A stretch of 64,000 nucleotides of DNA from an uncultured Alphaproteobacteria bacterium (GTDB taxonomy: Bacteria; Pseudomonadota; Alphaproteobacteria; Rhizobiales; Xanthobacteraceae). The translations under genes were made by a program, and so were the position numbers. The notes under the pieces are model-generated. The model was not told the DNA's origin and made no database searches. It was given only the letters and a program-made list of their open reading frames with translations. Shown here one piece after another: positions 1 through 64,000 of this stretch. Location: the NCBI GenBank assembly GCA_963779345.1, contig CAVZXY010000006.1:114057-178056 (forward strand), read 5' to 3'. Numbering within the stretch: the first letter of the stretch is position 1; every line of letters begins with the position of its first letter.

Positions 1-123
1 GACCGTGGCGAACACCGCCTTTTCGTCGGCCACCGCTTTCGGCGCGACGGTGAATGTCTGCTGGGCAAAGGCTGCTTGCATTGATAGCGCAAGCGCTGCC
101 GCAATCAGGATACCGCTACGCAT
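1..123 (-). CDS. Probable RND efflux periplasmic adaptor subunit, N-terminal part (truncated by window edge)
   Basis: ATG at 123 reads MRSGILIAAALALSMQAAFAQQTFTVAPKAVADEKAVFATV: signal peptide plus an MFP-like start; directly downstream of the ArsR gene. Confidence 0.6.
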   Translation of the reverse strand, partial: MRSGILIAAALALSMQAAFAQQTFTVAPKAVADEKAVFATV

Positions 124-129
124 TGTTCT

Positions 130-549
130 TTACCTCAGCATGCCACGCAGACGCCGATCGTGCCGTCGGCACCGAACGCGGTCATTGATGTGACGCAAGT
201 TCCCGGCGGCGCGGCGTCTTGCCGCGCCGGGCGGCCCCGGCGCGCAAGCCGGCGCGCAGTAGACGCGATAGAGCGTGCGCACGAGTTCGCGCGCCTGCGG
301 GCTGCCGATCGAATACCAGATGGTCTGCCCGTCACGCCGCGCCGTCACCAGCCCGTCCCGACGCAGCAGCGCGAGATGCTGCGACACCGTCGAATCGCGG
401 ATTTTTAAGAGTTCCGCCAGTTCGCCGACCGAGCGCTCCTGCTCGGTCAACTGGCAGACGATGATCAGCCGGTGGCGGTTGGAAAGGGCCTTGAGCAGCG
501 CGCTCGCCTCGTCCGCCGCCGACAACATTTCCTTGACCTGTATTTTCAT
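130..549 (-). CDS. ArsR/SmtB regulator, BigR/SqrR (persulfide-sensing) type
   Basis: LKALSNRHRLIIVCQL...SVSQHLALLR wHTH; Cys pair in IIVCQL and YRVYC as in BigR/SqrR; likely start MKIQVK at 549. Confidence 0.85.
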   Translation of the reverse strand: MKIQVKEMLSAADEASALLKALSNRHRLIIVCQLTEQERSVGELAELLKIRDSTVSQHLALLRRDGLVTARRDGQTIWYSIGSPQARELVRTLYRVYCAPACAPGPPGAARRRAAGNLRHINDRVRCRRHDRRLRGMLR

Positions 550-556
550 ACTTGCG

Positions 557-578
557 TATATACGAATAGTCGAATATA
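557..578. promoter_or_regulatory. Putative BigR/SqrR operator
   Basis: Inverted repeat TATATACG-N6-CGAATATA, containing ATAC-N8-GAAT (SqrR consensus ATTC-N8-GAAT), between the divergent ArsR and DUF2892 genes. Confidence 0.65.
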
Positions 579-647
579 TAGTCAAGAGCGCCGCATCGGG
601 GCCAGGCGGCCGAACGTCAACCGGCCCTTTGATTAGGAGTTACGCCC

Positions 648-869
648 GTGAACGTTGATCGCGCCGTCTTCGCAATGGCCGGCACTATGGTGCTGGCGAG
701 CCTCGTTTTGGGCTGGCTGGTCAGCCCCTATTGGCTGCTGCTCGCGGCTTTTGTCGGAGCCAACATGCTGCAAGCCGCATTCACCGGCTTCTGTCCGGCC
801 GCCATGATCTTCAACAAGCTCGGGCTCAAGCCGGGCGCCGCATTTTCCTGCGGCGTGCCCGCGCGCTGA
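648..869 (+). CDS. DUF2892 / YgaP-like membrane protein
   Basis: Two TM helices with FVGANMLQAAFTGFCP motif; RBS AGGAG. Confidence 0.85.
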   Translation: MNVDRAVFAMAGTMVLASLVLGWLVSPYWLLLAAFVGANMLQAAFTGFCPAAMIFNKLGLKPGAAFSCGVPAR

Positions 870-933
870 ACGAAATGCCCGCGCGGTCACCGCGCGGGCA
901 TCGTAAGGCTTCTCGCTTCAGCCGAGAAAGCGC

Positions 934-1533
934 TCAGCTTTTGTCCCGGCTGTAAGTGCCGGTGTGACGGTTGATGATGAAGCGCTCGACCAGGGAATTG
1001 TCCTTGGTAACGACGTCGGCGGTAATAGTGTCGGCGTCCTTCTCCTTCACCTCGCCGACCTTCAGCCGCTCATTGCCGCGCCAGGTGAGCCAGCGTTCCA
1101 TGCGGGCTTTCACTTCGTCGGTGGTGAGATTGAGGTTCTGGTCGGCGTTCTGATTGGCGTTCTGATCGCCTTGCGCCGCGGGACCGCGGCCGTAGCCAGG
1201 GCCGTAACCCCGCATCATGCCGGGGCCGTAACCGCCGCCCCAACCGCGCATGTGGTAACCCGGGCCGTAGCCTTGTCCGGGGCCTTGCGCGCCGGCCGGA
1301 CCGGATTGATCGTTTTGCGCGAAGGCCGGACAGTTCCACGGTCCCGCTCCGGGCCCGGGTCCTTGTCCGCCGCCCCAGCCGCGCATGTGATAGCCGGGGC
1401 CATAGCCGCCGCCCATCATCCAGCCCGGGCCGTAGCCGGGGCCGCCTTGCGCGACCGCATTGTAGCTGTAGGCGCCAACGCCGGCCGCAAGCGCTACCGC
1501 AAGTCCAGCGCCGATCAGTGTTCGTATTCGCAT
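934..1533 (-). CDS. Secreted Gly/Tyr/Met-rich (GYGPG repeat) protein with C-terminal PepSY-like domain
   Basis: Signal peptide; GYGPGYHMRGWGGG twice; C-terminal LTTDEVKARMERWL...IINRHTG. Confidence 0.75.
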   Translation of the reverse strand: MRIRTLIGAGLAVALAAGVGAYSYNAVAQGGPGYGPGWMMGGGYGPGYHMRGWGGGQGPGPGAGPWNCPAFAQNDQSGPAGAQGPGQGYGPGYHMRGWGGGYGPGMMRGYGPGYGRGPAAQGDQNANQNADQNLNLTTDEVKARMERWLTWRGNERLKVGEVKEKDADTITADVVTKDNSLVERFIINRHTGTYSRDKS

Positions 1534-1600
1534 CGCATGTCTCCTTTGTGTGTCGATTTGTGTGTAGTCGAATTGAAATTCGTTGCGGGGGCCGGCGCGC

Positions 1601-1945
1601 TTACCAGCCCATCATCCCGCGTCCATAACCGGAGCCCATCATGCCGGGGCCGTAACCGCCGCCCCATCCGCGCATGTGGTAGCCGGGGCCGTAGCCCTGT
1701 CCTTGGTCGTTGTCGCGATCATAGGCGTAGGCGCGCATGTGACCGTAGCCGGGGCCATAGCCACGCATCGGGCCGTAGCCTTGGCCGTTATTCGGCCCAT
1801 AGCCTGGGCCGTAACCGTCCATCATGCCCGGGCCGTAGCCGTAGCCAGGGCCGCTCTGCGCCGAGGCGGTAACGCTGTACGTCCCGAGCGCGGCAGCAAG
1901 CGCAGCCGCGACGCCGAGACCAATTAAGATTTTTCGCGTTTTCAT
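1601..1945 (-). CDS. Secreted GYGPG-repeat low-complexity protein, paralog of 934-1533
   Basis: Start MKTRKIL with RBS AGGAG; signal peptide; shares GYGPGYHMRGWGGGYGPGMM. Confidence 0.75.
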   Translation of the reverse strand: MKTRKILIGLGVAAALAAALGTYSVTASAQSGPGYGYGPGMMDGYGPGYGPNNGQGYGPMRGYGPGYGHMRAYAYDRDNDQGQGYGPGYHMRGWGGGYGPGMMGSGYGRGMMGW

Positions 1946-2125
1946 GGGATCGCTCCTATTGCTCGAATCTCGTCGTCGCCCATTGACGCCATTAGGAGTC
2001 CGACCTGTCACTCAAGTTTGTCGGCGAGCCGCGAATGTGTGACCAAGTGTGTCACCGCGCTTGTCCGCAAGACTTCGTTACAAGTTTTTTGCCCTAATCC
2101 GCCCCCTCCGAATTAGATTGCGCGC

Positions 2126-2845
2126 ATGAGTGACGGGCCGCACATCCTGATCGTCGACGACCATCGCGAGATGCGCGACCTGGTGTCGCGCGCGCTCGCC
2201 AAGGAAGGCTTTCGCATCTCGACCGCGCTCGACGGCAAGGCGATGCGCAAGGTGCTGGCCGACGCCAACATCGATCTCATCTTGCTCGACCTGATGCTAC
2301 CGGGCGAGGACGGCCTCTCGCTCTGCCGCTCGCTGCGCGTCGAAAGCAATGTGCCGATCATCATGCTCACCGCCAAAGGCGACGAGGTCGACCGCGTCAT
2401 CGGCCTGGAGATGGGCGCCGACGATTATTTGCCCAAGCCCTTCGGCAGCCGCGAACTGGTGGCGCGCATACGCGCGGTGCTCCGCCGCAATCGCGCGCAC
2501 GAGCCCGCCGCCAATGAGGACAAGCCCAAGCGCTACAAGTTTGAGCGCTGGACCTTCGACGTCGACAAGCGCGAATTGCTTGGGCCGGACGGTGTCGCCG
2601 TGCCACTGAGCACCGGCGAATTCGATCTCTTGCTGGCGTTGGTCGAGCATCCGCAGCGCACCTTGAGCCGCGACCAGTTGCTCGATCTGGCGCGCCACCG
2701 CGCCGCCAACACTTTCGACCGCAGCATGGACACGCAAGTGAGCCGGCTGCGCAAGAAAGTCGAACGCGACCCGGCCGAGCCGGTCATCATCAAGACGGTG
2801 TGGGGCGGCGGCTACATTTTCACTCCTGACGTGAGCCGGGAATGA
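2126..2845 (+). CDS. OmpR-family response regulator
   Basis: REC domain (DLILLDLMLPG) plus Trans_reg_C (IKTVWGGGY). Confidence 0.95.
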   Translation: MSDGPHILIVDDHREMRDLVSRALAKEGFRISTALDGKAMRKVLADANIDLILLDLMLPGEDGLSLCRSLRVESNVPIIMLTAKGDEVDRVIGLEMGADDYLPKPFGSRELVARIRAVLRRNRAHEPAANEDKPKRYKFERWTFDVDKRELLGPDGVAVPLSTGEFDLLLALVEHPQRTLSRDQLLDLARHRAANTFDRSMDTQVSRLRKKVERDPAEPVIIKTVWGGGYIFTPDVSRE

Positions 2846-4275
2846 GCCGCTTTTTCCCAAAAAGTTTGTTCGGGCAGACGCTGCTGATTCTGCTGGTCGG
2901 GCTCGTCATCTCGCATTCGGTCGGCGCCTGGATCTATACTGGCGCGCGCGAACAGGCAGTACGCGCGATCGGCGGCTTCGCCGCAGCACAACGCGTCGCC
3001 AATCTGTCGCGTCTCGTCGAGGACGCGCCAGCCGACTGGCGCCCGCGCATCGTTGCGACGCTCAGCGATCCGACATTCCGCGTCGCGCTCACGGCGCAGC
3101 CGCCGCAATTGCCGCCGAGTGACGCCGAAAGCGCCGCGCAGGCGGTCGAGGATTATGTGCGCCAGCAGCTTCCCGAAATGCCGAACCGGCAGGTGCGTGC
3201 GGCCGTCCTCGCCGACCGGCCGAGCGGTGCGCCGTTCGGGCCGCCGTTCGATCGCCGGCCGCCGCCTGGCATGATGGGCGGCCCCGGGATGATGCACGGC
3301 ATGATGGGACCGGGGTACGGCGGCTTCGGCCCCTTTGGCGGCTGGCGCGGCCTGCAAGTCGCCGTGCAGCTCAACGACGGCCAATGGCTATCGTTTGCCA
3401 CCGCGCTGCCGCAGGGCGCGCCCTCGGTCTCGTGGCAATTCATTATCTCGATGGCGCTGATGGGCGTGATCGTGCTCGCCGTCTCGGTCTGGGCGGTGCG
3501 CCGCGTCACCGCGCCGCTCGGCATGCTGGCCGGCGCCGCCGACCGGCTCGGCCGCGACGTTGCGGCCGAGCCCTTGGCCGAAACCGGCACCGTCGAGATG
3601 CAGCGCGCGGCGCGCGCCTTCAATCGTATGCAGGAGCGGCTGCGCCGGCTGATCGAGAGCCGCACCCAAATGCTGGCGGCGTTGTCGCACGACCTGCGCA
3701 CGCCTTTGACGCTGCTGCGGCTGCGCACCGAGGAAGTCGCCGACGCCGGCGAACGCGACAAGATGCTGGCGACCATCGACGAGATGGACGAGATGATCGG
3801 CTCGACGCTGGCCTTCGCCCGCGATGAGGTACACGCCGAGCCGCGTCGGAAGGTCGATATCGCCGCGCTACTCGAAAGCATCGTCGACGACATGGCGGAC
3901 GCCGGCATGCCGGTGACCATGACGCCGTCAACGCCGCTGATCCATGACTGCCAGCCGGGCGCATTGAAGCGCGCGCTCACCAACCTGCTCGACAATGCGG
4001 TGAAGTACGGCAAATGCGCCCGCACCGCGATTGCCGGCGCGGGCAACGGCGTCGAGATCACCATCGACGACGATGGGCCGGGCATTCCCGAGGCGGAGCT
4101 TGCCAAGGTGTTTCAGCCGTTCTACCGGGTCGAGGATTCGCGCAGCCGCGACACCGGCGGCACCGGCTTAGGTCTCGCCATTGCGCTAGCCATCGTGAAG
4201 GCGCAAGGCGGGGAGCTGACGCTTTCCAACCACCCCGGCGGCGGGTTGCGCGCCGCGATCAAACTGCCCGTCTAG
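2842..4275 (+). CDS. Sensor histidine kinase (2 TM, HAMP, HisKA, HATPase)
   Basis: LSHDLRTPL H-box, NLLDNAVKY N-box, GTGLGLAI G2-box; ATGA overlap with the regulator. Confidence 0.95.
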   Translation: MSRFFPKSLFGQTLLILLVGLVISHSVGAWIYTGAREQAVRAIGGFAAAQRVANLSRLVEDAPADWRPRIVATLSDPTFRVALTAQPPQLPPSDAESAAQAVEDYVRQQLPEMPNRQVRAAVLADRPSGAPFGPPFDRRPPPGMMGGPGMMHGMMGPGYGGFGPFGGWRGLQVAVQLNDGQWLSFATALPQGAPSVSWQFIISMALMGVIVLAVSVWAVRRVTAPLGMLAGAADRLGRDVAAEPLAETGTVEMQRAARAFNRMQERLRRLIESRTQMLAALSHDLRTPLTLLRLRTEEVADAGERDKMLATIDEMDEMIGSTLAFARDEVHAEPRRKVDIAALLESIVDDMADAGMPVTMTPSTPLIHDCQPGALKRALTNLLDNAVKYGKCARTAIAGAGNGVEITIDDDGPGIPEAELAKVFQPFYRVEDSRSRDTGGTGLGLAIALAIVKAQGGELTLSNHPGGGLRAAIKLPV

Positions 4276-4355
4276 GTGACTTCCGCGCCGGCGCGAAATC
4301 GCGCTATATCGGGCGCGGCCCGCCGTGGGCTATTCGTCACGTAGCCGGAAATCTA

Positions 4356-6707
4356 ATGAATAAACCGGAGACCGGCTTTCGCTTCATCGGCCGGCCCATG
4401 CCGCGCCACGAAGATGCGCGGCTCATAACCGGGCAAGGCCGCTTCACCGACGATTTCAGTTTTCCCGGGCAGACTTTTGCGGCCATGGTGCGCTCGCCGC
4501 ACGCGCACGCGCGCATCGTTTCAATCGACAAGGCGCCGGCCCTAAAAATGCCCGGCGTGCTCGGCGTCTTCACCAGCGCCGATTGCGCCGCCGACGGCCT
4601 CGGCCCGATCGGCCACGATCCGCTGCCGAAGACTCGCGACGACATGAAGCTCTCAGCGCCCGGCGGCGGCGAGGTCTTCATCGGCCCGCATCTGCTGCTG
4701 CCGGCCGACAAGGCGCGCCACGTCGGCGAAGCGATCGCCATGGTGGTCGCGGAAACTAAAGCACAGGCGCTCGATGCCGCCGAAGCGCTCGCAGTCGTCT
4801 ACGAAGAACTGCCCTTCGTGCTGCATTCCGAAGACGGCATGAAACCTGGTGCGCCGGCGGTCTGGGACGAAGTACCGAACAACATCCTGGTCGACACGTA
4901 TTTCGGCAATGCTGCGGCGACCGACCGCGCCTTCGAACAAGCCACGCATGTCGTCGCCCACGATTTCAACATCGGCCGTGTCACCGGCGTGCCGATGGAG
5001 CCGCGCGCCTGCGTCGCCAATTACGACGCCGCAAGCGGCCGCTACACGCTGCATGCCGGCAGCGGCGGCGCGGTACGGCAGAAGCGCGAGCTCGCCACGC
5101 TGCTCGGCATCGAACCCGACACCTTGCGCGTGCTGTCGTTCGATGTCGGCGGCAATTTCGGCACGCGCAACCGCGTCTATCCGGAATACGGACTGATCCT
5201 GTGGGCCTCGCGCAAGCTCGGCCGCGCGGTCAAATATCTTGCCACGCGCACTGAGTGCTTCATCAGCGACTACCAGGGCCGCGATCTCGTCAGCAAGCTC
5301 GAGCTGGCGCTCGACGCCAAGGGCCGCTTTCTGGCGCTGCGCGCGACCAACATCAGCAATGCCGGCGCGCGCTGCGTGTCGCTGTCGCCGCTGTCCAAGG
5401 GCGCCGGCCTGATTACCGGCAACTATGCCATCGCCGCCGCCTCGCTGCGCGCCATCTCGGTGTTCACCAACACCATCCCGACGCAGGCCTACCGCAGCTC
5501 CGGCCGCCCCGAGGTGACCTTCGCCATCGAGCGGCTGATCGACATGGCGGCGACAAAGCTCGGCATCGACCGCATCAGCCTCCGCCGCCGCAATCTGGTG
5601 CGGCCGAAATCCATGCCTTACCGCAACGCCGTCGGCATGACCTACGACAGCGGCACCTACGAGAACAACATGGACCTTGCCATGCGCGTCGCCGACTGGG
5701 ATGGCTTTGCCGCGCGCAAACGCGAGGCCAAGAAGCGCGGCAAACTGTTGGGGCTCGGCCTTGCCAATTACGTCGAATCCTCGATCGGCGCGCCGAAGGA
5801 GCAGGCGCGTGTCTCCGTCAGGCCGACCAACGTCGACGTCGTCATCGGCACCCAGCCGGCCGGGCAAGGCCATGAGACCAGTTTCGCCCAGGTGATGTCG
5901 GACCTGCTGCAGGTGCCGGTCGAGAGCGTGCGCATCATCATGGGCGACACCGACGTGGTACGCGCTGGCGGCGGCACGCATTCGGGGCGCTCCATGCGCC
6001 ACGCCGCGACGGTGTTTTCCATGGCCGCGACGACGCTGATCGCCAACGGCAAGCGCATCGCCGCGCATCTGCTCGATGCCGGCGAGGCCGACTTCAACGA
6101 CGGCCGCTTCACCGCGCGCGGCACCAACCGCAGCTTCGACTTCTTCGAACTGGCGCAGGAGATGGAGAAGCAACCCCTGCCCGACAATCTCGCCAAAGGT
6201 CTCGCCATCGTCACCGACAATGAGATGCACGACCCAGTATTCCCGAACGGCTGCGCGGTATGCGAAATCGAGATCGATCCTTCGACCGGCGGCCTCGCGC
6301 TCACGCGCTACACGTCCGTCGACGACGTCGGCCGCTGCATCAATCCGCTAATCGTGCACGGGCAGACGCACGGCGCCGTCGTGCAAGGCGTCGGCCAGGC
6401 GCTGTGGGAGCAATTCGTCGTCGACGATTTCGGCCAGCCGCTCACCGGCTCGCTGATGGACTACGGCATGCCACGCGCGCATCTCCTGCCCGCGATCAAG
6501 AGCGAAATCGTCGAGGTGCTGTCGCCGACCAATCCGCTCGGCATCAAAGCCGGCGGCGAAGGCGGCACCACGGGCGCACTGGCGGTAATCGTCTCAGCCA
6601 TCGTCGATGCGCTCAAGCCTTACGGCGTGCAACACGTCGATATGCCGGCGACGCCTTATCGCGTCTGGCAGGCAATCGAGAGCACCAAGGCGAAAAACGC
6701 CAGCTAA
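4356..6707 (+). CDS. Xanthine dehydrogenase/CoxL-like molybdopterin-binding subunit
   Basis: RSPHAHARI, VGGNFG, QAYRSSGRPE, GQGHETSFAQ and KAGGEGG motifs; likely start MNKPET at 4356. Confidence 0.9.
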   Translation: MNKPETGFRFIGRPMPRHEDARLITGQGRFTDDFSFPGQTFAAMVRSPHAHARIVSIDKAPALKMPGVLGVFTSADCAADGLGPIGHDPLPKTRDDMKLSAPGGGEVFIGPHLLLPADKARHVGEAIAMVVAETKAQALDAAEALAVVYEELPFVLHSEDGMKPGAPAVWDEVPNNILVDTYFGNAAATDRAFEQATHVVAHDFNIGRVTGVPMEPRACVANYDAASGRYTLHAGSGGAVRQKRELATLLGIEPDTLRVLSFDVGGNFGTRNRVYPEYGLILWASRKLGRAVKYLATRTECFISDYQGRDLVSKLELALDAKGRFLALRATNISNAGARCVSLSPLSKGAGLITGNYAIAAASLRAISVFTNTIPTQAYRSSGRPEVTFAIERLIDMAATKLGIDRISLRRRNLVRPKSMPYRNAVGMTYDSGTYENNMDLAMRVADWDGFAARKREAKKRGKLLGLGLANYVESSIGAPKEQARVSVRPTNVDVVIGTQPAGQGHETSFAQVMSDLLQVPVESVRIIMGDTDVVRAGGGTHSGRSMRHAATVFSMAATTLIANGKRIAAHLLDAGEADFNDGRFTARGTNRSFDFFELAQEMEKQPLPDNLAKGLAIVTDNEMHDPVFPNGCAVCEIEIDPSTGGLALTRYTSVDDVGRCINPLIVHGQTHGAVVQGVGQALWEQFVVDDFGQPLTGSLMDYGMPRAHLLPAIKSEIVEVLSPTNPLGIKAGGEGGTTGALAVIVSAIVDALKPYGVQHVDMPATPYRVWQAIESTKAKNAS

Positions 6708-7019
6708 ATCTGCCAATTTGCTATATATTTCATCCAGATAAGTCAGGTTTTCAATTCATCAACCATCTTATTTTTCGCATTGTTAAACTGTGGAAAGCAC
6801 ACTTTCAACCGGTAACGCCGGAAGAATGCCGGCGGCTATTGGAAGACCAGGAGGGAACCAGTGGGCATTTCTTCGCACTTTTCATCGACAAATCTGCGGC
6901 GCCGCGACCCGTTGTGGTCTGTTCGCGGCAGGCATTGAAACATCCGACATCGAGGATTTTACCGGCACACCAAGATCGCGTGGCGTTAGGTCAGGAAGAC
7001 CGCGCTTGAGGGATTGGGC

Positions 7020-8132
7020 ATGAATCAGCTCTCGATTTTTGTCGATGGCAAGACTGGGACCGAAGCGATCCAACGCCAACTGGCGGGCGTCTTCGACTTG
7101 CGCTTCCGTTCGCTCGAGCAAATTCACGAGATGACGCCGGAGCCGTATCTTGTCTTCGACATCGATATGCATGATGGCCGCCATCTGCTGGAAACCAAAG
7201 AGTGGCTCAAGCGAAAGCCAAAGGACAGCAAGGTCGTCTTCGTCATCGACGAAACCTCGCACAGCGAGAAAATACAAGCTCGCGCGCTGGGCGCGACGGA
7301 CGTCATCCATCGGCCGATCGACGGCAGGGCCCTGCTGAAACTCCTATGGGGTGACTTTGACTCGCTTGCCTTCGATACGGCGGACCCCCCGCTCAAAAGC
7401 GACCCAGCCGTCGCGCCCGCGTTCGATGCCCTGGAAAACGTCTTCTCCTCGGCATGCCTGGGCGCGCCGCTCGATATTCAAAAGGTCCATTCAGCCGGCA
7501 AAGTGCTTGTCGACTGCATCGAGTCGCAGGGCCTCGGCTCATGGATCAGCACCGTCCGCAGGCATCACAGCCTCACTTATCAGCATTCACTTGTGGTAAC
7601 GGGCGTCGCCGTAGCGTTCGGCCACCATCTCGGCTTTTCCAAAAAGGACTGCCAGCGATTGTCATTTGCCGGAATGCTGCATGACATTGGCAAGGCGCGT
7701 ATTCCGATTTCGATCCTGGAAAAGCCTGGTCCGCTCGATAAGGACGAATTGATCGTCATGCGCAAACATCCCGAATACGGTCTCGATGCGCTCAAATCGG
7801 TGCCGGACATTGACCAGGACATGGTCGACATGGTGCTTCATCACCACGAGCTTCTCGACGGAATGGGTTATCCGCACGGCCTGAAAGCCGGCAAGATTTC
7901 CGATCTCGTCCGCATCATGACCATTTCGGATATTTTCGGCGCGCTGATTGAACGGCGCTCGTACAAAAAGCCGATGTCCGGCAAGGACGCATATCAGATC
8001 CTGCTCGATATGGGACCCAAGCTCGACAAGGAGCTGGTGCGCGAGTTCCGTTTCGCTTCGGGGCTGGTGGTCGCCGCCCCGAGCCTCGTGCCCGACGCCG
8101 CGCCAGCAGACCAATCCGTGCGGACGAATTAG
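7020..8132 (+). CDS. HD-GYP cyclic di-nucleotide phosphodiesterase with degenerate REC-like N-terminus
   Basis: LHDIGK, HHHELLDGMGYPHG and SDIFGAL motifs. Confidence 0.88.
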   Translation: MNQLSIFVDGKTGTEAIQRQLAGVFDLRFRSLEQIHEMTPEPYLVFDIDMHDGRHLLETKEWLKRKPKDSKVVFVIDETSHSEKIQARALGATDVIHRPIDGRALLKLLWGDFDSLAFDTADPPLKSDPAVAPAFDALENVFSSACLGAPLDIQKVHSAGKVLVDCIESQGLGSWISTVRRHHSLTYQHSLVVTGVAVAFGHHLGFSKKDCQRLSFAGMLHDIGKARIPISILEKPGPLDKDELIVMRKHPEYGLDALKSVPDIDQDMVDMVLHHHELLDGMGYPHGLKAGKISDLVRIMTISDIFGALIERRSYKKPMSGKDAYQILLDMGPKLDKELVREFRFASGLVVAAPSLVPDAAPADQSVRTN

Positions 8133-8285
8133 CGGCCGGACGCCCACGGCCACGCGGCCATCTGCCGCCGCATCAATTTTTTGCCTTAGCAATTACTAAA
8201 CGAAGCTGCCTTATCCTGTTAATTGGCATTAACCATCCGGCCGACATGCCAATCCCTGGCCAACCAGAACGGTGTTCCAAGGAAC

Positions 8286-9386
8286 ATGGGCGCTCACCTC
8301 GCTTTCATACACGAGATCGATAGCACAGTTGCGCAGAGTTCAAGCGAACGGCGCTCGACGATGCTGCGTCGCCTCACCGATTTTTTTCTGGTCAACGCGG
8401 ATCAATATTCCGACGATGAGATCGCCCTTATCGACGACGTTTTTGTCCGCCTCGTCGAGACAATCGAGGAATCCGCGCGCGCGCTGTTGGCGATCCGTCT
8501 CGCGCCGCTGTCCAAGGCTCCGCCCAAGATCCTCCACATCTTGGCGTCCGACAACGCGATCGAAGTTTCTTCCCCTATCCTGATCCAGTCCGAGCGGCTC
8601 GACGACGCGAGCTTGATCGATTGCGCCAAGACCAAGAGCCAGGAACATCTTCTGGCGATCTCGCTGCGACAAACGCTCGCCGAAGCTGTAACCGACGTTC
8701 TGGTCGAGCGCGGCGACCCGCAGGTCGTGCTGAGCACGGCAAAAAATCCGGGAGCAAAATTCTCCAACAACGGTTTCGCCGTTCTCGTCAAGCGCTCGGA
8801 CGGCGATGATCGGCTTGCTACATGCGTGGGCGCCCGGCCGGATATTCCCGGGCCGCTGTTCGAGCAACTGCTCGAGACTGCATCGGCAACAGTACGCGCC
8901 AAGCTAGAAACCGAGCGGCCCGCCGCCAGACAAGACATTCATCGCGTCGTCAGCGACGTGGCCGACCGAATTCGCACCGAAGCAGCCTTACAGACGCCGG
9001 AATATGCGGCGGCCCGGGTCCTCGCCACCTCGCTGAACCGAGCGGGGCAATTGAACGCCGCCAAGCTGGAAGCACTGGCCAAGGCCGACCGGTTTGAGGA
9101 GATCGTAAGCGCGCTGTCATTGATGTCGGACATGCCGACCGATTTTGTCGAACGTGCCATAAACGATGCGGATGCCGAATCTCTGTTGGTCCTGTGCAAA
9201 GCGGTCGGGCTTTCCTGGGAGACAACCAGAAACATTCTCACGCTGAACGGCAGAAAGCACCCGCGCTCGCCAGGTGAAATTGATCAGTGCTTGACGGCTT
9301 TCCTGCTTTTGAAGCAGCCGACCGCCACGCAGATTCTCGGCTTCCGACGGACGCGAGGGCCTTCCACAATTGCGCGAAAGATGTAG
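8286..9386 (+). CDS. DUF2336 domain protein
   Basis: LASDNAIEVSSPIL.QS..L and VTDVLVERGD motifs. Confidence 0.85.
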   Translation: MGAHLAFIHEIDSTVAQSSSERRSTMLRRLTDFFLVNADQYSDDEIALIDDVFVRLVETIEESARALLAIRLAPLSKAPPKILHILASDNAIEVSSPILIQSERLDDASLIDCAKTKSQEHLLAISLRQTLAEAVTDVLVERGDPQVVLSTAKNPGAKFSNNGFAVLVKRSDGDDRLATCVGARPDIPGPLFEQLLETASATVRAKLETERPAARQDIHRVVSDVADRIRTEAALQTPEYAAARVLATSLNRAGQLNAAKLEALAKADRFEEIVSALSLMSDMPTDFVERAINDADAESLLVLCKAVGLSWETTRNILTLNGRKHPRSPGEIDQCLTAFLLLKQPTATQILGFRRTRGPSTIARKM

Positions 9387-9530
9387 ACACCGCACATTCC
9401 TTAGCGCTGCCGCTTGCGGCTGCAAGGCACGGTTAAAATTGCGTATCTTCCTGCCCCCGGGAATTGCAGATCATTTTAAGCGCCTTGCAATGGGCTTTGC
9501 TTAAGGCTCAGGCGACAGAAAGACGCCCCT

Positions 9531-9776
9531 ATGGAAGAACGACGCAAGCTGGCGAGACACGCGGTGCTCAAGAGCGCCAAGATCATGTTCGGCAACCAAT
9601 CGTCGTTGGTCGATTGCATCGTATGCAACATCACGAGCGGCGGCGCGTGTCTTAATTTCGCGGCCGCAATGCCGGCTGCCGAATCGTTTGCCTTGAGTTT
9701 CGATAATTTCCGCTCCACCCGCGCTTGCCGCGTCATCTGGCGGCAAACCGACAGGCTCGGTGTCTGCTTCGGTTAG
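9531..9776 (+). CDS. Stand-alone PilZ domain protein
   Basis: ERRKLAR (RxxxR) and NITSGG (D/NxSxxG); ends GVCF. Confidence 0.85.
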   Translation: MEERRKLARHAVLKSAKIMFGNQSSLVDCIVCNITSGGACLNFAAAMPAAESFALSFDNFRSTRACRVIWRQTDRLGVCFG

Positions 9777-10063
9777 TTGCTCCTTCTGCATCCGTGGCAC
9801 TGGCGAAACATGACCACATCGCCGGCCCGCCATGCTGGCCCCTCGTTCGGGGCGTGCTCGGCTCCGAGCATCGGCACGTCTATGAGCATGAACCGCACAC
9901 ACGGCCGCGGCCATGCTGCCCACGCATGCGCCAATGCCGGAAAATGGCCCCAAAGAATCCCGATTTATCCCCGCCATGCTGTCCGCACATGACAAAATAG
10001 GAATTACTTCACATAAATCGCACGCGGCGCTCTGTTTTTGTCAATCTTTAGCGCCTATATTCG

Positions 10064-10396
10064 GGGCGCCGGGGCAACCCGGCTATGGCGATAAACGGCC
10101 GTCGTAATAAACCTTTCGGACCCGGGGGCAGTACCCGGCGCCTCCACCCAAACCCTGGCCTTCGGTCATGAAGGAGGGCTTCGGCGGGGGCGAAATAGGA
10201 TCGACGAGGGCGTAAAGGACGGACTTTTGCTCGGCATGGTACCGCCGTTATCGGGCCGTCTCATAGTTGCAAACGACAACTATGCTCCGGTTGCTCTGGC
10301 CGCGTAAGCGGTCCGACTAACCAAGCCTACAAGTCCTAGCCGTCTTAGCAGCGGTTAGGCGGGGTTCGGAGGCACCTGGCAACAGAAGCCTCCACT
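10064..10396 (+). ncRNA. ssrA: tmRNA, circularly permuted two-piece form
   Basis: Acceptor piece ends ...GGCGCCTCCACC (~10148), then a spacer, then the coding piece from GGGGGCGAAATAGGATCGAC at 10186 (G3:U70 pair). Tag (A)ANDNYAPVALAA* at 10269-10307. Outer ends approximate. Confidence 0.95.
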
Positions 10397-10504
10397 TTCG
10401 TCCGGGGGCAGCCATTCCCGTTCATGACAGCGGCCAAAAGCCGGGATAGCGTCAAGCGCCTGCGCCGCGCTAGCATTGTGCGAATCTCAGTCCAGACGTA
10501 AGCC

Positions 10505-11068
10505 ATGACCGACCATTTCCGCTACGATCTTCTGACCCAGCAGGCCCTGCGCGGCGTGGTCCGTGCCGTCCTCGCCGATGCCGCCAAGAAGAAAGGCCTA
10601 CCGGGCGACCACCATTTCTACATTTCGTTCGACACCAACGCCGAGGGCGTGCGGATGTCGGAGCGCTTACGCGTGCAGTATCCCGAGCAGATGACCATCA
10701 TCCTGCAGCACCAATTCTGGGATCTGGCCGTCACCGAGCGCGCCTTCGAGGTCGGCCTGTCGTTCGGCGGCGTTCCAGAAAAACTCGGCATTCCGTTCGA
10801 GGCAGTCACCGGTTTCTTCGACCCGTCGGTGCAGTTCGGCCTGCAATTCGAAGAAGTGACCGAAGGCGAGGAGCGCCAATCCCCGGCCAACGTGCAGGAC
10901 AAGCCGGTCAAGAAGAAGCGCGTCACGCCGCCAGTGCCCGCCGTCGCCGCTCCCGCGCCATCGCCGGTAGTGGCTGCGAGCCCCGCGGCGCGAGCCGAGC
11001 CCGGCCCCGACAAACCGGTAAGCGGCGCCGAAGTGGTCCGCCTCGACCGCTTCCGCAAGAAGAAATAA
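10505..11068 (+). CDS. sspB: ClpXP adaptor SspB (alphaproteobacterial)
   Basis: GLPGDHHFYISF, YPEQMTIILQHQFWDL, C-terminal VVRLDRFRKK; adjacent to ssrA. Confidence 0.92.
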   Translation: MTDHFRYDLLTQQALRGVVRAVLADAAKKKGLPGDHHFYISFDTNAEGVRMSERLRVQYPEQMTIILQHQFWDLAVTERAFEVGLSFGGVPEKLGIPFEAVTGFFDPSVQFGLQFEEVTEGEERQSPANVQDKPVKKKRVTPPVPAVAAPAPSPVVAASPAARAEPGPDKPVSGAEVVRLDRFRKKK

Positions 11069-11117
11069 GCGCTAAGCCCATCTTTTCGCCGGCCCGCCTG
11101 CGGGCTTACAGTCGGGC

Positions 11118-12545
11118 ATGACCAATCAACCCGGCAAAGTCCGCCAAAAAACCCGCGAAAAAACGCGTATCGAGAGCGATGCCTTCGGGCCGCTCGCCAT
11201 CCCAGCCGACAAATTATGGGGCGCGCAAACCGAGCGCTCGCTGCACAACTTCCGCATCGGCACCGAACGCATGCCGATCGAAATCGTCCGCGCGCTCGGC
11301 CTGATCAAACGCGCCGCGGCCGAGGTCAATCGCGATCTCGGCTCGCTCGACGCTAGGCGCGCCAAGGCCATCGCCGCGGTGGCGCAGGATATCGCCGACG
11401 GCAAGCTGGACGACCATTTCCCGCTGCTGGTGTGGCAGACCGGCTCCGGCACGCAAACCAACATGAACGTCAACGAGGTGATCGCCAACGCCGCCAATGT
11501 CGCGCTCGGCGGCGAACTCGGCGCGAAAAAGCCGGTGCACCCGAACGATCACGTCAATATGAGCCAGTCGTCCAACGACTCGATCCCGACCGCGATGCAC
11601 ATCGCCGCCGCCATGGAAATCCACCGCCATTTGCTGCCGGCGCTCGCACACCTGCACGCCGCACTCGACAAAAAGGCCAGGCAATTCGCCAAGATCGTCA
11701 AGATCGGCCGCACCCACACCATGGATGCGACCCCACTCACGCTGGGCCAAGAGTTCTCCGGCTACGCGGCGCAGGTGAAATCTTCGGTCGCCCGGCTCAA
11801 GCTGGCGCAGCGCGAGCTTTATCCCCTCGCCCAAGGTGGCACCGCGGTCGGCACGGGCTTGAATTCCAAGCCGCAATTCGCCAGAGCTTTCGCCAAGCGC
11901 ATTGCGCAACTCACCAAACTTCCCTTCGTCAGTGCGCCGAACAAATTCGAGCACATGGCTGGGCACGACGCCTATGTGTTCGTGCACGGCGCGCTCTCCG
12001 CCGCCGCGACTGCGCTGTTCAAGATCGCCAACGACATCCGCCTGCTCGGCTCCGGCCCGCGCTCGGGGCTCGGCGAGTTGATCCTGCCGTCTAACGAACT
12101 CGGTTCTTCGATCATGCCAGGCAAGACCAATCCGACGCAGACCGAAGCGCTGACGATGGTCTGCTGCCAGGTGTTCGGCAATCAGACCACCGTCACGGTC
12201 GCCGGCAGTCAGGGCCATTTCGAACTCAACGTCTACAAGCCAGTGCTGGCTTTTTGCATGATGCAATCGATCCGCCTGCTCGGCGACGCCGTCCGCTCAT
12301 TCACCGACAATTGCGTCGTCGGCATCCGCGCCAACGAGCCGCGCATCCGCGAATTGATGCGGCGCTCGCTGATGCTGGTGACCGCGTTGTCGCCGCACAT
12401 CGGCTACGACAAGGCGGCGCAGGTGGCCAAAGCGGCGCACGCTAATGGAACCACGTTACGCGAAGAAGCGGTGCGGCTCGGCTATATCAGCGGCGCCGAA
12501 TTCGACCGGCTGGTGCGCCCCGAACGGATGACCCGGCCACACTAA
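11118..12545 (+). CDS. fumC: Class II fumarate hydratase
   Basis: [33 protein letters not shown]. Confidence 0.95.
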
Positions 12546-12925
12546 GTCGTATTCCGGACATTCAAGTGTACCGTGGGCGGGTGGGCAGCTTTCCCAATAC
12601 TATTCTATCCCCGCATGACCTCGAATCCTGCAACCCGGCGTGACGGGAGACGGTCAGTTATTGTCGCTCGCAGGAAGCCGGCTAGTAGTTCTTATAATCG
12701 TCATACTATACATTTGCGACGCCGTGAAAATTTCAAACTTATATCGGCTTTTGCTAGTAATGTTCACAATTGAACACGCATATAAATTTGCGGTTTTCTC
12801 ACAGCTTAGTGAAATACTATCGGTAGCCTGGTGTCTGCGATAAGACTATCCTGAAGACCACGTGCCTGATGCATCCCGGTGGGTGAGCGAGCGGGATGTA
12901 TTTTGATACCGCCAAAGGGGAAGGC

Positions 12926-13114
12926 ATGGCTGAGTTGGTCAATCTTCGACTCGCGCGGAAGCGAGCCACGAAGCGGCAGGATGAGCTGCGCGCAGAAGGC
13001 AATCGTCTTGCCCACGGACAGCCCAAACATCGGCGCAAGATCGAGGCCGCGCGGCAGGCGAAAGCGAGCCGCGATCTCGACCTGCACCGGATCGATCAGG
13101 GAGGCGAGGAATGA
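12926..13114 (+). CDS. DUF4169 family protein
   Basis: MAELVNLRLARK...NRLAHG; ATGA overlap with the RHH gene. Confidence 0.8.
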   Translation: MAELVNLRLARKRATKRQDELRAEGNRLAHGQPKHRRKIEAARQAKASRDLDLHRIDQGGEE

Positions 13115-13389
13115 AATCTCCTGTTGTCAAACGTTCGATCGTGATCGCGGGGCACAAGACCAGCGTCAGTCTCGAAGATGCGTTTTGGGCGAGCCTGAAA
13201 GAGATTGCCGGCCACCGCGACATAACGCTGTCTGACATGGTAGCTTCGATCGATACGGGTCGCCACGCCGGCAATTTGTCATCGGCGATCCGCCTGTTCG
13301 TGCTCGATCACTATCGTGCGCAACTCAACGGCGGCGCGGCGCGCGAGACGGATGGCAAGCGCGTGGCGTCAATTCTGCGAGCCGATTGA
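13111..13389 (+). CDS. Ribbon-helix-helix domain protein
   Basis: KRSIVIAGHKTSVSLEDAFW...NLSSAIRLFVL. Confidence 0.88.
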   Translation: MKSPVVKRSIVIAGHKTSVSLEDAFWASLKEIAGHRDITLSDMVASIDTGRHAGNLSSAIRLFVLDHYRAQLNGGAARETDGKRVASILRAD

Positions 13390-16300
13390 AGCCGCAGGCG
13401 AACGTCGCGGCCCTGGCGGCCGCGCAACCTCGACCGGCGCCGGCAGAACGGGCGCCAGTTCGCTCTTCGGTTTAGGCGCCGGCGGTTGCGCCTGGCGCTG
13501 CGTATTTTCCATTTCGCGAATTTGCCGCGCCTGATTTTCAACCGCGCGCAATGTCAGCCAACCTGTCAACGCCGAGACGTCGATGCTGCGTGCCGGCGAC
13601 GCCAACGGTCCCTTCAACGCCATGAAAATATCCGGCCGTGCGCCGCCGGCCTGCCCCGATCCCGACAGCACGAGCCGCGCGTCGAGCGAGCCGTCGGTGA
13701 GATCGAGAATGCCAGCGATCGACAGCGCGGCATCTTTGCCGCCGACGGTGGCATTGCTCAGCCGCACCTGTCCGGCGCTCATCGCGAGCGTTCCATCGGC
13801 GTGTTTGACGGCAAGCTGGCCGCTGTCCAAGGCCTTGTCCACCGCATCGGAAATGCGGGTGGCATCGATCGGCAACCCCTGATCCACCGCACGGGTGACC
13901 GCATCGAACGTGCGCGGATCAAGGCCTGCCAATTGCCCATCGCTGAGCGCAACCTTGCCGGCGCCTCGCAGCGAACCGATCAGCGCGACCGGGCTCAAGC
14001 CGCTGCCTTCGACTTCGGCGGATAAAGCGAGCAAGCCGGTCACCGGTGGCCGCGCGGCGGACGGCAGCAGACTGGCCGCATCGACGCCGGTCAGCGAAAT
14101 CTTGCCATGCGCTTTCAAACCATCTTCGGCGGAGCGGAACGACAGTGCGCCGGCCAGGTGTCCGCCGGAGATGTCGGCGGTCGCATCGTCGACGGCAAAG
14201 CCGTCTTTATCGAAACGCAAATTGGCGCGGAACTCCCGTGCGGTCAGCCGCGGCAGCAGTGCGACTTGGCGCGCCTTCAAGGCGATCTCGCCATTGAATG
14301 CGCCAAACAGGCCGGCACCAAACGGCTCGCTCGACCAGGCCCAGGCCGCGCTGCCGTTGCTGCTGGCCGCCGCTACCGGCAGGCCAATCGCCGATGCGAT
14401 CAGCGGCGGCGCGTCGACCGTATCAGCGTCGAGCGCTCCGGAAACCTTGTGCGGCGTTTGCCCATCGAAGGCAAGATTGCCGCGAATCGTCGCGCCGCCA
14501 AGCCGCGCGTCGAGGTCGCTAAAGCTCACGGCGCGATCGGCGATGACGACGCGCGAATTCAGGCTGAACGGCAAGGGCTCGCCGCTATCCGCCATGCCGG
14601 CGGGTCGTAGCGGGCGCAGATCGGCCTTGGCGACCTGCAAAGTCGATGTCAGTTGCAGGCCCTTGTCCAACGAGAAGCGTCCGTGCCCGGTGCCCTGCGC
14701 GAGCAGCGCGCCCGCACTCAAGCGCAGATCAATGCTCTGATCGCGATCGGCGCGGCCTTCCACCAGCAGTTTGATCTGGCCTGCGCCCTTGCCCGCCGCC
14801 AGATAACGATCAAGACCGATGAGGTTGAGCAATGCCGCGCCATCCGGAGCATCGATTGTGCCGTCGAAACGGATATTGGCCGCGGCCGGTTTCGCCCAGT
14901 CGCCGCTCATGCGCCCGCGCGCATCGATTTTCATCGCATCGACGGCGCCGGTGACCGCCACTTGCGCCACCGTAACCGATGTTTGCTTGTCGCCGGTCAC
15001 ATCGAGAGTGGCATGCAGCTTGGCTTGGTTGACGCGGTCGAGCAGGCCGGCCGCCGGCATTGCCGCCTTGGGTGCGAATTTTTCCACCAGCGCCGCGATC
15101 GCCGCCGCCTGCCTGGATTCAAAATCGAGCGTGAGCGAGCCGCGCGGCGAATGTCCGCTGGTGTCGATGCGTCCGCTCGCGGAGAAGCTGCCGCCACCGA
15201 GATCGGCGACGGCCAGCCGATCGATCTGCACGCCGCCGCCATCGACCTTCACTCTTGCGCTCGCGTCACGGGCAACGAATCCGGCAACGGTGGCGCGGCC
15301 GATATCGGCGGCGATCGTCATGTCGTGCGGCCGCTCGATCTGCGAGCCGGCGAGCAGCGCGTGCCCGAAAGCAAGCGCAGTGTCGATATCGAGTTCGGGC
15401 GCGTTGAGCGCGGCATCGAGCTTGGCTGCCTGCTTGCCGGACGCGAACACATAAGCGAGGCGGCCGGTGACGGTTTTGTGGTCGAGTGCGGCCCGCAGGC
15501 GCTCGACCGCAAACTTGTCGCTGCCGAAGGTGACGTCGCCGCGCAGGGTCAAGGGTCGCACGTCGCCTTGCGTGGTGTCCGCACGCCCTTCAAGCCAAGC
15601 GGCCAGCATCTTGGGATCGCCGGCCTCTAGCTCGGCCGGCCCTGTAAAGCTGACGCCGTCGCCTTTGACGGCAAGGTGCCCGCTCAGCTTCACTTGCGTA
15701 AATCCGGGCGCGCGGAACTCGAAACGATCGAGATTCCATCCGCCGGCATCGGTGCTGATGTCGCCGCGCAGATTGGCGACGCTATTGCCGCCGAGCATGA
15801 CCTGGTCGATGCCGATGCCAATCCGGATCGGAATGGCGGGCCGGAAGGCGCCTCCCGCCAATTGCGCGATCCTGCGGATAGCCGCGGCCGGCGGCGGCCG
15901 GGTGCCGTCCGCGGCGGCAAGCGCGCGGTCGAGATCAATTTGCCGACCGGATAGCACGCCATCGAAGCGTGGGCGCTTGCCGAACTGGAAGTCGGCGACG
16001 CCGGTGAGCTTTACTCCCTGATCTTCCGACCCGTACTGGAATTCGAACTGCTGCATCAGCGCCGAGGCCGCGCTGACTTTGATCTTGCCGCCCAGATGCC
16101 AGGGCTGGCTTACGGTCTCGCCGTATTGCGCAGCGCCGCGCGCGGCGATCTCAACCGGCCGCGTCAGATTCAGCGTGCCGTCGAATTTCGGTTTGGCCCC
16201 GGCAAGCGTCAGCGTGCCGTCGGCGACGATACTGAGCGGCCGGCTGACCGGATCGACATTGACGCGCAGCTTGAGCGCGCCATCCTCGGTGTAGCGGCCG

Positions 16301-16890
16301 GTCGCGAGCCGGAACGGATAAAGCTCGCCGCCAACGGTGGCCGCGCCCTCGCCCTTGAACGGGCCGAACAGCGAGCGCGCCTCGCCATTGAACCAAACAC
16401 CTTGCAGCGTGGCACGGGCGCCGTTCGCCGCGTCGGTGAGGGTAACCGTGCCGTCCTCGACGTTCAACCGATCGATCGACAGGTTGTCCGCGTTGAATTT
16501 GATCGCCAGCTCCGGAGTCCTTACCTGTCCCGACGCATCGAGGCCGAGACTCAACTTCGGGCCGACCAGATGCACGTCGGACGCTTGCCATTCGCCGCGC
16601 ATCAGCGGTCCGAGTGCGAATTCGAAACTGAGCAGGCGCGCGCGGATCTTGCCCTCGCCGCCGTTGCCGATCTCGATATCGTGCAGCGTGAGCGACGGCG
16701 TCGGCAGCAACCGCGCCTCGATCGGGCCGGCAACTCGCACGTCGACGCCGATCAGGCGGCTTGCTTCCGCCTCGAACAACGAGCGGTGGGTGCCCCAATC
16801 GATCAGCAGCGGACCGACCAGCGCCGCCACCATCGCCAGAATGATCGCGATTGCCAATCCGAGCAGTGTGTTCTGCAACGCCAACTCCAA
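13369..16890 (-). CDS. AsmA family protein
   Basis: 1173 aa; N-terminal TM anchor and repeated beta-strand pattern; start may be the TTG at 16878. Confidence 0.85.
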   Translation of the reverse strand: MELALQNTLLGLAIAIILAMVAALVGPLLIDWGTHRSLFEAEASRLIGVDVRVAGPIEARLLPTPSLTLHDIEIGNGGEGKIRARLLSFEFALGPLMRGEWQASDVHLVGPKLSLGLDASGQVRTPELAIKFNADNLSIDRLNVEDGTVTLTDAANGARATLQGVWFNGEARSLFGPFKGEGAATVGGELYPFRLATGRYTEDGALKLRVNVDPVSRPLSIVADGTLTLAGAKPKFDGTLNLTRPVEIAARGAAQYGETVSQPWHLGGKIKVSAASALMQQFEFQYGSEDQGVKLTGVADFQFGKRPRFDGVLSGRQIDLDRALAAADGTRPPPAAAIRRIAQLAGGAFRPAIPIRIGIGIDQVMLGGNSVANLRGDISTDAGGWNLDRFEFRAPGFTQVKLSGHLAVKGDGVSFTGPAELEAGDPKMLAAWLEGRADTTQGDVRPLTLRGDVTFGSDKFAVERLRAALDHKTVTGRLAYVFASGKQAAKLDAALNAPELDIDTALAFGHALLAGSQIERPHDMTIAADIGRATVAGFVARDASARVKVDGGGVQIDRLAVADLGGGSFSASGRIDTSGHSPRGSLTLDFESRQAAAIAALVEKFAPKAAMPAAGLLDRVNQAKLHATLDVTGDKQTSVTVAQVAVTGAVDAMKIDARGRMSGDWAKPAAANIRFDGTIDAPDGAALLNLIGLDRYLAAGKGAGQIKLLVEGRADRDQSIDLRLSAGALLAQGTGHGRFSLDKGLQLTSTLQVAKADLRPLRPAGMADSGEPLPFSLNSRVVIADRAVSFSDLDARLGGATIRGNLAFDGQTPHKVSGALDADTVDAPPLIASAIGLPVAAASSNGSAAWAWSSEPFGAGLFGAFNGEIALKARQVALLPRLTAREFRANLRFDKDGFAVDDATADISGGHLAGALSFRSAEDGLKAHGKISLTGVDAASLLPSAARPPVTGLLALSAEVEGSGLSPVALIGSLRGAGKVALSDGQLAGLDPRTFDAVTRAVDQGLPIDATRISDAVDKALDSGQLAVKHADGTLAMSAGQVRLSNATVGGKDAALSIAGILDLTDGSLDARLVLSGSGQAGGARPDIFMALKGPLASPARSIDVSALTGWLTLRAVENQARQIREMENTQRQAQPPAPKPKSELAPVLPAPVEVARPPGPRRSPAASIGSQN

Positions 16891-17003
16891 CGCTGATCCG
16901 CGTTCCGCCGCGCGCTCGCGCTCAACGATGTGAAATGTACGCCACTTCTGCCGGTTTTGGCGGCAAATCTATGTCGCGCTCCCCGGAATGACGAGGCGCG
17001 ACC

Positions 17004-18425
17004 TCAGTCGAGCGCGACGATCTTGCCCGGATTCATGATGTTCTGCGGGTCGAGCGCGCGCTTGATCGCCGCCATAGCGGCGAGCGCTGGCGCGCCGTGC
17101 TCGGCCTTGAGATATTTCATCTTGCCCTGCCCGACGCCGTGTTCGCCCGTGCAGGTGCCGTCCATCGACAGCGCCAGTTCGACCACGCGTTCCATCAGGA
17201 TGCCGGCGCGTTTGACCTCGTCGGCATCGGCCATGCCGACCAGCAGCGACAGGTGAAAATTGCCGTCGCCGACATGGCCGAGGATCGGCGCGACCAGATT
17301 GAGCTCGGCGATGGCGCGCTGGCTGGCGGTAACGCATTCGGCCAGCCGCGAGATCGGCACGCAGACGTCGGTGGCGAAAGCCTGTGCGCCCGGACGCAGG
17401 TGACGCGCCGCCCAATAGCCATCATGACGCGCCTGCCAGAGCCGGGTGCGGTCCTCCGGCTTGGTCGCCCAGTCGAACGGCCCGCCGCCGAGTTCGGCGA
17501 CGATCTCGCCGAAGCGCTGCGACTGCTCGGCGACGCCGGCGTCGCTGCCGTGGAATTCGACGAACAGCGTCGGCACTTCCGGCAGCGACAATTTCGAGTA
17601 GGCGTTGACCGCCTTAATCTGCAGGGCGTCGAGCAATTCGATACGCGCGACCGGGATGCCGTGCTGGATCGTCAGGATGGCCGCCTTGCAGGCGGCGTCG
17701 ACGGAAGGGAACGGGCAGACGCCGGAGGCGATCGCTTCCGGAATGCCCGACAGCTTGAGCGTCAGCTCGGTGATGACGCCGAGCGTGCCTTCCGAACCGA
17801 CCATCAGCCGCGTGAGATCGTAGCCGGCCGACGATTTCTTGGCGCGGCGCGAGGTGGTCATCAGCTCGCCATCGGGCATCACCACCTTCATCGCCAGCAC
17901 GTTGTCCTTCATCGTACCGTAGCGCACCGCATTGGTGCCCGAGCAGCGCGTCGCCGCCATGCCGCCGAGGGAAGCGTCGGCACCCGGATCGATGGGAAAG
18001 AACAGGCCCTGGTCGCGCAGTTGCTCATTGAGCGCCTTGCGGGTGATGCCGGGCTCGACCACACAATCGAGATCCTCGGCATGGACGGCCAGCACCTTGT
18101 TCATGTCGCGGAAATCGACCGAGACGCCGCCGAGCGGTGCGTTGATGTGGCCCTCGAGCGAGGTACCGACGCCGAACGGGATCACCGGCGCGCCGTGGCT
18201 GGCGCAAATACGCACGATCTTCTGCACATCGTCGGTCGTCTGCGGAAAGACCACCGCATCGGGGGGCTGATTGGGAACCCAGGTCAGCGTGTTGCCGTGC
18301 TGCTCGCGCACCGCCTGCGACGTGACCACGCGGTTGCCGAAGGCCGCGGTCAAATCGCGCACGGCATCTGCGATCGCCGCTGGATTGCGGCGTTGCTCCT
18401 GCTCGGCAAATTTGGCAACCGCCAT
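17004..18425 (-). CDS. FAD-linked oxidase (D-lactate dehydrogenase/GlcD family)
   Basis: GTSLEGH, GSEGTLG, GHVGDGNFH, GEHGVG, IMNPGK. Confidence 0.92.
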   Translation of the reverse strand: MAVAKFAEQEQRRNPAAIADAVRDLTAAFGNRVVTSQAVREQHGNTLTWVPNQPPDAVVFPQTTDDVQKIVRICASHGAPVIPFGVGTSLEGHINAPLGGVSVDFRDMNKVLAVHAEDLDCVVEPGITRKALNEQLRDQGLFFPIDPGADASLGGMAATRCSGTNAVRYGTMKDNVLAMKVVMPDGELMTTSRRAKKSSAGYDLTRLMVGSEGTLGVITELTLKLSGIPEAIASGVCPFPSVDAACKAAILTIQHGIPVARIELLDALQIKAVNAYSKLSLPEVPTLFVEFHGSDAGVAEQSQRFGEIVAELGGGPFDWATKPEDRTRLWQARHDGYWAARHLRPGAQAFATDVCVPISRLAECVTASQRAIAELNLVAPILGHVGDGNFHLSLLVGMADADEVKRAGILMERVVELALSMDGTCTGEHGVGQGKMKYLKAEHGAPALAAMAAIKRALDPQNIMNPGKIVALD

Positions 18426-18500
18426 AAAAAGTGTCCTCTGCTAGATCCTTGGCACGGACGTTAGCAGAGGATGCCGCGGGGGTGAAACGCGGGAAACCGT

Positions 18501-19265
18501 TCAGGTCGATTGCCGCACGTCGGCGGCGTCTCGCGAAGGCTTGGCCGGGAGCGGCAAGATCATGCTCACCTGCCGGCGGTAATTGCGGTATTGGTCGCCG
18601 AATACCGCAATGAGGTCGCGTTCCTCGAGCGCGATGCCGACGAAGATGTAGGCCGTGGTCACCGCGGCGAACAGCAGATGTCCACCGGTCATCATCGGCG
18701 TCGCCCAGAAAGCGACGATGAAGCCGAGATAGATCGGGTGACGCACCAGTTTGTAGAACAGCGGCGTGCGGAAGTGCGGCGCCGGCATCGGCTTACCAGC
18801 GAGATTGTTGGCGACCTGGTGCAGACCGAACAGTTCGAAGTGGTTGATCAAGAATGTGCTCGAGAGCACGATCAGCCAGCCGACCGCTTCCAACACCATG
18901 AGCGTCATGGCGGCGGCTGGATTGTTAACTTGCCAGATCACTGCGGGAATCGGCCGCCACTGCCAGAGCAGCAGAATCAGCGCCAGGCTGGCGGCTAGCA
19001 CGTAGGTGCTGCGCTCGATTGCGCGCGGAATGATCTTCGTCCATGCCCGCTTGAACTGCGGGCGCGCCATGATGCTGTGCTGGAGAGCAAACACCGACAT
19101 AAGCACGACGTCGATGATCACCGCCGCGGTCAATGACGTCGTCGGCCCCATGTCGATGGTCTTCGGCACGCCGATGCCGGCGATAAAACCGATGGCGTAA
19201 ACGAATGTCGTGAAGAACACGAGATAAGCTGCGATGCCATAGAGGAATCCCAATAAGCGTCCCAC
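18501..19265 (-). CDS. mddA: Methanethiol S-methyltransferase (ICMT/NnrU-like membrane methyltransferase)
   Basis: QHSIMARP, IERSTYVL, FLINHFELFGL, VRHPIYLGF, WATP, LEERDL. Confidence 0.82.
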   Translation of the reverse strand: MGRLLGFLYGIAAYLVFFTTFVYAIGFIAGIGVPKTIDMGPTTSLTAAVIIDVVLMSVFALQHSIMARPQFKRAWTKIIPRAIERSTYVLAASLALILLLWQWRPIPAVIWQVNNPAAAMTLMVLEAVGWLIVLSSTFLINHFELFGLHQVANNLAGKPMPAPHFRTPLFYKLVRHPIYLGFIVAFWATPMMTGGHLLFAAVTTAYIFVGIALEERDLIAVFGDQYRNYRRQVSMILPLPAKPSRDAADVRQST

Positions 19266-19443
19266 GGGGTCTCTCCTTTTCTGAAGCCGAACGGGTGCGG
19301 CGGCTACGCCACGTGGACGGAGGATGCGCGGCGGCCTGCGGAAAGGCTTTGACTGGCGCTTGATTTACCCGTGAGATGACCTTGATTCTTGGTCCAGATG
19401 GCACCTGATCACCCATCACCGCAGAGGCCCGCGAGAGGGGAAT

Positions 19444-20997
19444 TTGCTTTATTGTTTCGAGACTTACGCACTCGATACAGACACGCGCGAACTCAAGCGC
19501 GGTCACGAAGCTGTTGCGCTCGAACCACAGGTGTTCGATCTCCTGGTCTACCTGATCGAGAATCGTGACCGGGTCGTCAGCAAGGACAACCTGATCGCTT
19601 CGGTCTGGGCCGGCCGGGTCGTGTCCGATTCGACGCTGACCAGCCGTATCAACGCCGCGCGCAAGGCGATCGGCGACAGCGGCGAGCAGCAGAGCCTGAT
19701 CCGCACCGTCGCGCGTAAAGGGCTACGTTTCATCGGCACTTTGCAGGATCAGGTTCCAGCACCGCCCGCCATCGTGTCGACGGATGCGGCCCGGCCGATC
19801 TTCACCTTGCCCGACCGGCCGTCGATCGCCGTTTTGCCCTTCGTCAATATGAGTGGCGATCCGGAGCAAGAGTATTTCTCCGACGGCATCAGCGAGGACA
19901 TCATCACCGCGCTGTCCAAGCTGCGCTGGTTCTTCGTGATCGCCCGCAACTCGTCCTTCATTTACAAAGGCAGAGCCGTGCATCTGAAGCAGATCGCCGA
20001 AGAGCTCGGCGTCGGCTATGCGGTCGAGGGCAGTGTGCGCAAGGCCGGCGACCGCGTGCGCATCACCGCGCAGCTCAACGACGCCGGCACCGGCAGCCAC
20101 ATCTGGGCCGAGCGCTACGACCGCAGTCTCGCCGACGTGTTCGCGGTGCAAGACGAGATCACCGAGGCGATCGTGGCGGCGATCGAGCCTCAACTCTACG
20201 CCGCCGAGAATTTCCGCGCCCAGCGCAAGCCGCCCGAAAGTTTGGACGCCTGGGACCTGGTCATGCGCGCACTGTCGCATTTCTGGCGTGTGACGCGGCA
20301 GGATAACGTGGTCGCGCAAGCGCTGCTCGAAAAGGCAATTGCCATCGATCCCAATTACGGCCAAGCACTCGGCGTGCTCGCCAGTAGCTACATGTTCAGC
20401 GCCCATATGGGTTGGGTCGACATGGCGGTCGCGGCGCCGATCGCGGAACGCGCCGCGCTCGCCGCGATCCAGCGCGACAGCGAAGACCCGTGGGCGCACC
20501 TTGCGCTCGGCAATGTCTACATGATGGCGCGCCGGTTTGACGATGCGCTTGCCGAGTATGAGCTCGCATTGCGGCTCAATCCGAACTTCGCGCTGGCGCA
20601 GGCCTATTACGGGCTGTCGCTGTCCTACAACGGCCGTTGGCAAGAGGCCGACGAAGCGGTGCACCGCGCCATTCACCTCAGTCCGCGTGACCCGTATTCT
20701 GCGGTCTATAGCGGCATCGCGGCTTATACACAGTTTGTCGGACGCAATTACGAAGAAGCCATCGCTTTAGCGCGCGAGTCGCTGCGGCAGCGTAATGATT
20801 TCGTCGGCGCGCATCGCGTGCTCACCGCCGCCGCCGGCATGGCCGGAAAAGCGGATCTCGCGCACCAAGCATTGCAGGAATTACGCCGGACGCAGCCGAA
20901 CGTCTCCCTCGCCTGGATCGCCGCCAACATGCCGATCCGACATGACGCCGACCGCACGCATTATCTTGAGGGATTTCGCAAGGCCGGGCTCGATTAG
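19444..20997 (+). CDS. wHTH (CadC-like)-TolB-like-TPR transcriptional regulator
   Basis: Trans_reg_C N-terminus, PSIAVLPF.N.SGDPEQEYFSDG motif, TPR repeats; divergent from mddA. Confidence 0.88.
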   Translation: MLYCFETYALDTDTRELKRGHEAVALEPQVFDLLVYLIENRDRVVSKDNLIASVWAGRVVSDSTLTSRINAARKAIGDSGEQQSLIRTVARKGLRFIGTLQDQVPAPPAIVSTDAARPIFTLPDRPSIAVLPFVNMSGDPEQEYFSDGISEDIITALSKLRWFFVIARNSSFIYKGRAVHLKQIAEELGVGYAVEGSVRKAGDRVRITAQLNDAGTGSHIWAERYDRSLADVFAVQDEITEAIVAAIEPQLYAAENFRAQRKPPESLDAWDLVMRALSHFWRVTRQDNVVAQALLEKAIAIDPNYGQALGVLASSYMFSAHMGWVDMAVAAPIAERAALAAIQRDSEDPWAHLALGNVYMMARRFDDALAEYELALRLNPNFALAQAYYGLSLSYNGRWQEADEAVHRAIHLSPRDPYSAVYSGIAAYTQFVGRNYEEAIALARESLRQRNDFVGAHRVLTAAAGMAGKADLAHQALQELRRTQPNVSLAWIAANMPIRHDADRTHYLEGFRKAGLD

Positions 20998-21018
20998 ACT
21001 AGGCGCGGCAAGCCTGCT

Positions 21019-21153
21019 TCAGCACCACCAGTATACGACCGGCTGCTCGGTCGCCGGCGCGACCGGACTGCTTTTTCCCGGAGACATCGCCCAGGCCACG
21101 ACCATGCCCGCGACAATGAGCATGTACGCTCCGCGCGCCAATCGTCCGATCAT
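21019..21153 (-). CDS. Small (44 aa) hypothetical membrane/secreted protein ending YWWC
   Basis: GGAGG RBS upstream of ATG 21153; hydrophobic N-terminal half. Confidence 0.5.
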   Translation of the reverse strand: MIGRLARGAYMLIVAGMVVAWAMSPGKSSPVAPATEQPVVYWWC

Positions 21154-21215
21154 GGCCCCGCCTCCCTTGGTTTTTTTGCAAGGATAGCCAAGCGGGCCCG
21201 GCGCAGGCAACTATC

Positions 21216-21231
21216 GTTAATTTTTGGTTAA
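21216..21231 (-). promoter_or_regulatory. CtrA-like binding site
   Basis: Minus strand reads TTAA-CCAAAAA-TTAAC, the full TTAA-N7-TTAAC consensus. Confidence 0.5.
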
Positions 21232-21345
21232 TGGGCCCCAAGCCGTTGATACTTATCAATTTGCTCCCCCCGGTCGGCAATAGACTGGGGAACCCCGCTG
21301 TCGTAGTTTCCGCCGCGCTTCCGCCCCCGAATTTGGAGCTCTCCC

Positions 21346-22305
21346 ATGGCCGGCCCTGTTATTGCTGTCACTGATAGCGTGTTCCCCTCGCTCGACCCCG
21401 CCAAGGCGGCGCTCGCTCGGCTCAATCCGACGTTTCGCATATCGAAAAGCGCCGGCGCCGACGACATCATGGCGGTCGCCAAGGACGCCGACGCCATTCT
21501 CGTGACTTATGCCAAGCTCACGCGCGACCTGCTGAGCCAGCTCACCAAATGTAGGGCGATCGGCCGCTTTGGCCTCGGCGTCGACAACATCGACCTGCCT
21601 ACCGCCAAGGAGAAAGGCATCGCTGTCAACTACGTGCCCGACTATTGCATCCGCGAAGTCTCCGACCACGCCACGGCGCTGCTGCTCTCGCTGATCCGCA
21701 AGATCCCATTGTCCAACAAACTGGTGCAGGCGGGCCGCTGGGAAATGCCGGCGGTGGTACCGATCCGGCGGCTGGAGGGAACGGTGCTCGGCCTTGTCGG
21801 CTTCGGCCATATCCCGCGGCTGGTGGTGCCCAAGGCGCAGGCCTTCGGCATGAAGGTCATCGCCTACGATCCGTTCGTGAAGCCGGAGCAGTTCAAGGCT
21901 CTCAAGGTCGAGGGCGTCGACTTCGACACGCTGCTCAAGACATCCGACTACATCTCGGTGCACGCGCCGCTGCTGCCGGCGACGCGCGGCATGCTGAATG
22001 CCGACGCCTTTGGCAAAGTGAAGAAGGGCGTCTACATCGTCAACACCGCGCGCGGTCCGCTGATCGACGAGCCGGCGCTGATCGCCGCGCTCGATGCCGG
22101 TCAGGTCGGCGGCGCCGCACTCGACGTGGTGACGACCGAACCGCTGGCCAAGGACTCGCCCTTGCTCGGCCGCGACAACGTCATCGTCACGCCGCACACC
22201 GGTTTCTATTCGATCGAGGCGCTCGAGGAACTGCAGACCAAATGCGCGGCCGACGTCGCGCGCGTGCTCAGCGGCGAAAAAGCGGTTTACCCGATCAGCG
22301 CATGA
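21346..22305 (+). CDS. D-isomer 2-hydroxyacid dehydrogenase (CtBP-like)
   Basis: GLGVDNID, GLVGFGHI, NTARG, TPH. Confidence 0.92.
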   Translation: MAGPVIAVTDSVFPSLDPAKAALARLNPTFRISKSAGADDIMAVAKDADAILVTYAKLTRDLLSQLTKCRAIGRFGLGVDNIDLPTAKEKGIAVNYVPDYCIREVSDHATALLLSLIRKIPLSNKLVQAGRWEMPAVVPIRRLEGTVLGLVGFGHIPRLVVPKAQAFGMKVIAYDPFVKPEQFKALKVEGVDFDTLLKTSDYISVHAPLLPATRGMLNADAFGKVKKGVYIVNTARGPLIDEPALIAALDAGQVGGAALDVVTTEPLAKDSPLLGRDNVIVTPHTGFYSIEALEELQTKCAADVARVLSGEKAVYPISA

Positions 22306-22799
22306 CGGCCGAACCAGTTTTCGCCGCGCCGTTCGTCTCGACGGTGATGCGGCTCGAGCCGCAGTGGATCGACTATAACGGCCATCTCAACGTCGCCTAT
22401 TACAACGTGCTGTTCGACCGCGCGGTGGACGAGGTCTACGAACTCATCGGCCTCGGGCCCTCTTATCTCGAGCGCACCAAGCACTCGACCATGGTGGTCG
22501 AGGCGCATGTGCGTTACTTGCGCGAGCTGAAGCTGGAAGACCCGGTGCGCGTCGTCGTGCAGTTGCTCGACTACGACGCCAAGCGCATCCATCTGTTCGA
22601 GGAACTGCGCCACGCGACCGAGGATTGGGTGTCGGCCACCTCTGAAAACATGACCTTGAGCGTCAATATGACGACCAAGAAAGTCGCGCCATTTCACGAT
22701 AGCATCTTGCGTCTGCTCGAGCGCATGAAGACGGCCCACGCCGGGCTGCCGCGGCCCGACGGCGCCGGCCGCAGCGTCCGGATGCCGGACAAGCACTGA
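22302..22799 (+). CDS. Thioesterase (hot-dog fold)
   Basis: WIDYNGHLNVAYY; ATG 22302 overlaps the upstream stop. Confidence 0.9.
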   Translation: MTAEPVFAAPFVSTVMRLEPQWIDYNGHLNVAYYNVLFDRAVDEVYELIGLGPSYLERTKHSTMVVEAHVRYLRELKLEDPVRVVVQLLDYDAKRIHLFEELRHATEDWVSATSENMTLSVNMTTKKVAPFHDSILRLLERMKTAHAGLPRPDGAGRSVRMPDKH

Positions 22800-22855
22800 C
22801 TGCTTGCCTACGCCAGCGATGCGGCGATAGCCTGCGCGCCTTCAACGATGCCGAT

Positions 22856-23650
22856 ATGCCCGAGCAGTTGAAAAACATCGCCATCGACGGCCGCCACCTC
22901 GCCTACCGCGAGGCCGGCAGCGGGCCGCCGGTCGTCTTCTTGCACGGGCTCGGCGGCAATTCGGCGTCGTGGCAGCCGCAATTCGAGTCGTTCGCGGACC
23001 GCTACCGCCTTGTCGCCTGGGACATGCCCGGCTTCGGCAGTTCCGAATTGATGCCGCTGTCGACGACGCGCAACTACAGCACGCTGGCGCGCCGGTTCAT
23101 GGACGCGCTCGGCATCGACCGCGCGGTCGGCGTTGCCACGTCCTATGGCACGGTGATCCTGGCCGATCTTGCCGCGGCGAATCCGGGCCGTATTCGCGCC
23201 ATGGTGTTTGCCTGCGGCGTCACCGGCATGGCTCATCTCGACAGCCGAGAGCGTGCACGGCTGCGCGCCGTCCGCCGCTCCGACCTGGAACGCCTCGGCC
23301 AGCGCAAGTTCGCGGAGCAGCGCAACGCGACCTACGTGCAAGGCGGCGGCGCCGCGCTGGTAGCGAAGGTGGTCGAACTCGCCGGCTCGGCCACGACCGA
23401 AGGCTACTTGCAGGCTTACGGCGCGATGACGGAATCGAATATTTTCGATTCGCTCAGCCATATCGACGTGCCGGCGCTGGTGCTATCCGGCGCTAACGAT
23501 CCGATCGCCAAGGCGACCGATTGCGAGCGCGTGGCGCGCGCGCTGCCGCAGGCCGAGTACCGCTGCATCGACAATTGCGGCCACTACGTCAATCTCGAAC
23601 AGGCGGAAACCTTCAACCGTCTGCTCGGCGATTTCCTGGCGCGTCGCTGA
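22856..23650 (+). CDS. Alpha/beta hydrolase
   Basis: FLHGLGG, WDMPGFG, ATSYG nucleophile elbow, GH catalytic His. Confidence 0.9.
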   Translation: MPEQLKNIAIDGRHLAYREAGSGPPVVFLHGLGGNSASWQPQFESFADRYRLVAWDMPGFGSSELMPLSTTRNYSTLARRFMDALGIDRAVGVATSYGTVILADLAAANPGRIRAMVFACGVTGMAHLDSRERARLRAVRRSDLERLGQRKFAEQRNATYVQGGGAALVAKVVELAGSATTEGYLQAYGAMTESNIFDSLSHIDVPALVLSGANDPIAKATDCERVARALPQAEYRCIDNCGHYVNLEQAETFNRLLGDFLARR

Positions 23651-24616
23651 TTATTGCGGTTGGATGCCGGCGGCCTTCACCAGCCTCTCGTTGAGCTTGA
23701 GCTCGTTCTTGAAATAGGCCTCGAACGCATCGAGCGTCATATCCATCGGCTCGGCGCCGAATTTGGCGAGGCGGTCCTTCACCGCCGGCACTTGCAGGGC
23801 TTTGCGGATTTCGTCGTGCAGACGCGCGACGATCGGCTGGGGCGTCGCCGCCGGCACGAACACGCCGATCCAGAAATTATAGTCGGAATTTGGATAGCCC
23901 GCTTCCACCGTTGTCGGAAGCTCGGGCATCAGCGAGGAGCGGCCGGAACTGCCGATGGCGAGCGCCTCAACTTTGTGCTCGCGGATGAGGCCGAGCGCGG
24001 CGGTGATCGGCGTGAAAAAGAAGTCGACACGTCCGGCGGCGAGATCGGCGACACCCTCGGCGGTGCCCTTGAACGGCACTTGCGTCGCCTTGAACCCCGC
24101 GCTCAGGCCCAGCCGCTCGGCAGTCAGGTTGCCGGTGCTGCCGGGGCCGATCGAGGCGTAAAGCAGGGCGCCGGGTTTTGCCTTCGCCTTCTCGACCAGG
24201 TCCTTGAGCGACTTGAAGCGCCCGGCCGGGACGATCATGACGTTGGTCAGATTGCCGAGCGGCATCACGGCGCGCAGACCGCGCACCGTTTCGTAGGGCA
24301 GCGTCTTGTGCGTAAATGGCGCGATGGCGATGCCCGAGGTAGTGACCAGCACGGTGTAGCCGTCAGGTTGCGCCTTCGCGGCTGCCGCGATGCCGATGAC
24401 GTTCGCTGCGCCCGGCTTGTTTTCGGCGACAACGGTCTGCCCGATCTGTTGTCCCACCTGGTCGAAGACGATACGCGCCGTGACGTCGAGGGCGCTGCCC
24501 GGGGTGTTGGAGATGATGACGTGGATCGGCTCTTTTGTCGGCCATTGCTGGGCGGCAGCGGCGCCTTGCACGGCAAATACCGCGATCAAGCCCAGCAAGA
24601 GATGTTTGCGCATCAT
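23651..24616 (-). CDS. Bug/TctC tripartite tricarboxylate transporter substrate-binding protein
   Basis: ENKPGA, PDGYT, VPFKG, LPTTVEAG. Confidence 0.92.
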   Translation of the reverse strand: MMRKHLLLGLIAVFAVQGAAAAQQWPTKEPIHVIISNTPGSALDVTARIVFDQVGQQIGQTVVAENKPGAANVIGIAAAAKAQPDGYTVLVTTSGIAIAPFTHKTLPYETVRGLRAVMPLGNLTNVMIVPAGRFKSLKDLVEKAKAKPGALLYASIGPGSTGNLTAERLGLSAGFKATQVPFKGTAEGVADLAAGRVDFFFTPITAALGLIREHKVEALAIGSSGRSSLMPELPTTVEAGYPNSDYNFWIGVFVPAATPQPIVARLHDEIRKALQVPAVKDRLAKFGAEPMDMTLDAFEAYFKNELKLNERLVKAAGIQPQ

Positions 24617-24648
24617 GTTTCTTCCCTTGTCCTGCGGTCACAAGCGCT

Positions 24649-25578
24649 TCAGTTGCCGCGCAATACCTCGTTCTTCAATGCCAACTCGCGCATCGCCCCG
24701 ATAAATACCTTGACCGCAGGCGCGGATTCATTGGTTCGGTGCATGAACGAGAACACCACGTCGGGCACGGCTTTGGCGGCGAGCTTCTTGAAAGTCACGT
24801 TGGGGATATGGCATTTCGCCATGTCCTGCGAAACCGCCGCAATTCCGTAGCCAAGCGAGACATAGGTCAGCACGGTCGTCAGGTCTTCCGCGCGTTTCGA
24901 TATTTTCGGCGTGAACCCGCCCAGGTTTGCGATCGCCTCGACATGGCGGGTGAAGGCGAAATCGTTGCCCACCGACGTGCTGACGAAGGATTCGTCGGCG
25001 AGAGCTTTCGGATCGATGGTGCCGCTCTTGCGCGCGAGCGGGTGGCCGCCGGGCAGCGCCAGAATGACGGGCGCGCGGTAAAATGGAAAGCCGTTCAGGC
25101 CGGTAGGAAACTGCTTGAGCACGCGCGCAAAGCCGACATCGAGTTCGTCCGATAAAATTCCACTGACCAGATTGACCGTCGAGACCTGGTGCAGGATGAT
25201 GTCGATGCCCGGGTAATTATTTTGAAAATTCTTGATAAAGCGCTGGACCACCCCGGAATACGCCGTGGTGATCATATAGCCGATTTCGAGCCGGCCGATT
25301 TCTCCGCGCGCGGCCTTGCGTGCCGTCTTCTCCGCCTCGTCGGCCCAATGCAGGACATCGCGCGAGCATTCGAGGAACCGGATGCCGGCCTCCGTGAGTT
25401 GAAGCTTCTTTTTGGTTTTGCGATTCAGCAACCGGACATTGAGGCCCTTTTCGAGTTTTTGGATCTGGTGCGTGAGCGTCGGCGGCGTGATGGCCAGCCG
25501 TTCGGCAGCGCGTGAAAAGTTTTCTTCTTCGCACAGCGTCACAAAATACCGATAAAGGCGAAGTTCCGTATTGGCCAT
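24649..25578 (-). CDS. LysR-family regulator
   Basis: NFSRAAERLAITPPTLTHQIQKLE HTH. Confidence 0.93.
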   Translation of the reverse strand: MANTELRLYRYFVTLCEEENFSRAAERLAITPPTLTHQIQKLEKGLNVRLLNRKTKKKLQLTEAGIRFLECSRDVLHWADEAEKTARKAARGEIGRLEIGYMITTAYSGVVQRFIKNFQNNYPGIDIILHQVSTVNLVSGILSDELDVGFARVLKQFPTGLNGFPFYRAPVILALPGGHPLARKSGTIDPKALADESFVSTSVGNDFAFTRHVEAIANLGGFTPKISKRAEDLTTVLTYVSLGYGIAAVSQDMAKCHIPNVTFKKLAAKAVPDVVFSFMHRTNESAPAVKVFIGAMRELALKNEVLRGN

Positions 25579-25843
25579 CAGTCTATGCCGGTCGCGGCAG
25601 CGGTGAGCGCTTCACTGTTCGATACCGTCTAATAAAACGCTTGTTGCACTTTAATGACAGACCGCCGACGCGGCGGCTAAGGACAACCAGATAGGGTGCT
25701 GGTGCGGCTACCGCAACCGGCACTCGGCCGTATCGCAATACCATTGCGACAACTACACGTTGCGCAATTTAGGACAAGAGCCTTCGGATGGCCAGCGCCA
25801 TCCCCCGTGAACAAGTTGAACTCCCGCAGAGAAAATTTCCCGA

Positions 25844-26248
25844 ATGATCGCAAAGAAAGTTCCCGATCCCACCGACAGGCATGTCGGTGCGCGCGTCCGC
25901 ATGCGGCGGATGATGTTGAGCATGAGCCAGGAAAAGCTTGGCGATGCGCTCGGCCTGACGTTCCAGCAAGTGCAGAAATACGAGAAGGGCACCAACCGCA
26001 TCGGTGCCAGCCGCCTGCAGCATATCTCCAGCATCTTGCAGGTGCCGGTTTCGTTTTTCTTTGAAGGCGGGCCGCGCACCAGCCATTCGAACGGCATGAG
26101 CGAAGCATCGTCGCCGAGCTACGTGTCGGACTTTCTCGCCACGTCCGACGGTCTCTCGCTAACCAAGGCGTTCATGCGCATCAAGAGCAGCAAGTTGCGC
26201 CGCCGGATCGTCGATCTGGTGGAGCATATTGCCGAAGACGCGCGCTGA
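25844..26248 (+). CDS. XRE-family HTH regulator
   Basis: HVGARVRMRR...SQEKLG...TFQQVQKYEKGTNR. Confidence 0.92.
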   Translation: MIAKKVPDPTDRHVGARVRMRRMMLSMSQEKLGDALGLTFQQVQKYEKGTNRIGASRLQHISSILQVPVSFFFEGGPRTSHSNGMSEASSPSYVSDFLATSDGLSLTKAFMRIKSSKLRRRIVDLVEHIAEDAR

Positions 26249-26443
26249 AACGGCCGCCGGTTTTCTCGCTGCCGATTTGACATCAGGCGTCAACGCAGCA
26301 CCGCATGTGCCGCGCCGGCGATCCGGCACACGAACGCGTTGGGAAACATCCCCGCGCGATTGACACATTTTGAATGCCGGCCGATAGCATCCTGCCGTCG
26401 CCATCCAGCTGTACTGGATCGCGGTACGTCGCGAGGACATGCC

Positions 26444-27424
26444 ATGCACACGACCAACCGCCGCCGTTTTCTGACGCTTGCCTCCGCCGCGCTGGCCGCG
26501 CCCGCGCTATCGCGCCGGGCCTTCGCCGACGTTTGGCCCAAGGACAAGATCATCCGCGCGATCGTGCCCTTTTCCGCGGGCAGCACGGTCGACATCATCG
26601 GCCGCATCGTGCTCGATCCGCTATCGCGGCAGCTCGGCCAGACCATCATCGTGGAAAATCGCGGCGGCGCCGGCGGCACCATCGGCTCGGCTGTCGCCGC
26701 CAAGGCGGACCCGGACGGCTACACGCTGTTGATCAACGCCGCCGCCCATTCCGCGGCGCCTGCCGCCTATCCGCACATCGCTTACGATCCGTCCAAGGAC
26801 TTCGCGGCCGTCGCCATGTTCGGCGTGGTGCCGAACGTGCTGATGGTGGCGCCCTCGAGCGGCATCAAGACCGCCAAGGAACTGGCCGAGCGCGCCAAGG
26901 ACGGCCACATGACGTTTTCCTCTGCCGGCGTCGGCAGCGCCACCCATTGGGCGGCCGAGCGCTTCATTCTCGCCGCCGGCTTCAAGGCAACGCACATTCC
27001 GTTCCGCGGCGGGCCGGAGGCGCTCACCGAAGTGATGACCGGCCGCGTCGATTTCTGCTGCATCGGCATCTCCTCCGCGATGTCATTGATCAAGGACGGC
27101 CGCCTGCTGCCGCTGGCCGTCAGCACGACCAAGCGCTCGCCGGCCCTGCCGAACGTGCCGACCACGATCGAGGCGGGCTTCCCGGATTCCGATTACACCT
27201 TCTGGAACGGCATGCTGGCGCCGGGGAAGACGCCGCGGCCAATCATCGAACGGCTGCACGCCGAGGTGCAGAAGGCGCTGGCGCTGCCCGACGTACAGGC
27301 CAAGCTCGCGCCGCAAGGCGTCGAGCCGCTGCCTCTGTCGCCCGCCGAATTCGACGCCATGATCGCCAAGGAAATCGTGTCCAACATCAAGCTCGCCAAG
27401 GCGGCCGGCCTGAAGTTCAACTGA
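26444..27424 (+). CDS. Bug/TctC substrate-binding protein with Tat signal
   Basis: NRRRFL Tat motif; ENRGGAGG, PDGYTLL. Confidence 0.92.
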   Translation: MHTTNRRRFLTLASAALAAPALSRRAFADVWPKDKIIRAIVPFSAGSTVDIIGRIVLDPLSRQLGQTIIVENRGGAGGTIGSAVAAKADPDGYTLLINAAAHSAAPAAYPHIAYDPSKDFAAVAMFGVVPNVLMVAPSSGIKTAKELAERAKDGHMTFSSAGVGSATHWAAERFILAAGFKATHIPFRGGPEALTEVMTGRVDFCCIGISSAMSLIKDGRLLPLAVSTTKRSPALPNVPTTIEAGFPDSDYTFWNGMLAPGKTPRPIIERLHAEVQKALALPDVQAKLAPQGVEPLPLSPAEFDAMIAKEIVSNIKLAKAAGLKFN

Positions 27425-27663
27425 TCATAGGGCGCCGGTCGCGCCTGTTCGGTGGCCGATCAAAGAAACGGCAGAGCGTTTCCGCCGTGCCCGGCAAAGC
27501 CCTAAGCTGTCGCCCGCGGTCGCCGCTCCGCCAGCTTGGCGATGCGCCGGCCGAGAACTCTTTCCAATCCGGCTCGCTAGGTATTGATGTTTCCGGCCGC
27601 TGGTGCAGCGGCGTTGTGGCACCACGCGTCGCGTCCGCCATGACACGGCGCGCAGCGTTGAGG

Positions 27664-28005
27664 TCAAGCGGCCTGAGCGGTCTTGAGCGCGAGGATGGCG
27701 TCGCGAACTTCGCTCGTGGCGTGCGCATAGCTCGTGCCGCTGTTGAGCGCGCGCTCCGCTTCGTCGTACCTCTTGCTGTTGATGAGCTCGGCGACCTTCG
27801 CCGCCTCGCCGTGGAATGTCTTGTGCAGCCCGACAAGCGACTTGAATTTCGGCTTGGCGCCGAATAGCGCCTTGCCGTCGCCGTGCAGCCATTTTCCGAG
27901 CTCGCAGCAATGATCCTTGGCGATCTCCGCCGAATCCAGTTGCTCCTGGTGCGCAATCGCGGCGCGGAGTTTGATCAGCCGCAGAACGTTGACGAATGCA
28001 AACAT
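27664..28005 (-). CDS. CZB (chemoreceptor zinc-binding) domain protein, N-terminus apparently truncated
   Basis: CELGKWL and HKTFH motifs present; the first helix His (AI.AH..W) is absent. Confidence 0.65.
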   Translation of the reverse strand: MFAFVNVLRLIKLRAAIAHQEQLDSAEIAKDHCCELGKWLHGDGKALFGAKPKFKSLVGLHKTFHGEAAKVAELINSKRYDEAERALNSGTSYAHATSEVRDAILALKTAQAA

Positions 28006-28368
28006 GCACGCGTCGCACGCGCGCGCAGTCGTCGAACAATTTCGTCTCGCCCGAAGATCAAGTTCGCGAACGGTCGGTGCCCGCGCCTTTCAATCTCGCC
28101 GCCGGAATATTTTCTCACCGGCACGCTCAGGAGATATCCGGCCATGCATCGAGCATGCCGCCGCGCGGGCGGACGTAGCCGGCTCATTGCCGTTGGTGTG
28201 GATGCCGCAGAGAGTGGACGCTCAGCGGGTAGGAGACGGCGGCCGCTGAAATCCGCGTGAATCGCGCTACAGCTCGTCTTTATGGTAGATAAACTTCCGT
28301 TTGTGGCAATTTTGCCACACAAAACGGCATCCGAGCCTGCTGGAGTAATGTCAACAAGAGGGCGTGAC

Positions 28369-29082
28369 ATGAAAATCAAAGAGCTGTTCCTGGCGAGCGC
28401 CGCAATTGTCGCATTGCCAATTGGCGTCGCCAGCGCGACCGACCTTCCGGTTCGGATGCCGGTCAAGGCCGCGCCGATGTCGCCGCCGCCCTTTAATTGG
28501 ACCGGCTTCTATGTGGGCGCGAACGCGGGCGTCGTTTGGGGGCGCAGCGAACAGACGGTCGACATCGATGACCTTCCGCTCGGCATTCCCGCCGACACCT
28601 CCACCTACACGGGTTTCATCGGCGGCGTGCAGGCCGGTTATAATTGGCAGTTTTCCAATGTCGTACTCGGCATCGAGGCGGATATTGATGGATCCACCGC
28701 CCGCAAGAGCGTGGTGACTGGGCCGCTCGACACCCACAATATGGCATTGAATTGGCTAAGCACGGTGCGCGGGCGCGCCGGCTTGGCCTTTGACCGGTTC
28801 CTTCCCTATTTCACCGGCGGCGTCGCGTTCGCAGGTTTGAAGAACGAGTTGGTCGATAACAACGCGCCCTTGACCGCCGACCGGGGCAACACCGCTACCG
28901 GATGGACGATCGGCGGCGGTCTCGAATATGCCTTCGACAATCATTGGTCCGCCAAGGCGGAATATCTGTACGTCAAATTTCCCGACAAGACTGTGACCAT
29001 CGCGCCTGGCGGTTACACCTTCCAGACGACGTTCAAGGACACCGATCAGCTCGCCCGCATCGGCCTCAACTATCGATTCTAG
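28369..29082 (+). CDS. Omp25/RopB-like outer membrane beta-barrel protein
   Basis: DLP..KA, WTGFYVG, GYNWQ, C-terminal GLNYRF. Confidence 0.92.
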   Translation: MKIKELFLASAAIVALPIGVASATDLPVRMPVKAAPMSPPPFNWTGFYVGANAGVVWGRSEQTVDIDDLPLGIPADTSTYTGFIGGVQAGYNWQFSNVVLGIEADIDGSTARKSVVTGPLDTHNMALNWLSTVRGRAGLAFDRFLPYFTGGVAFAGLKNELVDNNAPLTADRGNTATGWTIGGGLEYAFDNHWSAKAEYLYVKFPDKTVTIAPGGYTFQTTFKDTDQLARIGLNYRF

Positions 29083-29109
29083 TTTCAGCGGCGGAGGACG
29101 GGAACCCGC

Positions 29110-30558
29110 GTGAGCACAGTTCCCTGGACCTTCGCCGACTTTATCCTTCATCACGCGCGCACGCGGCCTGAAAAGCCGGCCATCGTTCTGGCCGACCGCG
29201 TCGTGACTTACGACATGATGGCGCAGGGCATGCTGCGGGTGGAAGAGCGCCTTCGCGCGCTCAACCTTGCGCCGCACGAACTCGTTTGCATCGCCATCGA
29301 AAACCCGATCCGGCATTTGATCGTCGCGGCCGCGCTGTTCCGGCTCGGCCACCCGATCATGTCCGCGACCAAAGCCAACGACATGATTCCGTTTCGATTG
29401 CCGGTGCGTGTGTTCCTGCAAGCCGATCCGGAACCGCTCATCCCCGGCTGCCGGCAGGTCATGGTCGGCGACGAATGGTTCGCCGGCGATCGAACGACGA
29501 TTGACGCTCAACCGTCGAATAGCTTCGAGAGCGATCAAAGCATCTGCCGCGTCGACCTTTCCTCCGGCACGACCGGCCGGCCGAAGGCGCTGTCGCTCAC
29601 CGTTAAGTCGTTCCACCAGTATCTGGCGAACTACCACCCCGCCATCGGACTTGGAACATGGGACCGCCTGTTGAGCTTGCCCGGCGTCACCAGCTGCTGG
29701 GGATTCACGCTGGCGGCGCATGTTTTGTTCGCGGGTAAAACAATGATTCGCGCGACCGGCCCGCGCAACTCATTGCAGATGATCTCGGTCTATGGCGCCG
29801 AGGCGCTGGTAGCGTCGAGCCAGCAATTGCGCGAACTCGTGCGCGCGCAGACGGAAACTTCGGTGCCGTGCCCGAGCCTGCGCGTCATCATGGTGTCTGG
29901 CGGGCTTGTTTCGCGCGCACTGATGCTCGAAGCGCGCGCCAAGCTGTGTTCGTCGATTGTCAGTCAATACGGATCGACCGAGGCGGGCTCGACCGCATTC
30001 GCCATGGCGGAACAGATCGAGGACGTCGAGGGCGGCACCGGCTATGTTGTGCCCGGTGCGCAGGTGGAAATCGTCGACGACAACGATGCCAAGCTGCCGC
30101 CTGACACTGACGGCATCGTGCGGCTTCGCACCGACTGGCAGGCGCAGCCGTTTCCGCCCGGCAGCGCCGGCGCGCATTCCGAATTCCACGACGGCTGGTT
30201 CTATCCCGGCGACCGCGGCCGTATCGCCCCGGACGGCCTCCTGATTCTCACCGGCCGCACGTCGGAAGTGATCAATGCCGGCGGCCTCAAGCTCGCGCCG
30301 GAAGTTGTCGAGGAAATCCTCAGCAGCCATCCGACCGTCGCCGACGTGGGCGCGTTCGGCGCGCGGACGCCGAGCGGCATCGAGGAAATCTGCATCGCCA
30401 TCGTGCCGCGCGCGTCCTTGAGCGAGCAGCACATCATCGAATGGTGCGCCGAACGCAATGTGCCGATATCGCGGGTGTTTATGGTCGAGACGCTGCCGAA
30501 AACACCATCGGGCAAAATTCATCGCAGCGAACTCAAGCGGCAGTTTACGAAGAGCTAG
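29110..30558 (+). CDS. Class I adenylate-forming (acyl-CoA ligase-like) enzyme
   Basis: SSGTTGRPK, YGSTE, GWFYPGD, LPKTPSGK. Confidence 0.9.
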   Translation: MSTVPWTFADFILHHARTRPEKPAIVLADRVVTYDMMAQGMLRVEERLRALNLAPHELVCIAIENPIRHLIVAAALFRLGHPIMSATKANDMIPFRLPVRVFLQADPEPLIPGCRQVMVGDEWFAGDRTTIDAQPSNSFESDQSICRVDLSSGTTGRPKALSLTVKSFHQYLANYHPAIGLGTWDRLLSLPGVTSCWGFTLAAHVLFAGKTMIRATGPRNSLQMISVYGAEALVASSQQLRELVRAQTETSVPCPSLRVIMVSGGLVSRALMLEARAKLCSSIVSQYGSTEAGSTAFAMAEQIEDVEGGTGYVVPGAQVEIVDDNDAKLPPDTDGIVRLRTDWQAQPFPPGSAGAHSEFHDGWFYPGDRGRIAPDGLLILTGRTSEVINAGGLKLAPEVVEEILSSHPTVADVGAFGARTPSGIEEICIAIVPRASLSEQHIIEWCAERNVPISRVFMVETLPKTPSGKIHRSELKRQFTKS

Positions 30559-30587
30559 CCTGCCGCCACGCGCGGAAAGGACTGACC

Positions 30588-31853
30588 ATGGCCAATATCG
30601 CGGCACTAGATGCACGCCCCGTCCAAGGCGGGTGGGATAAGGCCAGCGTCACCGTCCTGGCGATTTGCGCTCTCGGCTGGGTGTTCGACGTCTACGAGCA
30701 GACGGTCATGCAGATCGTCACGCCGATCCTGATCAAGGAGTGGAACGTCTCGCCGGCGACCATGGGCAGCGTGACGACGATCGGCCGCTGGGTCGGCCTG
30801 ATCGGCATTTTCGTCTTCCCGGCGCTGGCGGATCTCTATGGCCGCAAACCGATCCTCATCATCTCGATCTTGGGCTATTCGCTGTTCTCCGGGCTGACCG
30901 GTTTTGCCGCCGGCTGGGTCAGCCTGCTCGTGCTGACCTCCGTCAACCGCATCGCGCTCTCCGGTGAATTGCCCGTCGGCATGGTGATGGTCACCGAAAC
31001 CGCGCCGACCAAATGGCGCGCCAGCGCGCTGAGCATCCTCAACGGCGGTTTTCCGTTCGGCTACATGCTGTGCTCGCTCGCGGCTTATTTCATCGTACCG
31101 TTGTATGGGTGGCGGATGCTGTACTGGCTCGGCGTCATCCCGGCGCTGCTGGTCTTATGGATTCGCACCGGCATCAAGGAGAGCCCGCGCTTCGAACGCG
31201 TCTCCGCGGCGATGGCGCGCGACGGCATAAAGCGGCGCTTCGATATCTGGTCGCCGGTGCGGAAATATCCGCGCGACATGCTGATCGCGTCCCTGGTCTA
31301 TTTCTTTTATCTGTTCACCTGGATCGGCTGGTCCGCCTGGATGCCGCAGTTCCTGGCGGTGGAGAAGAAACTCGGCTTCCAAGTCACGGTCAAATACCTG
31401 TCGATCTGGATGTTCGTCGCCATCTTCGCCTATTGGGTTTTGGGCTGGTGCGCCGACCGGTTCGGACGGCGCTATCTGATCCCGGTCCTCGCCGTGCCTG
31501 CATCCGCCATCCTGTTTTCCATGGGCCACTTGAACGACCCGACGAGCCTGTTCTGGGCCGGCCTCGGCGTGAACGTGCTGATCCTGGGCAGCTTCGGCGC
31601 CGGCCTCGGCTACACCGCGGAGCTGTTCCCGACGCAAATCCGCGGCACGGCCGTCGGCGCCGCCTACACCTTCGGCACCGCGGCCGGCGCCACCGCCCCG
31701 ACGATCATGGGCGTGATCGCCAACAAGCATTCCATTGCCGCGGGCCTGCCGCTGCTGGCTTTGTCGTTTCTGCTGCTGGCGCCGCTGTTTCTGTTTTTCG
31801 CCCGCGACACGACGCGCAAGGACCTGACCGATTTCGTCGGGCAGGAAGCGTAA
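30588..31853 (+). CDS. MFS transporter (aromatic/organic acid type)
   Basis: LADLYGRK, ADRFGRR, ELFPTQIRG. Confidence 0.9.
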   Translation: MANIAALDARPVQGGWDKASVTVLAICALGWVFDVYEQTVMQIVTPILIKEWNVSPATMGSVTTIGRWVGLIGIFVFPALADLYGRKPILIISILGYSLFSGLTGFAAGWVSLLVLTSVNRIALSGELPVGMVMVTETAPTKWRASALSILNGGFPFGYMLCSLAAYFIVPLYGWRMLYWLGVIPALLVLWIRTGIKESPRFERVSAAMARDGIKRRFDIWSPVRKYPRDMLIASLVYFFYLFTWIGWSAWMPQFLAVEKKLGFQVTVKYLSIWMFVAIFAYWVLGWCADRFGRRYLIPVLAVPASAILFSMGHLNDPTSLFWAGLGVNVLILGSFGAGLGYTAELFPTQIRGTAVGAAYTFGTAAGATAPTIMGVIANKHSIAAGLPLLALSFLLLAPLFLFFARDTTRKDLTDFVGQEA

Positions 31854-32020
31854 TTTTGTTTCATTCCCCGCGGCCGGCGGCGGCCGGATGAAAACGCGCA
31901 ATCTCCTCGGCTAAGTCCGTCCGCGCCGCCTTACGCCGGCGCCAACGGCAAAACAAACGCAAGCTGAAACGACGATGACCGTATGGTTCGCGGCTGGATT
32001 CGCCAAGTCGGCACGGACAC

Positions 32021-32045
32021 GGAACCGAATTGGAACGCCCACGTT
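32021..32045 (+). promoter_or_regulatory. Sigma-EcfG (general stress) promoter
   Basis: GGAAC-N16-CGTT upstream of DUF3309. Confidence 0.65.
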
Positions 32046-32074
32046 AATTCGTGGAACTGGAATGGGAGGCTGCC

Positions 32075-32233
32075 TTGTCGCTGGGAACGATATTACTGAT
32101 CATCGTCGTCCTTCTTTTGCTCGGTGCGCTGCCGACATGGCCCTATAGCGCTGGCTGGGGTTATTACCCGTCAAGCGGTCTTGGGCTGGTCGTCGTCATC
32201 CTGCTTGTCCTTTTAGTGCTGGGCCGCGTTTAG
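32075..32233 (+). CDS. DUF3309 family small membrane protein
   Basis: LGTILLI...LPTWPYS..WGYYPS; TTG start after GGAGG. Confidence 0.85.
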   Translation: MSLGTILLIIVVLLLLGALPTWPYSAGWGYYPSSGLGLVVVILLVLLVLGRV

Positions 32234-32240
32234 GTGCGCT

Positions 32241-32435
32241 ATGGCCAAAAAACGAAAATACTCGCGCGCTGCGGGCAAGGACGTCGAAAGCGAGATGCGC
32301 CGCTACAAGCGGGGCGCGGCGCGCAGCGGCCGTGGGGGGAAAGGCGGCAAAGTCAAAAGCCGCAAACAGGCGATTGCCATTGGGCTTTCAAAGGCGCGAA
32401 AGAAAGGCAAGAAGGTGCCGAAGAAAAAATTGTGA
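32241..32435 (+). CDS. DUF6496-like small basic protein
   Basis: VKSRKQAIAIGLSKARKKG. Confidence 0.8.
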   Translation: MAKKRKYSRAAGKDVESEMRRYKRGAARSGRGGKGGKVKSRKQAIAIGLSKARKKGKKVPKKKL

Positions 32436-32594
32436 GACGGCAGTTTTCGAACCATTCGGTTGCGAGATGCTCAAAGGCTTTGTTGGTGAAATTTTAGCGA
32501 CCGTCGCCATATTGCCCGCCGACCAAAGTGTCGCGCGCAAAGCGGCCTCATTCCGGCCAATGCCTGAAGCTTTCAACTGATCGGGGGCGTTCTC

Positions 32595-33320
32595 ATGCAC
32601 ACGGTGAAATACAGGCTGTTCGAACCGCGTCTGCAGCCGCGCCGGACCAAACTCGAGATGCCGGGCTGGGCCGGCGAGCCAGAGCCGCGCCGCGACGGCT
32701 CGCACGAACATGTCTGGCACTGCATGCCGTTCACCGAAGGCGCGCAATACGGCATCGAGTTGTTCTATCCGTTCGACGACGAATTGCGTGTCAGCCGGCG
32801 CGACGGCCAACTGATTTTCGACGGCGACTTCGGACCCGCTCCCGACGGTGACCTGCAATGGCCGCCGTTTCATGCTTTCGGCGAGAACTATTACACCTAT
32901 CAGATCCTCATCGACCTCAAGGTCGCGGACGGCATGGCGGTACGCAGCGAGCCGCACCCGCGCTTCTACACCGATCCGAACGACGACGTGCCGCTGGCGG
33001 TGCCGGCGCTGCTGCGCACGAGCTGGTGGCCGATGATCTCGTTCGTGGTGTTCAAGGCGCCGCCGGAAGGGCGCACGCACGTCTTCCGCCCGGGCGAGCC
33101 GTTCATGCAGATGCTGGTGCTGCCGGCCGAGCCGCAATTCGAACTGGTCGAGATGGACTTCGAGGAAGCCGCCGAACGGGAAATGCGCGGGCGGCGGATT
33201 CACGCTAGCCGCGACACGCTGGGCAAGGACACGACGTGGAGGTCGTCGACCGACACGGTGTTCGACGGCACCTACCGGCATATCCTGCGCGCGGCCAAGG
33301 CGCGCGAAAGAGGAAGCTGA
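32595..33320 (+). CDS. Hypothetical protein, DUF6065-like
   Basis: WHCMPF...G and F.PGEPFMQMLVLP resemble DUF6065. Confidence 0.55.
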   Translation: MHTVKYRLFEPRLQPRRTKLEMPGWAGEPEPRRDGSHEHVWHCMPFTEGAQYGIELFYPFDDELRVSRRDGQLIFDGDFGPAPDGDLQWPPFHAFGENYYTYQILIDLKVADGMAVRSEPHPRFYTDPNDDVPLAVPALLRTSWWPMISFVVFKAPPEGRTHVFRPGEPFMQMLVLPAEPQFELVEMDFEEAAEREMRGRRIHASRDTLGKDTTWRSSTDTVFDGTYRHILRAAKARERGS

Positions 33321-33340
33321 AAATTCCGGATGCTCGGCAT

Positions 33341-33370
33341 GCGGGGCCTGAGCGTTAGCCTAGGCCCCGC
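33341..33370. terminator. Hairpin between convergent genes
   Basis: GCGGGGCCT...AGGCCCCGC stem. Confidence 0.5.
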
Positions 33371-33381
33371 ACCGATGACGG

Positions 33382-33723
33382 CTAGTGCCCGATCGTCACC
33401 CCAAGAAAGCTTGCATCGTGGTGGTGGTGGTGGTGATGATGGCGGTGGGGTTTGATGACGATGACGCGCTTATGATAACGGTGATGGTGGTGGTGATGAT
33501 GGTCTTCGGCGACTCTCACCAGCCCCGCCGCGTTCGCGTCGCGCGCCGCATCGTCCTGCCGCAGCGCAGCCACTGCATTCGGAACGGGCGCGAGCAGATC
33601 GGCGTAAGATGACGCGCGCAGGCCGTCGCCCGGCGCGGCAGATTGCGGTGTCGCGGCTTGCGCCGTTCCCATCGCGGTCAAGGCGGCGACGCCGCCGAGC
33701 AGTCCAGCTATTTTTTTATCCAT
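33382..33723 (-). CDS. Secreted poly-His protein
   Basis: Signal peptide, SYADLLAPVPNA motif, runs of 7 and 8 His; RBS GGAGG. Confidence 0.8.
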   Translation of the reverse strand: MDKKIAGLLGGVAALTAMGTAQAATPQSAAPGDGLRASSYADLLAPVPNAVAALRQDDAARDANAAGLVRVAEDHHHHHHHRYHKRVIVIKPHRHHHHHHHHDASFLGVTIGH

Positions 33724-33789
33724 GTACGGTCCTCCGGAATATTCGGCGCCGGCGCGCCGGGGTGGCGCGCCATTGCCGGTGCGTGAAAC

Positions 33790-33814
33790 AACGCAGAGCT
33801 TTGGCGCGGGTTCC
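33790..33814 (-). promoter_or_regulatory. Sigma-EcfG promoter
   Basis: Minus strand GGAAC-N16-CGTT upstream of the His-rich gene. Confidence 0.6.
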
Positions 33815-33914
33815 TGCGCGATTGCCGTTTACGACGCCGGCTGCGCGCATGACGTTGCGAGGATGCGCTTGCGGCAAAATCATCATCGCCGTCCAAACGC
33901 TTTTTTCGCCGCTC

Positions 33915-34331
33915 TCAGATATCGATGTCGCTCGGCTCCATCACCGCGTATTGCACCAGGCCCGACGAGCGCTGCCAGCTGACGCCGTTGAAGCCGGCGA
34001 TGATGTTGATCCGGACGACCTGCATTGATTTGCCGTGAACCGTCTTCGTGTCCAACGTCGCGCCGCGTGTAAAGGCAACGGCGGCGATGCCGCAGGCGTG
34101 CGGATTGTTCGTTTCGGTATTGACGGTGTTCATGGCCAGGCCGGCCTTCTGTCCAGTTCCGATCAGACTGATGTAGCGCTCGGCCTGCTCCGGCGTATTG
34201 CAGATCAGGCCGATCCCGATCGCGGCGCTGGCATTGTCCAAAATGTTGGCGTCCTGATTGTTGGTCGGTTCGTCCGCGTGAGCAAAACCGCAAACAAGAA
34301 GCGCGGCTGCCACGTCGAAAGATAGACGCAT
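33915..34331 (-). CDS. Hypothetical exported protein
   Basis: ATG 34331 after GGAGG; signal peptide; two Cys (ICNT, HACG). Confidence 0.65.
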   Translation of the reverse strand: MRLSFDVAAALLVCGFAHADEPTNNQDANILDNASAAIGIGLICNTPEQAERYISLIGTGQKAGLAMNTVNTETNNPHACGIAAVAFTRGATLDTKTVHGKSMQVVRINIIAGFNGVSWQRSSGLVQYAVMEPSDIDI

Positions 34332-34543
34332 TGTTGCCTCCACTATGCGCGGTGCATTCGATACGGCGGGAACGATCTCAGGCGGGGTGGAGTTCGTGCA
34401 CGCACACGCGATTGTGAGAGAAGGCAGGAATCCGGCGAGGCGGCGAAAAACGCGGCAGCAACCATCGTGCTTCAACACGGACGATTAGCAGTCGGCCCGG
34501 TGAAGACTTGCCAGCCGAGGTCTCCAGTTGCGTCGCCTTTTAA

Positions 34544-34569
34544 GGAACTACAGGGTTATTATCGGCGTT
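34544..34569 (+). promoter_or_regulatory. Sigma-EcfG promoter
   Basis: GGAAC-N17-CGTT, 8 nt before ATG 34578 (likely leaderless). Confidence 0.55.
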
Positions 34570-34577
34570 AACGGGCC

Positions 34578-34775
34578 ATGAAAAAGGCCTCCGAATATCG
34601 CCAGTATGCGATTGAATGCCGGACGCTCGCGACCAGTGCGACCAGCGACGAGCATCGCCAGATGCTGCTCAGGATGGCTGAGACGTGGGACAACCTCGGC
34701 AGCCTGCGCGAGGCGCGCATGTCGCAAAAGGAAAGGCTCAGAGAGTTGGATGACGCGCTGGCCGCGCCGCACTAG
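34578..34775 (+). CDS. Small hypothetical protein
   Basis: EYRQYAIECRTLA...LLRMAETW pattern typical of rhizobial small proteins. Confidence 0.7.
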   Translation: MKKASEYRQYAIECRTLATSATSDEHRQMLLRMAETWDNLGSLREARMSQKERLRELDDALAAPH

Positions 34776-34832
34776 GATTTTTTTGGCGTCGGATAATTTC
34801 GTTCAAGCCACGAGCCATTGGCTAGCCCAAAT

Positions 34833-35615
34833 CTAATCAATCCTCCCGCCGGAAAACCTTCTTCCCGGAACGCTCAAGAAATACCCGACCGCCTGGCCGC
34901 CGTCGGCGCCGAGCACGCTGCCGGTCGTGTAGCGCGCGTCCTCGCTTGCCAGAAAAATCGCCGGCCCGGCGATGTCCTCGCCCGAGCCGACGCGGCCCAT
35001 CGGCACGCCCTTGCGGCGGCCGTCGTAGATTTCCGCATCAGCATACATCGCCTCGGTGCCGGGCGTGCGGATGTAACCGGGCGTGATAGCGTTGGCGCGG
35101 ATGCCGTAGGGCGCCCACTCCATCGCCTGCAACTTGGTCAACATGATCAGCCCGGCCTTCACCACCGAATAGGCGCCGGCCCAGTTGTACGGAAACAGCC
35201 CAGCGATCGAGGCGATGTTGACGATACAGCCGGACTTCTGCGCGATCATGTGTTGCGCGCAGGCCTGGCTGACCATGAACGCGCCTTTGAGGCCGATGTT
35301 CATGGTCGTGTCCCAGGCCGCTTCCGGCAAAGCCTCCAATTTTCCGGGCACGATCTTCATGGCGTTATTGACGAGGATGTCGACGCGGCCGAACTCCTGA
35401 ACCACGGTCATGACCATGCGCGCGATGTCGGCGGACTTGGCGATGTCGGCGACGACGGCGAGGCCACCAGCGGCCTTCGCGGTCGCCTCCGCGGTCGCGG
35501 CGTCGACGTCGTTGATGACGACGCGGGCGCCCTCGCGGGCGTAGGCGACTGCAATGTCGCGACCGATGCCACGGCCCGCACCGGTCACGATGGCCACTTT
35601 GTCCTTCAGCCGCAC
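34833..35615 (-). CDS. SDR family oxidoreductase
   Basis: TGAGRGIG, NNA, YSVVK. Confidence 0.93.
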   Translation of the reverse strand: MRLKDKVAIVTGAGRGIGRDIAVAYAREGARVVINDVDAATAEATAKAAGGLAVVADIAKSADIARMVMTVVQEFGRVDILVNNAMKIVPGKLEALPEAAWDTTMNIGLKGAFMVSQACAQHMIAQKSGCIVNIASIAGLFPYNWAGAYSVVKAGLIMLTKLQAMEWAPYGIRANAITPGYIRTPGTEAMYADAEIYDGRRKGVPMGRVGSGEDIAGPAIFLASEDARYTTGSVLGADGGQAVGYFLSVPGRRFSGGRID

Positions 35616-35744
35616 GGAATTCCTCCCTGAATTGCATTTTTCTCCGGAAAAACAACGCTAAAGCGGCGGGACAGACGCGACAAGGGGTCCCTCGCCCCTC
35701 GAAATTGCCGCGCGCGAGTGCCATCTTCGGGCTGAAAGAATCAC

Positions 35745-38336
35745 ATGGCTGAGCCCAACCGCAGCGTCGAGCTGAACCCCGCGCCCGTCCCCGGCGGCAT
35801 TGCCGCACGGGCGCTCGGTGCGCGCGGTGCGGCCTATCTGGACGATCTGAACCCGGAACAGCGCGAGGCGGTGGAGACGCTGGACGGCCCGGTGCTGGTG
35901 CTGGCCGGCGCTGGAACCGGGAAAACGCGCGTCCTGACCACGCGCATCGCGCACATCCTCAATCTCGGCCGGGCGCGGCCGGGCGACATCCTTGCCGTCA
36001 CCTTCACCAACAAGGCGGCGCGCGAGATGAAGGACCGCGTCGGCCAGATGGTCGGGCAAGTCGTCGAGGGCATGCCGTGGATGGGCACCTTCCACTCCAT
36101 CGGCGTCAAAATCCTGCGCCGCCACGCCGAACTGGTCGGCCTGAAGAGCAACTTCACGATCCTGGACGTCGACGACCAGATCCGCGTCATCAAGCAAATC
36201 CTCGAAGCCGAGAAGCTCGACGAGAAACGCTGGCCGGCCCGGGTGTTCGCCATGATCCTCGACGGCTGGAAAAACAGGGGCCTGACGCCCGACCAGGTGC
36301 CGGCCGGCGAGGCGGCGAGCTTCGCCAACGGCAAGGGCAAGAAGCTCTACCTCGCCTATCAGGAGCGGCTGAAGACGCTCAACGCCGCCGACTTCGGCGA
36401 TCTTCTCTTGGAGAACATCCGGCTATTTCGCACATCCCCGGATATTCTTCGGCAGTACCAGCAGAGGTTCAAATTCATCCTGGTCGACGAGTACCAGGAC
36501 ACCAACGTGGCGCAGTATTTGTGGCTGCGACTGTTGGCGCAGCAGAGTTCGTCGAGCACCGCTCTTTCCCCGTCATCACCGGGCCGGCGCGAAGCGCCGA
36601 GCCCCGGTGATCCACGCCTTGCTGATTTAAGTGAAGACGTGGATGGCCGGGACGAGCCCGGCCATGACAAGTTAGTTGGCGGGGAGAGGGAAAAGAAAAA
36701 CATCTGCTGCGTCGGCGATGACGATCAGTCGATCTATGGGTGGAGAGGCGCGGAGGTCGATAATATTTTGCGCTTCGATCATGATTTTCCCGGCGCGAAG
36801 GTCATCAGGCTCGAAAGGAATTATCGGAGCACGGGACATATTCTCGCGGCGGCGAGTCATCTGATCGCCCACAACGAAGGCCGCCTGGGAAAAACACTGC
36901 GCACCGAGGACGTCCCCGGCGAAAAAGTGCAGGTCACCGGCGGCTGGGATTCGGAGGAGGAAGCCCGCTCCATCGGCGAGGAGATCGAGCAGCTACAGCG
37001 CGACGCGCGCGAGCAGGGCCTCGACCATCCGCTGGACGAGATCGCCATTCTGGTGCGCGCCTCGTTCCAGATGCGCGAATTCGAAGACCGCTTCATCCAG
37101 CTCGGCCTGCCCTACCGCGTCATCGGCGGGCCCCGGTTCTACGAGCGCGCCGAAATCCGCGACGCGCTGGCCTACCTGCGCGTCATCGCGCAGCCGGCCG
37201 ACGATCTGGCCTTCGAGCGCATCGTCAACGTGCCCAAGCGCGGCCTCGGCGACGCCACCGTACAGATGCTGCACGACCACGCCCGCAAACAGCGCATCCC
37301 GCTGACCGAAGCGGCCGCCGCTCTTTCCGCCACCGACGAGATGAAGCCGAAGCCGCGGCTGGCGCTGCGCGAGCTGATGGCGGGTTTCGAGCGCTGGCGC
37401 GCGCGCAAGGATTCGATGCCGCACACCGAGCTGGCCGAGATCGTGCTCGATGAGAGCGGCTACACGGCGATGTGGCAGGCCGACAAGAGCGCCGACGCCG
37501 CCGGCCGGCTGGAAAACCTCAAGGAACTGGTGCGCTCGATGGAGGAATTCGAGAACCTCGCCGGCTTCCTCGAGCACATCTCGCTGGTGATGGACCGCGA
37601 CTCAGCCGAGGGCGAGCAGGCGGTCAACATCATGACGCTGCACTCGGCCAAGGGGCTGGAATTCGACACCGTGTTCCTGCCCGGCTGGGAGGAAGGCCTG
37701 TTCCCGCACCAGCGCGCGCTCGACGAAAGCGGCCGCGCCGGACTCGAGGAGGAGCGCCGCCTCGCCCATGTCGGGCTGACGCGCGCGCGGAAGCGCGCCA
37801 AGATCTATTTCGCCACCAACCGGCGCATCCACGGCATGTGGACCTCGACCATGCCGTCGCGCTTCCTTGATGAGTTGCCGGAGGCCGACGTCGAGGTGAA
37901 GGAGCCGGCGGGCGGCGCGGGCGGCTTCGGCATGTCGGGCTACGGCGCTTCGCGTTTCGACGAGATGAATTCCTTCGGCTCGAACTACACCACGCCCGGC
38001 TGGCAGCGCGCGCAACAGCGCAAAGGGCGCGGCGGCTTTTCCGAGAACGGCGAGCCGCGTTACGTGCCGGATGGCGTTTTCAATCAGGACGAGGAATTTG
38101 CCGAAACCCCGGCCAAGAAACCGTCCAAGGCCCCCGCCCGCAAGCCGCTCACGATCGAAGGCGAGCTGATCGCCAAATCCACCGGCGCCGCGTCATCCTT
38201 CGCCGCCGGCGACCGCGTGTTTCACCAGAAATTCGGCAACGGCAACGTCACCGCCGTGGACGGCAACAAGCTGACCATCCATTTCGACAAGGCGGGGGAG
38301 AAGCGCGTGGTGGATAGCTTTGTGGAGAGGGTGTGA
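35745..38336 (+). CDS. uvrD: UvrD/PcrA ATP-dependent DNA helicase with an in-frame repeat-derived insertion
   Basis: AGAGTGKT, VTFTNKAA, DEYQD, VGDDDQSIY, TLHSAKGLEF; C-terminal HQKFG Tudor-like domain. Confidence 0.95.
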   Translation: MAEPNRSVELNPAPVPGGIAARALGARGAAYLDDLNPEQREAVETLDGPVLVLAGAGTGKTRVLTTRIAHILNLGRARPGDILAVTFTNKAAREMKDRVGQMVGQVVEGMPWMGTFHSIGVKILRRHAELVGLKSNFTILDVDDQIRVIKQILEAEKLDEKRWPARVFAMILDGWKNRGLTPDQVPAGEAASFANGKGKKLYLAYQERLKTLNAADFGDLLLENIRLFRTSPDILRQYQQRFKFILVDEYQDTNVAQYLWLRLLAQQSSSSTALSPSSPGRREAPSPGDPRLADLSEDVDGRDEPGHDKLVGGEREKKNICCVGDDDQSIYGWRGAEVDNILRFDHDFPGAKVIRLERNYRSTGHILAAASHLIAHNEGRLGKTLRTEDVPGEKVQVTGGWDSEEEARSIGEEIEQLQRDAREQGLDHPLDEIAILVRASFQMREFEDRFIQLGLPYRVIGGPRFYERAEIRDALAYLRVIAQPADDLAFERIVNVPKRGLGDATVQMLHDHARKQRIPLTEAAAALSATDEMKPKPRLALRELMAGFERWRARKDSMPHTELAEIVLDESGYTAMWQADKSADAAGRLENLKELVRSMEEFENLAGFLEHISLVMDRDSAEGEQAVNIMTLHSAKGLEFDTVFLPGWEEGLFPHQRALDESGRAGLEEERRLAHVGLTRARKRAKIYFATNRRIHGMWTSTMPSRFLDELPEADVEVKEPAGGAGGFGMSGYGASRFDEMNSFGSNYTTPGWQRAQQRKGRGGFSENGEPRYVPDGVFNQDEEFAETPAKKPSKAPARKPLTIEGELIAKSTGAASSFAAGDRVFHQKFGNGNVTAVDGNKLTIHFDKAGEKRVVDSFVERV
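36572..36668. repeat. Rhizobial REP-like palindromic element inside uvrD
   Basis: GTCAT...ATGAC ends with nested hairpins (ATCCACG/CGTGGAT; GGCCGGG..CCCGGCC). Confidence 0.8.
38230..38257 (+). repeat. 28-bp direct repeat, copy 1 (in uvrD 3' region)
   Basis: AATTCGGCAACGGCAACGTCACCGCCGT, identical at 39330-39357. Confidence 0.9.
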
Positions 38337-38444
38337 AGCCGCGCCGACAGCGGCGCCAGCCAGCACCGCACAATCGAAAAAAGTCGATGCATGCGCGCCC
38401 CATCGCCAGCCGCGTCAGTGCGCGATGCGAGCGGACCTAGGCCC

Positions 38445-38756
38445 CTACTTCTTCTCCAGCATCAACTGGCCGCGCTGCCCGACCACCCGTTGCACCGCGC
38501 GGGCAAAGCGCGCCAGCAGCCAGGGCAGCGTCACCTCCAGCCGCCCCGCGCCCTCGTAGACGTCGATAAAGCCGTGCGCGCGCTGGCCGAGCGCGGAAGC
38601 GGCAAAGCTCAGCCGGTCGCCGTCCCAGGCGTCGTTGTCGATGCGCAGGAGATAGGCGAACTCGGTCTTGGCGCGGGCGATGCCGTCCTTGATGCGGCGC
38701 AACGCCTCGTCCTTGCCGAGGCGGTGGGGGATGACGACGATGAGAGGTTCGCTCAT
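38445..38756 (-). CDS. Polyhydroxyalkanoic acid system (PHA_gran_rgn) family protein
   Basis: IPHRLGKDEALRRI...WDGDRLSF...VTLPWLL. Confidence 0.8.
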   Translation of the reverse strand: MSEPLIVVIPHRLGKDEALRRIKDGIARAKTEFAYLLRIDNDAWDGDRLSFAASALGQRAHGFIDVYEGAGRLEVTLPWLLARFARAVQRVVGQRGQLMLEKK

Positions 38757-38806
38757 GGCCCCGATATGGCTATGGGCCGGGCCGGCGGAAAGGCCGCGCA
38801 TCATTT

Positions 38807-38930
38807 TCCGTTCGCCCCCGCCAAGGCGGGGACCCAGGGCTTCATGCTCCGAGCCCGCAGCCCCTGGATTGCCGCTGGCGCGGGAATGAACGGAGTTTGG
38901 GTCCGGTCCTGCGGCCTGCCGGAATGACGG
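38807..38930. repeat. REP-like palindromic repeat
   Basis: TCCGTTC.CCCCGCCAAGGCGGGGACCCAG...CTGGATTGCCGC..GCGGGAATGAACGGA plus a second degenerate half ending GGAATGACG. Confidence 0.7.
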
Positions 38931-38998
38931 GTGTTTGTCTGTTCCAGCCTTGTGCTAAACTCCCCGCCGGGAGCGACGCGAAAGCCGGGAGTTCTGTC

Positions 38999-39298
38999 GT
39001 GCGTATCCTCACCGCCATTGTCATCCTTGCCGCGCTCGCCGCGCCCGCCTTCGCGCGCGACCTCACTCTGCCCAAGACCAGCGCCGAGGCGCTCAAGAGC
39101 GCCTGCGACAAGGCCGGCGGCAAGTTCTCGCAGGGCGACAAGCTTTATGGCTGCGGCACGGACTGCCTGGGCCACCCCGGCACCGATTGCACCGTGACCT
39201 GCGCGGCCGATGCCCGCTGCACCGCCCAGGTGATCGGCGGCCGGCGTCCGCGCAGCGTGGCGGAGGCGCTGACCAAGCCGGAGCGGCATCGCCGCTGA
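38999..39298 (+). CDS. Small secreted Cys-rich protein (6 Cys)
   Basis: GTG start after GGAG; signal peptide ending AFA; six Cys in the mature part. Confidence 0.7.
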   Translation: MRILTAIVILAALAAPAFARDLTLPKTSAEALKSACDKAGGKFSQGDKLYGCGTDCLGHPGTDCTVTCAADARCTAQVIGGRRPRSVAEALTKPERHRR

Positions 39299-39329
39299 GC
39301 GGCGCGGCGACGGCATGTCTCGACCGACG

Positions 39330-39357
39330 AATTCGGCAACGGCAACGTCACCGCCGT
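39330..39357 (+). repeat. 28-bp direct repeat, copy 2 (uvrD fragment)
   Basis: Identical to 38230-38257; abuts the low-GC gene. Confidence 0.9.
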
Positions 39358-39361
39358 CCCT

Positions 39362-40017
39362 TTATCTACCCAAATTTTTGTAGAGGACATACCCGACCCA
39401 CACGGTGGATATTATCATTATCGCGAAGGATATCGCATTGCGTCTCCAGCCCTTGTATCGAAACTTTAGATTAGGCGACGGCGGCTCGCTTATTTTCACG
39501 CGATGAAGTTCGTCCGCAGAAAATTTGAATTGCTGTTCCGGCTTTGAATACCAAGTTGGCACCTGATTAGAACTCCACAGATGAAGCATCATCGTTCTTC
39601 CCGGCTGCAAGTCACCCAAGGTAATGGCTTGCTTACTCACAGTCTCGTTAGTTTCGCCGTCTTCGATTTGATAAAGGTTGCTCCAACCATCGTCAGCCAG
39701 GGTCAAATGCGAAAGCTTTTTTTGCTGTTATTTAAAATAGTGAATCGCAAATAGCTCCGTGCAGAGAAATAATTTCTAAAGAACAACAATTCGCTCCGTG
39801 TCTTTTCATCGTGCAAATATCTTCCAGGCTCATCATCAGTGAGCACCAACTTCTGTAACCGCTCTATCAAACCCTCATTTTTCTCCCTGGAATTCCAGCT
39901 AAGAGAAACCAGCAATTGAGCGCGCATCTCGGCAAGTGTATTAAGTGCCCAGGGAATCAATGCGGTCACAATAAGCGCGGCCGCGCCAATAAGCGCTGCA
40001 ACTATCCCTTCTGACAA
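39362..40017 (-). pseudogene. Low-GC membrane protein gene split by a frameshift at an A7 run
   Basis: ORFs 39703-40017 and 39362-39706 join into NNSKKKLSHLTLADDG if the A7 run (T39717-39723) were A8; TM helices at both termini. Confidence 0.6.
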
Positions 40018-40232
40018 AATCCCCTCCCCTTAAATATCGGGCAAATCGTTATAGACCCGCGGCCCATAGGGATTCCACATTATTTCATGTCTCATCCGAT
40101 GTTCCACGTGCATTATTGTGCGACGCAGTTTCTATGGCTCAACCACATCATTGTCATCAAGCGCGAGCCGAAGGCAGTCCGCCGCGCACTCGGCAAGAAG
40201 AGGATGGCGTCGTGACATGATCGCTCGCGCGC

Positions 40233-40534
40233 CTAGCGCGAGCGCTCGGGCTGCGCCTTGCGCAGCACGTCGAAGATCACCGCCGTCGACCAGCCGAACA
40301 TCAGCACGCCGTTCATCGCCGCGAACGGGCCGAGCGCGCGCCACTGCTTGACCGGCAAGATGTCGCCATAGCCGAGCGTGGTGTAGTTGACGAAGGCGAG
40401 GTAGAGGGCGTCGGCCCGCTTGGGGGTGACGTCGAGCGCCATGTAAAACAGCCCCCAGATGCCGATCTCGATGAGGTGCGCCGCCATCAGCACCGTCACC
40501 GTCGCGATCATCACCAGCACCATACGGACATGCC
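40233..40534 (-). pseudogene. 5'-truncated copy of the K+ channel-like gene
   Basis: 80/92 aa identical to 42296-42598 including TLGYGD; lacks the first TM; possible restart at ATG 40523. Confidence 0.7.
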
Positions 40535-40738
40535 CATTCGAATATCCGCTCGGTGCCAATTTCAGCCGCGAGCCACCCTTCTCTCCTGCGTGAGCCGTCC
40601 TATATGAGAGAACTCGCCGCCGAAACGTGCCGATAGTCCCCGGGAACGAATTAGCGTATTCAGAAGTTGCGATCCGGCACGCGATTCGATGTGAGGCGCG
40701 CATGAGAATTCCAACCGGGCAATCCAACTGAGTTTGGC

Positions 40739-42262
40739 ATGATCCATCGATTGACGACGGCACAATTCCCCTTGACGATCCGCCGTTGGCGGCCTGCCGT
40801 CCTTGTGACGCTCGCGGCGATGGCCGCGCTGACGGCCTTGAGCCCCGGCGCCGCGGCCCCGCGCCCCGCGCAAATCAAAGCGGAGACGGCGCCGCGTCCG
40901 GCCGGCGAGCCGATCATGGCGATCGTGTCGATCAAGACCCAGCAGGTCACTTTCTACGACGCCGACGGCTGGATCTATCGCGCGCCGGTGTCGACCGGCA
41001 TCAAGGACCGCGAGACGCCGGCCGGCGTCTTCGCCGTCATCGAGAAGGACAAGGACCACCATTCGACCATGTATGACGATGCCTGGATGCCGAACATGCA
41101 GCGCATCACCTGGAACGGCATCGCGCTGCACGGCGGGCCGCTGCCCGGCTATGCGGCCTCGCACGGCTGCATCAGGATGCCCTACGGCTTTGCCGAGAGG
41201 CTGTTCGACAAGACCGAGATCGGCATGCGGGTGATCATCGCGCCGAACGACCCGGCCCCGGTCGCGTTTTCCCACCCGGCGCTGTTGCAGCCGAACGCGC
41301 AAGCCATCGCGGCCGCTCCGGCGCGGGCCGAGACGCTCGCCGCTGAGGCCGCCGCGGCGGTCAAGGCCGCCGCCGAGGCGAAGAAAACCGCTATGACAAC
41401 GGCGCGCGAGACGAAATCGCTGACGGCGTCGCTGCGCAATCTTGAACGAGCCAAGAAGAGCGCCGACGCCGCGCTGGCGTCCGCCGACAAGGCGCTCGCC
41501 AAGGCGCTTGCTTCGGCGAAGACCGACCAGGCCAAGGCGCAGGCCGAGGAGCGCCAGCAGAAGGCCGCCGCCAAGGCCGCCGAACTGGCGACCAAGCTCG
41601 ACGCGGCCAAAGCCGACGCGACGTCCAAACGCGACGCCGCCGCAAAGGACGCACTCAAGCCTGCCGACACCAGGAAGGCCGCAGCCGTCAAGGCGGCCAC
41701 CGAGGCCAAGCTCGCGCTCGAGCCGGTGTCGATCTACATCAGCCGCGCCACGCAGAAGCTTTACGTGCGGCGCAACACGCATAAGGCCTGGCCGGACGGC
41801 GGCGAGGTGTTCGATGCGTCGATCGAGGTGCCGGTCACGATCCGCGATCCCGACCGGCCGATCGGCACGCATGTGTTCACGGCGATGGCGCGCGACGGCG
41901 CTGCCTTACGCTGGAGCGTTGTCAGCATCGACGAGGGCGACGACGCCAAGGACGCGCTCGACCGCATCACCATCCCGCAGGATGTGCTTGATCGCATTGC
42001 GCCGACGGCAGCGCCGCGGTCCTCGATCATCGTTTCGGACGAGCCGCTGAGCAAGGAGACCAACTACCGCACCGAGTTTGTCGCGGTGCTGAGCAATCAG
42101 CCGCAAGGCGGCTTCATCACGCGCCAGGTGACGCCTCCCGACGACCTCGTTGCGGGCGACAACGGCTGGGGCGACGGCGGCTTCCCGTTTTTCGGGCGTA
42201 GCTGGGGCTCGCAAACCCGGCGCGACGACTATCGTCCGGTGCAACGGGGCTGGTGGCGGTAG
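40739..42262 (+). CDS. L,D-transpeptidase (YkuD) with Ala/Lys coiled-coil linker
   Basis: PVSTG, ALHGG..PGYAASHGCIRM. Confidence 0.9.
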   Translation: MIHRLTTAQFPLTIRRWRPAVLVTLAAMAALTALSPGAAAPRPAQIKAETAPRPAGEPIMAIVSIKTQQVTFYDADGWIYRAPVSTGIKDRETPAGVFAVIEKDKDHHSTMYDDAWMPNMQRITWNGIALHGGPLPGYAASHGCIRMPYGFAERLFDKTEIGMRVIIAPNDPAPVAFSHPALLQPNAQAIAAAPARAETLAAEAAAAVKAAAEAKKTAMTTARETKSLTASLRNLERAKKSADAALASADKALAKALASAKTDQAKAQAEERQQKAAAKAAELATKLDAAKADATSKRDAAAKDALKPADTRKAAAVKAATEAKLALEPVSIYISRATQKLYVRRNTHKAWPDGGEVFDASIEVPVTIRDPDRPIGTHVFTAMARDGAALRWSVVSIDEGDDAKDALDRITIPQDVLDRIAPTAAPRSSIIVSDEPLSKETNYRTEFVAVLSNQPQGGFITRQVTPPDDLVAGDNGWGDGGFPFFGRSWGSQTRRDDYRPVQRGWWR

Positions 42263-42295
42263 GACGCAGCGGCCGCATTGGTTTGCCTGCAACGC

Positions 42296-42724
42296 CTATC
42301 GCGGCGCCTTGGGCCCGATCTTGCGCAGCACGTCGAAGATCACCGCCGTCGACCAGCCGAACAGCAGCACGCCGTTCATCGCCGCGAAGGGCCCCAGCGC
42401 GCGCCAGTACGCGACCGGCAGGATGTCGCCGTAGCCGAGCGTGGTGTAGTTGACGAAGGCGAGGTAGAAGGCGTCGCCCGGCTTGGCGGTGACGCCGAGC
42501 GCGATGTAGAACAGCCCCCAGATCACGATCTCGAGGAGGTGCGCCGCCATCAGCACCGTCACCGTCGCAATCATCACCAGCACGAGACGGACATGGGCAT
42601 GGACGCGCCGGGCGCCGCGCAGCATGCGATACGCGCTCCAGCTCATCGGCCCCATGATGGAGGCGTGCACGGCGATGTTCACCATGCTCACCAGCAGCCC
42701 GACCAGAATCGCCCCGTGCAGCAT
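42296..42724 (-). CDS. Ion_trans_2 potassium channel-like protein
   Basis: YTTLGYGD selectivity filter flanked by TM helices. Confidence 0.88.
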   Translation of the reverse strand: MLHGAILVGLLVSMVNIAVHASIMGPMSWSAYRMLRGARRVHAHVRLVLVMIATVTVLMAAHLLEIVIWGLFYIALGVTAKPGDAFYLAFVNYTTLGYGDILPVAYWRALGPFAAMNGVLLFGWSTAVIFDVLRKIGPKAPR

Positions 42725-42941
42725 GAAGCGATTTTACATAAATGCGAGCGGCGCGCGAGGCGGCCGCGCCGTATAACGTTAACGCCGGCGCCGCCGGGGA
42801 ACCGCGCCCGCCGCGCGATTTATCTGAGCGATACGGCCCGGACGTTTACCGACGTACCACCCGCCCCGCCCGCGCCATGTTCTCGCCATCTTGCCCGTCC
42901 CTACACGGTGGCAACAGCCATTCATGACGGGGACAATTTCA

Positions 42942-43328
42942 ATGAAGACTATTGGCATCGGGCTGCTCGCCAGCCTGCTCACGCTCACCGCGGCCAATGC
43001 GGCGGGCTGGGGCTCGGTTCATCGCTACGTCAAGCCCACCGGCAATTGCGCGGGCAAGGAAGTGCTGGCGAGCTATTACTGGACGGGGCGGCACACCGCG
43101 AGCGGCGAGCGCTTCGACCCGAACGGCAACACGGCGGCCGCGCGCACCTGGCCGCTCGGCACCACGCTGACGGTGACCAATCCGAAGAACGGCCGTTCCG
43201 TCACCGTGCGCATCAACGACACCGGGCCTTACGGCATCGCCTACGCGCAGGGCGCACGGCTCGATCTGGCGCGCGGCGCGGCGCGGCGGCTCGGCATGAG
43301 CGGCGCGCAATACGTCTGCGTGGCGTGA
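42942..43328 (+). CDS. RlpA-like (DPBB) lytic transglycosylase family protein
   Basis: ASYY, TASGERF, VRINDTGP, LDLARGAA. Confidence 0.88.
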   Translation: MKTIGIGLLASLLTLTAANAAGWGSVHRYVKPTGNCAGKEVLASYYWTGRHTASGERFDPNGNTAAARTWPLGTTLTVTNPKNGRSVTVRINDTGPYGIAYAQGARLDLARGAARRLGMSGAQYVCVA

Positions 43329-43364
43329 CACTGCGCGCGCTTTGACGGCAAGCTGTGACGGCAA

Positions 43365-43395
43365 GAGGCCGCCCACCGGGCGGCCTCGCGTTTTT
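43365..43395 (+). terminator. Rho-independent terminator
   Basis: GAGGCCGCCC-ACC-GGGCGGCCTC followed by TTTTT. Confidence 0.7.
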
Positions 43396-43410
43396 CAGGC
43401 ATTGGTCTTT

Positions 43411-43483
43411 GCGCGTGATCTTATCCGAAAACCGGTTCCCATCCCGGATCAAGTCCGGGACAGGCTTTTTCGGGATCACGCGC
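43411..43483. repeat. RIME/REP-like nested palindrome
   Basis: GCGCGTGATC...GATCACGCGC with internal TCCCGGA..TCCGGGA hairpin. Confidence 0.7.
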
Positions 43484-43493
43484 GTGCGTCAGC

Positions 43494-43886
43494 TCACCGG
43501 CAGGGCCCGTAATAGCCGTAACCGCGGGTGCTGTCGGTTTCGATCCAGCAGTTGCCGCCGCGATAAACGCGGGGCACCGGCCGCACATAGACCGGCGCGG
43601 GCTCGTAGGCGTAAGGCCCGCCGTAATAGCCTGGTCCGTAGTAGTAGCCCGAGCCATAGTAGTAGCCGTCGCCATAGTAGCCTTGCTGGGCAGCAATGCC
43701 GCCGAGGATGGCGCCGGCGGCCAACCCGCCGATGATGCCGGCGGCGACGCCGCCGCCGCCGCCGTAATAGCCGCCGTGACCGTGATAACCGCCGTGGTAG
43801 CCGTGGTGGTGCTGTGCCACGGCGCTGCCCATCGCGGCGAACGTCAGCGCCGCGGCGGCAGCAAGTGCTGTCAGAGTTTTGTGCAT
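43494..43886 (-). CDS. Secreted Gly/Tyr-rich small protein (BA14K-like architecture)
   Basis: Signal peptide, GGVAAGIIGGLAAGAILGG glycine zipper, YYG repeats, two C-terminal Cys. Confidence 0.75.
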   Translation of the reverse strand: MHKTLTALAAAAALTFAAMGSAVAQHHHGYHGGYHGHGGYYGGGGGVAAGIIGGLAAGAILGGIAAQQGYYGDGYYYGSGYYYGPGYYGGPYAYEPAPVYVRPVPRVYRGGNCWIETDSTRGYGYYGPCR

Positions 43887-44116
43887 AAATCACCTCTAAG
43901 GGGGGAAAGAGGGCTTATGCTGCTTAACAGGCTGGCGGCGGCGCGCATTGACCTGGGTCAACATGGTGAAAATTTCCCGCATGAACGCGCGCTTTCCGGC
44001 GTGCGCGCTTTTTACATAAAACTTTCAGATTTTTTGGGCGGCAGCGCTTTACCCGGACTTTATGCGCAATGCCGTAGAATTTGACTCGGATGCGATTTCA
44101 TTTGTCGGAGTGTTTT

Positions 44117-45043
44117 ATGCCGATAAAGCAAAACTCGTCATCGACTGGAAACTGCTCCGCGCTTGGGCTCTCGCCGCGCGACAACGGCGCCATCGCCTCC
44201 GCCGTCGCGCCGCTGCTGGTGATCTTCGTCAACGTCGCCGCGCCACGCCCCGCCAACGCGCAATGCAGCAAGGACACCAAAGCCGAACGCTCCGCGCTTT
44301 ATGCGCCGCAGCGCATCGCGCTGGCGCTCGCCGATGGTGACCTGCCGCCGGTGATCCGGCTCGCCGCGCGCGACCTGCGCGTCGACGCTTCGCGCGATGG
44401 CTGGCGCGGCGCCGGCGCGACGCCTAAATTGCAGACGGTGCTCGCCGCGCTGCATCCGGCGCCGACTTATCCAGCGCCGCCGCTGATGCACGAGCCGATC
44501 GTCGGCATCGCCTCGACCTACAATCCGTGCTGTCCGGGCATGCCGGCGGATGAAGCGGAGACGGCGTCGGGCGAACCCTACGACGCCGCCGGCTGGACCG
44601 CGGCGATCCAGACCGGCCTGCGCGGCCGCTTCGGCGGCGTGCGCTACGGCACGAGTTACCGCCCCGCCTACGCGATGGTCGAGAGCGACGACAAGCGGCT
44701 CATCGTCAAGATCAACGACGTCGGGCCGCTCAAGCCCGGCCGCGTCATCGACCTCAACGAGCGGGCCATGCGGTTTTTCGACGCGCGGCTCGAGCGCGGG
44801 CTGCTACCAGGCGTGCGCATCACGCCGCTCGACGGCAGCCACTGGACGCCGGGACCGGTCGACGGCGACGACGCGGTTTTGGTGGCCGCGGCGCCGCGGC
44901 GGCCGATGCATGAGGAGCCCGTGCGCCAAGAGTTCGTGCGCCAAGAGTTCGCGCACCAAGATTTCGCGCAACGAGAACTCGTACCTGAAGCGCCCGTGGA
45001 CGACGAGCCGGTGCGCGAGCAAGTGGCGATCAACTTGAATTGA
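44117..45043 (+). CDS. RlpA family protein
   Basis: GIASTY, TASGEPYD, VKINDVGP, GRVIDL; C-terminal 15-bp tandem repeats (VRQEF) at 44920-44980; start uncertain. Confidence 0.8.
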   Translation: MPIKQNSSSTGNCSALGLSPRDNGAIASAVAPLLVIFVNVAAPRPANAQCSKDTKAERSALYAPQRIALALADGDLPPVIRLAARDLRVDASRDGWRGAGATPKLQTVLAALHPAPTYPAPPLMHEPIVGIASTYNPCCPGMPADEAETASGEPYDAAGWTAAIQTGLRGRFGGVRYGTSYRPAYAMVESDDKRLIVKINDVGPLKPGRVIDLNERAMRFFDARLERGLLPGVRITPLDGSHWTPGPVDGDDAVLVAAAPRRPMHEEPVRQEFVRQEFAHQDFAQRELVPEAPVDDEPVREQVAINLN

Positions 45044-45120
45044 GGCGGTCGGCGGCGAACTTTCCGGTCCGGCGCGGTGTGCTAGGCTCGGCGCCTCTCG
45101 TTTTGCCGGAGCTTGACCTT

Positions 45121-45525
45121 ATGCCTCGCCGTGTCGCCGCGACGCTCGCGCTTTTTGTTGCCGCCGTGGCCTGCGCCGCGCCGGCGCGCGCCCTCGACCT
45201 CAATTCGTTCCGCGCCCAGCACCACCTGCCGCCGCTTAGCCTTAGTTCGACGCTGGCGGCCTTAGCCTACGAGCAGGCGCACAGCATGGCCGGCCGCAAC
45301 CATCTCGATCACAACGGCTTCAAGCAGCGCGTCGCCTTCTCCGGCGGCATGCATGCCGAGAACGTGGCGTGGGGCTGCGACACGGAAGATTGCGCCTTCC
45401 GGATGTGGGCGCGCTCGGCCGGCCACCGCGCCAACATGCTGCTGCGCAACGTGTCGGCCTACGGCATCGCCTCGGCCACCGCGCCGAACGGGCGGCACTA
45501 CTGGGCGCTGGAACTGGGGAATTGA
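45121..45525 (+). CDS. CAP (SCP) domain protein
   Basis: LNSFRAQHHLPPL, AENVAWG, W..SAGHRANML. Confidence 0.88.
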   Translation: MPRRVAATLALFVAAVACAAPARALDLNSFRAQHHLPPLSLSSTLAALAYEQAHSMAGRNHLDHNGFKQRVAFSGGMHAENVAWGCDTEDCAFRMWARSAGHRANMLLRNVSAYGIASATAPNGRHYWALELGN

Positions 45526-45574
45526 ACTCTTTCCTCGCGCCGCGGAATGGCGAAGGGTGTGCTATCGTTCTCCC

Positions 45575-45823
45575 ATGCTCAAACGCGAGAATTTCCCGGT
45601 CGCCAAGATCTACGTGCCCACCGAGCGGCGCAAGACGCGCGATCAAAAGCGCGTCAACGAGATCGCCGAAAGCATCCTGCAGGACGGCCAGCAGACGCCG
45701 ATCAAGGTACGCGCCGATGGCGACCGGTTCGTGCTGATTGAGGGCCTGCACCGGCTTGAAGCCGCGAAGGCGCTGGGCGAGACCACCATCGTCGGCTTCC
45801 AGGTCGACGCCAGGAAGCATTAG
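45575..45823 (+). CDS. Stand-alone ParB/sulfiredoxin N-terminal domain protein
   Basis: GQQTPI.V...LIEGLHRLEA. Confidence 0.85.
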   Translation: MLKRENFPVAKIYVPTERRKTRDQKRVNEIAESILQDGQQTPIKVRADGDRFVLIEGLHRLEAAKALGETTIVGFQVDARKH

Positions 45824-45905
45824 CCCTTCCGCCCCGCCCCTTCCCTTCCCGGTGCCGCCGTCCGCCAACTATAATCGCCAAGTTGCGATTCTCACGGGAG
45901 ACCAC

Positions 45906-46178
45906 ATGCTCAAGCTTTGCCTTGCCGCCGCTTCGCTCACGGTCCTGACCGGCAGCGCGTTCGCCGCCGATCCGCGCTTCTGCGCCGACTATTCCACCGC
46001 CGCCGTCCGGCAGGCGCGCGTCGCGCATATGACGCCGAGCTGCGCGCCCGGCGCGATCGGTACGCGCTGGACGGAAAATTATCGCGTGCACTACGGCTGG
46101 TGCATCACCGCGCCTTACGGAGCGGCCGAACGCGAACGCGCCATGCGCACGCGCTATCTGCGCTCCTGCCGGATGTGA
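45906..46178 (+). CDS. Small secreted protein with 4 Cys in the mature part
   Basis: Signal peptide AFA; FCADY, SCAPG, WCITA, SCRM. Confidence 0.7.
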   Translation: MLKLCLAAASLTVLTGSAFAADPRFCADYSTAAVRQARVAHMTPSCAPGAIGTRWTENYRVHYGWCITAPYGAAERERAMRTRYLRSCRM

Positions 46179-46233
46179 CAGCGCGCCGGGGAACCTGATA
46201 GCATGGCTGCGGGTTAGGCTCGGGAGGTCCGCG

Positions 46234-46884
46234 ATGCATCTCCGCCTTGCTGCCGCACTCGCCGCCGTATTCGCCACGCTGGCATTCACACCTGCGCGCG
46301 CCGACCTGCTGATCCAGATCGACAAAAGTGTCCAGCAGATGACCGTCTCCGAAGACGGCAACCCGCTCTACACTTGGCCGGTGTCGACCGGCCGCGCCGG
46401 TTACAATACGCCGAACGGCGCCTTCTCTCCTTTCCGCATGGACCGCGACCACTACAGCCGCGAGTGGGACGACGCGCCGATGCCCTATTCGATCTTCTTC
46501 ACCAAGCTCGGCCACGCCATCCACGGCACCTACGAGGCAAGCCACCTCGGTCACGCGGTGTCGCACGGCTGCGTGCGGCTGTCGGTGAAGCACGCCGCGA
46601 TCCTGTGGGACCTCGTCAAGAAGAACAAGATGGCCAATACCTCGGTCGTGCTCACCGGCGAGATTCCCGCCGGCGCCGGCGCGGCGGTGGCGCGTGCAGC
46701 GCCGCGGCAGCGTCAGGACGTCGATGAAGACGACGACCAGGTCGCCGTGGTGCCGCAGCGGCGGCAGGTGTTCGGGCGCAACGGCTGGCAAAACGACGAC
46801 AGCTACGCGCCGCGCCCCGATTACTATCGCGAACAGCCATATTACCAGGCGCGTCCGCGCGGCTTCTTCCCGTTCGGCTGGTGA
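46234..46884 (+). CDS. L,D-transpeptidase
   Basis: WPVSTG, AIHG, SHGCVRL. Confidence 0.92.
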   Translation: MHLRLAAALAAVFATLAFTPARADLLIQIDKSVQQMTVSEDGNPLYTWPVSTGRAGYNTPNGAFSPFRMDRDHYSREWDDAPMPYSIFFTKLGHAIHGTYEASHLGHAVSHGCVRLSVKHAAILWDLVKKNKMANTSVVLTGEIPAGAGAAVARAAPRQRQDVDEDDDQVAVVPQRRQVFGRNGWQNDDSYAPRPDYYREQPYYQARPRGFFPFGW

Positions 46885-46973
46885 GCGCGCCGTTTTGCCC
46901 TAGATCAAGGCAAAAGCGCGGAACCTGTGCTCGGCTGGCGCTTTATTGCCATCAGCATCATCGGGAGCCTGTC

Positions 46974-47429
46974 ATGCCGAAATCCCGCAAACGCCCTGCG
47001 CGACAGCGCGGACATGCCCGGCGCGCCAAGCCGGGCGCGCGCGGCCAAGGCGGCTTCTTCCACATCCAGGTGCGGCCGCGCACCGACTTCGTCACCTTCC
47101 GCAATCAGGACGTCGGCGCTCGTGGCGGCATCGAGCGCATCGCCGGCCGGCGCGCCAACGGCTCCTGGGACACGCAGAAATGGCTGGTCGGCAAATCGGA
47201 GGCGCACCGCGCCGGCAAGCAACTGGTGGCTGACACCGCCGGGGCGAAGAAGGTACTCGGCCAACTCAGCTCGGCGCCGCGCCATCTCGGCGGCGACCGC
47301 TTCATCGCCAAGCCGCGGCGCAAGATTCCGGCGGCCGAAAAGCCGACGCCGGCGATGCGGCGCGCGCAACTCGCCAATATCAAGAAGGCGCAAGCCGCGG
47401 TGCGCAAACGACGGCGGGCGGGCGCATGA
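46974..47429 (+). CDS. Basic hypothetical protein
   Basis: RBS GGGAG; FRNQDVG..GGIERIAG..GSWDTQKWL core. Confidence 0.65.
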   Translation: MPKSRKRPARQRGHARRAKPGARGQGGFFHIQVRPRTDFVTFRNQDVGARGGIERIAGRRANGSWDTQKWLVGKSEAHRAGKQLVADTAGAKKVLGQLSSAPRHLGGDRFIAKPRRKIPAAEKPTPAMRRAQLANIKKAQAAVRKRRRAGA

Positions 47430-47575
47430 TCCGCAAGCTGAGCGGGGGCAAATACCGGCTCTATTCGCGCAAGAAAAATCCGCGCACCGGCAAGCGGCGC
47501 AACCTCGGCACCTTCACTTCACGCAAGGCGGCGGAGAAGCACGAGCGCGCGGTGCAGTACTTCAAACGGCACTGA
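47426..47575 (+). CDS. Small basic hypothetical protein (49 aa; absent from the ORF track)
   Basis: MIRKLSGGKYRLYSRKKNPRTGKRRNLGTFTSRKAAEKHERAVQYFKRH; ATGA overlap with the upstream gene. Confidence 0.8.
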   Translation: MIRKLSGGKYRLYSRKKNPRTGKRRNLGTFTSRKAAEKHERAVQYFKRH

Positions 47576-47746
47576 CGTCCGGCACGCGCGCTAAAACGGA
47601 CATTGCTGTGACATAGCCCAACGTCTGCCTTCCAACCAAGACGGACATGCACGCGCTCAGAATCAGTCGCACTGAATCATGACCCCGCTCGGGAGGATGG
47701 CCCGAGACGCAGACATGGAAAAGGCAAAGGCGATGCCCTTGCCGTA

Positions 47747-48109
47747 TCATTGCTTTTTTTTGCTTGCGCCCGAGGTCGTTACCTTCGTCCCGCCATTCCG
47801 CTTGGCGGCAAGGTCACCGCAATTTGTTGGGTCGCTTGCACAGTTGCCGCAAACGGACCCCGTGCACTTAATATCGGTGCCGCCGACTTCGCCGCTTTTC
47901 TTCAGGTTACCTTGCAGTTGTATTTGTAGGCGGCTGCCTGTCGTGCATTTTTTGCCCCCCGCCTTGCAATTAACAAGCGAGACGGCGCCTCCGGTAGAAT
48001 GGTTCGCGACCGGCTGGATCGCGACCGCCAACCCGCGGTCCGCGCTTGCGCCAATGAGAACGCTTGTCGACGCGACAAGCGCGAAAAAGAAAACCCCTAG
48101 TTTCGGCAT
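47747..48109 (-). CDS. Secreted Cys-rich miniprotein (possibly truncated at an A8 run)
   Basis: ATG 48109 after GGAGG; signal peptide; six Cys; KVTTSG motif. Confidence 0.65.
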   Translation of the reverse strand: MPKLGVFFFALVASTSVLIGASADRGLAVAIQPVANHSTGGAVSLVNCKAGGKKCTTGSRLQIQLQGNLKKSGEVGGTDIKCTGSVCGNCASDPTNCGDLAAKRNGGTKVTTSGASKKKQ

Positions 48110-48209
48110 CTCATTCCTCCTGTGCGTGGTCTGGGCGCCGGTGGATATGGTACGGCGGCGGGCGCCCCGCCGCTTATCGGAGAATGGCCCGATGACTGAG
48201 CGCTGATCC

Positions 48210-48494
48210 TTATTTCGGGTGAAGCGTAGGGTTGCCCGGTCCGCGATGAATGGGATCGCCGCCGCTCGTGGCACCCGGAGGTGGCGCGACCGCGCAGGGG
48301 CCATAAGTCTTGTGACCGCATCCCCTGGGACGACGCACGATGGAGCCACCCGCCGGAGTGACGCCCTGGGCGGCAGATTTGCCGGACGTCTTCACCTGAC
48401 CCGGACTGCCGCCTTTCGCGAAGGCCTGGATGTCGCCCGCTAGCAACCCAATCGCTATCGCAAGAGCGAACACCGTTTTCGACAATGTCGTCAT
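48210..48494 (-). CDS. Secreted miniprotein, PGQVKTSGKSAA family
   Basis: Signal peptide AFA; two Cys; RBS AAGGA. Confidence 0.7.
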   Translation of the reverse strand: MTTLSKTVFALAIAIGLLAGDIQAFAKGGSPGQVKTSGKSAAQGVTPAGGSIVRRPRGCGHKTYGPCAVAPPPGATSGGDPIHRGPGNPTLHPK

Positions 48495-48519
48495 CGCTAT
48501 TTCCTTGATCTGTTTCCGG

Positions 48520-48789
48520 TCAGTCGCACTGAATCATGACACCGTTCGGACCCTTATGGGGTCCGCGGCAGGGAGGCTGGGTGTATCCGGGCCGAAGCGG
48601 CGAACGAATCGTTATGCAGTGGTGGGGATAACAAATAGTGGTTTTGCTCTGGCGGCCGCCGGAGCCTGCGGGAGCGGCAGATTTGCCCGACGTCTTTACC
48701 TGACCGGGAGTCAAAGTCTTTGCCAAGATGTGGCCATGGCTCAATGTCAACGCCGCTGAGATTGCAAGAAGCGAGACCGCTTTCGACAT
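48520..48789 (-). CDS. Secreted miniprotein, PGQVKTSGKSAA family
   Basis: Signal peptide; four Cys; ends GVMIQCD. Confidence 0.7.
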   Translation of the reverse strand: MSKAVSLLAISAALTLSHGHILAKTLTPGQVKTSGKSAAPAGSGGRQSKTTICYPHHCITIRSPLRPGYTQPPCRGPHKGPNGVMIQCD

Positions 48790-48860
48790 CCCCGTCATAA
48801 ACCGTTCCCTTTGTTTGCGGTCGAGAACGCACGCGCCATTCGATGCGCCAACCTGCAGCG

Positions 48861-49247
48861 CTATCTTTTGTGTCTTGTCCGAATCTGTACGGGAGGCGTG
48901 GTGGGCGAGTTCGGATTCGAAACCGTTGTCGGCGGGTGCTTTAACTTGCCGGGATTAACTTTACGGGGCGGGGGATTAGGCGGGTTTGGCCTTCCTATGG
49001 ACTGCGGATTTTTACCCGAGTACCAATACTTGTCGCATTGCGCCAAACACTTAGTCCACTTTGTACCTGGGACGTTATTGTGGTTGTCACAATATACTTG
49101 ACATTTTGTATGTCCAGATTCGCATACTTTGTTACAATTCTCAATCGCCCACGCCTCGGTGAAGAATCCAAACGAACCAAGAAATGCAATCGACAGAAAC
49201 GTGGGTGAGAGAATCGCTGGAAATTTGGTTATCCATGGTTTGATCAT
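48861..49247 (-). CDS. Secreted (CX3C)3 miniprotein with Pro-rich tail
   Basis: Signal peptide AWA; CNKVC, CQVYC, CLAQC. Confidence 0.7.
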   Translation of the reverse strand: MIKPWITKFPAILSPTFLSIAFLGSFGFFTEAWAIENCNKVCESGHTKCQVYCDNHNNVPGTKWTKCLAQCDKYWYSGKNPQSIGRPNPPNPPPRKVNPGKLKHPPTTVSNPNSPTTPPVQIRTRHKR

Positions 49248-49251
49248 CAAG

Positions 49252-50331
49252 CTAGTGGATCGAATCTAACACTTGGTGCCCGCGTCTGACAGCCTGGATA
49301 ATTTTGTCGGGATCGGCAGTCCAAGTGAAGGGTTTCGGTTCAGTATTGTGTTCAACGACGAAGCGATTGATTGCTGCCTGCAAGTCGACGACCGATAGGA
49401 AGGTACCGCGCTTTAATCGCCGCTTCGTGAGCTTGGCGAAGAAGCCCTCGACGGCGTTGAGCCATGACGCCGATGTGGGCGTGAAGTGGAACGTCCAGCG
49501 GGGATGCCGGGCCAGCCATTGGCGCACCTTTGGATGCTTGTGGGTTGCGTAGTTGTCGACGATGGCGTGAATTTCCTTCCGCCGCGGCACCTGCGCCTCA
49601 ATGGCATTGAGGAATTGGATGAACTCCTGATGGCGATGATGCTGCATATTGCGTCCGATGACGGTGCCGTCGAGAACGTTGAGAGCGGCGAACAGCGTGG
49701 TCGTGCCGTGACGCTTATAGTCGTGGGTTATCGTCCCGGCGCGGCCCTTCTTCATCGGCAAGCCGGGCTGAGTGCGGTCGAGCGCCTGGATCTGGCTTTT
49801 CTCATCGACCGAGAGGACGACGGCATGAGCGGGCGGATCGACATAGAGACCGACGATGTCGCGCAGCTTGCCTACAAATTGCGGGTCAGTAGACAGCTTG
49901 AACTGTTTCACCCGGTGCGGTTGAAGGCCGTGCGCACGCCAGATGCGCTGGACGGAACTCGCGCTGATATCGACGAGCTTCGCCATCATGGCGGAGGTCC
50001 AGTGGGTCGCCTCCGCTGGCGGGTCGGTCTGGGTGAGCATCACGACACGCTCGGTGATGTTCGATCCCAGCGGCGGGATGCGCGATGGCCGCGTCTTGTC
50101 GCGCAGGAGACCGTCATAACCTTCCTGCATGAAGCGTTCCTGCCAGCGCCAAACACAGGTCTTCGACTTGCCGGTCCGCCGCATGATCTCATTGGTGCCA
50201 ACACCGTCCGCGCTGAACAGGACGATCTCGGCGCGCCAGACATGCTTGTGCGGGGCGTTGCGGTCCCCCGCAAGCGCCTTCAGACGGCGGCGATCAGAGG
50301 GCTTGAGAGTGATGGAGATTCCGGTTCGCAT
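49252..50331 (-). CDS. IS630 transposase
   Basis: SVDEKSQIQAL, YKRHGT, IVDNYATH, SWLNAVE. Confidence 0.95.
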   Translation of the reverse strand: MRTGISITLKPSDRRRLKALAGDRNAPHKHVWRAEIVLFSADGVGTNEIMRRTGKSKTCVWRWQERFMQEGYDGLLRDKTRPSRIPPLGSNITERVVMLTQTDPPAEATHWTSAMMAKLVDISASSVQRIWRAHGLQPHRVKQFKLSTDPQFVGKLRDIVGLYVDPPAHAVVLSVDEKSQIQALDRTQPGLPMKKGRAGTITHDYKRHGTTTLFAALNVLDGTVIGRNMQHHRHQEFIQFLNAIEAQVPRRKEIHAIVDNYATHKHPKVRQWLARHPRWTFHFTPTSASWLNAVEGFFAKLTKRRLKRGTFLSVVDLQAAINRFVVEHNTEPKPFTWTADPDKIIQAVRRGHQVLDSIH

Positions 50332-50402
50332 GCGCCAGACTCGCATGCATCGAGTCCGCTGGGAATCCCCTCAGGGATTCAAATGTCAGACGTAATCCAC
50401 TA
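49253..50402 (-). mobile_element. IS630-family insertion sequence
   Basis: Imperfect terminal IRs TAGTGGAT..; CTAG at both ends (TA duplication). Confidence 0.9.
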
Positions 50403-50510
50403 GCTCCCCGGTTTGTCGCGTCAGGCCGGCCAGTTTGATTTTTTGTTCAGGCCTCTGCCGCGAAATGGCGGCAGCCCTAAATATCTACCGCCGCGCGCAG
50501 GCGCGCCGCG

Positions 50511-50526
50511 TCCCCCGATTGGGGGA
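50511..50526. promoter_or_regulatory. Palindromic operator candidate
   Basis: TCCCCC-GATT-GGGGGA between the LuxR-type gene and the miniprotein cassette. Confidence 0.5.
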
Positions 50527-50578
50527 GATCAAAATTCACGTGTGACGGGAATGCGTGGAACTCGCCGACCCGGAGGGA

Positions 50579-51712
50579 TCAGCCCAGCAGCGGGCTGGTG
50601 TAGCCGGCAAAGAGTTTGACCAGGTCTGCCTGCCGGTGCGCGCCGGTCTTCTCGTAAAGGCGCTTGAGATGGGTTTTGACGGTGCTTTCGCCGATGCCGA
50701 GCGTTTCGGCCACTTCCGGCACGCCGCCAACCTCCACGATGGTCAGCAGCACGCGCACCTCCATCGCCGTCAACCGGTATGTCTTGGCAATCGCCTCGGG
50801 CGGGGACCGCGTTGCCAAAGCGGCTTTCTGCACGAACAGGACAGCCGCGGCCGCATAGCTCACGCCGGCGCTGCGGCGCGCGCCCGACGAGAGCGGCAGG
50901 ACATGAGCGACGTAGCGCTCGCCGTCACGCGCGACCAGCGGCACAGCCACGCCCCTGACGCCAATCGCCGCGTCGCCGGAGGCGGCAGCCTGAAAGGTGT
51001 CCCGCAACGCGCGGTTGACGTCAGGATCGCTCGCAGTGAGTCGGCCGAGCGGCGCGCGCAAGACATCGCCGTCGGCAATCAAGGCCTGGCCCGAGGCGTT
51101 GGCGTGGGTAACGCGGCCGCTCGAATCCACGAACACCATGCTTGCGCTCAGCCCGTCGAGCGCATCGGCCAACGCGGCGGCCTGCGCCGTTTTGAACTCG
51201 ATGAGCTTTGCGATCAGCACGGCACGGCGAAGGTGTGGGACCAGCAGCCGCAGGCGCTCGCGCGCCGGTTCGTCGGCGAGGCCTTCGCGCTCATGGCGAA
51301 ACAAAGCGAAACCTGCGTGGCCTTCGGGCGCTCTGTCGAGATAGACAACGATGTTGTCGATCCAGCCCTGTGGCCGGATACACTCCTTATAGAAGCGCGA
51401 TTGCAGAAACTCGGCATGCGACATGACCGTCGACGTGCTGAAGACTTCCCCGACGTCGAGCACGAAATAGGTGCCGAACATCGGATCCATCGTTATGTAT
51501 TTCTCAAGATAGACTTTGTGGAAATCAGGGTCGGTTCCGAACTCGTAGAATACGTTCCCGCTCCTTCGCACCGAATCTTGCGCGAACAAGCCGCCCGCCG
51601 ATGCACCGACAAAGGCTCCGATCCTGGGCAGAATGACGTTCCAGGAATCGGGATTCAGCGCGGCATCGTAAATGCCGCCAATCAGCTGGAGTAACGTTGC
51701 GTCCGGTTCCAT
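50579..51712 (-). CDS. LuxR-type HTH regulator with GAF/PAS-like sensory region
   Basis: LIGGIYDAALNP.W N-terminus; PAS-like VFVDSSGRVTHAN; C-terminal LT..E...VKTHLKRLYEKTG..RQADLV. Confidence 0.9.
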   Translation of the reverse strand: MEPDATLLQLIGGIYDAALNPDSWNVILPRIGAFVGASAGGLFAQDSVRRSGNVFYEFGTDPDFHKVYLEKYITMDPMFGTYFVLDVGEVFSTSTVMSHAEFLQSRFYKECIRPQGWIDNIVVYLDRAPEGHAGFALFRHEREGLADEPARERLRLLVPHLRRAVLIAKLIEFKTAQAAALADALDGLSASMVFVDSSGRVTHANASGQALIADGDVLRAPLGRLTASDPDVNRALRDTFQAAASGDAAIGVRGVAVPLVARDGERYVAHVLPLSSGARRSAGVSYAAAAVLFVQKAALATRSPPEAIAKTYRLTAMEVRVLLTIVEVGGVPEVAETLGIGESTVKTHLKRLYEKTGAHRQADLVKLFAGYTSPLLG

Positions 51713-51781
51713 ATGCAGGCACCCCCCACAGGCGTCCGGAATGCTATCATACTACCGACGCAAATGGTGGACTCAACCTAA

Positions 51782-53211
51782 CACTACTTTGGCAGATTCA
51801 TTCATACGGCGGCTCGGTGCCAATCCATCTTCTGCAGTGCGGGCAGCGCTGAGGTGGCAATCGACCGATGATCTCGACGATGGCGTGACGCACGGCCGGT
51901 AAGCTTGGTTGGGGCGGTGGCCCGTTGATTCTTTTTTTCCCGCTTCGCTTTTGCGAGGCGGCGATGCTGGAGGAAGGCATAAGCGATCATCGTCATGAGC
52001 GCGTGACGATGAAGGCCTTGCCAGGATCGTCCCTCGAAGTGGTCGAGGCCGAGTTCCTCTTTCAGTTGCTGATGGGCCTGTTCACAGATCCATCGCGCCT
52101 TGATCGTGGCAGCTAATGTGCGCAGGCCTGTTTTTGCCGATAGATTGGCCAGATAGTATTTCTTCTCTCCCGACATCCGCTGTTCGCCGATCAGCCAGGC
52201 CTCTTCGCCCGGCATGTGTTGTTGACCCATGTCCCTGATCCGCTGCGGAGGGCCGTCGGCGGTACGCACACGGACGGCGGCAAAGCGAGCTTTCAGCGGG
52301 CCCTTCGTGCCGTTTCGCCAGCTCACCGTTTGCCACTTGGCTTCGGCCAGCATGTCTTCGGCTGGCACGGACAGAATATCCGGGATGTGCCGCATACGGG
52401 GACGGCCGCGCGCGGCTTTTGGCCAGATAAGCTTCACCCCAACAGGGTAGACCTTGAGGTGACGCGGGATGCCAACCGCCCAGGCAAGGCTGCGAGCTGT
52501 GAGCGCCTGGCGGAACGGTGCGCTCAGTCCATAGCCGGCATCCGCCAGCACACAGCCGAAGCGCACACCGGCCGCCATCATGCGATCGATCTCGGCCAGA
52601 GCAATCTCCGGTTTTGTTCGTGCAGTTCGACGTTCGACCGGAACGCCCGCGCGTGCCAAACGCGCCGGATCGCTCGTCCAGTTATCGGGAAGGAACAGGC
52701 GTAGCGCTACCATCACCGGCACTTCGCCTCGCGCAAGCGTCAGCGACACCAGCGTTTGGCAGTTGGCGGTCTTGCCCAAGGCCGAAGCGTATTGCGGAGC
52801 GACACCGACCGAGTGCGTGCCCTTCTTCGGCATCGCCGTGTCGTCGATCACCAGCACGGCATCGTTGCCGCCGACGAGCCTGTCGGCCTGAACCAGCAAC
52901 TCCGCCTCCAACGGCGCCGCATCCCAGACGCCAGCAGCAACGAAATGATGCAACTGATCATAATCGCCAGGTGCAAACCGTTCCGCCATCGGCTGAACGC
53001 TCTTGCGATCGCCGGGACCAATAAGTCCCGCCACGTATAATGGACACATCAGGCGTCGTGCCTTGTGACCCAGCTTCTCGAGAAACGGAGACAGCCAAGT
53101 CCGTAATTCCGCATTCCAATTCTCGATCCGCGCCATGATCGTCACTCCGATTCAGTCGAACCGAAGCTCAAACCTAAATCCTTAACGCTTTATTAATCTG
53201 CCAAAGTAGTG
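51782..53211 (-). mobile_element. IS701-family insertion sequence
   Basis: 17-bp perfect IR CACTACTTTGGCAGATT; 4-bp target duplication CTAA (51778-51781, 53212-53215). Confidence 0.92.
51802..53145 (-). CDS. IS701 transposase
   Basis: IDDT..PKKG.HSVGV, ADAGYG, RWICE..K.ELGLDHFEGR. Confidence 0.95.
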   Translation of the reverse strand: MTIMARIENWNAELRTWLSPFLEKLGHKARRLMCPLYVAGLIGPGDRKSVQPMAERFAPGDYDQLHHFVAAGVWDAAPLEAELLVQADRLVGGNDAVLVIDDTAMPKKGTHSVGVAPQYASALGKTANCQTLVSLTLARGEVPVMVALRLFLPDNWTSDPARLARAGVPVERRTARTKPEIALAEIDRMMAAGVRFGCVLADAGYGLSAPFRQALTARSLAWAVGIPRHLKVYPVGVKLIWPKAARGRPRMRHIPDILSVPAEDMLAEAKWQTVSWRNGTKGPLKARFAAVRVRTADGPPQRIRDMGQQHMPGEEAWLIGEQRMSGEKKYYLANLSAKTGLRTLAATIKARWICEQAHQQLKEELGLDHFEGRSWQGLHRHALMTMIAYAFLQHRRLAKAKREKKNQRATAPTKLTGRASRHRRDHRSIATSALPALQKMDWHRAAV

Positions 53212-53371
53212 CTAAGATCATTGCATGCTGGGCCACCTCCGTTGGCGGCCCCGTTCGTTTGTTCGCGCTGACGAAAGTCCGCTATTGATGCTGTGGACGG
53301 CTCCTCCACCGGCACGTGAGTGCCATGAATGTGGGTGCTGCTAAGGCCCCCACAATTCGGAGGAGCTAAGT

Positions 53372-54403
53372 ATGCAAGCGATTACAACAATCGGTCTCGA
53401 TATCGCCAAGTCAGTATTCCAGGTTCACGGCGTCGATGCTGCTGGCCAAGTGGTTATCCGCCGTCGGTTGAAGCGCCGCTATGTTTTGGCGTTCTTCCAG
53501 AGGCTGCCGCCAAGCCTGGTCGGCATTGAAGCCTGTGCCTCATCGCACCATTGGTCGCGCGAGCTCAAAGCACTTGGCCACACAGTGCGGCTGATGCCGC
53601 CGGCCTACGTCAAGCCTTATGTGAAGCGGCAGAAGAACGATGCCACTGACGCTGAGGCGATCTGCGAAGCCGTCACCAGAGCCAGTATGCGGTTTGTGCC
53701 CACCAAGACGCCTGAGCAGCAGAGCTGCCTGATGCTTCATCGCACACGCCATCTGTTCATCCGCCAGCAGACTGCGGTGATCAACTCGATCCGCGCTCAC
53801 CTTGCCGAGCTCGGGATCGTCGCGCCGGTTGGCCGCAAAGGCGTCGAGGAACTGCTCCAAGTTATTGCCGATCCGAGCGACAAACGGGTGCCTGAGGTTG
53901 CCCGCGCGTGCCTTGCCGCACTCGGCTCTCAGCTGCGTAAGCTCAAGGAGCAGATTCTGGAGTTCGATCGGATGATCATGGCCTGGCACCGGTCCAATGA
54001 GGCGAGCAAGCGGCTCGATGTGATCCCCGGCGTCGGTCCGATGCTGGCCACCGCTCTGGTCGCCGGCGTCGCTGACCCAAAGGCCTTTCGATCAGGGCGC
54101 AACTTCTCGGCTTGGATCGGGCTGGTGCCGAAGCAACACTCAAGCGGAGGCAAGGACAGGCTCGGCAGTATCAGCAAACAAGGCGACCGCTATCTGCGCG
54201 GCCTGTTCGTGGCCGGCGCGCTCGCCGTCATCCGCTACGCCAAGATCCATGGCACCAAGCATCGGCCCTGGCTCACGGCATTGTTGGCTCGAAAGCCGAC
54301 CAAGGTTGCGGCCATCGCACTGGCCAACAAGCTCGCACGGATGGCCTGGGCCATGATGGCCAGAGGCGAGCGCTACAGGAATCCCGTCGCGCTTGCGGCG
54401 TGA
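53372..54403 (+). CDS. IS110 recombinase (DEDD RuvC-like + Tnp domain)
   Basis: GLDIAK, IEAC, KNDATDAEAI, GLVPKQHSSGG. Confidence 0.95.
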   Translation: MQAITTIGLDIAKSVFQVHGVDAAGQVVIRRRLKRRYVLAFFQRLPPSLVGIEACASSHHWSRELKALGHTVRLMPPAYVKPYVKRQKNDATDAEAICEAVTRASMRFVPTKTPEQQSCLMLHRTRHLFIRQQTAVINSIRAHLAELGIVAPVGRKGVEELLQVIADPSDKRVPEVARACLAALGSQLRKLKEQILEFDRMIMAWHRSNEASKRLDVIPGVGPMLATALVAGVADPKAFRSGRNFSAWIGLVPKQHSSGGKDRLGSISKQGDRYLRGLFVAGALAVIRYAKIHGTKHRPWLTALLARKPTKVAAIALANKLARMAWAMMARGERYRNPVALAA

Positions 54404-54459
54404 ACCGAGATCGCGTCGGCCATCCGGCGTGATGTGAAGGTTGGGAGGGCAAACAGCAC

Positions 54460-54630
54460 GTAATGCAGAGCCGGTCGATCCGGCGATCAGGACAACCCAC
54501 TAGTGCCATCGCATTCTTGAATGCGTGCTTTTGACCGGGACCTGATCCGCGGAGGGCATTATGGCCAGCGGCCTCATGTGCCGCGCTTAAAGGCCGAACA
54601 CATGGCTGCACCGACCAATGCTGCAAACGT
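54460..54630 (+). ncRNA. Predicted bridge/seek RNA of the IS1111 element
   Basis: Guide-like segments matching target (AGTGCCA, GCTTTTG) and donor (GCATTA, ACACATG) lie inside stem-loops; ends approximate. Confidence 0.7.
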
Positions 54631-54720
54631 GAAGAAAGCTCTTGCCAACTCGGAGCCGTCCACACATGGCACTTAGCGGAAGAAAAACCACCCGCGCCTC
54701 CCCAACGACTTCAACGGTGC

Positions 54721-54763
54721 AGAAGCACGAACGCGACGTGCAGTATTTCAAGCGACACTGACG
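54721..54763 (+). repeat. Diverged copy of the 3' end of 47426-47575 (KHERDVQYFKRH*)
   Basis: 37/43 nt identity; differences mostly synonymous. Confidence 0.85.
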
Positions 54764-54784
54764 CCGCTCGTCGGGGTCACGCCA

Positions 54785-55066
54785 TCACGAGTGTGAGAGG
54801 CGGCTGCTGTTAGCGTGCACGCAGCGGCGCAGCGGTGCATAGGCGCGTTCGGCGGCGACCATGATGGTCTCGCCGGCGAACAGTGCGTTGGCAAGCGCCA
54901 CTTCGGCGTCGGCAAAGGCCGCCACTTTTTCCGATACCATCAGGCGCGCTTCCACTTCGGCTTCGGGTCCGCCCTGCGCCAGGAACATCAGACGCATCGA
55001 GATGACGCCCTGCACCTCGCACGCAAACCGCACGGATTCGATCCAGGCATTCATTGATTCGAGCAC
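54785..55066 (-). CDS. Conserved-type rhizobial hypothetical protein
   Basis: GTG start after GGAGG; VISMRL...GG..EARLMVSEKVAA pattern. Confidence 0.65.
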   Translation of the reverse strand: MLESMNAWIESVRFACEVQGVISMRLMFLAQGGPEAEVEARLMVSEKVAAFADAEVALANALFAGETIMVAAERAYAPLRRCVHANSSRLSHS

Positions 55067-55292
55067 GATAGCCTCCGCTCGATCGACCGGCCGCGTAAGC
55101 TGCGGCGGCAATCTCAAGCGGAACCATCGCGCAAGATTTACAAGGATCGTTTAGACTATTAATTAAAACTGTTGGCACTTGGCTAACCGGCCGTGGGCGT
55201 TTCGGCCGCGACCCGTTTGGCTTCACTCCTTGAGTGACATCCCGGTTTCCTTGACCAGGCCGCCGAGCGGCACGTGCCCAAGGTGAAGTACT

Positions 55293-55910
55293 TCAAGCGG
55301 CGCTGCGCCTCGCCCCAGCCGCCTGCTCATATAGCTTGCGCATCTGCTGGCGCGCGTAAAACAGACGCGTTTTGATTGTGTTGGTCGGCACGCCGATGAT
55401 CTCGGCCACCTCGTTCACCGATTTCTCATGGTAGTACACGAGGTCGATAACCTCGCGATGCTTGGCGGGCAACTTGGTCAGGCATCCGCGCAGAACGGCA
55501 CCGGTGTCCTTCTTTTCGAGCGCAAGCTGAGAATCGTTCGCCTGATCGACGATCTCTTGCACCCCGGCGTCCTCGAGCGGCTCGTCCTGCCGCTGCTGCA
55601 TGACGGAGATCGCCTTGTAGCGCGCGATCGCCAGCACCCAGGTCGAGACCTTGCTGCGGTACTCGAAGCGGCCGGCCTGCCGCCACACTACGAAGAACAC
55701 TTCGCTGACGACATCCTCGGCTTTCGACGCGTCTTGGATGAGCCGCAAAACGAACCGGTACACCCGCACATTGTAGCGGTCGTAAAACGCCCGCATCGCC
55801 GACCGATCGCCAGCGGCAATACTGGCCAGCAAATCGCGGTCCGACTGTACCCGCTTTGCCGCTGGATGGCGGACGACGACGCCTTTTGTCTCAACATATG
55901 CCGTTTGCAC
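55293..55910 (-). CDS. ECF sigma-70 factor
   Basis: Region 2 AEDVVSEVF..VW, TWVLAIAR; region 4 EVAEIIGVPTNTIKTRL. Confidence 0.93.
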   Translation of the reverse strand: MQTAYVETKGVVVRHPAAKRVQSDRDLLASIAAGDRSAMRAFYDRYNVRVYRFVLRLIQDASKAEDVVSEVFFVVWRQAGRFEYRSKVSTWVLAIARYKAISVMQQRQDEPLEDAGVQEIVDQANDSQLALEKKDTGAVLRGCLTKLPAKHREVIDLVYYHEKSVNEVAEIIGVPTNTIKTRLFYARQQMRKLYEQAAGARRSAA

Positions 55911-56058
55911 GAATCCACTCCGAGACTGCCTTTTCCCCGCCTGTCGTCTTTTGGCGGCATCGTAGCGAGGTCCTGAATTGGGAGTGTGAAGCAGCTCACA
56001 ACGGGCGAGGATTTACCGGCAACCAGGGGCGGCCGGCCGTCAACGGTTTGACTTGCGC

Positions 56059-56676
56059 TTACCCGTGATGCGCGACGCCGAGCGCTTCCTCGCCGCGATC
56101 GAGGATCAACGGCACGATCAGGTCTTCTTCGTCGTCGAGATGGCGGACCAACCCTTTGAGCAGGCCGCCGCTGGCGGCCGCGTAGTCGTCGCCACACTGC
56201 CGCAGCGCCTGCGGCTCGCTCGCCAGGGCACGCAACAGCGCGTTGGCCGTGCTCGCGGTGTTCTCCATGTCGGCGTGGATGGCGTGGTGATCGCCTTCCA
56301 GCACGTCGAAGCCGCGCGCCAGCCTGGCGTCGGCGGCGCGGAAGATCGGAAAATAATGCAGATCCTCGATCTGATGGTGCACGTTGAGCTGCGACAGCAG
56401 AAACTGCAGCCGGGGCACGAGATGGCGCGGCAATTCCGCGGGCGACAGCGCGCCGTCGCGGAATTGCGTTTCGATCGCCTGGATCGCCGCGGCGAGCTCG
56501 CGGAACATGGCATGGCGCGACAGCCAGAATCGCGCCATCTCGCCGAGATTAATATGGCTCTGCCATTGCTCGCGCGGGAAGCGCGCGACCAGCACGCGCA
56601 AATCCTCCGGCCAGCCGCTGCGGCGGGCCAAAGCGAGCGCCTCCAGGTCGGTCGTGCTGGGCATTTCGATGGTCAT
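56059..56676 (-). CDS. Hemerythrin/HHE domain protein
   Basis: RHAMFR, HHQIED..YFP, LEGDH, HLDDEE. Confidence 0.85.
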   Translation of the reverse strand: MTIEMPSTTDLEALALARRSGWPEDLRVLVARFPREQWQSHINLGEMARFWLSRHAMFRELAAAIQAIETQFRDGALSPAELPRHLVPRLQFLLSQLNVHHQIEDLHYFPIFRAADARLARGFDVLEGDHHAIHADMENTASTANALLRALASEPQALRQCGDDYAAASGGLLKGLVRHLDDEEDLIVPLILDRGEEALGVAHHG

Positions 56677-56755
56677 GGCGGGCCTTACATAACGGTCGCC
56701 CGCCCAATTACCAATGGCCGGGACAAACAGGGCCGCCGCACGGTAAATGGTGCGG

Positions 56756-57634
56756 ATGGACGCGCCCACCACAGTCGCCCGCTTGGCCTGCGACGAGCCG
56801 ACCGCCCGACGGCTGGCGGCTTATCTCGGCGAGATCTTCGGCGCCGATGACACCGCCTGCGCCGCCTTCGAGGGCGACGACGGCCGGTGGCAGGTTGCAA
56901 TCCATTTCCGCGACAGACCTGATGAAGCCGAATTGCGCACGCAGGTCGCGCTCGCGGCCGGCGATCACGCGGCGGCGGCGCTCAGCATCGAGCCGGTTCA
57001 GCCCGCCGACTGGGTCAAGCAAAGCCTTGCCGGCCTGCAGCCGGTGCGCGCCGGCCGTTTTCTTGTGCACGGGGCGCATGACCGCGGCCGCGTCAGGCCG
57101 AACGACATCGCCATCGAAATCGAGGCGGCGCTCGCCTTCGGCACAGGCCACCACGGCACCACGCGCGGCTGCCTGCTGGCGCTCCACGTTCTGGCGAAGC
57201 GGCAGCGGGTTGCGCGCGTGCTCGACGTCGGCACCGGGTCTGGCGTGCTGGCGATCGCGGCGGCAAAGCGGCTGCACGTGCGCGTCACCGCCAGCGACAT
57301 CGACCGCATCGCCGTCGAGGCGGCGCGCGGCAATGCGCGGCTCAACCGCGCCGGCACGGCGATCGCCTTCGTGCGCGCCGCCGGCGCCACGGCGCGCGCG
57401 ATCACGGCAAGCGCACCTTACGATCTCATCTTCGCCAATATCCTGCTCGGCCCCCTCGTAAGGCTCGCGGTGCCGCTTACGCGCCTTGCCGCGCCGCGTG
57501 CACGTATCGTGCTCTCCGGTCTTTTGCCCACGCACGCCAACGCCGCGCTGGCGGTCTATCGCGCGCAGGGCATGGTACTCGAGCGGCGCATCCCGCTCGA
57601 CGGTTGGGTCACGCTGGTGCTGCAACGCCGGTGA
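56756..57634 (+). CDS. prmA: Ribosomal protein L11 methyltransferase
   Basis: AFGTGHHGTT, LDVGTGSGVLAIAA, ANIL. Confidence 0.93.
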   Translation: MDAPTTVARLACDEPTARRLAAYLGEIFGADDTACAAFEGDDGRWQVAIHFRDRPDEAELRTQVALAAGDHAAAALSIEPVQPADWVKQSLAGLQPVRAGRFLVHGAHDRGRVRPNDIAIEIEAALAFGTGHHGTTRGCLLALHVLAKRQRVARVLDVGTGSGVLAIAAAKRLHVRVTASDIDRIAVEAARGNARLNRAGTAIAFVRAAGATARAITASAPYDLIFANILLGPLVRLAVPLTRLAAPRARIVLSGLLPTHANAALAVYRAQGMVLERRIPLDGWVTLVLQRR

Positions 57635-57651
57635 CGACGCGCGCGGGCGCC

Positions 57652-57846
57652 TCAGTCGTCCTCATCCAATGTTCGCGGCATGAGATGGGCGTGCTTCCGG
57701 ATTTCCCGCTCGGCCTGCATCCTGCGCGTTCCGTGCAAGATCGCTATGAAGCGCATGAGCCAGCCCGGACGCCGCCGCGCCGACTCTCCGGTTTTGTTGG
57801 CGGTCCGGGCAGAGCCGCGCGCCGCGCCACATGCGATGGCCTCCAT
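57652..57846 (-). CDS. Small hypothetical protein, paralog of 58132-58380
   Basis: RBS AAGGAG; W..RF...L...R..QA..E...H..L.P..LDE shared. Confidence 0.6.
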   Translation of the reverse strand: MEAIACGAARGSARTANKTGESARRRPGWLMRFIAILHGTRRMQAEREIRKHAHLMPRTLDEDD

Positions 57847-58131
57847 TCATTGTCTCCTTCACGGTCGACGTCTCGCAATAAGAGTGCGATTCGTACCCAG
57901 CCGCCGCGGCGGAAAATGATCGGCTTCGCACCCGCGTGCTAGCCGCCGCCGCGCATAGAGACGTGCCGTCAGGCGCATGGAATAAATGCTCAATTAAACG
58001 AAACTGAATACGTCGACCGAGAACCGCGCGTCTATCGCGATCCGAACGCGGCTCTGGTTGGATGCACAAAAACAAAAACGTCCCGGGCGGGGAGCCCCAG
58101 GGCGGTTTCGCGGTGGTGAAAGCCGAGGCTG

Positions 58132-58380
58132 TCAGAGCCCGAACGGCATGTCGCTCGAGCCGATCTTGACCAGCCGGTTGCCGCGCTCGTCGAGCGAGTA
58201 CGGCAGCAACTGGATATGCGCGGCAAGTTCGCATCGGGCCTGCTGCATGCGCGATTCCACGAGCGCGTCCATGAAGCGGGCGAACCAGGTTTTGCCCGGC
58301 GCAGCGGTCTTGGCACGCGCGGCCTTCGCGACCGGTTCGGCAGCGGGTACGCGGGCAACGCCATAAGTAACGGCGACCAT
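58132..58380 (-). CDS. Small hypothetical protein
   Basis: RBS AAGGAG; start MVAVTYG. Confidence 0.65.
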   Translation of the reverse strand: MVAVTYGVARVPAAEPVAKAARAKTAAPGKTWFARFMDALVESRMQQARCELAAHIQLLPYSLDERGNRLVKIGSSDMPFGL

Positions 58381-58730
58381 TTTATCGCTCCTTCTCAACA
58401 GCAAAACGTCAGGGAACCCTGGCAATTCGTCTCTGACTATTGCATCGCAACATAAACTAAAGGAGCCATGCGAACCACGCATCACATTGCATGGAAGCCC
58501 CGTGGATTGGGCATAAGCGCATTAATGAATTGGAGAGATCGGTGGCATCATTGCGGCAAATAAAGTGCACTGCACAAAATTGAGTCATGACGCGGATTGC
58601 TTGCTGAATCCGTTGCCAGCGCCGTGCCGGATTATGTCGACATTGCCCAAGACCATGGCGCGCATGCCTCGCCCGGCGCCTGGCGCATGCCTGCGTTGCT
58701 CGGCGCACGAAGCAGGTTAGAGTGCCGCCC

Positions 58731-60560
58731 ATGTTCGAGGCCCTATTCCAATCCTTCGACGATTCGCACGAGCGCGCGGCGGCGGCCGCGCATGTCGAAA
58801 GCCTTCGCGCCGAACTCAAGCGGCGCGGGCTCGGCGGTTTTGTCGTACCGCGCGCCGACCGCCAGCAGAACGAATACCTGCCGGCAAGCGAGGAGCGCTT
58901 GGCGTGGCTGACCGGTTTCACCGGATCAGCCGGCGCGGCTGGTCGTGCTCGCCGAGCGCGCCGCCGTGTTCGTCGACGGCCGCTATACCGTGCAGGCGGC
59001 GAGCCAGGTCGATGCGAAGCTCTTCTCCATCGAGCATTTGGTGGACAATCCACCAGACCGATGGCTCGAACAGAATCTGAAAGCGGGCATGAAGCTCGGC
59101 TACGATCCGTGGCTGCACACCACCGAGAGCGCGGAGAAACTGCGCAAGGCCTGCGCCACGGCCGGCGCCGAATTGGTGGCGGTCGCCGACAATCCGATCG
59201 ACGTTTTGTGGAGCGACCGCCCGGCGCCGCCCGCCGGCAAAGTAACCTTGCGCGACATCAAGCTCGCCGGCGAGAGCGCCGCCGACAAGCTCAAGCGCAT
59301 CCAGGCCGAACTGAAAAAGCTGCGCGCCGACGTGCTGGTGGTGTCCGACCCGCAGAACGTCGCCTGGGCGTTCAACATCCGCGGCTCCGACATCGCGCAT
59401 ACGCCGCTGGCGCTCGCTTTCGCGATCATTCCGGCCGAAGGCCGCCCCCCGCTCTATGTGGCTTCGGCCAAGCTCGACAACCAAACGCGCCACGCGCTGG
59501 AGGAGATCGCCGCCGTGCGCGCGCCCGGCGATCTCGCCAGCGACCTCGCGCAATACAAGGGAAAAACCGTGCGGCTTGACCAAGCGAGCGCGGCCGATAC
59601 GCTGACGCGTCTCGTCGCCGGCAGCGGCGGCAAGCCGCTGCGCGGGCCCGATCCGATCGCGCTGATGAAGGCCACGAAGAACCACGCCGAGATCGCCGGC
59701 TCGCGCGACGCGCACAAGCGCGACGGCGTGGCGATGGCGCGGTTCCTCGCCTGGCTCGACGGCGAGGCACCCAAAGGCAAGCTCACCGAAATCGACGCGG
59801 TGGAGGCGCTGGAAAGTTTCCGCCGCGACACAGGCCTGTTAAAGGACGTTTCGTTCCCGACCATCGCCGGCTCCGGGCCGAACGGCGCCATCGTGCATTA
59901 TCGCGTCACCCGCGCCTCCAACCGCACCATCGGCAGGAACGAGCTGTTTCTGGTCGATTCCGGCGCGCAATATGAAGACGGCACCACCGACATCACCCGC
60001 ACTGTCGTCATCGGCACGCCTACCGACGAGATGCGCGACCGCTTCACCCGCGTGCTCAAGGGCCATATCGCCATCGCCACCGCGGTGTTTCCGGAACACA
60101 CCTCGGGCGCCCAGCTCGACCCGCTGGCGCGCCTCGCGCTGTGGCAGGCCGGGCTCGATTTCGACCACGGCACCGGCCACGGCGTCGGCAGCTATCTGTC
60201 GGTGCATGAGGGCCCGGCGCGCATTTCCAAGCTCGGCACCGTGGCGCTCAAGCGCGGCATGATCCTGTCGAACGAGCCGGGTTACTACAAAACCGCCGCC
60301 TACGGCATCCGCATTGAGAATCTGCTGCTGGTGATCGCGGCGCCGGAGCCGGCGGGCGGCGAAAAGCCGCTCAACACTTTCGAGACGCTGACGCTGGCGC
60401 CGATCGACCGGCGGCTGATCGACACGCGGATGCTGACCGCGAGGGAGCGCAACTGGGTCGACGGCTATCACGCGCATGTGCAGGAAGTGCTGGGCCCCTT
60501 GCTCGATGCGCCGACCCGCGCCTGGCTCGACGCCGCGACCCGACCGCTGGGAAACGGTTG

Positions 60561-60561
<1 letters not shown>
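58731..60561 (+). pseudogene. Aminopeptidase P (M24B) with a +1 frameshift near 58940 (real or sequencing error)
   Basis: MFEALFQSF...WLTGFTGSAG in one frame; FVDGRY...DSGAQY.DGTTD, HGTGHG, NEPG in the next. Confidence 0.8.

Positions 60562-64000
<3,439 letters not shown>

What the first reader, a model, noticed from the sequence alone, without database searches (positions are those of the whole stretch)
53277..54680. IS1111 bridge/seek RNA with target and donor guides readable from sequence (TG core, hairpin target)
Seen: removing the element at a TG core restores the hairpin TCCGCTA-TTGGCACT-TAGCGGA. In the 3' non-coding region, stem GATCAGG/CCTGATC (54485-54491/54541-54547) encloses AGTGCCA (54502-54508, complement of the right target TGGCACT), then hairpin CGCATTC-TT-GAATGCG, then GCTTTTG (54527-54533, 6/7 match to the left target GCTATTG). 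A second loop has GCATTA (54556-54561, near-complement of donor TGATGC) and ACACATG (54598-54604, exact match to the element's right end). Established: IS110/IS1111 recombinases are RNA-guided. Inference: an intact, programmable recombinase ortholog aimed at a genomic palindromic repeat.
Basis: partly seen in the sequence, partly recalled or inferred. Interest (0 to 1): 0.7.

Follow-up and report, generated by a model that had tools for sequence, protein, structure and literature searches.

The report
Intact IS1111 element with guide RNA
This is a complete IS1111-type insertion sequence whose own non-coding RNA carries short guides matching the DNA on both sides of its insertion site and its own ends; the reading is well verified, but the element is an ordinary new member of a family already known to be RNA-guided.

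Summary
Window 53288-54668 is a 1381-bp IS1111-group element: 13-bp subterminal inverted repeats, an intact 343-aa DEDD transposase (D10/E53/D90/D93, S258 in GLVPKQHSSG; NCBIfam 'IS110 family RNA-guided transposase', 344 bits) and a 265-bp 3' non-coding region. It sits at a TG core in the loop of a palindrome (TCCGCTA-TTGGCACT-TAGCGGA).

Across 4 diverged paralogs in the same genome and about 70 relatives from other genomes, the guide in the first RNA loop tracks the right flank: 260 of 264 positions match, 0 of 5000 shuffles do as well, and there are five guide classes. The second guide tracks the left flank (257/340 against 189 expected). The right-end-like guide in the second loop tracks the element's right end in three classes. 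The RNA stems show compensatory changes (99% of cells paired, 9 covarying pairs).

Guide order is top-strand match 5' of bottom-strand match, as published for IS1111 seekRNAs. One or two bases beyond the bottom-strand guides match the recombinant junctions, like IS621 handshake guides.

Activity, the RNA itself and the circle junction are not shown. This is a new member of a known kind; interest is modest.

The parts
53278..53287 (+). Left half of the target (TCCGCTAT + core TG): left arm and 5' part of the loop of the interrupted palindrome
   Evidence: Read directly. TG ends the left flank in 67 of 68 relatives.
53288..54668 (+). The insertion sequence, 1381 bp, with the second copy of the TG core counted at its right end
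   Evidence: Ends ATGCTGTGGAC / CGTCCACACATG are conserved in 72 loci. Own-genome paralogs align end to end. Metagenome contigs break at 53285-53292 and 54670-54678 with differing flanks.
53292..53304 (+). Left subterminal inverted repeat TGTGGACGGCTCC, 4 nt in from the left end
   Evidence: Perfect 13-bp reverse complement of 54652-54664.
53372..54403 (+). Transposase gene, 343 aa, DEDD/RuvC-like N-terminal domain plus Tnp C-terminal domain
   Evidence: PF01548 and PF02371. NF033542 at 344 bits against a cutoff of 140. D10, E53, D90, D93 and S258 in GLVPKQHSSG. Distant hits to ISCro4 and IS621 structures.
54473..54616 (+). Core of the predicted long seek/bridge RNA, closed by GGTCG (54473-54477) pairing with CGACC (54612-54616)
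   Evidence: Consensus fold of 66 sequences with one compensatory change in this stem. The transcript ends are not known.
54485..54547 (+). Target-binding stem-loop: stem GATCAGG/CCTGATC, CCC/GGG, and an internal loop holding the two target guides around a hairpin (54510-54525)
   Evidence: MFE fold. Compensatory changes occur in the stem (12 sequences A-U to G-C) and in the hairpin (7 and 12 sequences).
54502..54508 (+). Right-target guide AGTGCCA: pairs with the top strand of core TG + GCACT
   Evidence: Across relatives the reverse complement of this column block matches flank positions r1-r4 at 260 of 264 (null 196.8 +/- 5.0; 0 of 5000 shuffles). Classes: GCAC, GCCC, ACCC, GGGG, GCGC.
54527..54534 (+). 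Left-target guide GCTTTTG, same sense as left flank GCTATTG and so pairing with its bottom strand, plus the following A, which equals the first base of the left end
   Evidence: Positions l5-l1 match at 257 of 340 (null 188.8 +/- 6.2; 0 of 5000). The following base is A in 64 of 71 elements.
54556..54561 (+). Donor guide GCATTA: pairs with the top strand of core + left end (TGATGC) with one G-U pair
   Evidence: Read directly. Guide and left end are both almost invariant, so there is no covariation test.
54563..54595 (+). Stem GGCC/GGCC and inner hairpin GCGGC/GCCGC of the donor-binding loop
   Evidence: 24 sequences carry a compensatory U-A to C-G change in the inner hairpin.
54598..54606 (+). 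Donor guide ACACATG, same sense as the right end + core and so pairing with its bottom strand, plus GC, which equals the first two bases of the right flank
   Evidence: Guide and right end agree in three classes (CACATG, CACGTG, CACACG), with one exception among 66. The next two bases match flank r1 in 65 of 66 and r2 in 62 of 66, and match as TC in the distant relative L102.
54642..54647 (+). -35-like TTGCCA in the right end. It lies 17 nt from CATG|AT, a sequence that would form only at the circle junction.
   Evidence: TTGCCA or TTGACA is conserved in all aligned relatives. The promoter reading is my inference, by analogy with junction promoters described in PMC11187229.
54652..54664 (+). 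Right subterminal inverted repeat GGAGCCGTCCACA
54669..54680 (+). Right half of the target (GCACT + TAGCGGA): 3' part of the loop and right arm of the palindrome
   Evidence: Read directly.

Best explanation
Window 53288-54668 is a structurally complete IS1111-group insertion sequence. It encodes a DEDD/serine recombinase (343 aa) and, in its 265-bp 3' non-coding region, a two-loop seek/bridge RNA.

First loop (54485-54547): AGUGCCA pairs with the top strand of the core TG plus the right target GCACU. After a hairpin, GCUUUUG pairs with the bottom strand of the left target plus core.

Second loop (54556-54606): GCAUUA pairs with the top strand of core plus left end, and ACACAUG pairs with the bottom strand of right end plus core. 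Together these would hold the abutted ends of the excised circle.

The recombinase-RNA complex would then exchange strands at the TG core. That inserts the element, without a true target duplication, into the loop of a REP-like palindrome (consensus aTGTCCGCTTnTG|GCaCnnAGCGGACAT).

Shown here: anatomy, protein family, conserved RNA fold, and covariation of three of the four guides with their DNA partners.

Inferred from published work on ISEc11, ISPa11, ISKpn4 and IS621: that the RNA is made and bound, that a circle forms, the order of strand exchange, and that this copy is currently active.
For: - **Strings and coordinates:** all verified.
- **Protein:** PF01548 + PF02371; NF033542 'IS110 family RNA-guided transposase' at 344 bits against a cutoff of 140. 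D10/E53/D90/D93 and the GL-P----SG motif with S258 are present in an uninterrupted 343-aa frame.
- **Ends:** 13-bp perfect subterminal inverted repeats. The long non-coding region lies downstream (265 bp against 84 bp upstream).
- **Paralogs in the same genome:** four diverged copies (84-68% identity) have guides that differ exactly where their flanks differ: GTGCCA with TG|GCAC, and GGGTCA with TG|ACCC.
- **Right-target guide in 66-68 relatives from other genomes:** r1-r4 match at 260 of 264, 0 of 5000 shuffles. There are five classes, and the tRNA-inserting variants match over up to 11 nt.
- **Left-target guide:** 257 of 340 against 188.8 +/- 6.2 expected, 0 of 5000 shuffles.
- **Right-end-like guide:** matches the right end in three classes.
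- **Tree on the transposase DNA:** the GCAC/GCCC guide state changes 5 times, and the flank follows in every independent pair (4 of 4). GGGG, ACCC and GCGC arise separately.
- **RNA fold:** 99.1% of cells paired, 9 pairs with compensatory change, 0 of 500 shuffles, and the signal collapses when partners are slid.
- **Guide order:** top-strand match 5' of bottom-strand match, overlapping at the core. This is the arrangement reported for IS1111 seekRNAs (PMC11187229).
- **Recent movement of relatives:** identical elements sit at two or three different palindrome sites within one genome (L007/L008, L009/L010, L021/L022, L044-L046).
Against: - There is no direct evidence of RNA, circle or movement for this copy. 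Laid metagenome contigs gave no joints.
- The left-target guide has one mismatch to its present flank (6 of 7). The right-target guide stops matching after 7 nt.
- It is the only intact copy in a 77%-complete assembly. L002, L004 and L005 have broken frames, and L003 lacks its left end.
- No sigma-70-like promoter is found in the linear element.
- No Rfam family matches; this only means no such model reached threshold.
- The GCATTA guide cannot be tested by covariation.
- The sign test on independent tree pairs has too few pairs to be significant alone (p 0.125).
- Two relatives do not fit their guide at r1-r4: L047 (flank ACCC) and L065 (flank GCAA), both with a GCAC-type guide.
Confidence: 0.93

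Rival explanations
1. The design is RNA-guided as described, but this particular copy is a recently immobilised relic. It looks intact yet no longer excises or inserts, for example because it is transcribed too little or because of the mismatch between its left-target guide and its flank.
For: - It is a single copy of this variant in the assembly, and all four paralogs are degenerate.
- There is one mismatch in the left guide.
- No promoter-like site occurs in the linear form.
- No joints were seen in the laid contigs.
- Published work says flank matches are needed for excision (PMC11187229).
Against: - The frame, catalytic residues, both ends, both inverted repeats and all four guides are whole.
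- Relatives with identical elements at several sites tolerate one to three left-guide mismatches.
- The genome is only 77% complete, so further copies may be unassembled.
Confidence: 0.2
2. Target choice is made by the protein recognising the palindromic repeat. The short similarities between the 3' non-coding region and the flanks or ends are chance or shared descent, and the region is only a 3' UTR or terminator.
For: - Palindrome arms are conserved in the flanks beyond the guide footprint.
- The hairpin 54510-54525 followed by TGCTTTTG scores as terminator-like.
Against: - There are five right-guide classes and three right-end classes, each matched to its DNA partner, and no shuffle reaches the observed match.
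- Repeated switches on the tree occur with the flank following.
- Variants insert into a tRNA gene T-arm that is not the palindrome, with 10-11 nt guide matches.
- The stems covary while the guide loops vary.
Confidence: 0.02
3. The causality runs the other way. The guide-like segments are copies of junction sequence captured into the non-coding region, for example by recombination between the right junction and the internal ACACATGGC site, and they are carried passively.
For: - L055 carries a 63-bp tandem duplication bounded by the internal ACACATGGC and the right junction ACACATG|GC, so these two sites can recombine.
- The right-end-like guide continues 1-3 bases into flank sequence.
Against: - Capture cannot explain the right-target guide, which is the reverse complement of the flank and lies in a conserved internal loop.
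- It also cannot explain the left-target guide.
- Elements with identical guides sit at several sites whose variable positions differ, so the guides pre-date the insertions.
- A functional role for such segments has been shown experimentally in family members (PMC11187229).
Confidence: 0.03

Closest known systems
IS1111-family elements with demonstrated seekRNA: ISEc11, ISPa11, ISKpn4, ISPst6 (Siddiquee et al. 2024, PMC11187229)
   Same: - DEDD transposase of 330-350 aa with the GL-P----S/TG motif.
- Subterminal inverted repeats.
- Long non-coding region downstream of tnp.
- An RNA with a top-strand match 5' of a bottom-strand match, the two overlapping at the insertion point.
- No real target duplication.
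- A palindromic (REP-type) target, as for ISPa11.
- A predicted long RNA of about 145 nt and a target loop of about 63 nt, close to the reported long (145-170 nt) and short (70-100 nt) forms.
   Different: - The sequence is different and comes from a soil alphaproteobacterial lineage; the nearest relatives are Bradyrhizobium and uncultured Xanthobacteraceae-like MAGs.
- The target is different (TG core in GTCCGCT..TG|GCAC..AGCGGAC).
- Nothing here is experimentally tested.
IS621 / ISCro4 bridge RNA systems of the IS110 group (Durrant 2024 PMC11208160; Hiraizumi 2024 PMC11208158; PMC13626964)
   Same: - Two-loop RNA in which each loop has one guide for the top strand and one for the bottom strand on either side of a 2-nt core.
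- A recombinase with a DEDD RuvC-like domain and a catalytic serine in the Tnp domain.
- REP targeting.
- Bases next to two guides that match the recombinant junctions, like handshake guides.
   Different: - The RNA lies in the right end, downstream of tnp, not in the left end.
- Guide order within each loop is reversed in the element's own frame.
- The inverted repeats are long (13 bp) and subterminal.
- The core is TG, not CT.
- Protein similarity is only distant (E about 1e-8 over the C-terminal half).
REP-targeting IS110/IS1111 elements such as ISPpu9 and ISPa11 (PMC12288879; Tobes and Pareja 2006, as cited in PMC11208160)
   Same: Insertion at a fixed position inside repetitive extragenic palindromes, with several copies per genome in different palindrome copies.
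   Different: In this clade the guides have diversified along with loop variants of the palindrome family (GCAC, GCCC, ACCC, GGGG, GCGC), and some variants have moved to a tRNA gene.

Membership tests
IS1111 group of the IS110 family | DEDD (RuvC-like) transposase with the C-terminal Tnp domain (PF01548 + PF02371) | tested here: met
   E 3e-14 and 6e-24; NF033542, 344 bits against a cutoff of 140.
IS1111 group of the IS110 family | Catalytic D-E-D-D and the GL-P----S(T)G motif; transposase length 330-350 aa | tested here: met
   D10, E53, D90, D93; GLVPKQHSSG with S258; 343 aa. Criteria are taken from PMC11187229. Residue identification is by motif and by the HMMER alignment to ISCro4, not by structure.
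IS1111 group of the IS110 family | Subterminal inverted repeats of 7-17 bp with short terminal extensions | tested here: met
   13-bp perfect repeat at 53292-53304 and 54652-54664, 4 nt from the left end and 2 nt (+ TG) from the right end. Range criterion from PMC11208160.
IS1111 group of the IS110 family | The longer non-coding region lies downstream of tnp | tested here: met
   265 bp downstream against 84 bp upstream.
IS1111 group of the IS110 family | Sequence-specific insertion without a target duplication beyond the shared core | tested here: met
   The joined flanks give a perfect palindrome with one TG. 63 sites share a consensus. No uninterrupted orthologous site was found to confirm this independently.
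IS1111 group of the IS110 family | Phylogenetic placement of the transposase within the IS1111 clade of ISfinder entries | not tested
   No ISfinder sequences were available. The only solved structures hit are IS110-group proteins, at E about 1e-8.
seekRNA / bridge RNA-guided recombination | Non-coding RNA segments complementary to both strands of the target, overlapping at the insertion point, top-strand match 5' (IS1111 order) | tested here: met
   The order is as described in PMC11187229.
seekRNA / bridge RNA-guided recombination | Guides covary with target and donor sequences across relatives | tested here: met
   Right-target guide 260 of 264; left-target guide 257 of 340 against 189 expected; right-end guide in three classes. 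The left-end guide is untestable because it is invariant.
seekRNA / bridge RNA-guided recombination | Conserved secondary structure presenting the guides in internal loops | tested here: met
seekRNA / bridge RNA-guided recombination | The RNA is transcribed, binds the transposase and is required for circle formation and insertion | not testable with these tools
   The only trace is fragmentary metatranscriptome contigs of relatives over the non-coding region, which do not prove transcription.

The most novel reading that the evidence does not exclude
In this IS1111 clade the one to three bases 3' of the two bottom-strand guides behave as handshake guides. The bases after the right-end-like guide (GC here; ACC, GG and TC in other lineages) match the first bases of the right flank and change with it. 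The base(s) after the left-target guide (A, or AT) match the first bases of the left end.

Read in the flipped orientation, the IS1111 RNA has the same geometry as the IS621 bridge RNA, including a count of 1 base pair before exchange and 3 after. On that view the 'reversed guide order' of IS1111 would be an inversion of the gene-and-RNA module relative to the recombination site rather than a different mechanism. It would also mean that the strand exchanged first is the element's bottom strand.
Probability: 0.45. Interest if true: 0.4.

Novelty: new member of a known kind. Interest (0 to 1): 0.3.

Why it matters
The finding adds no new principle. RNA-guided target and donor recognition in IS110/IS1111 elements was published in 2024, and NCBI's own family model already names this protein an RNA-guided transposase.

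Its value is as a clean natural data set. One clade in soil alphaproteobacteria has at least five target-guide classes, three donor classes, retargeting from palindrome loops to a tRNA gene, and elements with identical guides at several imperfect sites. Together these indicate which positions are strict (core, r1-r4, l5, l3) and which tolerate mismatch (l1, l2, l4, r5 onwards).

That information helps in choosing and programming compact IS1111-type recombinases, which are less studied than IS621 and ISCro4. It could also test whether handshake guides exist in the IS1111 group.

Tried and rejected
- **Rfam.** A permissive scan of 53000-55000 gave no hit. This says nothing about function.
- **Promoter scan.** No promoter-like site in the linear element. 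The hairpin 54510-54525 scores as terminator-like, but it is the conserved loop hairpin.
- **Strict pattern for uninterrupted targets in the own genome.** Only 4 hits.
- **Scoring of ideal target sites.** No enrichment over a reversed-genome control.
- **Loose palindrome pattern.** Also no enrichment: 139 hits against 222 in the control.
- **Half-site count.** Only the half-site GCGGACAT is enriched, 134 against 38. The repeat family in this genome is therefore small and loop-diverse.
- **Orthologous empty site.** A search with the right flank in 40 relatives found that conservation starts 128 nt beyond the element and the contexts differ. No empty site was found.
- **Sequencing runs.** Only Logan contigs of soil metagenomes and one metatranscriptome were available. 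There were no joints, so neither a circle junction nor an excision product could be seen. Coverage of the non-coding region in the RNA library comes from 92-97%-identical relatives and does not prove transcription.
- **Pattern search in 400 family genomes for guides whose next base is not G.** 29 of 31 hits were chance matches in unrelated genes. Two were elements: one informative (L102) and one a deletion variant (L109).
- **Top-strand handshake positions in the element's own frame.** I looked at the bases after AGTGCCA and after GCATTA and found no consistent pattern.
- **Left-end hairpin.** GGCAC-GTGA-GTGCC contains AGTGCCAT, identical to the right-target guide. It stays the same in ACCC-class elements, so I rejected it as a target-related feature.
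Full report
**Observation.** All are at the stated coordinates.
- The flanks are TCCGCTATTG on the left and GCACTTAGCGGA on the right. Taking out 53288-54668, that is the element with one of the two TG copies, gives the palindrome TCCGCTA-TTGGCACT-TAGCGGA.
- The element begins ATGCTGTGGACGGCTCC and ends GGAGCCGTCCACACATG.
- It contains a perfect 13-bp subterminal inverted repeat at 53292-53304 and 54652-54664.

**Protein.** The only long frame inside is 53372-54403, 343 aa.
- It carries PF01548 (DEDD_Tnp_IS110) and PF02371 (Transposase_20).
- It scores 344 bits against NCBIfam NF033542, 'IS110 family RNA-guided transposase', whose cutoff is 140.
- The motifs expected for the family are present: D10, E53, D90 and D93, and GLVPKQHSSG with S258. 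The criteria come from PMC11187229 and PMC11208158.
- The nearest solved structures are the ISCro4 and IS621 transposases, at E about 1e-8 over the C-terminal half only. That fits a member outside the IS110 subgroup.
- The non-coding regions are 84 bp upstream and 265 bp downstream of the gene, which is the IS1111 arrangement.

**Paralogs in the same genome.** The assembly is 3.09 Mb in 24 contigs and 77% complete. It holds four further copies at 84, 76, 68 and 68% identity.
- Their right flanks fall into two groups. TG|GCACT occurs in the window copy and L002. TG|ACCC occurs in L003-L005.
- The segment aligned with AGTGCCA reads GTGCCA in the first group and GGGTCA in the second.
- The right end is ACACATG in the first group and ACACGTG in the second, and the internal ACACATG segment changes in the same way.
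- Only the window copy is whole. L002, L004 and L005 have broken frames, and L003 has a good frame but lacks the left terminus.

**Relatives elsewhere.** A protein-seeded scan of one genome per species returned 80 loci at 65-92% amino-acid identity. Most come from Bradyrhizobium and uncultured soil alphaproteobacteria, with some from Microvirga and Sphingomonas. Both ends could be located in 72 loci in all (68 of these 80 plus four own-genome copies). I aligned the last 225 nt plus flank and compared guide columns with flanks.

*Right-target guide.*
- The reverse complement matches flank positions r1-r4 at 260 of 264. Shuffling flanks among elements gives 196.8 +/- 5.0, and 0 of 5000 shuffles reach the observed value.
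- The classes are GCAC (33), GCCC (20), ACCC (5), GGGG (4, plus one GAGG) and GCGC (1).
- There are two misfits: L047 (flank ACCC) and L065 (flank GCAA), both with a GCAC-type guide.
- Position r5 is still significant, r6 is marginal, and r7 onwards is not.

*Left-target guide.*
- The five positions before the core match at 257 of 340, against 188.8 +/- 6.2 expected, with 0 of 5000 shuffles as good.
- Each position is individually above its null.
- l5 and l3 are the most conserved. l1 is the most tolerant.

*Right-end-like guide.* It equals the right end in three classes (CACATG, CACGTG, CACACG), with one exception in 66.

*Left-end guide.* GCATTA and the left end are both nearly invariant, so that pairing rests on complementarity alone: TGATGC against GCAUUA with one G-U pair.

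**Control for shared descent.** I built a tree from the transposase DNA, leaving out the non-coding region.
- The GCAC/GCCC guide state changes five times, and so does the flank state.
- In every independent pair (4 of 4 on supported branches) the flank goes the same way. That is too few pairs for the sign test alone (p 0.125).
- The GGGG class appears in at least three places on the tree. ACCC and GCGC each appear once, always with the matching flank.
- Elements with identical transposase DNA and identical guides lie at two or three different sites in one genome: L007/L008, L009/L010, L021/L022 and L044-L046. Those sites differ at l1, l2, l4, r5 and r6.
- This shows both recent movement of relatives and which positions tolerate mismatch. 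The window copy's single mismatch, at l2, is within that tolerance.

**RNA structure.**
- The consensus fold of 66 non-identical sequences has these helices:
  - an outer stem, GGTCG 54473-54477 with CGACC 54612-54616;
  - the target-loop stem plus CCC/GGG;
  - the loop hairpin at 54510-54525;
  - a GGCC/GGCC stem at 54563-54566 and 54592-54595;
  - an inner hairpin at 54568-54572 and 54580-54584.
- Counting pairs on that structure gives 99.1% of cells paired. Nine pairs have changes on both sides, in 63 cells, and 0 of 500 shuffles match this. The signal collapses when partners are slid by one to three columns.
- The guides sit in the unpaired strands of the two internal loops and vary while the stems are kept.
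- A local hairpin GCCGG-TCGAT-CCGGC (54470-54484) competes with the outer stem. L072 carries a change that keeps this hairpin paired, so the 5' boundary of the structure is uncertain.

**Comparison with the published mechanism.**
- Siddiquee et al. found that IS1111 elements carry the long non-coding region downstream. An RNA of 70-100 nt (long form 145-170 nt) co-purifies with the transposase. It holds a top-strand match 5' of a bottom-strand match, overlapping in the target. Both the RNA and target-derived flanks are needed for circle formation and insertion (PMC11187229).
- Durrant et al. predicted bridge RNAs in the right end of 93% of IS1111 entries (PMC11208160).
- The element here has exactly this layout, and the predicted lengths fit: 63 nt for the target stem-loop and 144 nt between the outer-stem ends. 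It is therefore a member of a known kind, and the mechanism I give is taken from those studies.

**A detail that goes slightly beyond them.**
- The bases just 3' of the right-end-like guide match the first bases of the right flank. r1 matches in 65 of 66 and r2 in 62 of 66.
- The pairs are GC with GC.. flanks, ACC with ACCC flanks, GG with GGGG in L033, and TC with TCCA in the distant element L102.
- Three GGGG-class elements keep GC, so r2 is not always followed.
- The base after the left-target guide is A in 64 of 71 elements (AT in 16), which equals the start of the left end.
- These bases would pair only with the recombinant junctions, not with the substrate each loop holds. That is the defining property of the handshake guides of IS621 (PMC11208158; PMC13626964).
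- If the IS1111 element is read in reverse complement, its 5' guides become bottom-strand binders and its 3' guides top-strand binders followed by handshake bases, as in IS621.
- By my count of the window copy, handshake base pairs number 1 before exchange and 3 after, the same numbers reported for wild-type IS621.
- This is my inference from a few independent lineages. I give it about 45%.

**Target.**
- Across 63 sites the flanks give the consensus aTGTCCGCTTtTG | GCaCatAGCGGacAT.
- The arms GTCC and GCGGAC are conserved at 62-89% although they lie outside the guide footprint; the guide match at l6 is only 16%. The sites are therefore copies of a palindromic repeat family.
- In the own genome the half-site GCGGACAT occurs 134 times against 38 in a reversed control. 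Individual copies with loops of the GCAC, GCCC, ACCC, GGGG and GCAA types can be seen.
- Stricter or looser whole-palindrome patterns were not enriched. The family is small and diverse here.
- Two relatives, L050 and L061, have instead inserted into what looks like the T-arm of a tRNA gene (flank GGGGTCAGGAGTTCGAATC), with 10-11 nt of guide match.

**Core.**
- TG ends the left flank in 67 of 68 elements and ends the element in most.
- In L033 and L039 the left junction has TG and the right junction CG. Their bottom-strand guides carry CG and their top-strand guides carry the complement of TG.
- A donor core CG recombining with a target core TG, with staggered exchange on either side of the core, would leave this pattern. 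I inferred this from the IS621 mechanism.

**Expression.**
- No sigma-70-like promoter is found in the linear element.
- The right end holds a conserved TTGCCA (TTGACA in several relatives) at 54642-54647. Joining the ends would place CATGAT 17 nt downstream.
- Junction promoters are described for this family, so this reading is plausible but untested. In the ACCC class a 3-nt deletion changes the spacing.

**What could not be shown.**
- No uninterrupted orthologous site was found in 40 relatives.
- The public runs that hold near-identical DNA are soil metagenomes kept as contigs. Contigs break at 53285-53292 and 54670-54678 and run on into differing sequence. That fits a mobile unit with these ends, but there are no joints.
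- Contigs from one soil metatranscriptome cover parts of the non-coding region at 92-97% identity. This is not proof of transcription.

**Verdict.** The element is a new, well-documented member of the IS1111 group with a seek/bridge RNA. Novelty is low and interest modest (0.3). The covariation data set and the possible handshake positions are the parts worth keeping.

Noticed in passing
window 51802-53145 (-): A 447-aa DDE transposase (PF13546 DDE_5, E 1e-87; IS701-like according to another first-stage note) ends about 140 bp to the left of the IS1111 element. The two unrelated IS lie side by side at the right edge of a putative island.
   Followed up: partly
L055:2741-2873: A relative carries a 63-bp tandem duplication bounded by the internal guide-coding ACACATGGC and the true right junction ACACATG|GC. 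The guide-coding DNA and the right junction seem to have recombined with each other.
   Followed up: partly
L074:2560-2790: A relative has lost most of the donor-binding loop. After GCATTATGGCCAG comes TGTGGACGGCTCC, which is the left-end inverted-repeat sequence. This suggests an internal rearrangement involving an end.
   Followed up: no
L050 and L061, flanks of the element: Two relatives are inserted at TG|GGGGTCAGGAGTTCGAATC, which looks like the variable-loop/T-arm part of a tRNA gene. Their guides match over 10-11 nt. This is natural retargeting away from the palindrome family.
   Followed up: partly
L033, L039 (and L048): The right end is ACACACG. In L033 and L039 the core is TG at the left junction and CG at the right junction. 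Their bottom-strand guides carry CG while their top-strand guides carry the complement of TG.
   Followed up: partly
L002 (G000:C2), about 110 nt left of the element: The left flank of this degenerate paralog is a T/C-rich low-complexity stretch instead of a palindrome arm, yet its left-target guide (GTTTTTG) resembles the flank (TTTATTG). It may be an assembly artefact or a secondary insertion.
   Followed up: no
window 53311-53324: A hairpin GGCAC-GTGA-GTGCC in the 5' untranslated part contains AGTGCCAT, identical to the right-target guide. It is kept unchanged in relatives with other guide classes, so it is probably a separate structural or regulatory element.
   Followed up: partly
window 54719-54761: A piece of about 40 nt just right of the element is found at 81-95% identity in at least eleven genomes of the same genus, in different contexts. 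It is a short dispersed repeat or a conserved gene end, and it overlaps the scar noted by another first-stage finding.
   Followed up: no
G000:C6:51614-51667 and G000:C18:234261-234292 (outside the window): There are solo fragments resembling the right end (57 nt, 77% identity) and the left end (32 nt, 88% identity) of the element. They are probably remnants of lost copies.
   Followed up: no
window 55293-55910 (-): An ECF-type sigma factor gene (Sigma70_r2, Sigma70_r4, Sigma70_ECF) lies about 600 bp to the right of the element.
   Followed up: partly
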